In this document: positions 1 to 64,000 of the stretch, piece by piece | Position numbering within the stretch: the first letter of the stretch is position 1 | Layout: each line of letters starts with the position of its first letter | From: Ramazzottius varieornatus | Taxonomy: Eukaryota; Animalia; Tardigrada | Length of the DNA: 64,000 bases | Direction of reading: 5' to 3' | NCBI GenBank assembly: GCA_001949185.1 | Contig: BDGG01000004.1 | Coordinates: 397,620 to 461,619 of the forward strand | The notes under the pieces: generated by a model | What the model was told of the DNA's origin: nothing | Seen by the model: the letters and a program-made list of their open reading frames with translations, nothing else | Databases searched by the model: none | Translations under genes and position numbers: made by a program

Positions 1-1800
1 ACAAGCCAAGCGATTCACTTGGTGTCATGGAGGACGAACCTTCTTTTCCTGGTCCAAATGTTTCTTCTTCCGACCTCGCCAAGGCGGAAGAAGACCTGCG
101 CGCCTCCCTTCTGCACATGCAATGCAGAGCACCTTTTCAACATTTCTGGGGTCAAAAACGGTACCATAATGCCATGATTCATGCTGTGGAAGAAAGAGGC
201 TCGGCAGACGATGGTATCGGCGAAGACGATCTTCACGTTCGCGTGTTGTTCCTGCAGCCGACTCACCGCCGAATGGCCCCTTGTAAATTCTACCTGGACG
301 GCAAATGTCGATTCGACGAGAAACAGTGCCACTTTTCACATGGTGAAGTCTTTCGTTTGGACGAACTTGAACCTTACGTCCCACCAGATTTCGCGTAAGA
401 GTGATAGAGAGTTCTTATTCGAATTTATTCTTAATTACAATATTTTCAGAGCTCTGAAGGTTGGATCTGCCTGTCTCTGCATGTTAGAGGTGGAGGAAGG
501 ACTGTGGGAACATGGAACGATCGCTGATATAACTCCCACGACCGAAACAGAGGAAGGCGAAATAACGGTGCGGATCGACGGAAGGAAGAATATTCGAATC
601 GTTTCGATCGCCCAGCTTGTTCCCGACCCACCACCTGACAAGCCTGAAGAGGATGAGGAAGCGGACGGAGCAGATGAAACGATCGATATCGAAGGTCTGG
701 AAGGTGCAGATGCCGGTGAAGAAGAAGAACAGGAAGCAGAAATGACATTCGTCCCGCATTCAGCATGGTCGCAGTCTTCGCATGTTGCCCAAGTCGACAA
801 CAGTTTTGCCGGGTGGGAAGCCCACACGAAGGGCGTCGGGTCGAAGCTTATGAGCCAAATGGGCTTCGTGGTGGGACAGGGACTGGGGAGAAACTCTGGT
901 GGGAGAACCGAACCGGTGGAGGCGCAGGTGTTACCGAAAGGTAAAATGTAGTACTACCGGTCCGACCGAATATTCCATTCATTTTTATCAGCATTTCAAA
1001 AACAAAGGCTGTATCACGGTTTGCGAAGAAAGTTGTTGTGACCATAGACGTCTACTGATCGTAGTTAATCGGTTGTCCTGTCGGAGAGTGCTTTGTGGTT
1101 GTTGTCCTGTTGATGACGTTTTTCTACAGGTCGTTCTCTGGATTACTGTATGGCGCTTCGCGAGCAAAAAGATTTTCCAAAAGTCGCCAAGCCGAAGAAA
1201 AAACCGAAGCTCCTTAAAGGACTGGAAGCTAACGCGTTAAAGCGGAAACAGAAGAAAAATGTCTTCGACGTATTGAATTCTCATCTGGGTGGTAAAAGGC
1301 CGGTGAAAGCACCAACAGAAAAAAATGTACTCAATTTCAACCCGGAACTTGAGTTACGGAAAAACAAGGTCTCCAAAGGTTCATCCGGTTCTCAGGCGAA
1401 GAACTTGAATGTCGAAGTACGACTTCTCCACTGAATTCTGACTTGTGTAATATTTCACTAAATTTTGTTGTTGTTCCTTATTTTCAGGTCCTCAAGGTGC
1501 ACGATAAGATGAAAAGTCTGGAAAGGGAACTAATCGGTCTCCGGTCGTCTCACGAGAGAAGCCTGACCAGGTACTTTAGTGCGTATCTCTCCGTGATTCT
1601 ATTGTGAAATGAGGTGTGCTCTGTTTTTGGGTAGCGTCGGTAATCGATTACTCTGTTCCAGCGATAAGCGAGCTGCCGCTTCGCTAGCGTCCAAAATCAA
1701 GGCGAAAGAAACCGAGCTATCGGCCTTGCAGAAAACGGACACTACTCTGTCCCAGATGAAAGCCAGGGAAAAGGTGATGAAAGACACTGTGGTATTCTGA
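1..1800 (+). CDS. ZGPAT: Zinc finger CCCH-type with G-patch domain protein (5' partial). Exons about <1-394, 450-940, 1130-1416, 1488-1570, 1662-1800
   Basis: CCCH finger PCKFYLDGKCRFDEKQCHFSHG, Tudor-like segment (GSACLCMLE..GLWEHG), G-patch WEAHTKGVGSKLMSQMGFVVGQGLGRNSGGRTEPV then GRSLDYCM, and a C-terminal coiled coil ending ..TVVF*. GT-AG introns keep phase. The frame is open to the window start. Confidence 0.9.
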
Positions 1801-2162
1801 TTCATTGCGCCGATTGCGCTGAATTTCAATATTGTGGATATAGCGCAGAAAATCAGAATCATTCTTAGTTCTGAGGAATTATTCTCGGTTCGCTATTTCT
1901 ACTTATCACGGACTTAGTTTCTGTTCTTTTAAAAATTGGCGGATATTCAGCCACAAAAGTTGTTTACTCTTTTTAACATGAACAACATAGATCGGAACGT
2001 CGGCAGATCGACTCGGTAGGATGGTTTTCCAAACTTGCATTGAAGAGCCGCCGCTTGAGATAATAATCTTTATAAATTCATTTGCCGACGTACCAATTAA
2101 TTTACAAACCGTGGTTTCGTTCAAATTCAACTTTCTGAATGAAAGATGAATTTAGTGAGATG

Positions 2163-4412
2163 TTAGAATGGATATGATGGTTGGGTGAGCAAGCGATGTT
2201 GTCGGCGTAGGTGGCTACCCGACTCGTTATTGACAATTGCTGAAGGTCGCTGTCTATCAAATTGGCCGCTGGCTGGAGAGCGCAGAGGGTTGGCCGGATA
2301 CGGAAGATGCGGCGAATTAATTAGCGACTTGTCAATGGTAATTGGAAGCGGTGCTACTTGTTGCCCATTTCGGCCCAGACCTGGCAGTCGTCGGCGTCCG
2401 GGGACGTGTGACAGGTGGTACAACGCCAACTTGGTAAACTTAACCGTCGCTAAGCGTGGCATCACTTCAGGCTGCTGTCACGCAGAAACACCAACCATTA
2501 TTACACCGACAGTGACTGTTACGTAAGGTGTAGCGAATAAACGGATTGACTTACCGTCTGCTGGCGGTAATTTCTCTCTTGATTGTTACTGTGAGGTACG
2601 CGGTATGTGTTCGGAACGAAACGGGAAGGTTGCGAGAAGTCTGCCGGAATGTTGCCGGCTGTCGAGATGAATCCACGCGCAGCGTCGCGATCAACTACTT
2701 GACGGTAGCGAACTGCGCGACGATTTCTTGACGAGGAGATCTCATTCTCGGAATCGGGTGGCAGGCGACGCCGAGAGAGGCTTGGGGCCGACTTGATGAC
2801 GGGGAAGAAACGGTAGCCGGGTCTCCTCGGGCGAATTGTTGGAGCAACTGGCGTTGGAGTTTCCAGACGCTTCGTGGTTGGTACGGTGGAAGTCGAAGCA
2901 GCAGTTACCCTTGTGGTGGTGGTGGTGCTTGTGGTGTTTGATATCGTGGTTGCGTTGATCGTAAGAGAGGAAGAAGAAGCGTCCATGATGTCGATGTAGG
3001 GGTCGCTTTTATGGATTCGAGGTTGTGGACGGTTTAACCGTTCTCTGCTCATCGGCTCAGGTCTGAAATCAGCTTGTGGGTAGTTAAAGAATGGGTATAT
3101 TGCCGTTGTAGCCGTAGCGGAAGCCGACGTCCAGAATCTCTGTGGCATTGTCAAGAAAAACCTGGAACAAAGCAGCTCAGTTAACCTGGCAAACGTGTAA
3201 CAGCAATTGAATATCTAAAACTGCGGTTTAGATAGTTAAGATCCGTTGGGAACTTACCTTACGGCACTGATGCTAGGTCTAGATGTTGTGGAGGGCGTTC
3301 GGCTCGTCGTTTGGTTCCTGGTCGTCGCAGGAGTGTTGTACCCGACTGTAGGGATATGTACAGGAGTGACCAGTTCTTGTCGGTCCGCTCGCCCGTTGTG
3401 GTTGTTATGAATATAGATTGGCCCATTAGCATTTGACGAGGAGCGATAAACTGAATTGTGGGTATTCGGAGCAACCAAAGAAGGTTCGCCATTTGGCCGG
3501 AAATATTTCCGGGTCGGGCTGACATTTCTCTGGTTATTTGGACGATTTTGGTGCTGTTGTTGATTCACGGTGTCGATGTTGTAGTTATGGGTGGGATAGG
3601 CGTTGCTCTTCTTGTACCCGCTGAAAGACTGCCGTCCAGGAGTCGGAGACACACCTTGAGGTACGTTGTTTGAATTCGAGCGCTGGACAATCCGCGGTTT
3701 GTTCTCGAAGGGAAACAGATCCAGTTCGAATGTGTCGCGAAACTTGCCGTTATGGCACAAATCAACAGATTCCATTGACAAGATCCTAAGTTTGACATCA
3801 GACCGTTTACTCAGTTGGCTAAATATGGCACACGTTTCGGATACAGGTCAGATTCAGTCTAAATATTGAATATTTACCAATGTGGTTTGTGGTTCATGCG
3901 ACTCATGAATGACACGTGTGAATGATTGGTGTCGACGAAGAAAACACTACTGGACTCTCCCACGGAGGAATCTAAGGGCGGTAAGAGGAATGTATCGAGA
4001 ACCCCAGAAGTGGGTTGGGTCAGTTCTGTAACTGTTCTGGACAGGCCACCTTTTTTGACAAAGTCATAAAGCCTGGTCCGAACTGTCTCGTTGTAGTAAG
4101 GATCTTCCCGTCCGTCGAGCGAAACACCTGAAAAGAATACGGTTGAATGAAACCGTCGAAAACTGGAGCGAGTCCGCCTGGTTGATCACCTATCCCAGTT
4201 AGCCATCTCCATTGTACAGGAAACCCACGAGGAAGTAATCTTCCTGTCAAACCGGCGTCCGTCCACGTTCCTTGAATTTCCATCTTGTAGCGCGCCATCG
4301 TGTTGGGCGGACAGTTCCTTCTGGAGGCTCTCGCAGAACATAACAGAGTCATACAAATAAAAAGAGATAAGAGCGAAGATAAGTTTTTCGGGGTCCGAAG
4401 GTTGAAGTTCAT
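2163..4412 (-). CDS. Secreted protein with a divergent Spondin_N (mindin/M-spondin-like) domain and a long N/Q/T/P/R-rich low-complexity tail (multi-exon)
   Basis: Signal peptide (LLSLFICMTLLCSARA), then CPPNTMARYKMEIQGTW. The spliced continuation FFVDTNHSHVSFMSRM..W/ILSMESVDLCHNGKFRDTFELDLFPF matches the Spondin_N pattern (VSF...W....SLDLC..G.W....LDL.P). ORFs 3254-3781, 2519-3154 and 2163-2465 supply the tail. No TSR domain was seen. Confidence 0.75.
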
Positions 4413-4657
4413 CTTGCCGCTCCGTCAGGTCATGGTATCTCGCGAGATTGGTCAGTGGATCAGCTAGTTACTAATGGGCTCGGAATAACGCGAAATTCCA
4501 ACTAGCTTTTTCTCAGTGCTCCAGAATGATGTTCTGAATGTTGATAGTACTAGTGTTTGACTAACACCATATCAAATAAGGCAGTAGAGTCTTTGACTCG
4601 AAAAGCGTGAATTGATAAATATTTACAGTAAGATTCACGGTGGCTGGTGGACCCGTA

Positions 4658-4864
4658 CTGTATTACCTCTAATGTTTCGCGCAGTCACGTGTCAAATCAG
4701 TGATTTACACCCGGGGCCTCAGATCACTGATTGTTTGATTGTGGCGCATTGCTGAGCTTGATTGGCCAGGAATTGTTGATTGATGGCAGTGAAGTGTTTT
4801 ATCCCCGCAACGCAATATTTACTGGCCTGTCACGTGACTGCACGAAACCTTAGAAGTAATACAG
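4658..4864. mobile_element. Small MITE with about 34-38 bp terminal inverted repeats, flanked by TA
   Basis: cgTA-CTGTATTACCTCTAATGTTTCGCGCAGTCACGTG ... CACGTGACTGCACGAAACCTTAGAAGTAATACAG-TAcg, with 3 mismatches over 38 bp. Confidence 0.65.
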
Positions 4865-5547
4865 TACGATCAGGAACACTGGTCAGGGTCAGTACGCTGT
4901 TACGCTCCGTACTTTTGTATGTGACACATCGGTGGAATTAAACTCACGTATTTAGCTGGTACGCGCAGTCTGAGCCGGCCTTCAGTTACTTTAGTATGCA
5001 GCGGTTTGTAACTTTAGGTTACACACGTACAGCGGGACGCAGTACTTGCACTGCGCGAGCTCCTGCGCAGAGGGAGCCACGAGGGGAATTCTGCCGCTCT
5101 TTAATTAACCTTCCAAACCCGTGATCGATGTCAGGCTGCATCCCAGCCTGTTGGCTACTTCCGTGTTTGAGCTCAAGGTTGCTAGTAGGTACCTTTAAAC
5201 TATCAGCTAAAAATGACAAGTAACAATAAACGAAATTCTGTATCCGAACCTAAAGTTCTCCCAGAGGCTGTACTGTACATGTCGGAGTGGTTCCTTTTCC
5301 GCCAGCTGCAATCCGGATATTTCTGGGCCAGTGCTCTTTCGGTTACGTCAAGAAAGACTAAAGTTTCAAACCCTGCGGTCCATGCGGGATCACGAAGAAA
5401 CAGAACGAACACCACCACAGGTCTTCAGTTCGCAACGTTGTTGTCATACAATGACGTTCAAGTGGTCAACTTATACCTACTGTCACTGGAGCTAGGTTTG
5501 TTTGTCCTCGCTGACACATGAGCATCTCGCTAAACAATCATTTCCAG

Positions 5548-8500
5548 CTTACTGTTTGTCAGCCGCTTAGTTTCCTACGCCGCAGATGCATCCATCGCTT
5601 TGTCGATCTCACAATCAGCATTTGTACTGTCAGGTTCCCGACCAACCGGCTTGCCTGTTCATTAGTTCTGTGTGATCTTGGCAGGGAAAACAGCTGTTGC
5701 ATGGGGGGACGATGTGACAATAAACGATGATCATTTCTCCATGGACTCGACCGTCTTTTTACTGGATACTATGTGGGTATCTGATGTACCTGCTCGAAAC
5801 ATGTAAATGTTTCTTCCTTGATCCAGCATGTGCACAAGGAGCCGAACATTCACCCCATAGACTTTGTCTGGATTTATTGCTCGAAGCGGATGCCAAAGAG
5901 ATGTAAGTTCTGTGTCGTCGGCGCGCGCTACATTGGTACTGTGTCTTAACGTGTTTGAGACCCGCATACCAAGGTCGAGAGCGTAATTGAGAGAAGATGG
6001 ATATTGGCTTGCCATTCGTTTCACGTGGCAATACCATTCAACTACGCTGACTATGACATAATTCTTTCTGGAATTGTTCTGGACTGAGCTTCCTGAATAT
6101 TGCTGGAGCAACTTGTCGCATTCGATTTTCACATTCTAGACTTTTGTCGGGGAGAGGGATTACGCAAATTCCGGACGCCGCCTTTGCCAAGTTTTCCAGT
6201 GCCAAAATTCTGTAAGATCATGCAGCACGTAGAAACTCTCTCCATCAATTACAGTGTCATCGTAGAAAATATCCTGATATTGCTATTTGTGGTGTTACTT
6301 TCAGAGATCTCAGCTATAATTTACTGACTTCCTTGTCGCCTGCAGTTTTGGTGGAATTAGAAGTTACCACACTGTGAGTTTTCACTCACACTTTTTATAT
6401 CAGTCTGTCAAAACACTACGACTCTTTTCAGGAAACTGAATGGTAACCAGCTCGAATCGTTGGCCGGTTCACCACAAGAATGGATCGCTCTTTTCCAAAA
6501 GATGAAAGAAGTGTAAGCTCATCCTTCCAACCATTATTCAACATCATATCAGTTCATTTAATACTTTTATAACCTGAGAAGGAGCTGGGTGTTCGCTCAA
6601 TTGTCCCCTCCCTCTCAGGTATCTCGGCCAGAACCGGTTAGTCTGCAACTGCTCCTCCACCTGGTTGGCACTCTTCCTCAAGACAGACCGAGACCAGATC
6701 ATCCAAGACGGCTCCACACTTTTCTGCCACCAGCCATTAGAGTGGCACGGTTTCCCACTGAGCACAATGCCCGCTCACATCGACGCGGTCTGTAAAGGCA
6801 AGTCCCTTAGCCGGGACTATTGCGGCACCTCCTCTCGTTTCCCATGCTCCATCCCGGCTGACGGGTCTCTTGCCCGCCCAGCATGTATCCCGCAGTCCAG
6901 GCTATGTAATAACATGGCGGATTGTGCAATTCCTGGGGACGACGAGAACCCTTTCGTCTGTACCATCCACCATCAGGCACAGATACAGAACAGCAACCGG
7001 ATATTTAATTTATTCAATAACATGAACAGTCAGGCCGGGTGGCCTGGGTATCCCGTACTGTCGCCACCGGTGCCAGTTGGTACACCGTCACCACTATGTC
7101 GCAAAGGCTTATTCACGTGTGGGGATCAAACGTGTATTTCTTTGACTAAAGTATGCAATGGTATACTCGATTGCCTGGATGGTGGTGATGAGGATAAATT
7201 GATGTGCAGCGCAACTACCACCACGACGTTATTGACATTACCACCCGTTACGCAAGCTGAGACCTCCACCGAGACGGTGAACACTGTGACAATGGATCAT
7301 TCGACGGTATGGTCAGTCGTAGAAGAGTTACGCGGGAACTTGACCTTGAACTGGCCAGCAGTGAGACTTGACACGGAAATGGCCACTAGTACGGAAGAGC
7401 CACTTGGTCTAACTAGTTCGACAGCAACGACTACCACCATCAGCACCACCAAGACAGATACGAGTACGGTGAAGACTACGGGAGGGAAGAGTGTAGGGGG
7501 AATAAAGATTGTGAGACTACCGTTGGACAGCCATTCAACTTCGGAAGAGAACGTGGTGTATCAGACGGCACCGGAATCTACCACGGTGGCAACACATGCT
7601 ACCATTACGTTTCCGGCCATGTTTGGTCCGCAGTATGTCAACCACTTTGAAGGCAACCATGCCGCACATGCCGAACCGACTACGCCGTCACGCCCGACCA
7701 GTAGTACAGAAGCGCGAGTGAAAATAACGAACAGAAAAACGGTCACTACTGCTCTGGCAATACCAGACAAAAACGAGGTCCAGCACAGCGAAAGTAAGAC
7801 TACGCATGAACTTTCCCGGTCGTGATTATGGAGTACATACTGACCTTGTTTTTCTCCAGATTACTTACGACCACAACGATTGAGACTGATTCGCAGTACT
7901 CAGCCACATGACGTCACGGTGGCTTGGGACACTCCGGATACTTCTCAGATTGGTAGCTGGTCCTTAGTTGCTTTCATTGTAGCATGGGAGATACAACGGG
8001 TTGGGGCGGTGAAGAAAGTGAAGACGTCGCCGTTGCTCTCCACTCTGGTTCATGAGTACGTGTTCCATAATATCCTGCCCGAAGACTCACTAAACATCAC
8101 CGTAAAGGGTAAGGAAAGTTCGTTACTTGAATGGAAGACACAGTTTGAAAAGGAACCATCGTAATTGTAGCAATGTACGAGGACCGGGATAAGGTTCAGT
8201 ACGTCTTCAAGAGCGAACCGCTTCTGCGCATTAACGCGCCAACTGTCATCGACAAGAAAGAGATCTTTTCCTCCACAGCCCAGCAGACGGTGAAGGAACC
8301 AGGAAGTATGAGCTTCGAAGACACCATGGGTATCAGTGTGGGTGGCGCTCTCGCGGCCTTGATGGCGTTCCTTCTTGCACTGTACCTGTTCAAACGGAAG
8401 AAACGAACCGGCTTGGCGTCTTCCAGCGGTACCAACGTCCGCGCTTTGCGTATGCGAAAAGTCCAGCGGTGAGGCCTTCACTACATCAGTGTCGGGTATT

Positions 8501-9183
8501 ATCAAGAATATAAAATTTTGACCCGTTTTCTTATTCCAGGACAATTCCGCCAGTTAAAAATTCGTCCAGCGAACCCATCTATCACGAACCTCAATACGCG
8601 CACAATTTCAATATTCAAAACGGAATGCAGCAATCTGGGTATCTGCAGCAGGCAGTCGAGCTTGCACCAGAACCGACTTTGCGGAGACCACGCCCGGCCA
8701 ACGGTATACCCAATGCGACTTTTTCAAATATCAACACAACTCAAAGTTTTCTACAAATTTACAGGAGGCACTTCTACGACTAACCCGGAAGATGGCTACG
8801 TACAAATTTTGGACTCTTCCGAGTCAGGCTACTACGGACCAGCAGCAGGACCTCTTCCCATGTTGTCGGACTACAGCTGTTACTCAATGGCCGCTGCACG
8901 AATGGGGCCACCGTCATCCATGCTAAGACCGGGTCCAAACTCAGACGGTAGCTCAATCGCCATCTATACGGACACAGACAACTGCAGCATGGGTTACTAT
9001 TACCACACCGCCCAACAGCCACAGACCTTGGAGGTCATGACCGCTCGAGGTGGAGGGATCGGCATAGTGAGACCTCAACTGGAGATGGCCAAAGATGTCA
9101 GACGGTTCGGCGACACCCTAGCTCAAGGATACAGAAGAGAGAACCGCACTTTGGTACAGCAAAATATTTACACTTGCGCATAG
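5548..9183 (+). CDS. Single-pass receptor-like protein: LRRs, LRRCT, 2 LDLa, Thr/Ser-rich stalk, FN3, TM and Tyr-motif cytoplasmic tail (start codon not resolved)
   Basis: Single-LRR exons LLSGRGITQIPDAAFAKF (~6140-6212), DLSYNLLTSL (~6305-6373), KLNGNQLESL (~6432-6512) and YLGQNRLVCNCSSTWL (LRRCT, from ~6619). LDLa repeats CIPQSRLCNNMADC..DDE and FTCGDQTCISLTKVCNGILDCLDGGDE. FN3 VTVAWDTP...ITVK/AMY with intron 8109-8170. TM GISVGGALAALMAFLLALYLF followed by KRKK. Stop at 9183. Confidence 0.75.
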
Positions 9184-10267
9184 CAAGAACTTTCTTGATT
9201 TCAATACAGCATATTTGGGAGGTGGGATCCCGCAAAGCAGGTGGTATAATTTTGCCACATAACGCAGGTGCCGCTCGCATCAGCAACCAGGGAAACATGT
9301 CACCTAATGAGGAATTAAGCTTCTGGGCGTCGTTCAAAGTAAAACCCGGATTATGATAAAAGGTGTGATGGATAGGTTTCAGTCCCCAGTCGTACTTTCC
9401 CATTCCTCTTTCGACGTTCAAAGCATCTCGGTTTACCCAGCCCGGCATACAAATTTAATCGTCCAGTATGACTACCGTGTCATTATGTCTGGCCAGTATC
9501 TGCCAGGGAAGGACTCCGCTGTTGCAGACCCAGCAGTTGGGGATGAAATTTGTTTCGTATGACTCCTTCAGGATCAACTGCGGATAGCGTGAGTGCGGTG
9601 TTTGACAGCCTAGAAATCCGGCATTGACATTGAAACCGTCAAACGCAGGTTCTGTTCATAGTATGCAACGATTTGGCCGCAGTGAGTTTCGTACGGATGT
9701 ACCTTTCAGTGTCAAAACATCAAAGTCCATTGAGATACCACCGTATTCTTCGACGGCCTTCAGCTTGCGAAGATCTGCTTCGTGTTCAATTTTTTCGATT
9801 CGTTTTCCACTGGCATTCACGTGTAACGGTGCGTTGATGAGTTCAACACTCGTCCAGTCTATCGTTATGTTGAGAAGTATTTCGCAGTTAGCGAAAGGCC
9901 AGAACCAGGGGGCACTTGTATGAACGTAGATGCTTGCCGGTTTGAGGTTTAGTACTATTGCAGAGTAGGCGCCCATGCAGTCCAGAAATCCTAGACTGTC
10001 ATCTGCATTGAGTGAAAGGTTTGATAAATGGTACAAACGGACGTAGTGAAGCAGTATTTCGTCGGGTTTGGCTCTGACAACAGCACTGCTCGGTGGTTCG
10101 TTTCCTGGATCGAGCTCAGTATTTTCGACATCGCTGTTCATTGATTTAATCCATGACAAATTAGCAGTCCATCCCCGATGTAATCCGTAGATTTTCAACG
10201 ATACAACGACGACGTACCCTATCACGAATAGTATTATGGCGCAGAAAGGTGGAACAACTTTTATCAC
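9098..10267 (-). pseudogene. Intronless glycosyltransferase family 32 (DXD sugar-binding) type II membrane gene disrupted by two in-frame stops
   Basis: N-terminal TM anchor and the motif EHEADLRKLKAVEEYGGISMDFDV. After TGA 9656-9658 the same frame continues with family-like NVNAGFLGCQTPHSRYPQLIL..SY...CWVCNSG. A TAA follows at 9455-9457, then ORF 9098-9448 in the same frame. Confidence 0.75.
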
Positions 10268-11231
10268 ATCAATTTGGGACAGCCAATTATGGCGACCCCG
10301 ACGTCCTGTTTTGGCTGTTTATGCTGCATGTCTGGCGATCGAAACTTAATGCAGACCTCGTGGTATGGTAGAAAACCTGCGATTTATGAGAGCGTAAAAC
10401 TGAAGATTATATGGCACATATTGGAGGAGTGCCGCCAGGAGTAAGATAAGGTCCGTTTATATCCTGAGGCAAGCTCCGAAAAGCAGAGTAGAGGTATTTG
10501 CCCAGTTCCGAGACTGTGAGACCTGCACATCGCATAACCCTCAGTCACAAAGGATCACAAGGTGCCAAGAAGCCTTATTCCAGTGCCACCAAGCCGAAAG
10601 AAGCAGCCTCCTGGTCAAGAGGACCAAGACACTGCCCGTCCAAAGTTTTACGAGCAAGTGGTCCTGACTACTGGAACGGCCGAGCGAGCGACAGTGTCAC
10701 AGCCATACGAGAATTTTATTTCAGTCTGCAAGGCAGTCGCTAATTCTGGAGCACGTCGCACTGGGTCAGCCCCACTCAACTCTTGTCTGACAATCCTGTG
10801 CCCCCTTTGGTGTCAATGCGGAGGCAGTCTGGTCCCTGATTCTTGGGCATACGGGTGTCTTGTTGGTGGCGTATGCGGTGAACTGGGTGCGGGATTGACT
10901 GAGGTAAACTTCATACGGATCACCGTCACGTGGTTTGTGGTGCGTTGGTGGCGTCCGAATTTCAACTGTTCAACCAAGTTTCACCGAAGGGCTCCAGAAG
11001 GGGCGTTTTTCGGACGTGTAGGAGCGCTTTGATCTGTAATGACACCTTCCCCTAACATACTCCTTCCCCTAACTCGAGGACCTAACAGCTTCGTCCGCGA
11101 AGAACTCTTTTCCCTAAAGATCGCAGGCTGCTCCGAAGAACACTTTCTCATAGAAACCACGTCGTCGAAGAACTGCAATCCCGAGCAACCTAGCATCCGA
11201 AAGCTCGTTCCTCGAAGAACTCTTTCTACTA

Positions 11232-11373
11232 AGAGGAAGAAGTCCTTACTTTTTAGCGCATACAACTTTGTTAGCATACGTCACCTGAAATCCGTAGGCA
11301 CTTTGAGCCTGTGAAGTAGGCATGACGTATGCTGGCAAAGTTGTATACGCTAGCAAAGTAGGACCTTTTCCTC
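11232..11373. repeat. Imperfect inverted repeat (hairpin) with 30-bp core arms 11254-11283 and 11323-11352
   Basis: TAGCGCATACAACTTTGTTAGCATACGTCA versus TGACGTATGCTGGCAAAGTTGTATACGCTA (27/30 Watson-Crick). The match extends more weakly for about 20 bp outward. Confidence 0.85.
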
Positions 11374-12844
11374 GTACACAAAACTAGGCGTGATCGTGAA
11401 GCTCCCAGTGATAGTTGCCCGAAGTTTACTAAATCGTTAACAAAGGTTTCCTGAAAAGCAGCTTGACAAGCGTCAGCTACTGTAGATACCAGCACCATGT
11501 CAGGCAAGAAACATGCACTACCAAAGCCAGAAAACTAAGTTCTCAGTTTTGAAACAAACTAATTAGCAACTCAAGTCGAGGTAAACACACAAAGTCTAGG
11601 GTTCAAGAAAACTATTCATTGGTCTCGGCTCAGAGTTTCTTTGCCGAAGTCATAACAGAGGATTTGGAATTTTCGCAGATGGTTAAAACAAACGGTAGTT
11701 TTGACAGAACGTTCGCATCTAAAAATTTTCAAAAATTCAAGAGTGGTAATTCGGCTCGCGATTCATGAAACGAAGGGGGGACGAACGTGAATGCATTGCC
11801 ATCAGTGAAGCTCTGGCTGGTCGGAAGCATTGAAAAGCATACTGTAATTCTTCATGAACTTGGCGAAGTACGTCATCATACGCGTACAGTTGAACCCCGG
11901 TCCGAAGATCAGTGTCGTGGACGCTGAGGGGCTTTCCTGGTAAACACGTGCGTCTAGTCTGGTTTCCTAGCTTTTTGCCTCTTGCTTTGGGAAGACCGAA
12001 CTCTTTTGACACTGAGACGGAAATTTCTCTGGGGGAAAAGTTGTTTTTTGCTGTTTTCCTTTGTCAAAGTACTTTTCTGATTACAACATAATCTTCTTAC
12101 GACCTCTGTAATTTTTTTGCGGTCTTCGCCAGCGGCCGGTTTCCGCACGCGAACTAACGGTGTCGTGAAGACATCAAAGCACACGAACGACTTCCAATCC
12201 GCCGTCGAATCCGTGTTCGCTTTCCAATGAGGGACTGGCATTCATGTGTAACGGTGGACTGATGAGTTTGACACTGGACTAATCTATCGTTGCGTATAAG
12301 GGTGCATTGTTGTGTTGTACGATGGCATAATATTTCTTATGCACTGAAGCGCGGCGAAAATGGCCAATGGTCAACCAGGAAAGCATTGTCGCTACCGAGG
12401 GAAGGCTCGGAAAAGCTCGACGTGCAGCTGTGTGACTCGACGCGTTAGTGCAGCATGGCGAACCCTTCGGTGTGCCAGCTGTCGTGCCTGGCGCTCAATC
12501 GGCACGATGAAACTGCCGACTCTGGCTTCAAGTGTGCCGTAATGTCATGCTCTGTATCACCGATCAAAAATCCAGCCTAGAAAGTCGGCCTTCGCACGAT
12601 ACTACAACTGTGATAGGAACAACTGCACCTGTAACACATTGTCCGAAAAGCGGTGCGGTAAGTGGAACTGATCCCAGTATACTATGTTCAGGAATACTAA
12701 TAGATTTCACTGTGGCAGCGCAGTATGTACACGTACGTGACGATGCACCCCCCTAGCCGCAGCGGATTACACATGTATTGATAGTAAAGCCGGACCGGAG
12801 CTCTACTTCACGTTTACGATGACGTATTGCGCGAACGCTGCGAA

Positions 12845-13045
12845 TTTTTCAGGCCGAGCGAAGCGAGGCCGTTTTAAGTCTGTCACGATTTCAATGGATG
12901 TCACAAATGATGAAGCTTTGTGAAATCGCAATCGCTGTACTCAGAACAGATGCGCAACTTGATCCGGGTAACAACAACAACAACAAACGTTTAATCGCGT
13001 TCGCTCGGCCTTCCCAGTGGTCAGGAGACTCAGGACCACTAGCTC
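12845..13045 (+). mobile_element. Non-autonomous Helitron/Helentron-type (HINE/DINE-1-like) element
   Basis: T-run then GGCCGAGCGAAGCGAGGCC; internal (AAC)n microsatellite; subterminal inverted copy TTCGCTCGGCC at 13000-13010; 3' hairpin AGTGGTC..GACCACT followed by AG. The same architecture occurs at 35421-35811 on the minus strand. Confidence 0.6.
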
Positions 13046-13269
13046 GTACGTAACTCGTTAATACTGGCGCCCTCTACCGACGCGGGAACTGGCATTCCGT
13101 GTCATTTTGCCCGGCAGGCAGCTTGTAGCAGAAAAAGTGAAGAAGCAGTATTAGCTAGAGAAGGTTGTTTACCCAGGTCTTATCGCCATTACTGTGTTAT
13201 TCTCGCCGCGGAATGTGCGATACACCGTAACAATTTCGTCTTCTTTCTCCACCTGGGCCGTAAGGTGAA

Positions 13270-14232
13270 ATGATGATGGAAAAGACTGAGCGCCATAGAT
13301 TTTTGCCATGTGTGCTCATCTTGATAACTGCCATCTGCTTGATATCCTTTTCCCTTCTTCAGCTGTTGTCAGGTCTCTGTGGGACCACACGAATGAGAAG
13401 TGAGTTTTATCCGGCGTCAATCGCATCTAGCGAAGCGCATGGTTCTGCTACGGTCGTCACATCTTATTACCAAATCCCTTCCAAGCATTCACATAAGAAA
13501 TACCTCGAATGGATGTCGAACTTCCTTGCTGTTATACCTTGCTCTTTGTATGTGGTCACCGATAACCAAAGCAACCCGACAATCGAGGAGATGCGCTTTC
13601 TTTGGAGAGACCGAACAGTCATCGATGTTCGCGATATGGCTAGCTTAGACTTCGAGCACAGCGACATATTCTGGATAGAACAACGACGCCATGATCCCCA
13701 ACGACATGTCCCTCGCGGGCCCGAACTTTACATGGTATGGCACTTGAAGACCCGCTTCGTGATGGAAGCCATCGAGACCAACCCTTTCGACTCCGAATAT
13801 TTCATATGGTGCGATATCGGGTCGTTTCGCCGAAGAGACCACGCGCAACTACTCAAGAACTTTCCGAATATTAGCACGCTGGAAACCCTTAACACAAAGA
13901 GGATGTATCTGTTGGCCATAGGCGGTCAGTTCTCCGAAGACGACCTTAAGCTACGTGCAGACGGACTACCGAAAAACGACATGTCTGTAGGACCCAACCG
14001 GATGAGCGGCGGGGTTATGGTTGGCCACCGGAACGCATGGATCAGATGGAACCAAAAGTTTTATTACGTTGCCCGTCGACTTACTTCCGTAGGACGTTTC
14101 ATCGGGGATGATCAAGCGGTTATGGCTAGTGTGGTTGTATTGTTTCCTGAGCTGGTACAGCTCATTTATCCAAAGCCTTATTATGGTGATGCAGGAAACG
14201 AATGGTTTTACTTGCAATACTTCTTCTCATAG
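13270..14232 (+). CDS. HtrL/YibB-family (putative glycosyltransferase-related) protein, intronless, with an N-terminal signal anchor
   Basis: 320-aa ORF. Motifs TVVTSYYQI, YLEWMSNFL, LYVVTD, K..FV.EAIETNPFDSEYFIWCDIG, GGVMVG and DDQ.VM resemble the HtrL_YibB family. Hydrophobic segment FLPCVLILITAICLISFSLLQLL. Confidence 0.7.
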   Translation: MMMEKTERHRFLPCVLILITAICLISFSLLQLLSGLCGTTRMRSEFYPASIASSEAHGSATVVTSYYQIPSKHSHKKYLEWMSNFLAVIPCSLYVVTDNQSNPTIEEMRFLWRDRTVIDVRDMASLDFEHSDIFWIEQRRHDPQRHVPRGPELYMVWHLKTRFVMEAIETNPFDSEYFIWCDIGSFRRRDHAQLLKNFPNISTLETLNTKRMYLLAIGGQFSEDDLKLRADGLPKNDMSVGPNRMSGGVMVGHRNAWIRWNQKFYYVARRLTSVGRFIGDDQAVMASVVVLFPELVQLIYPKPYYGDAGNEWFYLQYFFS

Positions 14233-14300
14233 TAGTCCACCTGAAAGCGAATGATTCCGACCGAGTTTTGCGGAACAAGTACCGACAAGACCTCTTCATA

Positions 14301-15206
14301 CGCTGTCTCCCAATAGTCAGTGATCACCCCCTCCCCCTAGACCTGTACGAGTACTCACAAATCACATCTGTTGTTCGTGCATTGCGGTTTTGATCGTTCC
14401 AAGTGCAGACGGAGGAAGGAGATTCTTTCTACTGTACATGGGCATGTGACTAGGCAAAGCCACAACCAAGATATCAACTGGCATGGCGAACTTTGCCGAA
14501 CTTCAAAACTGGGTGTTTTTCGGAGCAAGCGCGGTTTGATGTACGCGTTTTGAGTTTCTGCATCTGAGCACTTCTAAAATGCAGCAAATATCGGGCTTCC
14601 TTTAAAACAAAAGGTGAGGTAATTGGACGGTGCGTCGAGGAGTAATATGCAGCGACAGCATGGCTGTTTTGATGGTCTTTCTGGATTTGTAAACTGCCAA
14701 AAGCTGTATTTCTGAGTCTCAATGGTCAAATTGGTGCTTGTTTGTTGAAAACAGATGTGTTGTGCTGGGAAACGCCCAGCTTTCCCAAAGGTGTAAGAAT
14801 GATTCGAGCACTTCGAAAAGTTAGAATTTAAAGGTGGGTTTGACCATCAGAACAGCCATTTAAGTCGCTGCGTTACTCCTCGACGCGACGTCCGATTACC
14901 TTACCTTTTGTTTTGACGAAGTCCGGAATTTTGCCGCAGTTTTGAATTCCTAGGAAACAGAAGCTCAAAACGTGTACATCAGACGCGGTTAGTCCGAAAA
15001 CACCCAGTTTTGAAATTCGGCAAAGTTCGCCATGGCAGCTGATTTCTTGGTTGTGACCTTGTCGAGTCACGTGATAGACCCCGTAGACAAAATATTTTTC
15101 ATCCGTAAGCACTTGGAACGATCGAAATGTGCGAGCACAGGAAATACGATCTTTCTGAGCACAGGTCGGAAGGGGGGGGGGGAGAAATCGTTATTGGGAG
15201 ACATTG
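14301..15206. mobile_element. Palindromic (foldback) non-autonomous DNA transposon with about 380-bp diverged arms and TA flanks (Tc1/mariner-like ends)
   Basis: TA-CGCTGTCTCCCAATA ... TATTGGGAGACATTG-TA. The internal arms match, e.g. CATGGCGAACTTTGCCGAACTTCAAAACTGGGTGTTTT (~14482) versus AAAACACCCAGTTTTGAAATTCGGCAAAGTTCGCCATG (~14997). The arms end near 14677 and 14842. Confidence 0.8.
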
Positions 15207-15508
15207 TATCTAAGGGCAGGCAATTTCGAACAAAAGTGTTTCGCAGTTCGCGTAGTTTCAGGCAACTATGGTAAAAAATAGACTAGTATCTGAAACTGAC
15301 TGCTTTCAGTGGGTTTTTCTGAAATTATTAGGGAAATTTCTTGCGATTCGAAGTCTATCGCGTCTTTGAGTTTCTGGATCAGCTCTACCAACAGCATGAT
15401 TGTGCGGTTCACGCCCAACACTGGCACAAGATTCTGGACAACTTGCGTTTCTTTCGAAAAACAGAAACAACTTTCTGGTGTAAGTAGTGTGGATGTCATG
15501 TTGACGAT

Positions 15509-18451
15509 TTAACGAGCTTTCTTATTCTTGCGCATTTCGGCCTCCACTTTCAACTTTTCAAGCTCCCTTTGGGCTTCCTTTTCCCTTCTCGCTCTATCAA
15601 CCGCTTCCGCTTTGTCCAATTCCACCTGTCCCAATGCGATATGTTTCTCAAGTTCTTCGGTCGTAAACACGTGATACGGGTTCCGACAACATCTTGCACA
15701 GACTTGAAAGCGTAACATAAAAGCACTGTAGCGCAGTTTTTTAACCGCTTCAGCTTTTATCAAATGGTGACCAAGTCCATAACGCGGGTTGCCGCACCAT
15801 TCACAATGGTGACCACCACGGAGAACCACGGCGATGGGCTCTGGTACATACAATGTTTTCCGAACATCGCGGGGATCTGTTCCTTCTTCCATCATTTGTT
15901 TCGCGACAACGTCAGCCGCGAGGTCTTTGAGTGACGCCCTACGCCATACTGTGGTAATTGCACGGCGACCACTGGTCAAGTTTACGTAACAATCTGCCGC
16001 TAGAATACTCGAAAGACGCGGAAGTCGGATCATACATGCAGGTAGCTCGTAAATCAAGTTTCCGGAGATGTTAACCACTCGCAAAGATCTGAAAATATTA
16101 CGTTAGATGCTCATGTGCTTAATCTGTTACAAAGTATGTCGATGCATTCGGCTTCTCATACCTCATTTTCATAATTTCCCGAGGCATGTGCCTGAGCAGA
16201 TTGTACGAGACATCCAGTATTTCCAGTCCCGTCAAAGCAAACAAGCTACACGGAAATACAAAGATCACCTACAGTATAAGCACTCAACATCCGGCTCGGT
16301 CTCTGGTTTTGGAAAATCACGTGTCCGCTCAAACGCACCTCGACGGTATCTCGGTGAAAAGGCAAAAGCTCAGCACGAGGTAGCGAAGGCTCTTCAGCTT
16401 GCTAATGTGGTCGTCGATAACGATCATCGGGTTATTCCGCGCCCTCAGTATGGTCAGGTTCCTCAAGTAAAAGATGCTGCTGGGCATTTCCTGCAACCTC
16501 ATACATAACGAAACGTAGCCAAAAGCCAGCATATACAGTAGATGCAGGAGTCCGAAGCTCACCTCCAGCCGATTGAAACTAATGTTCAGTGAACGTAAAT
16601 AATTCCGCAGCCATACCAGTGGTGGTAGTCGTTTTAGATAGAATGCCTATAACGTAAAGAACATTTTTTTTCGGAATAAGATCGTCCAGGTGAGTACTTG
16701 CTGCGTACCTTCAAGCTTAATTTCTTCCCATGTGTTACGCAACATTCAACATACGTTACAATCAAAGACGCCAGATTTCCATCCGTTTTCCACATGACGT
16801 TGTCGGGAAATTCAGCCCGACACAGCTCCGCCCACTTTTTGCCATTCGGCAGCAATATCTCTTCCAGAATATCCTTAAATCGTCTGTCAGCCACAACCTT
16901 CTCTTCCGGCTTATCCAAACCTGTAATCCTCTCATCTTTCTGCTCAACCTTGATCTTTCCCTTCGGAACTTTGTCTTCGTGCTTGTCCACCTGTTTGATG
17001 TCTATAGTGAACAGTAGACTGTCCCTCTTTACCCATTCCTCCATTTCTTTGGCGGTCATTACGGGTGCCACGTCTACTTGATGCTCAACTGGAAGGACGG
17101 GAACGACGACAGCTGGAGATGGTCGGACACTATTCCTCTTGTCATGGATATGGGCGCCTTTACTCTCGGCAATGATCGCTTTCAACCGTGCATCATGCTG
17201 CAAAGGGGTCAGGTTGGAACTGTGGGTTGTACTTGGGTCAATCAGATGTGCGGGAAAAGGTGGTGGGGCATTGATGGAGACGAGGATAGGGTCGCTAGTG
17301 TGCATCGTCACTTCCTGGTGAAACGGATCGTTCAGGTGCAGGGTGGTAAGACTAGTTTTCCCACTTGATGGAACGGCTTCATCGTCGGCTTTAGCAACTT
17401 CCTGCGTACCTTTCCTGCTTCTGCGTTGGGATTCTTTGGCATCCGTAGCCGAAGCTCGATCTGCTCGAGGGTCTTTGAGTTGTCCAGGCTCTGCTGGTCC
17501 ATCTTTATATTCATCGAAATCACTGAAACCTTCCACGTACGTATCGGTAATCTGGACAACCAAAAATATAAGCTCATATACCTGATTCCGAGCGCGACAT
17601 GTCTCATAAAGCTGCCGGTCTTTGCATCAGGCCAAGGCAGTCCGGTCAGCTTGCGGAACCGGGCGGTGGACAACAGATCTGGTCGGGGGTTACTTACGTA
17701 CGAAAAACGGCTCGTAGCTCACTGGGTTCGATGATGTGCCGTGTAGTGACCCTCGTTTCCCTTCAGTGTCACGGCCCGTATCTGCATTCTGAAGCCCACG
17801 TTCTGCGTCGTTAGCTTCGCCATCAAATTCGGTTCCGATTCTCGCAGTTCGGTTACCCGCTGAATCTGATTCAAGTTTCCCCGTTCTCCCGTACTTCTGC
17901 GCTTCGGAGACGGACACCAGGTTCTGTCGCAGTGATCTTTCTAGTTTGGAGTGCAGCTTAGCATTAGGGTCTCGTTTTACATGGACGCCCGATTTCGAGC
18001 GCGTGGGCTTAACATGTTCTGGCCTTGCATATGGTGAGCGGCAGACTGGCTTAACTAATTGTTCTTCACTTCGCGAAGAGCCATCCAACACCTCAGCCGG
18101 TAGCTCTGCATGAATTGCGTAAATCTCTTGAAGACTTTTCTTGTCCAGTTTCCAAGGTCGGTGGGGCTTGTGTATCCCTCCATGCTTCACAAGGGCAGCC
18201 TTTAGAAGTTCGGGCGAAATGGCGGTGAACATCTCGCTGCCCTGCCGATGACGTTGCCGTTTCCCGTTATCGTGGTGCGGATGATGGTGTTTGTGCGAAT
18301 ACAGTTGCGAGGGACCATGCTCACGCTGCCGCTGGGTCTTGCTGTTGGCGTAAAAGGTATGTCTGATGTGGTCATGGCGCACTTTGTTGACTGTATCAAG
18401 TTCGTCATCTCTGATACACTCGCAATCATCATTAAGCCGGCAGTGTTCCAT
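15509..18451 (-). CDS. LRRC63: Leucine-rich repeat protein 63-like (multi-exon)
   Basis: LRRs YLRSLNISFNRLE/EMPSSIFYLRNLTILRARNNPM..LRYLVLSFC and VVNISGNLIYELP. C-terminal SLKDLAA..CEWCGNPRYGLG..FQVCARCC resembles LRRC63. The long disordered N-terminus lies in ORFs 17690-18451 and 16634-17563. Confidence 0.65.
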
Positions 18452-18616
18452 AATTCAATTTGTCCAGAGCCTGCACAACGTCAAACACGACGTACCGTAT
18501 GCTCTAGCCTCACAGCTAACGGGAAGTTGCACAGCAACAGAGCCACTTTTAAATCTGGACAGATTTTCAGTGTGCTTTCAGCCAAATAGGTTCGCTCCGC
18601 TGCCAAAGTTCCCCGG

Positions 18617-18949
18617 ATGACGGCAAGCGAAGTCGACGAGATTTCTCAAGCACGAAGTATCGGTGGTTCGCGGCGGTTCGAGATGAGTCCATCCAACAGA
18701 GCCTTGACACTTCTCACAGTGGCCGTGCTGATCTTTTGGACACCGAACACGTATGCTACCACTTGGTCTACTTCCACAAGTAGACATTGGAACATACCCG
18801 TCTTCGCCATTCAGACTTCGATGGTGTACACGATTTCATGGCTGAACCCGATTTTGTTTTATTCGGCGCTTGACAAGCTGCGAGCCGTTGTTGATCATAT
18901 ATGCTTTCGAATCATTGAAAATACCGCGATAGAATTTGCGCAACTTTGA
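18617..18949 (+). pseudogene. Class A GPCR fragment (TM6-TM7-helix 8 only)
   Basis: RALTLLTVAVLIFWTP (TM6, CWxP-like) and MVYTISWLNPILF..LDKLR (TM7, NPxxY-like). There is no room for TM1-5 before the divergent LRRC63 start at 18451. Confidence 0.6.
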
Positions 18950-19506
18950 GACCGGAGAGGAGTAGACTTTCAGGAACGAACACGATTATTCGACCATTTG
19001 GACTTCTACCCATATTATACAGTTGGACAGATATCGCAATACGGATCGATGCGAACTTCGGCATTGCGGACCATGGCAGCGGTAAACAATGGAACCGCTC
19101 AACCACGGCGCGCGGAATCTTTATATTGCGCGAGTCTGTAACCAAACGTTGAAATGCGTGAAAATTATTTTCGCCTTGACTGTCAGACAAGCGGACGTGC
19201 TGGAAATGTAGTTCAGAGAGACTTCGGAGTGATAGGGGCTTTGAAGGACGGCAGTCCACATAGGAAAAAAACAACAAATATGCACTCTCACGTTCTTCAG
19301 CAGACTATAAAGCCTAGCTGTCACGCTCACTCCTTCCATGGTTTCGCCATGCGAGATACCTACTTCAACAGTTTCGGCGGTTGTATTTAAACAGCCACAG
19401 TTTCATCATGTCCTTCAGCGAAATACAGTAATACGATTAGCTGCAAGTTTTCCCTCTCCCGTAAAGTTGTCGGAGAACTACCAGACCCCTTTCGCGGGCC
19501 GACATA

Positions 19507-20492
19507 ATGGACTATGTAGTGGTGATTGATTTCGAAGCAACATGCGACGTGGGTCAGAGAATCGGTCAGCACGTCAACCAGATCATTGAATTTGGAGCCG
19601 CTCTGGTCAATGTCCAAACTCAGCAAATCGTAAGTTCAAAATCTTGCTAGGAAGACGTACGCTGTGCTGTCTGTTAGCAGGCGGAACCTGCATAGCTTCT
19701 CGCCTTTCTTTTCTTTTTTTCTTACAGGAAAGTACATTTCACAAGTACTGTCAGCCGAGCGGCACTTTGCGGATTCTCAGCCAGTACTGCATGAACTTGA
19801 CAGGTGTTATACAAGCCAACGTCGATAGCGCACCGCAGTTTCCGGAAGTTCTTCGTAGTTTCGAGGAGTGGCTGCTGGAACATCGGCTTTCGCCAAACCC
19901 AGACAGCAGCGTTTCGTATATGTCGAGACGAACGGTGACATTCCGATGGATCTTGGCGTCTGACTCGTAAGTGTTATATTCAACAGAGATTCATTTCATG
20001 CACGTATCCAGCTTACGAGCCTTTCTTAAAGTTGAAGCGATATATTACCTCTAATACTGTTCATGCGGATGTCAATGTAGGATGTATGATTACACCATCT
20101 ATCTGTACAACGAATGCAAACTGAACAATATTCCTTATCCATCGTATGCACATCGAATTCTGACCATCGGGTCTCTCTTCAAGAACAATTACCTTCACGT
20201 CCCAGCGAGAACACGAATGCCAAATGGATTGGCCAGAATGCTTGAGCACATGGATATGGAGTTCGAGGGCCGTCGTCACTCGGCACTTGATGACGCTTGG
20301 AATTTGGCGCGTATAGTTGTTCGCATGGTGCAGGAGGGGCACCGGTATTCGTTGCGAGCAACTATAGAGGTCTTGCCAGACCATCAGCAGTATTCGAACC
20401 ATAGCATGCCGAACTCATGCGGCTACGTCGACTTGTTGGAACGGGAAATGGAGGACGCGTTGGACCGCATGTTCTCTCATAGATTCTTTTAG
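19507..20492 (+). CDS. ERI1-family (DEDDh) 3'-5' exoribonuclease, catalytic domain only. Exons 19507-19629, 19728-19966, 20081-20492
   Basis: MDYVVVIDFEATC..QIIEFGA (Exo I), TFHKYCQP..LSQYCMNLTGVIQANVDSAPQFPEVL, ASDS/MYD (Exo II) and LEHMDMEFEGRRHSALDDAWNLARI (Exo III). Canonical GT-AG introns are in phase. Confidence 0.9.
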
Positions 20493-23400
20493 CTAAACTA
20501 AATCAGACACCAACTTGCATACCCATACGCGGTGTACTCCACTTTGCTTCCACGCAATTTTTCCATAAAAAAAGAGAACCCACCCGGAAGCTTGAGAAGC
20601 GGAAAATACGCGGTGTAAGCTGAAAACTGTGTCCAAGATTCTTGTTTTTCGTGCTACACGTCATGACCCAAGCTACATGTAATTTCGGAATTTGGAATTA
20701 CTCAGTTTTTCATAGGTGCTGAGTTACGTGGCATTGTACTGTAGATCGTACAAAACGTTCGGCTTTGGAGGATCGGAAGTGTGTGGCGCCACCTTTGAAA
20801 GCCCAGCTTGCGATAGAGTTTGATGGAATTCTCATGAACTGTGAGAGGAACGGTTACGCCGACGAAGTACCTGTCAAGGCTGTCATATGTCCATTCAAAA
20901 AGGTGCTTAAAATTAAATCTGAATCGGTACTGTTGTCGACGTCGACAATCTGACTTTTCTTGGCGCCGTAGCTCGAGCAGCGAGAAGCGCGGCGTCCGCC
21001 GCCGACTCAGCGTGTTAAAGTTACGTGTTCGACCAAATTACCGAAAAAAGACATTTTCTGTATCGATCGTCGCTCTACCACATGAGACCACATCTACATA
21101 CTGCCATTGAAGTATGTACATTGCCACCATCGTACTTTCGCTTTCGCTGCAAAAATTGTATTGAGAAGAGCCACACATATCGGCACGTTTACTTGGCACA
21201 TTTTATCTCTTTATAAACAGGCCCTACTCAACGTACGGCAGTTATCCGCTAGCTTGGCCGGCTACTTGTCCGTCTTTGTCTCTTGAGCTTTTTCACCTTG
21301 TACCAACAACATTATCACTTTTCCTCTCCACCGCACTACCGGCTGAACACATAATGTAACCTCGGCCATGATATCTCTCTATTACGACTTGTAAAACTCC
21401 TTTTTCAACCGTGTTATTCACCGCGCTTCTGTCAGATGGTCAATCAGCTGTGATACCTTTCCCCTACTGTGATGACAACATTATGATACTTTCCAAAATT
21501 GATACCCGAAATTTTATTGGACCCATTGAAAATCTTCGTATCTGGGTGGTAAGTAAAACTAATCATAGAGAAGCACTATAAAGCAGCCGAAAGTACCGGA
21601 ACTATCGTAGAAGAATTCCGCATATAGTGTACCGTACTTTCTTCTACGCACGACGGTGGAATATCTCGAAGAAAATGTGTAGAAAAGTTTGCGGTGTATT
21701 TTTGGGAAAACATTTGCATATTGTTCAATGAAGCGTTGATGGATGCCTGGTCTTAATGGTATCCTGTGATGAATGTACACACATCCGTCACACTCCAGAC
21801 TGGACTAAATCTGGGACAGTGGCACAAACTCGATAACTGAGATGCCGGCACCGCTTTCGCTTGCTTTCACGTTTTGCATATTTTACATGCCGTAAAAGAG
21901 GCCGGCTGACTTTCTTCAACGTCTCCTGTTCTCGAAACGGGAACACGTTTGGGTTCCGTCAGCTGTCGTATTTACTCATCCGATTACTTCCACTTGCGGG
22001 ATTTGAGATCATTCGGTTATCAGAAGCGGTCTCTTTTTCCCCTGTGCACGCACTGACGTCACTGTCATTCTACAAACCCGCTCTAAAATCTTTTATTTTG
22101 ACAAGCCTGAAGAACTCGTCGTGATTTACGACGGACACTTTCTCTTTCATCATCCTTTTCTCACTTGGATCATCATATTCCTAAAGACTTTGAAAGTAAA
22201 GCTGATGATTATCACTTACATTACTCATAAATTAAGCGACAGTTGTGTCACACAAAAGAGGATAAAAAACTAGAGTAAACTGTCAAAGCGCTGTTACGAG
22301 TCGAATAGTAATGTTCCCTTCAGGCTAATATGTTCGTCTGTTTTCCTTTGATCGAACAATTTCCGTCCCCACACAAAACTTACAAAAATGCAGCTGTTGA
22401 AGCATGAAGCGAATTTCTCCTGTCAATACACTGACGTCTGCTGGGTGCATGCCACGAACGAGCAGTAAGTAAACACCGGTCATTGCTTGTGCATGCCGTA
22501 ATGTCTTGTCTTGTGTATACTTTAATTGACTTTCGGCTTTTTTGGTCCATTCAATCTCCTCGCAAATATCTCATCCAGCCAAATCGTTCTGCAAAGAATA
22601 TTACTTCTTCAGTCAATTAAGCACAGCGGGTGGGCAATGTACAGAGAATGAAGAAGAGCACATCAACTGGTCGTCGACCCTCAGTCCGAATTAGCATAAT
22701 ATTCAAGGCATGCTGGATATGTGCAGTGATCATATGTTTTTCCTATTGATGACAATGTACCGAAAGCATGGTGCTCTTCCTTCCATGCATATCGAAATGT
22801 TGACGGACGCCTTATCGACATGTCGCAGTGCAAATGGCGGTGGGGAGGTCTCCGTCTGCTGCTAAAAGCTTTTGAGCTTTGTTGTGTCGATGATGATGAG
22901 AGGGGTTTATTTAGTGGAGGAGACTACAGCGCTGAGGGTAATACAGTGTCGTGGCCTTGCAGTGGCGCGATAAGTCGCTCGTGTTTGTATATTGGTTCGT
23001 TGCCTTACTGACGGCTTACACTTTCGGCGACTCGATATAGCCACCTATTTTTCCCGCCGGCTAACGCAGCTAGACCACCTTCGACTTGATCAACGTTGAT
23101 CGGACGAGATCACAGCCTCGATTTTTACGAAGATACCCATATCATTTCCATACGAAGGTTTTCCATCAAAGTTCGAACGAAGGGAAACTAAGCTTGCTCT
23201 TTCACTAGGCCAGACATCGTGAAGAACCAACCTTTCCTTTTCCAGAACCAACCTTCGAAACTCTTCCTAAAAAATTCGCTGTCTCCATCCCTACATTTCT
23301 TTATCGAACTCACGCTTTCGTAGTGTAAGTTCAGGTTTTCAGCGCAATGAAGACTTGCATAAGCATGTAATCTATCGATCATGGATCCATTTTGCTACGG

Positions 23401-24686
23401 TTTCTGCAAAATGTCGCGCAGCATCAGTACTTCCCTGTTGTCGTTTCCCTTTTTTAGGACAACAGACTACCTCATTTGCACATCCAAAAATAACCCCCAC
23501 ATATTTTATAAGCTACCCTATTTGAATAATTTAATTATAAAGCAATCGTTCTGCAGTTTAGCTGACATTTCCGTGTGCTGTTATGAAACGCTGTAACTGA
23601 TGAGCGAGTTAAATAAAGTAGTAATCAACACTTGACGGCGACAGCGCTTATTCAGCCATACCAACTGCACATGATATTCCCCCACCACCGACTCAAAAGT
23701 TAAAACTCATCCTTGAGTAAGCATAAACATGTTACGAAAGCAAATTGATCGTGAAGTATCCCCGAGAAGTCCTCTCGTCGCTTCCAACCATTGCCAACTG
23801 ATCAGCATCTCTTATCCTTCGTCAAAGCTAGTTATGATGATCTTCAAGATGCATTCTGTCCTTCGTAACATTTATGAACTTGTGATAGCTAGACAGTTCG
23901 GGTGGATTAAATCATGAACGGACACATTCCCGCGGTGAGAAATCACAGCTGTTCTTTTTCGGTACGTCCTTCTGTGTAACTGTGTTGCTTTTTAGAGGGA
24001 TGACGTGGGGAGTTAGTTTATACCATTGAGTCGAAAATGACTTGTGTCGGCACAGTTGGACATATTCTCAAGGGAATATGGAGCGAGTAATCGTTAAAGA
24101 AAACAGCTGTTACGCAGTGTGTGTTTTTTCTTCCATTATCAAAGCCCGATATACTCCTTCGATGTGCTGTTTGATCGGTAATCGGAGTCTTGGTAAACAA
24201 CTTAAAAATAAGAACTCTGCAATATTGTATAGACGGTCCTTCAACGTAGGCTATGACCCCGCAAGCTCTTGTACTAAATTCTGGCCGTGCAGTGCATTCT
24301 TGGGTAACCCAGACGTGTATTACTGCTGCGTCCCAAAATTTTAGCAGACTGCAGCTGACTACTTCTGATTTGGTTGCGAAACCTGTTCAGAACTTCTGTC
24401 TTTATGGTATGATTTCGGAGAAAGACTGAAGATTACTCATACAGACGATGTGCGTTTTTCAAATCAACCATATACTTACCATTCGTTGTCAGAGCGAAAG
24501 CTAAGTGCGAGCTGACTCACAATGATTCAACCCTGGATGTACTCTAATGTTACAGTTTTGAGAAATCCTTTCCAAGCAGATTTAAGAGAAAGTAAGACAG
24601 CAGGCCTTTTCATACTTGAGTCAGCTCATTACGACCATCTTGATAGCTTGGTCATGCTCTGACAACCGGACATTTTAGTTGTACCA

Positions 24687-24720
24687 TTTCCTTCCTTACT
24701 TTCCTTCCTTCCTTCCTTCC
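24687..24720. repeat. (TTCC)n microsatellite
   Basis: tttccttccttactttccttccttccttccttcc. Confidence 0.8.
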
Positions 24721-26195
24721 GAATTTTGCCGCTATATTTAACTCTGTTGTATTACTTGGAACTTCGGTCTAGTAAACGACGTGGCAGGCAGGCAGCCTTT
24801 GCATTTTGTAACGCCGCTTAACGAGGCCGTTGCGGAGATTAAGCTCTGGCGTTGGCGGGAAAAAAGGCAGTGGCAGACATGTTTACAGCTGCTTTCCATC
24901 CTTCAACTGCCGCCACGGATGCATAATGTGCTCTTCTGCGCATCTTCCACTTGTATCTTTCTTGCTCTTCTTCTTCGCTCCCAGGGCAACTTGAGCTCAT
25001 AGCCAGCTGAGCTCATTTTCCCAGTGCATCGTTTTCGAAACGCTAAAGCGTGTCGCCAGTATGTCTAGCACAACTCTCCAGTGCTGACTTCCTTCTTTTC
25101 ACTGAGCTTTCTCTCCGTCGGTGTTACGACGTAGAAGACATAGTTATGTGCCAGATGCGTTGTGGGACAGGAAGAAGCCTAGTCTTTGGATAGACGTCCC
25201 GGAAAGCTTACTCCCTTGAATTATCGAAATTGCTTCCGGCAACTTGACACATTACCGCGACGTTTATTGTCTGTCTTCAGTGAGCCGGTTATCGTAATCT
25301 CTGAAGCCATTCTGCAATCTCTTTCGGGTTCCTTCATCTTTTTCGCCTATTGTGTGTACGATCCTTTAGAACTAGGAGTCCAGCGCGAACTTGGTAAGAT
25401 CCGACGAACCTGTCATTCCTCCTAAACTTTTGAATAATGACGTAGACCTTAGAGATTGCTCTCCGATTATCTCTCAGCTCCCAGCTCCTAAAATTCAACT
25501 CGAGTCTTTCTTAGACACAGCATTCGAATTTTTTGGTAAAGACTGATGCTTTTTTTCTCGAGATTTGTGTATGACCAATCTCAGCTCCGTTTCTTAGCTT
25601 CTGGAAAGTTGACCGACGCGAGCTGTTTTTTGAGGGACTAACTTGTAACACGGAAAGTTTTCCGGGATGCGGATTTTGCGTAGCTGCGATGATTATTTTC
25701 GACTGTTTTTGGGGATTCAGAGCTGATGGTAATATTTTGCTGTCAGTGGTAGAAAGGCGGAAGCGAGGTAGAGCTCCGTGGCATCTTGGCCCGCATAACG
25801 ATGCTGAGCCCGTTTCGTGTAATGACATCCGAAAGTCCTATATTTCAAGCTTCCGCACTTCACAGAGAAGCCGGCATCGCATCTATCACTTTCATGCAAA
25901 TGCCAACTCGCTGATGTTAGGCTTAGTCAGTCACGCGTAGGATCTCGCTGACTAAACTATTTTTTCCCAGAAAATAATACTGACACAACCCAATCAGCAA
26001 TTCACGGGGGACCAACGCTTGCCAAAAAACTGATTTGCTGCAAATCTCAACGCCTTCATACTGGACGGCACTTTATCTTTCTGAGACACTCCATCCATTC
26101 ATCATAGTAAGAAAGGCTAGCCGAAGAACCAGACCGGAAATCACAACTGTCGAGCTTACTTTTTTTCAAAAGATAAATGAAATTAAGACCTAACG

Positions 26196-26254
26196 TCACA
26201 AAGAAATCATAGCGAAAATAAGACTTTCACAAAGAAATCATAGCGAAAATAAGA
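26196..26254. repeat. Two-copy tandem duplication with a 31-bp period
   Basis: TCACAAAGAAATCATAGCGAAAATAAGA at 26196 and 26227. Confidence 0.9.
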
Positions 26255-26665
26255 TTTGTGGAAAAGTTTGAAATTGCCCTCCTTGGTGTAGTGAAGTATC
26301 GGGAACTGTCCTAATGCTGGATCGCTACCGGCATTTCCTCTTGGTTGGTTCTGAGGTGACTTTCTGGGGGTTTGTTTTTGTTGTTGCCATGCGAAGATTC
26401 GAAAGTTTAGAACCTAGCTGTCCTTCCTTGGAAGTTAATTTAGCCGAGTTCGGTTTCGAATTCGAGTGTTAACTGTTAAGAAAAACTTGATATTTGTATA
26501 CTCACTACTTTCATCCTTTGATTCTGATCTTTTGAATTTGCAGATGACAAGGACCCTTTGATTCCCTTATTAAAGACCAAGACATATTCCCAACTCAAAC
26601 TGATTGACTGACGACCCAACTGGGATCCTAGTGCCTTCGGCGGTGTCCCGCTCTAAAGCTCGAAA

Positions 26666-31192
<4,527 letters not shown>

Positions 31193-33930
31193 TGAAGATG
31201 CCGGTGCTTTTTCTGTTGGTACTTCACTCTGTGCATGGTTTTTTCACTGCTGCCGCCCCCCTTTACTTGATATTCTATCACTCGTACAGTTCTATTTCTT
31301 CAGCTTTTTCTGTGAAGGTTCATGTTCTCCCGACTCTTATTTGTACCGGTGAGAAGAGGGGCTTGTTTGAATCTGTACACAATACAGGGTATTTTGTTCT
31401 GAGTGTCAAAGTGCTTTCTGCTCCCTGAACGTGTATTGATGGCTACAGTGAGTAAGCGCTGCAACGTCAACGATTTCAGTACGAGTACGCCATAAAAAAA
31501 TCATCTTTCCGTATGGATGAAAATCAGAGTTGTGGCACAGTGGAAAAGTGACAGAGTTCAGTGCGTTGTAACAAAGGCTTGATATTCCCATATCCAACCG
31601 GGAACCCAAGACCTATAACTGTGAGTAGCAACATCTACAGTAGATAGTCATGAGCTAAATCAGAGAAGGCCGAAAAAATCAAACCGACTACATCGAACGA
31701 GATACTCTGTATGCAACGCTGTCAGCTTCGTGAGTTATTCGACTGGACTGCACCCATGGAATCGCCACAAGTAACAACAGAAGCGCATGAAATCTCCGAC
31801 TCTGTAACAAGATGAAGCTGATCAGTTGAATGTGTGTTCAACTGAATTCCTTCATACGACCAATTTTGATGACTCCACCACAACTTGTTTCTGAGATCGG
31901 ACCTGTGATACTAGATGCTGGTATCCTGTGCGGATTTTTCAAAGCCACAAAAAATTCAGCAGTAGGTGCATGTTATGGGTCCAGGATGAGCTATGGATAA
32001 GCACTTTCAGCTCCTGCGAAACTATTCGCTTTTCAACTGCCCACCACAAAATTCTTACTTCTTTCCCGTATTTTTTACAATAAGACATCGTTGTTTTGCC
32101 ATACGGGAGCCACATGCATCGTTCGTTTTCAGGGACCACATTGGGGCTGCCTGATGCCTCTGGACAGATCCTTGCGTCACGCAGATAGTATGTTGCAACA
32201 GCACAGCGGGAAGTTTTATCCTTAAGTGGCTGATCTTTGGTACACGTGTACGTACGGTCGATATGCACATGCGTGTTTAGCTCAACATCTTGGGCACGCG
32301 ACGGGAAGCGCTTCGTACAGGTTTAGACCACGGATCTGCCATGGTTAATGTTTTCCCGGAGGTCCTGAATTTCGCTAGGGATGCCCTTAAGTTGAGGACT
32401 GTACTGTAGTGAAAAAGTGCACATTTCGAGCTGGAATACAGTGTGACTTCTAGAACCGTAGTACATTATGTCATGGCTAACGTAGAACGGGGAGATGGTT
32501 TCGACCCTCAAGTGGAGCATCTGTCTTCCGCTCGCTGGTTGCAGATCACTACTTTGGGATCCAATTCCCTATTGCCAACCCCTACATGGAATCACAAAGG
32601 CTCGTAGACCGTTGTACATTGCCGTAAATTTTCTTTGAGTGTAATCGTGAACAACTCTCACTGAACTTCCGGCAATGAAGAGATCTCAGCTGTTTCGCAT
32701 CGTTCAATATCATCCACAGGAGATCTCTAAAATTAGGAAAGAGTGTGAAGAACATAAAATTGCTTTACGGATGAAAAATGTGTCAACCAAATGCTTAAGC
32801 CAGGGCATTTCAGTTCGAATTTGATCAGCTCGGTTACTATGCGAGTTACCGGACTGCCTACCAAATCTTCCAAACTAGGTCACCGTTATGAAACGATATT
32901 TTCGCGATTAGATCAACTCAGCCACGCTTCCGATCTGAAGATTTGAAGTACAGGGTGTTTTAGTCTTGGGAATGATTTCTTGTTCGTGGAATTTCCTTGC
33001 ATGGCTGATCTCGGTTCTATTGATAGAAGAGGAAGCTATTGCTCTGGCTGCTGTCGTGATAACGGTTGGCAAGAGCTGTTTGCGTTATGGCGGGGGGCTT
33101 ACTGTCTCGTTCTACCGAACTTGGCTCCTACTAGTTTTGAACTTGAGGGTCGATCCGAAGTTCTGAACAATTAGAGCCACCTCAGCCCATAGAGTACCAT
33201 TCTTTACTCTTCGCGACTTTCTGAGATGCCCGCATTTAAACCGAGTAAGGTTGAAGGATACGGCTGCCATAAGAGTAAGAGTTGTTTTCTGGATGTTTAG
33301 CCCTGTGAGCTGGCTGAAGGCAGCGACGCGTTAAACCACAGCCGAGAGAGTAGGGATGGTTATTGCCGTAAGCGGGTGGAGATTTCCCTGTGGACGGACG
33401 TTTATTCAGGCAATCAGCGAACGCCTTTCACTCCGAACTTTCTGTACAGATGGATATACACGACAGGGTGGATGTGCCATCGATCGCAGCGCTTAATATA
33501 AGAGCATTCGGCTCAAGTCTTGATTCAATTACTGTTACGTCACTAACACCCTTTCTACCGTGGCGATTTACCCGAGATACAAGAAACAGTGGTTTGACGT
33601 CACGTTGTGCTGGCGACAAAAGATGAGCTTTTTGTCTGGGCTGTTAGACGACCCGTCTCAGCCAACCTGACGCAGCAATCACTGTGGTTGAGATACACTG
33701 CCTCCAAGGAAAAACCGACCCCCCTACTCTTTCGCTCAAAAATTCATGACTTTAGACCCGACACTCTGATTTCTAAACTTGGAAGTGATCCTTGATGCTC
33801 ACTGTTTGTTCAACGCGATCACGTGACTTTCCGAAAAGGCGATCAACGAATCAACCGGTATGGTAAAGTTCGCCATCATCGAAAAATAACGTACTTTTGG
33901 AGCTGTATTTGTACAGAAGCTGTACAGGTA

Positions 33931-34186
33931 CAGTCCGGTCGCTGGGAATCTGGAAAAAAATTTTCGATTTCAAAATGGGCAAATCATGTGAAGTTCACGG
34001 TACTGCGCGCCATGCCTATACAATCAGGAACCTGCGACTTGATTGTTTGATTACACCCGTCAAAGCACGGTGTAATATATGTGTTATGTAATTTTGGCCC
34101 TGGGCTTGGCCTGCTGTATCGTGAACGAAGAGCGGGCTTCAAACTGGAGTCGAAAACTTTTGTCCAGATTTCGAGCGACCGGACTG
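33931..34186. mobile_element. Tc1/mariner-type MITE, TA-flanked
   Basis: TA-CAGTCCGGTCGCTGGGAATCTGGAAAAAAATTTTCGATTTCA ... TGGAGTCGAAAACTTTTGTCCAGATTTCGAGCGACCGGACTG-TA, plus inner GTTCACGGTAC / GTATCGTGAAC. Confidence 0.75.
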
Positions 34187-35420
34187 TATCATAGTAGGTA
34201 CATGTGTGCAAAACGTGCTTGATTAACCATAGGAGACTCCCAATCGGACGAAAAACAATAAACCTTTCTGCACGAAAGGAGAATTTACAGAGAGTCAGAG
34301 AGGAAATTTGCGCGAGTTCGACTTTCGTACCCCTTTTTGACCTCTCAGAGCGCTCCAAATTGGAAAACCACATGTTAGTAGCAGATGATGCATTCAATTA
34401 TCTACAGAACTGTGTCAGCCGAACTTGTATCCCAGGTCCTCAACGGGAGCAGATCTGGACAGAGACAGAGGACGTTCAAAACTTGACCAGTGGCCGCTCC
34501 TATCAGTCATAATGTGAGAGAAGCCTGTTCTGCCCAGTCTTCCTACTCGAACATAAGACCTGGTCTTCTGTTTTGCTTTACCTCGATGGCCTACAAGATC
34601 ATCAGCTGATCACTCGTAAGCAGAGCTCAAGAGGGACAAGAGAGCTCGAAGCGTTTTTAGCGCTCATCATTTTACGGAGTGTGAGATTGAGACCTCAAAC
34701 TTTAATTCCTCCTTCCATCCCGTACGTGCGGCCACTATTGAGCCCCGCTTAATAATACACTGTGCTTGCCATTAGAGATGGAAAAAGTGTGATTTTCAAG
34801 AGTCCTTCAAACAGTCTAAAACTAATCATAAGCCCACCATAGCCCAGCCTGCAAAGTGGGTCCAAGCTTTCTCCCCCACGTGCAGATGCCGTTCTGAGGG
34901 TACTGCAACCCTCCGCTTCCATGTATGCATATTGGTGCTGGAAGCCATGACCGCAGTATGTAGCTTGTAAGTACCCGTAACAAGCCCGGTCTCGATCTGC
35001 AACAAGAAATGAATCCGGTCGAAAGCATGTCGGCCGAATGTTTTGTGAAAACTACTGCTTAATGCTGTTGTTACTACGAGGAGAATATATCGTTGTTGTC
35101 CATGTAAAATCGCATGGCGGAGTTGTCCACTCTGAAAAAGTTACACAGAAGCGTGAACGATAACTTGACTGAGTAACATCAGGTGATGTTTCGAAAACAG
35201 GATTTTTAACATTGCGGTGACTGTCCCTCTTCCCAGCGGATGTTTCTCAACGAAGCCGCTCTTCTTTCGTGTATACCATGTTTGACAAATAGGCCGATGT
35301 TTTCCCTGTCGGATAAACCAAAACCAGTAAGGTCTGCTCAGCGGTCCATGAGTTCTGGGGTGGACAACACCACCGTAGATTTCACATGGACAACTCCGAC
35401 ATATTCTCCTCGTACTATTA

Positions 35421-35811
35421 CTAGCAAGTGGTATACCACTGGACAGCCGAGCTCAGCCTAGGCCCAACCAGAAGAAAAAAATCCGGACGAATCCAGACAA
35501 ACCTCAGCAGTTCTCAGCCTGGAGGTGAACGCCCTGTGGACGGCCAAAATAGACGCCCAAAATTAACGATAATTGATAATTCAAACGTACTGTATGTAGC
35601 TGGAGGCACACGTCCAAATGGACGTCTACATCCAGCTTACATACAGTACGTCAGGAGTATCTGCAAGCAATGTTTATGCGGGTGCATTAAAGTGCATTTG
35701 AGTGTGAGCATTTGGCTCCGAGTCCGCCTCAAAAAGTGCCATCACGTGGGTGGTCAAACTTAACATTGCCCGAGGCTCCCTTTGAACACGCCTCGCTTCG
35801 CTCGGCTAGAA
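35421..35811 (-). mobile_element. Non-autonomous Helitron/Helentron-type element related to 12845-13045
   Basis: The minus strand begins TTCTAGCCGAGCGAAGCGAGGCG and ends GCTCGGCTGTCCAGTGGTATACCACTTGCTAG|T (subterminal inverted repeat, AGTGGT..ACCACT hairpin, CTAG terminus). Confidence 0.6.
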
Positions 35812-36506
35812 GCTAGAGTTGAGAAACAGGTGGCTAACACGCCATCTGTCGGCGAAAACTAAAAGGTTTGCTTAGATTGTCCAGATCTGATCGTACCATC
35901 TCTCGGCAGAAATAATCGGTTGATTATCGACAGAGTATTTCTGCGAGAACCGTCGTCGTGGTCCAGGCTGAGCTTCTTTTTGGCATAAAGCATTAGTGTT
36001 GTCGAAATGATTTCGATTCGCTAGAAAATTTTCTTCGTCGCCGAGTGATTTGTGCAAAGCCCCACGGTCATGATGTCACGGTGAGCCAGAGTGGGCGGAG
36101 ACCAACTGGTACACTGTGACAGTAATAATTCCTGGGAATCTTCTGGCTTGAAGTGCTCACAGAAGATTCCGGTCGCGTATCACCAGGGCTGCGTGAGGAA
36201 TGGTGGGAATGAGAATACCTTATCAAGGAAACGTCAGATAAACCCACCAAGTTAAAAAAGAGCTGGTCAAAATGCGTTTTGATTGTTTGATTGTCCGGGC
36301 CGGAAGCCCTGCGCTAGCACAGGCACGAATAACGTTCTTCAACGATGTCCGCCAGCCGAAGTATTTCTCAAGGATATTAGTGACCGACTCAAATCAACGG
36401 ACAATTTCTCTCGCGGCAAACGAAGCGAACCCCCCTTCGTTTCGTGAGCCACAAAAGAATTCACAATTTTTTCAATTCTAAACATTTTTAAATGCATTAT
36501 TGTATT

Positions 36507-36859
36507 AAGTATTATCGTATCGATTACCGCAAACGAGATCTCCAAGAAAAATTTTGCACAAAAATTTTCCGTTTATGTTCTACGGCCTACTTTGCAACTA
36601 ATTTCATGGACGAAACACTTTTACTTCGAATATCATTCTTCGTTCTCGCCCGATTCCTGTGAAACAAGTATCCCTAGCTAGCATAAAGATTACTCTTTTG
36701 GACGAGCATGAGTTTCCAGTGTAAAGCCCGCAACTGAGCAAGAAGAAAAAATGCTGATCAATGTTTTCGAAAAACGTGAGCTGTAAAACCCATGCGGGAC
36801 ATTTTTGCGCAAAATTATTCTTGGAGATCTTGTTTGCGGTAGTCGATGCAGCAATGCTT
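36507..36859. repeat. Diverged 65-bp inverted repeat, probable core of an old MITE
   Basis: AAGTATTATCGTATCGATTACCGCAAACGAGATCTCCAAGAAAAATTTTGCACAAAAA (from 36507) matches the reverse complement of 36795-36859 at roughly 80% by eye. Confidence 0.7.
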
Positions 36860-37046
36860 GGGCTACATTTTAGCTGTTTCGACATCCCCATAAAATTGTC
36901 ACGCGTCGAGAGATCGCAGCCAAAAATAGCCCTCATTTTCTTGTCCGCACCTGATTGCTCACCAGGTTGATTGTCCTAGTGACTTGATGGTAACATGACC
37001 AGAAAGTAGAAAGGTTGCTCTACATGGTAGTGTTTGAGTTATGTGC

Positions 37047-38190
37047 TTACATACGTTCCAGGTCTGGAAGCGCATAGTAAAGCTTCTACCAGAAGAGCTT
37101 TTCACCCTATTCCAGACAGGCGTTCTGCTTCAGGTCCAGGCTCATTCCTCAGGTCGACATCCAGGTTCTGAATATCGCAAAGGAGGACAACAATGATCTT
37201 GTTCTACTTGTCTTTGAAGACCTGCTGGTGCGCTATCTTGAAGTCCAGCTTGGCCCATTCGTGCTTCAGGTGGTTCTCCAACAGTACAAGGACCCTTCTC
37301 TTGCTCAGCTGTACACCTTGGATGATTGACACGGGTGTTCGCATGCCCAGTGAATGGTCTAGGTAGTGAAGGAAGAGCTTCTACTTTGACGACCCAAACT
37401 CCAGTGGAGGAGCCAGTTCGCCCGAGACCAGATGCTCGTCCCAATCGCTTTATGAGATGGAGGCATCACAGATCTCCTTGTTCCAATATTCACTCTCTTC
37501 GTCTTCAGTCCTCATCGACAAACATAACCGTAACCTAAACCGCGAGTACAGCCTCACTTGGATTTTGTATCGGTATCGGAGGATCAATGCGACCAGCACG
37601 ATGACCAGGAAGCAGACACAGCCCAGGACGATGCCGTCCACCTCCATGAAGGACCGGGTGCCGACTCGGACACGACGGAGTGCTGGCTACTTTGGGTGTT
37701 CTGGGCATCGAGCAACGAGCAGTGTTCGAGAGGTCGCTTCATATCGCGTAAAAGGGCGGGATACTGACTTTGGTCGTAGCGTGTGGTGATTGTCCTGGAT
37801 GCTGGGAGCGAATTGGACCAGCCATTCGGTCAGACCCAACTCCCTTTCTTCGTTACACAGGCACTCTTAGACGTTGTTGAGTAGGAAGAGCTCTCTATCT
37901 GGCTGTTGGTCAGGTACAGCGACGCCATCCTGGTCCTTCCGATCGACCGATCGGCGCGTACTCCGGCAGACTGGGAGGCTGGGAGGCTAGGAAGGAGGTT
38001 GCCGTCCAGGTATTCATCGGAGGCTTCCATGGGCAGCATGATGGGCTGGTCGTCGATCGAAACATCATCGACTTGGCACTACAGTCGATGATGTTTCGAT
38101 CCCAGTTACGGTTGTGCTAGCAGGTACAGTGTCGGGACAGGTCATCTTGCAGCCACAAGCCCTGAGTCGAAATAGCAGCTAAAATGCCGA
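37047..38190 (-). pseudogene. Decayed Toll-like receptor (multiple-cysteine-cluster type): Cys cluster/LRRNT, partial LRRs, TM and a complete but broken TIR domain
   Basis: Manual minus-strand translation gives ACGCKMTCPD-CTC*HNRNWDRNIIDCS; LPMEASDEYLDGN..IGRTRMASLYLTNSQIE; TM IVLGCVCFLVIVLVALILRYRYKIQVRLYSRF; and TIR DASIS*SDWDEHLV..ELAPPLE..KLFLHYLD..SIIQGVQLSKRRVLVLLENHLKHEWAKLDFKIAHQQVFKDK*NKIIVVLL..D..CLE*GEKLFW*KLYYALPD. There are at least 6 stops plus frameshifts. Confidence 0.88.
38055..38101. repeat. Perfect 19-bp inverted repeat with a 9-nt spacer inside the Toll pseudogene
   Basis: GATCGAAACATCATCGACT-tggcactac-AGTCGATGATGTTTCGATC. Confidence 0.95.
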
Positions 38191-39012
38191 ATCACTAGAA
38201 GTACCCAATACCACGCATTTGAAGTATGGGCACAAGACTACTGGGTGGCCTTGCCCGATTTAACTTTGCTGTTTTCCTGGTTAGGTGGCCTGCCTGAACA
38301 TGTAGTTCTTGGTGGTAACAGTTGCAGAAGGACGATGCGTTTGCGCCATCTGTAACTTCCGAGAAACGTTTTGGCTTACTGCCCGCGCGGGCTTTGCGGT
38401 ACTCATCCTTTTCTACCCCGCATCAAAGTTCTTCGCTTTGCCGCTCCACGCTTCCAGCTGTATCCCGGTTTTACGGATACTGTATGCAATGTGACTGTTT
38501 ACTAGAGCGTGGGTTCAGCTTAGGGATTAGATGTGGATTTGGTTTGACATGCCTCGCCAGTGATAAACATCCAGGAAGATCACGCCAGCCCATACGTCTG
38601 GCTGGAGGCTATTGCCGCGCTGTACACAACTGATGTAATGACGGATAGATTCCGTCTCATTTAATCACATTGCCCATCCACACTAATGTCAGTCAGTGAC
38701 TCGCATTCCCAAAAGGGTCTCCCAGCTTGATTGGGCCCCACTCGCCAACTCTGTCAGGCTTTTGCTTTGAGTAAACTTCCTGTCAGAAATTGAGTCAGTC
38801 GCGGATAAAGTTCAGCTGCGCCTTCTTCACTCGTCAATAAACTCCCTTTCCACTTCCCTCATTTTCTTCTTCTCTCATTCTTTCACTTCCTTATTCAAAT
38901 CACTGAATCGGATAATGCTGCTATGAACCTTTACAATGTCATGTTTCCCCAGTGAGTTTTTCCCCATCTTGAAACATGGAAACTTCCATCAGCTGAATTG
39001 AAAAATTATGCG

Positions 39013-39114
39013 ATGGATATTCAAACGTACGCCAATGCGGACGATCTGATCAGTAGCAAGGAGCGACCATCTCGCCCAACGTTTATTGCCGTCAAGACTT
39101 GGGAAAACAATAAG
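39013..39114 (+). CDS. Candidate distal first coding exon of the ankyrin gene (MDIQTYANADDLISSKERPSRPTFIAVKTWENNK)
   Basis: An ATG-initiated 34-codon frame ending at the donor AAG|GTACGT in phase 0. It is compatible with the phase-0 acceptor at 49829 ([14 protein letters not shown]), which has no ATG of its own. Confidence 0.4.
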
Positions 39115-42100
39115 GTACGTAGTGGAACTTACTTATGCAACACTATTGGCCCACGTAAATTTCGAACTCCTGACGCAGAACAGAGTACCGCCGTAAGTAG
39201 GCTCCACATTCGGGAAGTACTTGTGGCAGTTCTTTTTATGCTCTACGTGTGAATCAAATTGATGCGTCACGGTTGGTTTGATGTCTCACTCTAATATCTG
39301 TGAGAAAAGCTGTCCGGCACTTGCTCAAGTTTGTTTGCCTGTTCAATTGCTCAATTGATCGACCCTAGAGTAATGGTGCTGACACTAATGTATCAAGAAC
39401 CATTGTCGTTTTCAAATTTCAAGTCAACCTCGGAATACGTACAGCGATTGCGTAATTCTTATCAAGTTCCCGCGTCACTTCCCCAAACTCTCCCCTGCCC
39501 ATGGGGGACATTCTGTCACTCCGTCACCCGTGAAAGTTTGAGAAAAAACTAGATGGTTTACATTAATTCGTTTACGAAGTTGTTGAATTAGATTACAGCA
39601 TGTGTTACACGTGTACTGTATCCGGGAGTAATGCGGTACATACAGTACTGGGCCATGGTGGTTTCTGGGCTCGAATGTGCGGTACATGGTGGACTGATGA
39701 ATTCAGTGTGATATCAGAAGCTGGCCGTTACGCCTCACCAAACTTTATGCTCTATGAAGGGTGAAGAACAAACAGAAAAAAACTCACTTACAGTATCGTT
39801 TACACGTCCTGGTGTTGATGCAGGCGATTCTTACGTAGTCGCGCTTGACCAAGCCGCACGCAGCTACTGTATGTTCTACAGTAAAAGTTCTCTAGGTACA
39901 CCATGGTATCCTGATCTTGGATATTGATATGTATTATCGAATTGACTGTTCGTCTTGGGTTCGATTATTCAATGCTTTCGAGTCAACGCGATAGTACGGC
40001 AGGGCGCAGAAGCAGAGCACCAGTTCAGGCCAGGTCGTCCCATCGCTGACACTTCATCTTTTCATCCTGAAAGCGAGGTCCATCGATCCATCCGCCTCCT
40101 CGATCACACTCCGTTCTCTGGCAAGCCCATTAGGCACGAGCTCCTTTACCTGTCTCGCTTCGATCTGATAAGCTTATGCAAGGTGCCTGGCTTGCGACAC
40201 ATACCTGCGTACACCTGTACGCCCCACCATTGATCGGCTGGTGCGGCATGGTTTCTCGTACCTCTGTAGCACAGAAAAGGTTGTCAGCATTGCGCGAGGT
40301 ACATCAATTGAAGCCGTGGTTATGCCGCCATCCGCGAAATATTGTCAAAATAAACCGGCGTACTGCCAAAACCGTTACAGACTTGCATACCTACCATTGT
40401 GCCTGTACTTACAGCTTGCTTCGAGCTCCAGCCTCAACTTGACCGTATAATGCATAGACCAGCCTTTCAAAGGCCGCAGAGTACTTTCAGGGGTCGGTAA
40501 ATGTTCTTAAAGTCTAGATAGTATCTCTTTGATGACTGTGAAAGTGTGTATATATGAAAGGGATGCTCGTCGGCCTGGCTGCACATTATCCTGTCCCCCA
40601 CTTCCGTTTGTGACTTTAACGGCCTTATTTGAGTGCCAGTATTCGGCTTGTAGTACAGAGACCGTATATTTGCACCCATTCGTTCTGCTAGCTTGCATCT
40701 GTGCGTACTGTAGTCGTGGAACATAATGCATCAGACAGTATTATCGCTGGAATTGTCCGTCGTTTGATTTTAATCTTTCTCTCCGCCGCTGCGTTATCCG
40801 GCACTTGATGAAGGTATTTTCCGGTTATAAATTACTGTGAGTTTCTTGGAGGAACGACGTCTCGCCATGCGCCAGTTCGCCGAGTCTCTGTGCTTCGTCA
40901 AGCCAACCACATGAGCGACTACAGGCTCCAGCCCTTCTTCGGTGCGGCTGGAGACTGAGGGCCGCATCCGGAGCTTCATCTTGTTCTTTGACTTCCGTCT
41001 CTAGCCGTCTTATTGGATACTGCAAACAAACACGTGTTTGCTTTTGCTCGGCGTTTTCGTCTTTTGTATAAAGGAAGTTGATCCTCGGACTATGTGAAGC
41101 ATTTGTTGTGATACGGACCAAATTCCCTACTTTCGTTATTTATTCATATAACTTTCACCCTGTATATTTTGTACATAAGACACAGTTTCCCCTCTCTGGT
41201 CGTCGTCTATTCTTCCCCGTTGGAACATGTGTCTGGTTTTTGGATCTCCCATTGATTTGACTCATCTTGATGTTTGCACTTTCGCGCTTTCAATCCTCCC
41301 GTCTTCAACCGACGCGAACGAGACCCAGTCGTCAAAATAGTTTCGGGGATATATTGCCAACTACAGTCCAGCTTTCGCTCGGAACGTAGTTAGAGATATT
41401 TCAGGAATAAATTCCGACCTCGATATCGGATATTTATTACCGGAAGTATCTGGTTTTCCTGTCTGCGAACTGACAGCCTGAATTGCCATGGGAGGTTCTC
41501 TGAGAAAACAGCACTCCGTAAGTCTTCGATCGCTTTCTCGTCCATATCTAAGAGACTAGCGCGTATTTGTCTACGCACGCGTATACGGCATTGAATAGCA
41601 CGCTTCGCGTATTCCTTTGACCTAATCTCGTTGGTATCACAATATCGCCACGTAATTGTGTAACCTTCGATGCTTACTGAGCGTTTCCTTTGTATTTCGA
41701 TGTTCATAAAAATGTCGAACGTCGACCTTACATTGACGTGGGGTGATGGAACGATGGGCCTTACAACATTCGGTTCTTCATAGTGGGAAACTTCGTACGC
41801 TGCGCTTCGCGTTGTTTCCGGTCTCACCAGCTTCATTGTAAAGACAGTCCATTCCAGTGCGGCTAGCTTGCGTAAGTTCTCCGGAACCGAACCCCATCAG
41901 TGTTTCCGTCTTTAGTTCGCGAAGGTTAGCAGGCAGATTAGCGTCGTTGGACTGCATGGGGATTACTGAAATAGTGGTGGAGTAGGTCATCTGGGAGTAT
42001 ATTTGGGGCAATCAAGGACAAAAAATATGCCCAATTGGGTTCATTTTACATCCCCCAGTCGAAACATTAGGTGTCACGCACCCTCACACACCCTGTAATT

Positions 42101-45100
42101 TGCCGACAGGGGACGTCTTGGTGTTGCTCCCAGTTGAGACGTTTCAATCTCCCTTTCAGGCCAGCATGAGCTCCCTGGAGATGCAATTGATCCATCAGCT
42201 GTAATTTAATCATACGTCCAAGGATAGAATCACCTCGCCTTACCGGATTATTATCCACTTTATCGATTTGAAAATAGCTCTTGAGCGGAAACAAAACATG
42301 AAAAAACAATAGGGAAGTGAGAAATTTTCCTTGTGGTGAGAACGGCAAGCTTGATTGTGTCGCATGCATTACTGCTGTTGGAAAAAGTGGTTCTAGATCA
42401 ATATTGGTGCTTAATGTTGGGGCTATTCATCAATCTGTGATGTTTGACCTGAAAACGCGTGAAAGCGAGACACGGCTTTGCGGTAATCCCAGACCTTACT
42501 GCCGCCTCGAGCTTGAACTCGTATCATCCCAGAGCTTCTACGGACAGAGATGCCATGATTTTACGAGTTTTAGCTATGGTTGGAACAACGTTGGTCTTAC
42601 GTAGAACTCTCAATTCAGTCCGCCGTGATAGAAAGATACTCAGTCAAGAATTACTTTGCCCGCGTTAGACTATCTTGTTTTAATGACGCGAACGAAGTAT
42701 TCATCGAGGATCAATGAGAGCTTGATTGCGGACTTTGAGACCTCTTTTCTTGCTGGGGTAGCGTATTGGACTGTTAAGAGCTGAGCCCCTTCTTGGTTGA
42801 AGATGTCTGCTCACTTCAACTCGCGTTTCGGAAGCCGTGTCTGTATATTTTCAAAAACCTAAAAAGCGGAGTGATGTCACCGAATTTTTTTTGACGACCA
42901 AAATCTTTGATTGAGGAAGCATACAGTCATGGTTTGATCCGAGTGGATGTGGTGTCCGGACGTCGTGCACAGTCCTAGCTGCTCAGTGTTTACTGTCCTG
43001 TAATGGATCTGAGAACACAAGCTGTTGGCGGCAGGCACCAGCCCCCAATACAAACTTCCCTCTAGGTGTCGCCGTTGTGCCGGTGGGAGATCAGTACCAT
43101 GGAGTTTTCCAAACTAATCGACGTGCCATTATCGACCGGCAGGACTTCCCCACTCAAACTTCAGATAACGTCTCCGGTCTCCCCGTTTTACAGTTGGAAG
43201 ACACACTTGGCCTAAAATGGCCTACTGATGGCCGATTCTATGTTGAAAGAGATTTCACCCCACACTCACTTCTCTGCTGGCGCATCTACCCATTGATAAG
43301 CAGATGGATCGATTAGTACATCCACGGGCTATGCTGTGCATGATGTGCTCGGATATGCAGCTGTAACACGCGACACACAAACTAGCATGTATCGATCACT
43401 TCCTATCCCTTCCTCAATTTACGTCCCTCCATCCGAACAGTCAGGGCAGTCAATACCCCTAATATCATTCTGGCTGAATACTGTGGCATCAAGCCATGAA
43501 CCACAAGCCATCCTCCGTACGTTGTCCTCTTTCAATCTTTCCAGAGCTGAAAGTGTCTTCCCATTTGCATCTGCACAGCATCCTCTTCCCCACTTTGAAT
43601 AAGTTTCATCAATATTCGTTTCCGATGATATCAGCGTAATTTTGTCACATCTGGTCGACTTCTCGAAAGCCAGGTCCGAGTGCGCTAATCCATCCCTTAT
43701 CACGGAAAGCTGTGTTTTTTACCACGACCCTTTAGAGTACTGAGGCTAATGGATATCCTTGCATATTTCACGCAGTTTGGATAACGAGGAACTTAACTTT
43801 CTGTGGAACTTTTCTGCCTGAAACATGCCTGAACCAACTGGCGACCCTTCTGTGGTCAACGCGACAACCCAGGTAATTAACTTTACCCAACCTTCCTTTA
43901 GCATGATTGTGGGTTGTGATTAAAGTGTGAGACGAGCCAGCGGATATAACGACCGTTTCTAAACTGGGATGGATTAGCTCCAAATCATTTCCGGTTGCCC
44001 GAATTATCTTGACATGTATTGAGCAGTATGAAATATTGGTTGAAGTTCGGTTCACGTTCGGATGGCTTCTCTTCTGACTCACTCTGGTTGGTCACAACGT
44101 CAGTAATTGACGTCGCTATGATGCAGAGTTGTGGAGCGTGAAGGGCATGTCTACAATTCAATCCTCTTCTGATCCTATCTGTGATGCAGTAGGGAGGAAG
44201 TGCAATCGAGAATGTGTTCGTAGGGCTCTCCCCTCGACTCTCGCTAGCAATACAGCCGAGCAGATGAAGATGGGAAGCACTCTGTGGGAGTGTCCCACGG
44301 TAATGCAAAATATCAAACGCCGCAAACTTCCTGATTTTCTTCGGTTTATGTGTGAAGGTTGGAGTCTTGGATATCCATCACGTTAGGACAGATATGCGGT
44401 GTTCATCGTTTGCTGTCGAGCGGAAACGCTAGTGGTGGATGCGTGTTGGAGAATCCTGTCCAAGCTGGGGTTAAGTTGGTTGCATAATCCAAGAGTTGGT
44501 CTAATAATTTGGTTAGGTCCAATAGCAAGGCTATAGTGGATCCCATCGCAATAGATTGTTTCCGTCCATCATCCATTAGGCATGAGCCCAAGACGCTCAT
44601 CAAGCGAGATTAAAGGGTGAAAACGGCAAACATAGACACTAGTTCCTTAGCTTCAGTGATGCGCTGTTGGTGCCACAGTTACCTTTCCGTTGGGAAGGAC
44701 TGGGTCTGTGGTGGCGCCATCTTTGGAGCCCCGGATGGTTAGTAGCCGGTTGTTGCATTGATTTTGAAGAAAACTCGACCAAATCTTTCCGTCAGGAAAT
44801 GGTGAAAAGGAGACCTTGTTTTTGTTATTGGTGCTACTGCAAAACAGTCGATGTTTTGATTATACCCCTCCAGTGGAGGAAATGCGGCTCAATAACAGGA
44901 TATCTCGGTTCATATGGCTTCCTCGTCGTCGACTCATCATTAGAGGAAAATTGTAGACTCAGCTGTTATACTCGGATCGCCGTCATTAGCAGCTGATAAC
45001 GACACATGTCTTACGGCTTTGCAACCCATTACGTTGTTCAATTAAAGCAGCCAAGCTGATCCAGAGCTGTAATCAAAATGTCGGCGGCTTTGAGGAAGCC

Positions 45101-48100
45101 ATGCATCTAATGCCGAAGCATGGTAGCTGTCTGTTATTGCTACAGTACTGCTGTCGATGCTTCAACAGTACAGTCAAGAACTGTGAAGAGAATCAAACGC
45201 ACGCGTGCTTCTTACTGTTGTATCATCGATTTTTGGTCCGCGTTGATAAATATAGCTCAGGCATGGCCTTTACAATATTTCAAAGGGGAGGAGCAGGGTA
45301 TACAAAACTATTCGTGTTTTTTCCTAACCGTGCTCGGTTCTTTCTGCGTGTTGTGCCGACTTGTACGGTTTTTCGTGCCGGTTACGCCCATTGTCGGTAG
45401 TCATTCAGGTGTGGTTAGCTAGTGAGACTCGCTTCGGTACAACAGGTGCAGTACACCGCGAACCAACGGAGAAAAAAGCTGGTTACGCAACGCTGACGCA
45501 CAAGAAACCTGTTTGACGAAGCAGTAAGCCCGTCAAATAAATTATATATTCAGCATTTATGATTCATGATTATTGACAATGCTTGCTCTGCCCGGCATGT
45601 GGTCTGGGAAAATGGTCCGATGTACGTTGGGCTGCTCACAAGTCAGTACCGTCAGTGTACTTTCACTTCAATTTTCCACCATTGTGTGCATTGTGATGCG
45701 GGACCTTATCGAACCCAAAAACTAACGAAGAAGCTCCGAGTTTTCGAAGGCTCCTGAAACATAAAGGCATACCTCAAAAGCCATTACACCAACTGGCTTG
45801 ATAAAGTAACCAGAATCTTTCAGTTCCCACCGGGTGAAAGTCGTGATATCATCAAACAGGGGATCGTTTTAGAAAGATAGAATTTGCTCAGTGTTGCGAT
45901 GAGGAAGCTTCGGATATCACGGTTTCTTTTTTCTGCTGTCTTCTGCAGTGATGCAGACGTGCGGATCGAATACTCTAATGAGCAATCACTAGTCAACCCT
46001 TCCCCCGCGGATCGACTGATTCTGAGAACCTCGTTCATCTGAACACCATGAACTGAGACAGGCAACTTCCTTGTGCAGAACCAACAGCGAAGTACGTACA
46101 GTAGGGTGGATAATGCGTCATGGTTGTACAGTAAGGTTGTACATGATCAGGTTGCAAGTTTAGGTTGACTTTCCAGTCTGGCCGTGCTCGCTTTTCCAGC
46201 AACTTCCTACTGGCATCGGTTTCAACTTTAGGCCTGGCATTTTAGTTTATGCGTGTTTCAGCAATGGCAGGCTGCTGAGCGGATTTACGAGGCATAGAGT
46301 TTATCGTTGTCTGGCTTCCTCCTCCTACCCCCGTAATTCCCCCATCGTTTATTCTGCTTTCTCTGAAAATATCCTCCGCCTGGAGGCATACTGGGAATAT
46401 ACTTCTCCATCTGGTTCATAATAGCTAAAGCGGTATTTTATCGGATAATATTGCTTGGTAGTGAGAGCAGACGCCAGTATGGCCGAAGCTGTGTTGGTTC
46501 GCCATGAGGAACACGGAATGACGAACGGTACTTCCGCCCGTGACAGTCCCACCCTTGTCAATGCGGCTAACAAGGCTCTAGCTCTGGTAGGTTTGACTTT
46601 TGAGTAAACAACTTGAACTTCTCAGCTAGACTAATTACAATTAAAGACGGAAGGGTTGGGTAGATGATACCTCCAATTTGTGTGGGAAACCAGCCGAAAA
46701 TTGTCGCTTGACAAGTTGGTAGGATCAGCTTAGGCTGAGCGGCTTCGCTTGAACGCCATCCGGTAACGCTATTTCTCGCCGCTATTTGCTTTCCTCTTTC
46801 TGTACTCGAATGGTATAAGCAGGGATATTTGGGTCAAGACAATCATTAAAATTTCCAAGATTGCTCTGTAAGTGTAGTCGGCAGCTGGTTTATTTTACAG
46901 TAGCGGCATTGTCAATTGGTTTGTTAGTTTTGACGAGTGGCAAAGTGGGTTAAAAATTGAAACCAGATGTGGCCACTTTCTTTTCCTTGTCAAAACTCAG
47001 TCGTCTTGATAATTCAAAAATCTGAAAACATGGCCCATTACCAGAATCGGAACGTCTGGGCTTTCGCATCGATGCTCTGAAATTTTAAGCCTCAGATTTC
47101 AATCGGTTACTGTTGTGAGCACTGTTGGACGCTTGCCTTTTTCCTACAGTTTGTGCAGCACTCAAGAATATAAAAATCCCTCTGGAATTTTCTCAGCCGA
47201 GGTTTTCGAGAAGCAACTTGAACGTCGCTTTGCACCTATATCTTAGAACCCAGAAACCAGCGTGCTTGAGCGACAAGTTTTGGCGTCGGTTTCAAGCGTT
47301 GTTGAGTAAGAGAAGGCTCTTAATCGCAGCTTGGTCAGGACCTTGCTTTCACTCAATCAAAGCTGGGTAATCGTTTGATTGTTCCTCTCTCCGGTGAGAG
47401 GGTCCTCAGAGTCTTCGGCACAGAGGTAGGACAGCCCACGCTTGAAGCTGTCTCGTAACGCTCAAAAACTGCTGCATCGGATGTTTGCTACTGTGTGTTA
47501 TTTCTTGCCGATGCTAGCAAGAGGCACTGTCCCAATCGATAGCTGTCAGTTTGGAAATGCCCACACGCTGGGTCTTGTTCCCTTTTACCCTCTTGTCGAT
47601 CACGCCAGACGATCGCATATTCCCCGTTCCGAGCAAGCTTACCATACGAGGTCCCGTATGATTCCCTATTACGCATGCCTGATATCGACTTGATCAAGGC
47701 AGTTCTTCTGCATGAGCAAGGCAAGGGACGTCGAGCTATATCTTTCGGCCCACAAACTGTCACGACAGCACAGTAGGAAAACCCCTAGACATTAATCAAG
47801 CACGAGCTCGCTGTCCGCAAAATCGATACTGTGCAGCATCAAACATAGAGACAACTCTGCGACATTCACTATCTCAACCTCCAGACAGTCTTGTTTGCTC
47901 TTCGGGGTTGGTTAGAGCGAAGAGCTGTGGTTTTCCGCCTAATGGTCCTTTGGTAGCTTCGATGGTTTTCTAATTTCCCGTGGTACTCTCGCAAACACAG
48001 CGATATGAACCAACAGTAAATCGATAACAAAAGCTAACACTAACGGACAAGAATGTTTCGATGTGGGCGACGCATGCATTAGATGACGCGATTCGTAGGC

Positions 48101-49828
48101 GTTACATCACGCAGTCGTGCAGCTGCTGCAGCGTCCGCAACGATTGTTTGGTATTCCCTCCGTCATACATATCTCTCGGCAATTTTTCCGATTAGAATGC
48201 AGACTGGCAAGCTGCATTGTTTGCTTATCAGACGACAGTCGGCAGTGAAATTACTCTCTAAACAGTACCGAAATGAAAGAGTCAAACTCGAGTCGAGAAC
48301 CCAGACGTGGTTTACGGCGTAGGCCTGAGTTCCAATCAATACTGACATGCACCACAGCTTCCGCGCTCAACGCGAACCAAGCAGTAAACAAGGCATTTGT
48401 CTGATTCCATTCAACTCAAACTTTTGATGCCGCTATTACGAGACGGACTCTTTTCCCAACTGAAAAAAATATCGAAAGTTACTTCCTTGTTCTGGATTAG
48501 TGTTAGAGACTGACCACCTGGGCGCGATTTAATTGGTACTCGTTTGTCCAGCACTAGACCGCGTATGGTTCGACACAATGAAGATCTATAGAGTGCAAAG
48601 AAGATTCACCACACTGCATTATCGCTTTGTGTCCGCGGATGTGAATGAAAGTGATTGCGATGTACACTTTCAAGATGATAGATCACGATTACAAATCGCT
48701 AGTTTACGCTTCATACCAAAAGCTTGAGGTGAGGCAGAGTTAGTCGTAAGTAGCCTGATGATGGACCGGTCAATGGCGGATGCTGCGTCGCCCGCGGATA
48801 GGTTTTGCTAAACGGTGGACACCTCCGAACTGGTCGGTGTGTCTGCAGTCTGCTGAAACATAATAGACTTCACAAGGCAACAATCTCACTCGCTAAACTG
48901 AAGAAAACAAGACGAGAGTGAGATAGATAGATATGGTAGCTTGCTAGAGACCTTGGGATGCGGATCTGCGGTGGTCTCGTGCAGTCAGCTACATGTTAAC
49001 TACACTCGTAATCCGAAAAGGATGCTGCAAAAATAAACCACTTCAAACCATCACCAGGTCCGAAAATAATGCATACCTCGTTAATCATATCTGTGGCATC
49101 TGGTATTTTGGGTCTGTGTATATCGAGAAACTTCGCAGTGCTTTGCCAAAAACTGTCGTGGACATGTGGACCTTGAAAAGCAATGTAAAGTCCACGGTGC
49201 AACAGTCTTAACTTTTTTGCCTGAAATTTATTTATTCTGCAAATACGTTGATGGCCGCAGTGTCGTCATCGGCATGCAGGCAAGGAAATACAGACTGGCC
49301 TGCCGAGCGGCCACTTCAAATCAAGTAATCAAACGAGCGGAGAATATTAGGGTTTCATCGTTCAGAAGACTCAGAAGAGTAGGACGAACAGTCGTTCAAC
49401 TTCGGTGAAATATCTTTTGCGTTTCAAAACTGGCACAAGCCATCGTTTACAATTGCTCCCGTTAGGTATCAAATTTCGGCATATCGTGCCATGAAAGATG
49501 CTCTTTCAATGAGGATATAGCCCTTCTTGACATTTCCTTCGTGTCAAGACGGAATGAAAACAGGAGAGGAATGGACAGTAGGACAGCTGTCGTCCACCAG
49601 CGCGTGTTTACACGCATTGATTGAATAGCCTGATCATCCCAGAAAGGAGGTCTTCTCCTTGGCAGGAAACCGGGAATTTAGAGCGGTGAGAATTGGGCTA
49701 GCCACATTTCCATCTGAATGATGCCTCGGAAGTGTAGATGGTGTTTGGCTTGTAAAATGAAAAGAAGGGCCTGATTGGTGTTGCTCTGACATTTGGGTGC
49801 ATTCCTGACAATTTTCTTCTATTTACAG

Positions 49829-52800
49829 ACGGAAGGGAATGCTAGCTTTCTTCGAGCAGCTCGCGCTGGCAACATCGACAAAGTCCAAGATTTCTTACGC
49901 AATGGACAAGACATCAATACGGCAAACGCTGTAAGAACGAAAAACGAATCCAGGAAAAAGTGCAGAAAGATGACAGGATTCCATCTCCAGAGCGTGGCGA
50001 GCGAGCAGATCGAAACTTATTTGATTGATCAGAAGCTGACTGAGCAACTGTGTTCTCTTGAATTCCACGACTTAGTGTAATATCCCTCAAAGATATGCCT
50101 TTTTTCTCCCTTGACAGAACGGCCTGAATGCCCTACATTTGGCATCCAAAGAGGGCCATGTGGACTTGGTGCGACTTCTTCTGGAACGCGGAGCGGCAGT
50201 TGACGCCGCAACGCGGGTAAGTTTGACTTTCCGGCATTGCAAAACTCTGACAGCTCGTCTTTCAACGTGAATGACCGCTAAGTGTCTTCTGGAATTTGCA
50301 GAAAGGAAACACCTCGCTCCATATCGGATGCTTGGCAGGCCAGACCGAAATCGTCAAGATCCTCATCGACCACGGCGGATCAGTCAACGTACAGTCGCAG
50401 AATGGCTTCACGCCATTGTACATGGCAGCTCAGGAGAACCACGTCGACATTGTCCGGTACCTTCTGGAGCACAGCGCAAACCAAAGTCTGGCTACCGAAG
50501 ACGGTTTCACACCTTTGGCCGTCGCGCTCCAACAAGGCCACGACAAGGTGGTCTCCATTCTGCTCGAGAGCGATACTCGGAGCCGAGTACGTCTTCCCGC
50601 TCTGCACATCGCAGCCAAGAAGGACGATGTCCGTGCTGCAACTTTGCTTCTGGACAGTGACCAAACTGGACCGGATGTTACTTCCAAATCGGGTAAGAAT
50701 TTCATTATTTCATGTATTTATAAAAAATCACTTTTATTCTGACTATCAGACCCGTCATTATGTTTGATGGTCGTGCCACGCTTCTGCACGTAGATGACCC
50801 CTGCAGAAGCGTGTCACAGCGGTTTGCTTTCTAAACCGGGGCGTAACCACACGAAATTTTTACTCTGATTCATTTTTCAGGTTTTACTCCATTGCACATC
50901 GCTGCCCATTACGGTAATGTGGCTATCGGGACTCTGTTACTGGATCGCGGGGCGAATGTCAACTTCGCAGCCAGCAAACACAACATTACACCGCTGCATG
51001 TGGCGGCCAAATGGGGAAGGGCCAATATGGTGGAGCTTCTATTGAACCGAGGAGCGGAAATCGATGCCAAAACAAGGGTAAGTGGAACTCTAATCCGTGA
51101 GAGATCGTCTGAATATTCAAGAGTTGTTCTCGGTAAGCGGATTAACACGGTAGGATATTGAAATTGTAAAATTTGAATTGTGTTGCAGGATGGATTAACA
51201 CCTCTTCACTGCGGTGCGCGAAGTGGTCATGACAGGGTCGTCGATCTCCTTCTCCAGAAGGGATCGCCCAACAGTCCAAAAACCAAGGTACAACAGCTGG
51301 TTTTCATTACGGTTCCACGGTATCAAAGTAAAGGCCAGAATATAGTTGATACACCCAGTAAACAATCTTTGGTAAATCGATCGGAGTATTTTTCTACGAT
51401 TTCTTGCAAAACTTATTCTCAGTCTTGTGAGTATTCCATCACAAATTCAATGGCTCAGTACTCCATCCCATTATCTTACAGAATGGTCTGGCTCCTTTGC
51501 ATATGGCGGCCCAAGGCGACCACGTGGACAGTGCTCGAGCTCTTCTCTACTACAAGGCTCCGGTGGACGACGTGACAGTTGACTATTTGACACCACTACA
51601 CGTCGCGGCGCACTGTGGCCACGTGCGGGTAGCGAAACTTCTGCTGGACCGCCGTGCCGATCCCAACGCCCGAGCACTGAACGGTTTCACACCGCTACAT
51701 ATCGCATGCAAGAAAAACAGGATCAAAGTGGTCGAGCTACTTCTGAAGCACGGAGCTTCCATCGACGCTACGACCGAGTCTGGTCTGACCCCTCTGCATG
51801 TGGCATCCTTCATGGGGTGCATGAACATCGTGCTGTACCTGATCCAACATGGGGCGAACCCTGACGTGACGACGGTCAGGGGAGAAACACCGTTGCATTT
51901 GGCTGTGCGCTCCAACCAGACAGACATTATTCGCATTTTACTCCGCAATGGCGCTAAAGTCGATGCCAAAGCCCGAGTAAGTCACATGCCCCAAGACAAG
52001 CGAAGCATTAAATTCAGAGGCCCTAATTATACATTTCGAAAAAGCTAACGTTATTGAGTATTGGGAGTGAAAAGTCGGAACATCCAATAGGTTGAATTTT
52101 GTTCTGGTTTTGGTGTCGCGCAATGATTTCTCGGTGGATCACAACGATCTACGCCATTTTTTATACAATTTCATAGCGAGATAGCGAAGTTGCGCACTCG
52201 CAATGAAGAACGTTTTACTTAGGAAAACCAAACGCCACTGCACATCGCCACGCGACTGGGTCATCTGGACAACGCGGCTTTGTTGATCCAGCACGGCGCA
52301 GTGATCGATATCCAGACGAAGGATCTGTACACGCCGCTGCACATTGCGGCCAAGGAAGGACAGGAGGAAGTGGCCATGCGGCTGATTGAGCAGGGTGCCA
52401 GTCTGACGGCCACTACCCGCAAGGGATTCACTCCGCTGCATCTGGCTGCCAAATACGGCCACCTCAACTTGGTCAAGCTCTTCCTGGATAAGGGCGCCGC
52501 TGTCGATACACAAGGCAAGAACGGCGTGACGCCACTGCATGTGGCCGCCCATTACGACAATGTCCAAGTCGCGCATTTACTCTTGCAACGCGGAGCTTCC
52601 CCACAGGCAACAGCCAAGGTACGTACGGAGTTTGATAATACAACCGTAGAAAGCTGATGCTGTTCTGGGCCGGGATTCGATGGGAACGCATCACCATAAG
52701 TGATCGACACGCGGACAAATATCTCCAGCTCGGATAACGCGGATTTAAGAGTTCTCCGATTAATGCTTTCTTTTTTGCAGAATGGTTACACGCCATTGCA

Positions 52801-55800
52801 CATTTCGGCAAAGAAGAACCAGCTGGACATTGCCAACAGTTTGATCAAGTACAAAGCGGACCCCAATGCCGAGTCGAAGGCTGGATTTACGCCGGTGCAT
52901 TTAGCTTCCCAGGAAGGCCATACCGAGATGCTTTACATGCTGGTGAAGAATGGCGGCGACGTTAACGCTCGAGCTAAGGTACTTCCAGGCTCATCTCCTC
53001 ACGAAATATGGTAGTGCTTCCTTTGGTTCTTCAGCAATTAAAAATTCGTTCTGTGTTTTAGAATGGCTTAGCACCTCTTCATTTAGCGGCTCAAGAAGAC
53101 CATGTACCCATTGGCGAAATTTTGGTCCAGAACAAAGCTGAACTGAATCCCGAAACTAAGGTCTTTACGAACGAAGAAGAACAATTTGGCATTTTTCTAG
53201 GCTAGTTTTGTCCTAACATCTGTAATGGTTTGCAGGCTGGATATACGCCATTGCACGTTGCCAGTCACTTCGGCCAGCTGAACATGGTGCGCTTTTTGCT
53301 GGATCAAGGCGCCGACGTCAACTTGAAGACCTCGGTGAGTAAACTGTAGCCACTCAAGGAACCTTTGCCATTTAGTCTCCTTCACGACATGGCACTTTAT
53401 GCAATTACATAACCAATACATAATGCCCAGTCAGCGGCTACGTGGGCATAGTCTGTTCAAGCGCTTAACAATCATGCTTTGCTTTCCCATTGAAAGTGAT
53501 CTAAATTCCACGGTGCCGATTTCAGTCAAAAGTCCCATGTGAAATTTTATACGGAAAGAAATAGCTGTTCTACGTTTCTCTATGTGGAGTTTTGAATGTC
53601 GCCTTGTTCTTGCAGTACGGATACACGCCTTTGCATCAAGCAGCCCAACAAGGCCAGACACAGGTTGTCAACGTCCTGTTGCAACATCAAGCTCAACCCA
53701 ACGAAGTCAGCAACGTAAGTATTCCCTCCACGAAAAGTTTCCTCAGTTTTCAGCGACAAAACGCGCTGTTAAATGTCTTCATCATACATCGATTTTCAAG
53801 TTTATAACACCGATATGTGCGTGCCAGAATTTGTAAAAATTTTGGTACGTATGTATTACGCTGGTCAATCACGATGTGGTCTCACATGTTCCGACGTTTC
53901 GACCGTTCATTGGCGAACTTCTCTCTAATAATTGTGTCCGTGATTGCAGCAAGGGCAGACTGCCTTGTCGATCGCTGAAAAGCTCGGTTACGTGTCGGTC
54001 GTGGAGACCCTCAAAGTCGTCACCGAGACTATTGTCACTACCACAACGACCACCGTCACCGAAGAGAAGCTCAAAGTCCAGCAGCCCGAGTCGATGCAGG
54101 AGGCCTTCATCAGCGACAGTGAAGACGAAGCTGGTGAGTGCTGCAGTAAAACCCTAGGTCTAGGCTTTAGCTTTTTTCCGTCGTAGTAAAAGTATTACGT
54201 CTCAAGTAAAGTACGTACAGTACGGTTCGGTGGTTTTTCAAGTATCATCCTTGTTACGGTGGTGGGATGCTTTTAATTTTCCGTCCAGTAACTTTCTTTG
54301 CTTCGCGAAATGCTCTCGGTGGTGGGACGGTGCTGACTCTGTGCTACTTCAAACAGCTACGGATGACGACTCTGACTTTTCGGAGCCTGAAGAATTAATC
54401 TGGTGACCGGGTCTACCTTCTCCTCTTCTTCTTCTACCCTACTCTTTCTACTGCACAGTTGCTCAAGTGGGTGACGGGGCTTCTTTTTCCGCGTGAATGT
54501 TTCCCCTGCACGAATCACCACACCTTTGCATGACTCTGTCTCCCCTCATGTAGACAAACGCATGGATGACGAGGAAGACGAAGGTCTGGCTCGCTATAGT
54601 CCCGATACCGATCATATTGTCTACTCCCCCACACCGCCCGAGCGCCACCAAGTAATGATCGAAGAACGCGTGGTCCACCAAGAGCTCCCAGGTATACCCA
54701 CCCGTGCACGTAACCCGAAAGTTACCACCACTACCATCACCACCCTCATCGCCACACCGTCCATCCGTAAGGACCGCTCGAAGAGCCCAGACTACCACGC
54801 TGAACTTTCGTACGAAGACTCGGCCGGTATTCCCCTGCAAGGCGCCTACGATGACGATCAAAAGGAACGCGAACATTACACCGAACATGTTACACAGGAG
54901 CATATCGAGCCCACAGAGTACGAACACACCATTCATACACGCAATGCTCCTCGCGGTGGACGGTCAACCGAAGACATGGTCCCGTACGATGGTACCGATG
55001 AACAGATCCAGTACCAGCATTCCATCGTGAAGAACACTATACCGAAGTCGCCCGTCCATGTGACTTCAGACTACAAGCAGTACGAGACTACCACCAAGGA
55101 AGTCACAAATATCGAGTCGCGAGGGTACGCTCCGCGTCATGTCCCTGATGTGGTAGTGCTGACTGAACGTACCGAGTCCCGCTCAGGCATGACCTCGCCC
55201 ATGCAGGTTCGCACCGGGGAGTACAGTGAGGCTCAACGGGTGCCGGCGAAGTCCGCGCAGGATAACGAGAATTTCATCCGGTTCGAGCTGGTAGCGCCAC
55301 CAACACCGCCTTCGCGGAAACGTGAGGAGAGTCCGCTGACGAATGGTACCAAGAAGAAGCGTAGGTGGTTCTCGTTTGGTAGTCGTGACAAGAGTCGGCC
55401 TGCGGCTGAGAACGAAGCCAAGACTAGTACAAAGAGCAAGGATAAGTCCTCGAAGAAGCGCAGTAAGTCATCGGTGGCCGAGTCCGCTGCGACCGCTTCC
55501 AAAGTCACCAAGCGATTCGACTCTCCGCAGATCGAAACGTTGCACGAAGATCAGACCGAGTCATCCGCAGTGAAAACTTCAAAGGAAAAATCGAGCAAGT
55601 CGAAGGATAAGTCCAAATTCAAAGAAAAAGTCGCCGTGGTCGATCAGCAGTTTGTGAACGAACGAGCGTTGAGGTCACCCAACACGATTGAGTCTATTGA
55701 TGAAAAGTCCCGAAGGGAAGTTCTTCCGGACGACGCTGAGCTAACTATGGAACGGCTGGAACAGCGTGAGCGGGCATACAAGGAGAGTCTGGAACGTGCG

Positions 55801-58800
55801 CCAAATCAGACAGTGGAGCGTCTGGGCGAGGCCATCCACCAACTCAGTCCCGAGTCAGCCAAATTAGCCCGTCGTACCACACCAAAAGACGCTACCAACG
55901 AGGCCATTCACGCGACTTACAGCCAGTTTAAATCACCCAAAGACCGTCTGGTCGAACAGCTGTCACAGGGTACCGCGCGAGTCGTGGTCGATGATGACGA
56001 CAGGGTAGAAACAGCTTATTCACATAGTCCGAGTATCAGGCACATCAACGGACCACGGGAAGGTACTGTGGAACAGTTGAACGAGTACACTCAACAAAAC
56101 GTCCAGCCTGACAGCCCAACGAAGAAAGACCGGGGTATGGCCATGTTCGCCCACAGACGAAAAGCCAGCGAAGTCGATAGCGATGACGAGAACGACGCCC
56201 TTGAACAGAACACCCAAAAAACCAAAGTCAAAACACCGAAGGAGAAGATCGTCGAGATGTTGAGTGAGGGTCGCCATGAATTCCAGGTAGCTGAGCATGA
56301 GGATGACAGTGATCGAAAGTACAAGAACAAGCCACTGAACGTCAAGCGCGCGGCTTCACCTGGGGATGACGAAGTGGAAGTCTTGGACGAAAGTGTAGTC
56401 GACACCGAACTGGCTGATGGTACACAACGTAGTCCGAAGACTGAACGTCAGTCACGTGGCCGTACTTCCCCACTAGTCGAGCGCGCAATTCACGATCGGG
56501 AGAATGTCCACTTGGAGGAAAACGTTCTGGTGCAGAATATCCCCGATAGCCCGCAAACTGAAAAACGAGGGAAGAACCTGAGCGTTACGATTACCCCAAC
56601 AGCCACGAAGAAATCCAGTATGAAGGGAAGCTCCCCAAGGACCGGAGCGACAGAACACATCGATGAGTCGGTTCGATCGACAAGCGTGGAGGATGAAGGA
56701 AGTGCTCAGAAGTCCCCGAGAAAACTTCAGTTCGCTCGCCGGTCGGTGTCTCAACAAGGTGAGACGGACACTGAAAGTGAGACGGACGACGATGAGGTTA
56801 ATCTCGACGAGAGTGTTCGCAAGGACAGGATCAAGAGGAAGCCTCACGTAAAAAGACAGAAGAAGGTCTCGAAGGAAGGATACGAGGCAGTCCCGACAGA
56901 CGAGTATTTGAACGAGCGAGTATCCCATAAAGAACTTCAACGGGAAATGTCTCTCGAAAAAGTCAAGCCCAAGAAGGACAAGGATAAAAGCACGAAAGAG
57001 AAGGTAGTGACAACTCGCCCGTTGAACTTGGATGACGAAGTGGGCCATGAAAGGGAGAACTTGGACGAGGCTGTGGTCATTGCGACAAGTCAGAACTTGA
57101 AGAACGGTGTACCGCTGACCGATGAGTACTATCAGCAGGAGTCGTACAGAGTCAAAGGTTCGCCTGGAAAGACCCGTAAAACTTCTCCTGGTCGACAGGA
57201 AAGAATCGAAACAGAGGTGATCACTACGATCGAGCCAGTTGAAAAAACAAAGTTAAAAGTCAAGCCCGAAAAGCCACCTAAGCCAGAAAAATTAAAGAAG
57301 GCGAAGACTCCCGAAGTCCCAATCCAGGAAGTCTTCGTGAGAATCGTGGACGTCACTGGTGCGCTGGAAGAACCCGAGACTGAAGAACAGCGACTGACCA
57401 AGAAGAAACTAGAAAAGGAAAGAGCCAAGCAGGAAAAGAAGTTTGCGGAAGAACGAGATAAAGCTGAGAAGGCCGCTGCGAAGGAACGGGAGAAGGCGGA
57501 GAAGGAAGCGCAGAAAGCAGCTAGGAAGGGTGCGACCGAGAAGAAATCGAAGGAGAAGGAGGACCGACTCGAACGTATCTCCGAGATCTCGGAGAAACAA
57601 GCCAGGTTGACACCTGATGACATCGAAATGATCGATGAGAATGTATCATTGCGCGAGCTGACTCCCACACCCGAACTCAAGACTAAAGTTCAGAAGGTGT
57701 TTCGAGAGAAGACGCCCACGAGGATTTCCATCGCGGAAGAAACTGAACGAAGCCGGATACTTGACTCCGGACTGGGTGACTCGCCTGTCGCGAGGAGTCC
57801 TTCGCAGCCGTTTTCGCCTGTTATCAAGTCACCGCGCGTGGAATCGGAGCGAACACAGAGAGCGGAAGCTGTTTCGCCCACGATGGAACAGCTAAAGGTT
57901 GGTGGGCATCGTAGCCGGTCAAAGTCACCGGGTGGCGACAAGACCGTGGTGGATTTGAACGAGAAGGTGGCAAAGACAAAGTCGCCGACAAGGAGTGACG
58001 CCGAGGGCGAAGGTGATGGGAGGACCCACGTGGAGCTGTATGAAACTCCGTGGGTACCGCTGAACAGGGAAGAAGACCGCGACGACGAAGGTCATATTGC
58101 TTCGTCGAACAGGAGGACGAGTAAGTATTATGAAACATGAAGTCCAACATTAAGTCAATAGGTTTGCACGAATGGGCTGGCTGATAAATAAATGAACGAA
58201 GTGACCGCATGGGCAAGACCTCACTCTGCATCGGCATGAAGAAAACGTGAGATGAGAATGCTGAGTTTTACCGCAGTATGTGGGCAAGCAGTCATCCCAC
58301 CACCGAACATCGAGAAATTAGATGGTTTCAGCGAATTAGAACAAATTTGTCATTATTTAACCACGCGTGTTTTAGGGCATGGTGAACTAATTTATCTATT
58401 TTAGATGAAGTGCCCGCCACATCGCCACCAGAACACACGTTCAACTACATGCAAGAGGCGACTCGAACGTACCCTGACCATCATGCTGAGCGTACCATGG
58501 AAGGTCAGGCACTGTACGCTTCCGGCTACTCGGAAGGTAAAATGAGTCCGCAAGTCGAGGCGAAGACCAGCCCGGTCCGAGTCTTGGCGCCACCCATAGC
58601 GGTACCACCTACTCGTGCCGAAAACGTAAACCAGGAAAACGTCCGCACCGAAAAGCGTCCCAAGGAGAATGGCTATCAGGAAACCCTATACGAAGACAGC
58701 GTAACGCACGCGACTCAGCAGCCGAGGAAACCGTCGACGTCTTGGAACCAGAAAGAAAGCTTCGAGCAAATGTAGGTTTGATTGATGAATCACGAGTCAA

Positions 58801-61800
58801 GAATTAGAGATAGTACTCCTGTAAATTAAGTTAATTGATACAGACCTGTAGAGAAATAACTATTGTCCGGAAGTTCAACGTTACCAACACAGTTTCCAGT
58901 TTCCTAGCACTTTGCCCGATGATAACATCATTGGCGAGATGTAGCCGCTAATGTTGCTCTGGATTAACCTTTTTCTGGTCCACTTCTGAAAATATTTCCT
59001 TATTGTTTAGCATACGGGAGGCCGAAGCGCGAAGGACAGATCAGCCCAACTACCATGCTGCGATTGTTGGTCACGAGCCGGAAACGGTTCGCGACGACTT
59101 GCACGAGCTGGAAGGTACCTTCGCTCCGGACAATGTCGATCTCCGAATGAACGCACCAATTCGTGGCGGGTAAGTGAATCTGAATTTCGGTTTTGACTGC
59201 AAGCTCGATGCATGGCGCCTTTTTATACCTTACTGGCTGCCACATAGCTTGCACTAAAACATCAACACCTGCTTGGGCGAAGCATTTCATGAGTTGAGGC
59301 TTTTACTTTCCCATATTTTCTCCTTGTAATTTCCTTGCTCAGTATGGCACTAACCCCAAATTAGCTTCCTGGTTCGCACGTACCGGTACTTTGGCCCTTT
59401 TTCCTAGCTCCTCGTTTGTCCACTCTCTAATGTGATCGTTGTGTGATCATTTATCCTTGTCAACTCTTGAAGTCTCAATGTCGTACTGACGCTGTGTTTT
59501 TCTCCGGTTTGTGCAGGAAACTCAGATGGAAAACGTAAGTACTCTGTGCACTTTAACGTACACTACAGTAAGTTGCTTCATCCAGCTATCCGCTACTCTC
59601 TTGGTTCCCTGTGTTCGTTGGGCTCTGGTACCGAAATTTCTAGTCGTGTTCACCGTGCTGGTACGTGTGGCCCTGACTTAACAAAAAATCTATAATGTCT
59701 GACATCCGAAAGCCCCTTTTTTCTAAGCTTTCAGATAACAATTCGGAGGTCGGCAAACGAGACGTACAAGATCTCTATCTAAGTGGCGCATACTTCCGTT
59801 GCCATTGGCTGGAAATGTGGGCCACTTCAGTATCAGTCCAGTGCGTTCTGTTTTTCTGCCCTCTAATTACCCCCAATTACCAATTTACCGTCTCCCTAAA
59901 ATTATCCAGATACTTTCAAACTAATTTCCAATAATTTAACCTAAAGTTTTGCCGGGTGAAACTTAACCATGAATTATCAGGTGGCGTCTTTCATTCTCAC
60001 ATTGACAGCACGGCATTGCTGCATCGCACACAAAACACCGCCGCGCTCAAGTGCACCGCGTGTTGTGATTAATTTGCCATCCTACCAGCGTATATTTCTT
60101 ATTTCATTTTTCCAAACGTCGTTCCAAGACAGTAGTGTTGATTGACTGCCTTTCTCTCTCCTTTCATGCGTGTGACAACAGTACCTTTTTGCGAGGCAGT
60201 TTTCTGGTGAGCTTCCTGGTGGATGCCCGTGGTGGCGCCATGCGCGGCTGCCGTCACTCTGGCATCCGTGTCATCATCCCACCTCGCAAGGCTCCTTGCC
60301 CCATGCGCATCACCTGCAAGTATTTGACCAAAGACAAGGTGGCCATACCGCCACCGCTGATGGAAGGAGAAGGTCTGGCTTGCCGCATTTTGGAAATGGG
60401 GCCGCTTGGAGCCAAATTCCTCGGGTAAGTACAGACCCATCGCCATGAGTTTTCGTAGGAAAAATTTCCAGTTCTTCAGTTCTCCCTTGTGAATCTCTGA
60501 TCGCCATCTGTCTGCCGTATTGATAGTTACGCTAGTGGCGCAGTGAAGAAAACTATATTGAATAATTCTTTTTCTCAGACCGGTCATCATCGAAATTCCC
60601 CACTTCGCCTCCCTGCGAGAAAACGAACGCGAGGTCCAGATCCTGCGCAGTGAGAACGGCCAGACTTGGAGGGAACACACACTGGAAGCTACGGAAGATG
60701 CCGTGCAGAAGGTTCTCAACGAAAGTTTCGACCCCGATGGTAAGACGATATTTTTTGGGATTGCATCTATCGAGCACACGGCGAAATTAGTCGAAGGCGG
60801 AAGAATGCAACGTTCGTCTTCTTCTTCAGAGCTGAGTGCCATTGAAGATCTGCAAACCAACCGCATCATCCGCATTCTCACCACCGACTTCCCTCTCTAC
60901 TTCGCCATTGTCTCGCGTATTCGCCAGGAAGTCCACGCCGTTGGACCTGACGGTGGCATCATCACATCGACTGTCCAGCCACAAGTACAGGCTCTCTTCC
61001 CCGAAGGGGCTCTGACCAAGAAGATCAAGGTCGGAGTACAAGCGCACGTCATCCCACCTGACGTCGTTGCTCGCCTCTTGGCTTCCAACCGCATCGCCGT
61101 CAGCCCCATTGTCACCGTCGAACCTCGTCGCCGCAAGTTCCACAAGCCCATAACGCTGACTATCCCTCTCCCTCGAGCAGCTGGCAAGGGCATGGTCAAC
61201 CAGTACACCAGCGACTCGCCCAATCTGCGACTCCTGTGCAGCATAACAGGTATGAACTATCGTAGAAAAACGGCTGATTATGCGTGCGTTATTCAGTTTG
61301 CCATAAAAGTCCGATGTGGAGATTGGAGAAAATCGAAATATTGTGAAAGTGTGATCTGATGAAATTGTTTCATGGGCCATGCTTTTTTTACAGGTGGTAC
61401 CACGCCAGCCCAGTGGGAGGATATTACGGGTTCGACGCCCTTGGTGATCGTGAACGACTGTATCCAGTTCACCACGACGGTCTCCGCCCGTTTCTGGCTG
61501 ATGGACTGTGGGCACAACATCTCGGAAGCTGTTCGATTCGGACATGCTGTATACTCCGATGCTTGTGTTGTACCGTACATGGCCAAGTTTGTCGTGTACG
61601 CTCGACGCTTCGATAACGAGGAAGCGCGACTCCGTGTCTTTTGTATGACTGACGACAAAGAAGACAAGACACTGGAACATCAAGAACGCTTTGTTGAGGT
61701 AAGAATTAGCTGACGCAAAAGGGCGAAATGCCGCCGAGATACTGGCGAACTTGTTATCGCTTACCGAACTTACCAGTCAATAGCAAACAGGTTCAAGGCA

Positions 61801-64000
61801 TCCACATTTCTTGTTTTAGGTGTCCAAGAGCCGCGACGTGGAAGTGTTGGAAGGCAAGAACCTATACATCGAAATGGCCGGAAACCTGATCCCGGTTACC
61901 AAGTCCGGCGACCAGATCCACTTCCCCTTTTACCCCTTCCAAGAGAACCGACTACCCTTCTTGGTCAAAGTCAAGGATCCCAATGACGATGCTCAAGGTA
62001 GACTGGCTTTCATGCGTGAAGCCAAGTCTGGACGAAACGACTTGCCTCAAACACCCATCTGCAACCTGAGCGTTCGTCTCCCCGACGAACTTAGCGTAAG
62101 CACAACACCTCATCCACTCCTTGTTCACGTATGACAGATCGTAATAAATCACCACGAAAGTGGTCAACCCATTCGTGAGTGGAGTAACGTTACGTTGACT
62201 GAACTTCGACGCAGCGTAGTTGAAACGTTGTCTTTCTACAGCCAATGGAACCAACTCAAGCGAAGGACCTGGTGACCATCGTCCGACGTCCCGTCTACAT
62301 GCGTGAGATCGGCAAGGCCGGATCAGTCCATAAGGCTGACGTCCGGTTACACGACGTGGCCGATATGGTTGGATCTGACTGGCCCGCCTTGGCTCAGCAA
62401 CTAGGCTTCCGCGATCCAGAGATCCAGTCTCTGATGGACGAAGAGCCCAAGACCAACATTCAGGCCTTCAACATGCTGCGCCGCTGGATCGCTCGTCGCG
62501 ACGTGACCAAGTCGGCCGGCAATGAACTGGAGCAAGCATTGAAACGCATTGGTCGAGACGACATCGTCAACAAAGTCATGTTTAACGTCAAGCTCCTGAC
62601 GGACGATCTGGACCGAACCATGGCTCGATTGAGTGTCGACCGGGACCAGGTGGGCTTCGATGCCTTGCACGAAGAGATCGGTCCGGGAACCAGCGCGGTG
62701 GAAGGAGGCACTGAAACCTTTGTTCGAGACTACGTCAGAGGGTAATGACTCGCTTTTACTTCCCCATTCCTCACTTTTTCCATGTATTCTAGAAGATAAG
62801 TGTATCATATTATACTTCTCCAGATACCGGGAACCAGTCAGAGCAGAATCGGAACCGACCAGTGAGACCACTTCGCTCCATGAACATGTTATGGAAGAAG
62901 GTATGTTGAATATTCAGCGGTGTTCCTTCGCTACTGTCCTCCTACAGGATTTGAAGTAGTACCGATAATGCGAAAATATCTGTGTAGAAGTGGGAGCGAA
63001 TCGAAGTGGAGAACCAGCTACCAAAGAGGTGCTCCATGAGCGTGTCACTCAGCAGAGACCTCCTAGCCCACCTCAACGCCAGATTTCCCAACGAGAAAGG
63101 GAGGAAGCTACGAGCCGGCTTTCTTCTACCATGCGATCTATGGACACGCCGGTACTCATGCGGGATGTCGAGAACACACGCGAAAGTGAGCGTCTGTACG
63201 AAACTGTCTGTAAGTATAACACAGTGCGGGCAGAGTACAGTGGCCGAATTGCTGTAGAGAAATGTCAACAACACTTCACACCATTGCGTTCCCCATGACA
63301 TGAAACGCACTTGATGAACGGCATCGACTTGCTTAAAATACATGAACTTCGTCTAACTTTTTTCCAGCTCAACGGGAAGTTGTGGAACCACGCGCAGTGG
63401 AAGTCCGCACGCTGACCGGACAAGTGTCGCCAACAGCCGAGGTGGTGGTCAGTCGTGAAGATGTTCGTCGTACTTCGCCCGCAGAACCTACCCCACCTTC
63501 GCCTCGAACCAAGCCTGTCCCACCTCCCCGTCACGATCAACCCCATGTTCAGTACGCTGAACACGTCTCGACGTTCGAGTTGCCCAAGGAGACTCCCACC
63601 TACGTTCGTGAGGCCGGAGTGGACGAGTCAACGCCCACAGTCAGCGAGGCCCGTCGCCTGTCCGGCCCTGCTCCTGCCGACGACAACGCCCAAAAGTCCA
63701 TCTCGCAGAAACAGTTCGAGACTGTCGAAACCGAACACGACGAAGACGGCAACTTGGTCACTAAGAAGACTATCACTACGGTCAAGACCACCCGCTCCAC
63801 ACGAACCATCACTGGTGGTAAGTAACGTCCCTTCGTTTCACACCATACTGTAGTACCGATGAATGACTACTGACTTACTTTACAGACCAAGACGAGCTGA
63901 TCAAGCAAGCCACCGAAGGTGAGCTCCGCAATATCCCGCAAAGCGTCCTTGGTGACGTCCAACAGCAAAGCCGAGTTGATATTTCTGGGCCGGAAATCAC
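49829..64000 (+). CDS. Ank2: Ankyrin (ANK repeats, ZU5-ZU5-UPA, death domain, C-terminal tail), multi-exon, 3' partial
   Basis: [24 protein letters not shown]; KGNTSLHI; [13 protein letters not shown]; [15 protein letters not shown] and further ANK repeats to 54133 ([15 protein letters not shown]). ZU5 [21 protein letters not shown] (from 60200); [19 protein letters not shown]; [23 protein letters not shown]; death domain [18 protein letters not shown] (~62350). The symbol denotes the invertebrate Ank2/unc-44 type. Confidence 0.96.
54554..58120 (+). CDS. Giant (3,567-nt) symmetric phase-1 exon of ankyrin between the ANK repeats and ZU5
   Basis: Lies within the 1215-aa ORF. Acceptor ctctgtctcccctcatgTAG|AC and donor ACGA|GTAAGT. 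Both ends are phase 1, matching the upstream donor at 54133 and the downstream acceptor at 58405. Confidence 0.8.
59517..59534 (+). CDS. 18-nt microexon of ankyrin (inserts KLRWKT before [12 protein letters not shown])
   Basis: Branch point TACTGAC, a pyrimidine tract, then TGCAG|GAAACTCAGATGGAAAAC|GTAAGT. Phase 2-2 matches the flanking exons (59011-59168 and from 60200). Confidence 0.8.

Follow-up and report, generated by a model that had tools for sequence, protein, structure and literature searches.

Can an ankyrin gene carry a giant exon in the linker between its ANK repeats and its ZU5-ZU5-UPA module, and if so, is that exon used, where does it come from, and what could it do there? Known long ankyrin exons all follow UPA; those of chordates precede the death domain, whereas those of protostomes and echinoderms come after it (PMC5135030). 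The question is raised by a 64,000-nt stretch of the Ramazzottius varieornatus genome (hereafter, the window), in which a first-pass annotation placed a giant ankyrin exon upstream of ZU5 and proposed that it can be either included or skipped. Our analysis bears out part of that reading: the exon, its splicing, and its position hold, whereas its use as a cassette looks unlikely, and it is not the only giant part of the gene.

Host gene and position of the giant exon

The gene is on the forward strand and has the domain order of a canonical ankyrin, with 24 ANK repeats followed by ZU5-ZU5-UPA and a death domain. Repeats 1 to 23 are encoded by exons between 49790 and 53804, placed by Pfam Ank/Ank_2 matches, a profile scan, and RNA contigs; the count of 24 is partly by eye, with 21 repeats from the profile scan, R1 and R6 added by eye, and R24 placed by alignment to AnkB structures; the Pfam Ank/Ank_2 matches are to open reading frame (ORF) pieces. 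On the other side of the linker, exons at 60182 to 62742 match the Pfam families ZU5, UPA_2, and Death (PF00791 twice, PF17809, and PF00531, in that order, at 60.1-62.7 kb). Searches and folding were done exon by exon, and one ankyrin locus with ZU5-ZU5-UPA and a death domain was found in the R. varieornatus genome.

The exon at 53950 to 54133 contains repeat 24 and, directly after it, the AI-c fold-back peptide, ending in ...ISDSEDEAG. This peptide aligns with AnkB in the structures 5y4f and 4rlv (E 4e-16 to 6e-16) over the pattern ..KVVTE..TTTTT..PE[ST]M.E...SD.E, and is near-identical in three invertebrate ankyrin transcripts (P0056, P0072, and P0075), where it also ends in SDSEDE[GA]G. Upstream of 53950, the RNA contigs continue for another 2.2-2.3 kb, and their loose end reads the preceding exon, confirming the 53950 acceptor. 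The giant exon begins one residue past ..SDSEDEAG, which is aligned with the acidic end of AI-c.

The giant linker exon itself (54554 to 58120) is 3,567 nt long and holds 1,189 codons without a stop, with AG/GT borders and phase 1 at both ends; in the frame starting at 54556, 1,188 full codons are open, with a split codon at each end, and the remaining two frames are rich in stops. The open stretch around it (54475 to 58137; 1,221 codons) is the longest in the window, the runner-up having 415 codons. Its acceptor reads ctcccctcatgtag/ACA at 54554 and its donor CGA/gtaagt after 58120; the preceding exon ends in CTG/gtgagt at 54133, and the following exon starts at 58405 with ttattttag/ATG. The two flanking introns, 54134 to 54553 (420 nt) and 58121 to 58404 (284 nt), are both of the GT..AG type and in phase 1. 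The exon is present as a single copy in the genome, matches no Pfam family in a search of the exon, and has neither a tandem DNA repeat (Tandem Repeats Finder) nor an internal repeat detectable by self-BLASTP. Long antisense ORFs overlap it.

Inclusion of the exon in transcripts

The transcript data consist of assembled Logan contigs from four runs of four different studies (X1, X3, X7, and X11). That these runs are RNA is a guess as to their type, for which the spliced joints argue. Their contig sets amount to 13-27 Mb, against a genome of 55.8 Mb; given these sizes, and because the exon occurs just once in the genome, a retrocopy is excluded. In X3, X7, and X11, each contig runs from 53950 or 53967 to 54132, continues from 54553 to 58120, and then from 58405 to 58600, with no extra letters and no joint inside the giant exon. 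Both joints, 54132 to 54553 and 58120 to 58405, are spanned by single contigs of 7-9.5 kb. The junctions expected from the sequence (54133-54554 and 58120-58405) are thus found in three studies, with the second intron spliced out in all three runs. The fourth run, X1, has the joint 54132 to 54553 and, in addition, one low-depth contig that retains intron 54134 to 54553, so that removal of this intron, and with it use of the CTG/gtgagt donor at 54133, is seen in all four runs. Together with the Pfam domains on both sides and the retained AI-c, these spliced contigs corroborate the earlier calls of an ankyrin exon of more than 3 kb between ANK repeats and ZU5 and of an open exon at 54554 to 58120 with good splice sites and matching phases.

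Both flanking introns interrupt their codons after the first base, and hence joining 54133 directly to 58405 would preserve the frame (G+AT, giving Asp). The permissive half of the include-or-skip proposal therefore stands, but the joint from 54133 to 58405 is absent from the contigs of all four runs. An alternative that gives skipping a larger role is a regulated cassette exon, left out in most cells, where a short-linker ankyrin would result, and included in some types, for example neurons, as for other giant ankyrin exons. It would fit the matching phases and the small alternative exons that vertebrate ANK2 and ANK3 have at the same spot (PMC3663501). Contigs moreover lose rare variants and are without information on levels or tissue, leaving room for a rare or cell-specific skip. 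Against this alternative, apart from the missing joint, stand the unbroken contigs across both junctions in three runs and the depths in X1, where the branch at 23.2 divides into 17.1 for the spliced path and 4.9 for the intron-retaining one, leaving ~5% for any other path. Furthermore, 14 runs from five studies contain 0.81-0.90 of the words sampled from a 4,701-nt query, which corresponds to the exonic share of that query with the giant exon included and so argues against skipping. We therefore consider a regulated cassette unlikely. Inclusion of the giant exon looks dominant in whole-animal RNA, and we hold with good confidence that it is a real coding exon belonging to the sole canonical ankyrin gene, apparently present in its major transcripts, directly after AI-c.

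Relatives and origin of the exon

The giant exon has almost no recognizable relatives. A phmmer search of 1.84 billion representatives gave one match, P0001, from one other genome (phmmer E 6e-7; BLASTP E 4e-20; 36% identity). The similarity is restricted to the last ~260 residues of the exon, defining a conserved C-terminal module (residues 916-1174; 57301 to 58077, forward strand) with the elements EVxxRIxDxTG, a K/E helix, DSGLxx.., KTVVDLxEKV, and LYETPW[VL]PLNREED, and conservation in the P0001 genome reaches the same exon end. Searches for homologous proteins with the giant exon and with P0001 returned P0001 itself alone, a search of the ESM Atlas gave no usable match to the giant exon, and LYETPWxPLNREED was found in metagenomes neither by an alignment-derived nor by a degenerate-pattern scan. 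Among the homologs of the ZU5 exon, there is no ZU5 fragment from the 100,258-bp contig of P0001.

After the death domain, just past the window, the gene continues with nine long ORFs of 225-664 amino acids (675-1,992 nt), defined at the DNA level, which is the usual arrangement in protostomes (PMC5135030). Because these tail ORFs belong to the same gene, the linker exon represents an extra module rather than the gene's sole giant part. The idea of an independently evolved giant ankyrin has to be changed accordingly.

The tail also offers a possible source. The giant exon could have been relocated or duplicated from the region after the death domain by exon shuffling, a process that has been proposed for the shift of the giant-exon position in chordates (PMC5135030), and the same gene does hold nine long disordered ORFs there. 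BLASTP of the giant exon against the nine tail ORFs, however, gave no match below E 1.8, its K/R content is 18% compared with 5-11% in the tail ORFs, and E-x-[LIV]-[DNS]-E occurs nine times in it but at most once in each of them. Giant-exon sequence evolves fast, such that this dissimilarity is not decisive (PMC5135030), yet we regard relocation as improbable. Most likely, the giant exon is a lineage-specific expansion in tardigrades and not a copy of the tail exons or of another gene.

That the open frame is not ankyrin coding sequence but a nested gene, a transposon ORF, an open retained intron, or an assembly artifact is extremely improbable: the missing Pfam family, the near-absence of homologs, and the overlapping antisense ORFs would agree with such an origin, but RNA contigs of three studies splice both ends to ankyrin exons, the sequence is single copy and without repeats, an open frame of 1,189 codons would arise by chance at this base composition with a probability of ~2e-27, GC by codon position is 58/42/59% as opposed to 45% in the introns, and the conservation of the C-terminal part in the P0001 genome stops where the exon does. 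The transposon and nested-gene versions are contradicted by the single copy, the lack of a Pfam family, and the splicing to ankyrin at both ends.

A giant exon at the ANK-ZU5 linker position is not known from any described ankyrin; the giant-ankyrin survey of Jegla et al. 2016 searched downstream of UPA alone, in a sample to which tardigrades did not belong (PMC5135030). In the terms of that survey, the tardigrade sequence is an exon of more than 3 kb contained in transcripts, but its location is not downstream of UPA. [quoted passage not shown] It differs from these in being located upstream of ZU5 and in coexisting with long post-death-domain ORFs in one gene. Also, whereas the known giant exons mark a minority neuronal isoform, the tardigrade exon appears in the dominant whole-animal transcript.

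Structure of the extended linker and its possible consequences

Between the ANK repeats and ZU5-ZU5-UPA, the tardigrade protein has ~1,365-1,370 residues of a disordered type. This linker is normally short, as the earlier reading had assumed, with 138 residues in AnkB (PMC5779224) and 100-119 in P0056, P0072, and P0075. In vertebrates, the linker between the membrane-binding and spectrin-binding domains (MBD-SBD linker) contains AI-c and a divergent B-linker/AI-b exon, with small alternative exons just 5' (PMC3663501, PMC5779224). The site of the giant exon, directly after the retained AI-c, is the same, at a known hot spot for divergence and alternative exons, and the sequence there is similarly disordered; it is, however, approximately ten times longer, with 1,189 residues in one exon against 138 in the entire AnkB linker, and has no detectable similarity to AI-b.

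Three further exons complete the linker, all on the forward strand. The first (58405 to 58771; 122 codons) has its start from RNA and a probable end at AAT/gtaggt set by that site and the frame; it matches no Pfam family, no canonical linker, and no PDB entry at E up to 10. The second (59011 to 59169), with probable boundaries at ttgtttag/CAT and CGG/gtaagt, contains ..PDNVDL.. and resembles the C-terminal half of the P0056 and P0072 linkers by local alignment (z 4.2-4.5, above 200 of 200 shuffles), the shared segment being ..[AP]DNVDL... The third is a putative 18-nt microexon (59517 to 59534; KLRWK, phase 2-2; sites tgtgcag/GAA and AAC/gtaagt), with KLRWR at the matching place in P0056 but not in P0072 or P0075, so that the KLRW[KR] microexon directly preceding ZU5 looks optional. 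In contrast, the N-terminal half of the three invertebrate linkers (..SYKYLTxDxMxSLxDDS..) is unmatched here, with 1,311 residues in its place; the giant exon compared with canonical invertebrate linkers gave z values of 0.5-3.2, inside the shuffle range. No AI-b-like sequence was found in comparisons of the giant exon with invertebrate linkers and of exon 58405-58771 with the PDB.

In composition, the giant exon agrees with the earlier description of a charged, S/T-P-rich, and probably disordered sequence. It has 19% D/E and 18% K/R (37% charged), 23% S/T/P, and no Cys, and contains 39 S/T-P sites as compared with 12.9 +/- 3.1 in shuffles. A single-sequence AF2 model has pLDDT values below 50 at 89% of its residues. 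The motif [LI][DN]ExV is repeated and enriched, although the pattern was set post hoc, which overstates the enrichment. The sole segment modeled at pLDDT 74-81 spans residues 943-1016 (57382 to 57603, forward strand), a predicted helix with 59% E/K/R, 8% hydrophobic residues, and 18 opposite-charge i/i+4 pairs that is partly conserved in P0001. It is a candidate ER/K single alpha-helix, with a coiled coil or disorder as further readings. ER/K single alpha-helix spacers occur in myosin VI/X and caldesmon, and the tardigrade segment would be comparable in charge and, in this single-sequence prediction, in forming one unbroken helix of 74 residues.

The giant exon, together with the exon that follows it, would replace the N-terminal half of the ~100-140-residue linker and could thereby take the place of its AI-b-type autoinhibitory part. 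From its composition, it may serve both as a multivalent docking platform and as a tether that is long, flexible, and tunable by phosphorylation; such a tether would be expected to loosen the mechanical and steric coupling of membrane cargo binding to spectrin binding. A change in module spacing and autoinhibition through the linker exon is plausible on this basis, the mechanism being built on vertebrate AnkB and AnkG work (PMC3663501, PMC5779224) and on composition.

Tentatively, and with some doubt, we propose that a giant disordered exon has arisen de novo at a third site in ankyrins, the MBD-SBD linker, and is carried by every or nearly every ankyrin molecule of this tardigrade, so that ~1,370 flexible residues, with an ER/K spacer helix and a multivalent array of [LI][DN]ExV docking motifs, join the two modules. 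If this is true, then tight MBD-SBD coupling would be dispensable, and the parsimony case for deriving all giant ankyrin exons from one ancestral insertion would be weaker. The argument for a single bilaterian origin is that de novo appearance of a very long ORF in ankyrin is too improbable to have happened twice (PMC5135030); an ORF of more than 3 kb without a detectable donor, at a new site, and in a gene that keeps the usual tail ORFs bears on this argument. In models of autoinhibition, short connections from the ZU5-ZU5-UPA-death-domain (ZZUD) tandem to the linker let spectrin binding pull the inhibitory segments off the ANK groove (PMC5779224), an idea for which a natural ankyrin with ~1,300 extra linker residues is a ready-made test. 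With its symmetric phases, its single copy, and the lone ankyrin gene of the organism, the exon also lends itself to a clean in-frame deletion.

Two readings of short motifs in the giant exon were dropped. Copies of the repeated motif are too inconsistent for a SUMO-interaction site, and ..ETPWVPL.., measured against the published xLIR pattern, does not form a canonical xLIR; its bare W-x-x-L core alone fits.

Reading frame and splicing of the giant exon

The ankyrin gene of Ramazzottius varieornatus contains a giant exon, apparently included by default, at a third position, the ANK-ZU5 linker, whereas known giant ankyrin exons lie downstream of UPA. The evidence that this exon (54554-58120, + strand, 3,567 nt) is genuine is strong. 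The frame from 54556 (+) is open throughout, with 1,188 whole codons and a split codon at each end, and the other two frames contain many stops; at this base composition, 1,189 consecutive sense codons would arise by chance with a probability of ~2e-27. The exon lies within an open stretch (54475-58137) three times the length of any other in the window, and GC by codon position within the exon is 58/42/59%, compared with 45% in the two flanking introns. Its borders are good splice sites, with an acceptor at 54554 (ctcccctcatgtag/ACA) and a donor after 58120 (CGA/gtaagt), facing the upstream donor at 54133 (CTG/gtgagt) and the next acceptor at 58405 (ttattttag/ATG). Because both introns split a codon after its first base, the exon is in phase 1 at both ends, and the first-pass annotation of a stop-free, phase 1 exon with good splice sites is borne out. 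On the minus strand (56476-57252), open frames reaching 259 codons overlap the exon and are probably a by-product of its GAR/AAR-rich sense codons.

When public runs were searched with words sampled from 53900-58600, 14 of the runs, belonging to five studies, contained 0.81-0.90 of these words, which is the exonic fraction of this interval with the giant exon included. Assembled contigs of four runs from four studies (X1, X3, X7, and X11) were aligned to the stretch. In each of X3, X7, and X11, a single contig of 7.1-9.5 kb consists of 53950 (or 53967)-54132, 54553-58120, and 58405-58600, with zero mismatches, zero internal joints, and GT..AG at both removed parts, so that the junctions 54133-54554 and 58120-58405 are both spliced. 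These contigs reach 3.1-3.4 kb further downstream and, in X3 and X7, 2.2-2.3 kb further upstream, long enough for the ANK repeats and ZU5-UPA-death. The RNA status of the runs is a guess; nevertheless, three observations favour RNA over a retrocopy as the origin of the joints: introns are removed, the contig totals are small (13-27 Mb vs. 55.8 Mb of genome), and the giant exon is single copy in the genome.

In X1, a contig of only 59 nt, at depth 17.1, carries the first joint, and a 479-nt contig retains intron 54134-54553 at depth 4.9, about a quarter of that of the spliced joint. The upstream contig stops exactly at 54133 (depth 23.2), a depth that the spliced and intron-retaining paths nearly exhaust. 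The retained intron, which has in-frame stops, reflects either pre-mRNA that has yet to be spliced or true retention. The exon had been proposed to be either included or skipped: inclusion is shown by the spliced contigs and looks dominant. No 54133 to 58405 joint was seen among the contigs of the four runs, which cannot reveal rare forms, and a skipped transcript may exist. Direct RNA support covers both giant-exon junctions as well as the acceptor at 53950; the remaining linker exon boundaries are predicted from consensus sites and frame.

Position in the ankyrin gene

ORF pieces upstream of the giant exon encode ANK repeats, whereas those downstream encode, in order, ZU5, ZU5, UPA, and Death. 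A profile scan identified 21 repeats, which with R1, a degenerate R6, and R24 make a total of 24. Because the ZU5 exon matches only this locus in the whole genome (55,842,812 bases in 200 contigs, with 4,740,345 bases in the window's contig), the animal apparently has no other canonical ankyrin. Exon 53950-54133, which terminates in ..ISDSEDEAG, aligns to the AnkB structures 5y4f and 4rlv over repeat 24 and the entire AI-c, the conserved fold-back peptide that follows it. Hence, the giant exon begins right after AI-c and, as first proposed, lies between the ANK repeats and ZU5.

The following exon (58405-58771, +, 122 codons; start by RNA, end inferred) has no detected relative or family. Its ..TFNYMQE.. 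faintly resembles the M-x-Y core of AI-b, the autoinhibitory segment of AnkB, a likeness that the statistics did not bear out. Counting the predicted exons, the linker comprises 3,567 + 367 + 159 (+18) nt, or about 1,365-1,370 residues, compared with 138 (828-965) in vertebrate AnkB (PMC5779224). In vertebrates, AI-c is followed by a small, highly divergent exon bearing AI-b (PMC5779224; PMC3663501), and small alternative exons are known directly 5' of it (PMC3663501).

Three invertebrate ankyrin transcript fragments from the ZU5 search (P0056, P0072, and P0075) have an AI-c almost identical to that of this gene, but only 100-119 residues separate SDSEDEGG from FLVSF, where the giant exon stands here. 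The predicted exon 59011-59169 matches their C-terminal half (..LEEKLKELEK..ADNVDLPKN..) with z 4.2-4.5, higher than any shuffle; the same alignments against shuffles found no counterpart of the giant exon or of 58405-58771. A predicted 18-nt exon encoding KLRWK directly before ZU5 (59517-59534, +, phase 2-2, good AG/GTAAGT) looks like a conserved alternative microexon, since P0056 has KLRWR at this spot, P0075 has nothing, and P0072 has a different insert.

Encoded sequence and its relatives

The giant exon contains no Pfam family, tandem DNA repeat, or internal protein repeat. Its composition (19% D/E, 18% K/R, 23% S/T/P, no Cys, and two Trp), its 39 S/T-P dipeptides (12.9 +/- 3.1 in shuffles), and single-sequence AlphaFold2 (mean pLDDT 37, with 89% of residues below 50) agree with the earlier description of a charged, S/T-P-rich, probably disordered sequence. 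A recurrent short motif is counted 9 times in the form E-x-[LIV]-[DNS]-E (0.5 expected) and 7 times in the stricter form [LI][DN]ExV (0.08 expected; maximum 3 in 5,000 shuffles), an enrichment that is overstated because the pattern was drawn up after the sequence was seen. The sole confident element is a predicted 74-residue helix (residues 943-1016, pLDDT 74-81), whose composition (59% E/K/R and 8% hydrophobic residues) is typical of ER/K single alpha-helices. Two basic clusters, ..TKKKRRW.. (55340-55370, exon residues ~264-271) and a second dense one (56820-56865, residues ~755-771), look like nuclear-localisation-type or membrane/tubulin-binding patches.

Among 1.84 billion representative proteins, HMMER returned a single match, P0001, a 414-residue ORF on a 100-kb ENA contig; no relative of the first 900 residues was detected. 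Exon residues 916-1174 align to P0001 118-340 with 36% identity (BLASTP, E 4e-20), with identical islands of which LYETPW.PLNREED is the last. Beyond it, P0001 continues into unrelated, intron-like sequence. Hence, at least one further genome conserves the end of the giant exon, as far as roughly the same boundary. An indirect synteny test, seeking a ZU5 fragment from P0001's contig among ZU5-exon homologues, found none, and two metagenome scans for the conserved C-terminal module gave no match.

Tail ORFs and proposed working

The 27 kb beyond the window holds, after the death domain, nine disordered-looking ORFs on the + strand, each 225-664 codons long (window-equivalent 65092-80887; contig 462711-478506). 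Judged by sequence, these tail ORFs occupy the usual protostome giant-ankyrin position, here split by introns into several exons. Hence, giant-ankyrin status would not be due to the linker exon alone, which is an additional module. With 5-11% K/R, the tail ORFs are acidic, and each has at most one copy of the E-x-[LIV]-[DNS]-E motif, which argues that the linker exon was not copied from them, and no similarity between the two was found. The suggestion of an independently evolved giant ankyrin therefore needs qualifying: the linker exon is unlike the tail and, alone among the gene's ORFs, passes the 3-kb threshold of PMC5135030, but conventional tail ORFs are also present. The published giant-ankyrin survey looked solely downstream of UPA and included no tardigrade (PMC5135030), and our full-text search found no literature on tardigrade ankyrins or large linker exons.

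Evidence for the function proposed here is thin. Because AI-c is retained, its fold-back onto repeats 18-24, the first autoinhibitory contact, is likely intact, and more than 1,300 disordered residues would stand in for an AI-b-type segment. In current models, spectrin binding releases ankyrin autoinhibition via coupling (PMC5779224), a coupling that the giant exon could loosen. With a chain of this length, the ANK solenoid could move tens of nanometres away from spectrin-bound ZU5-ZU5-UPA, with the predicted helix as a stiff spacer ~11 nm long. The chain could also provide numerous sites for proline-directed phosphorylation and a multivalent array of short motifs.
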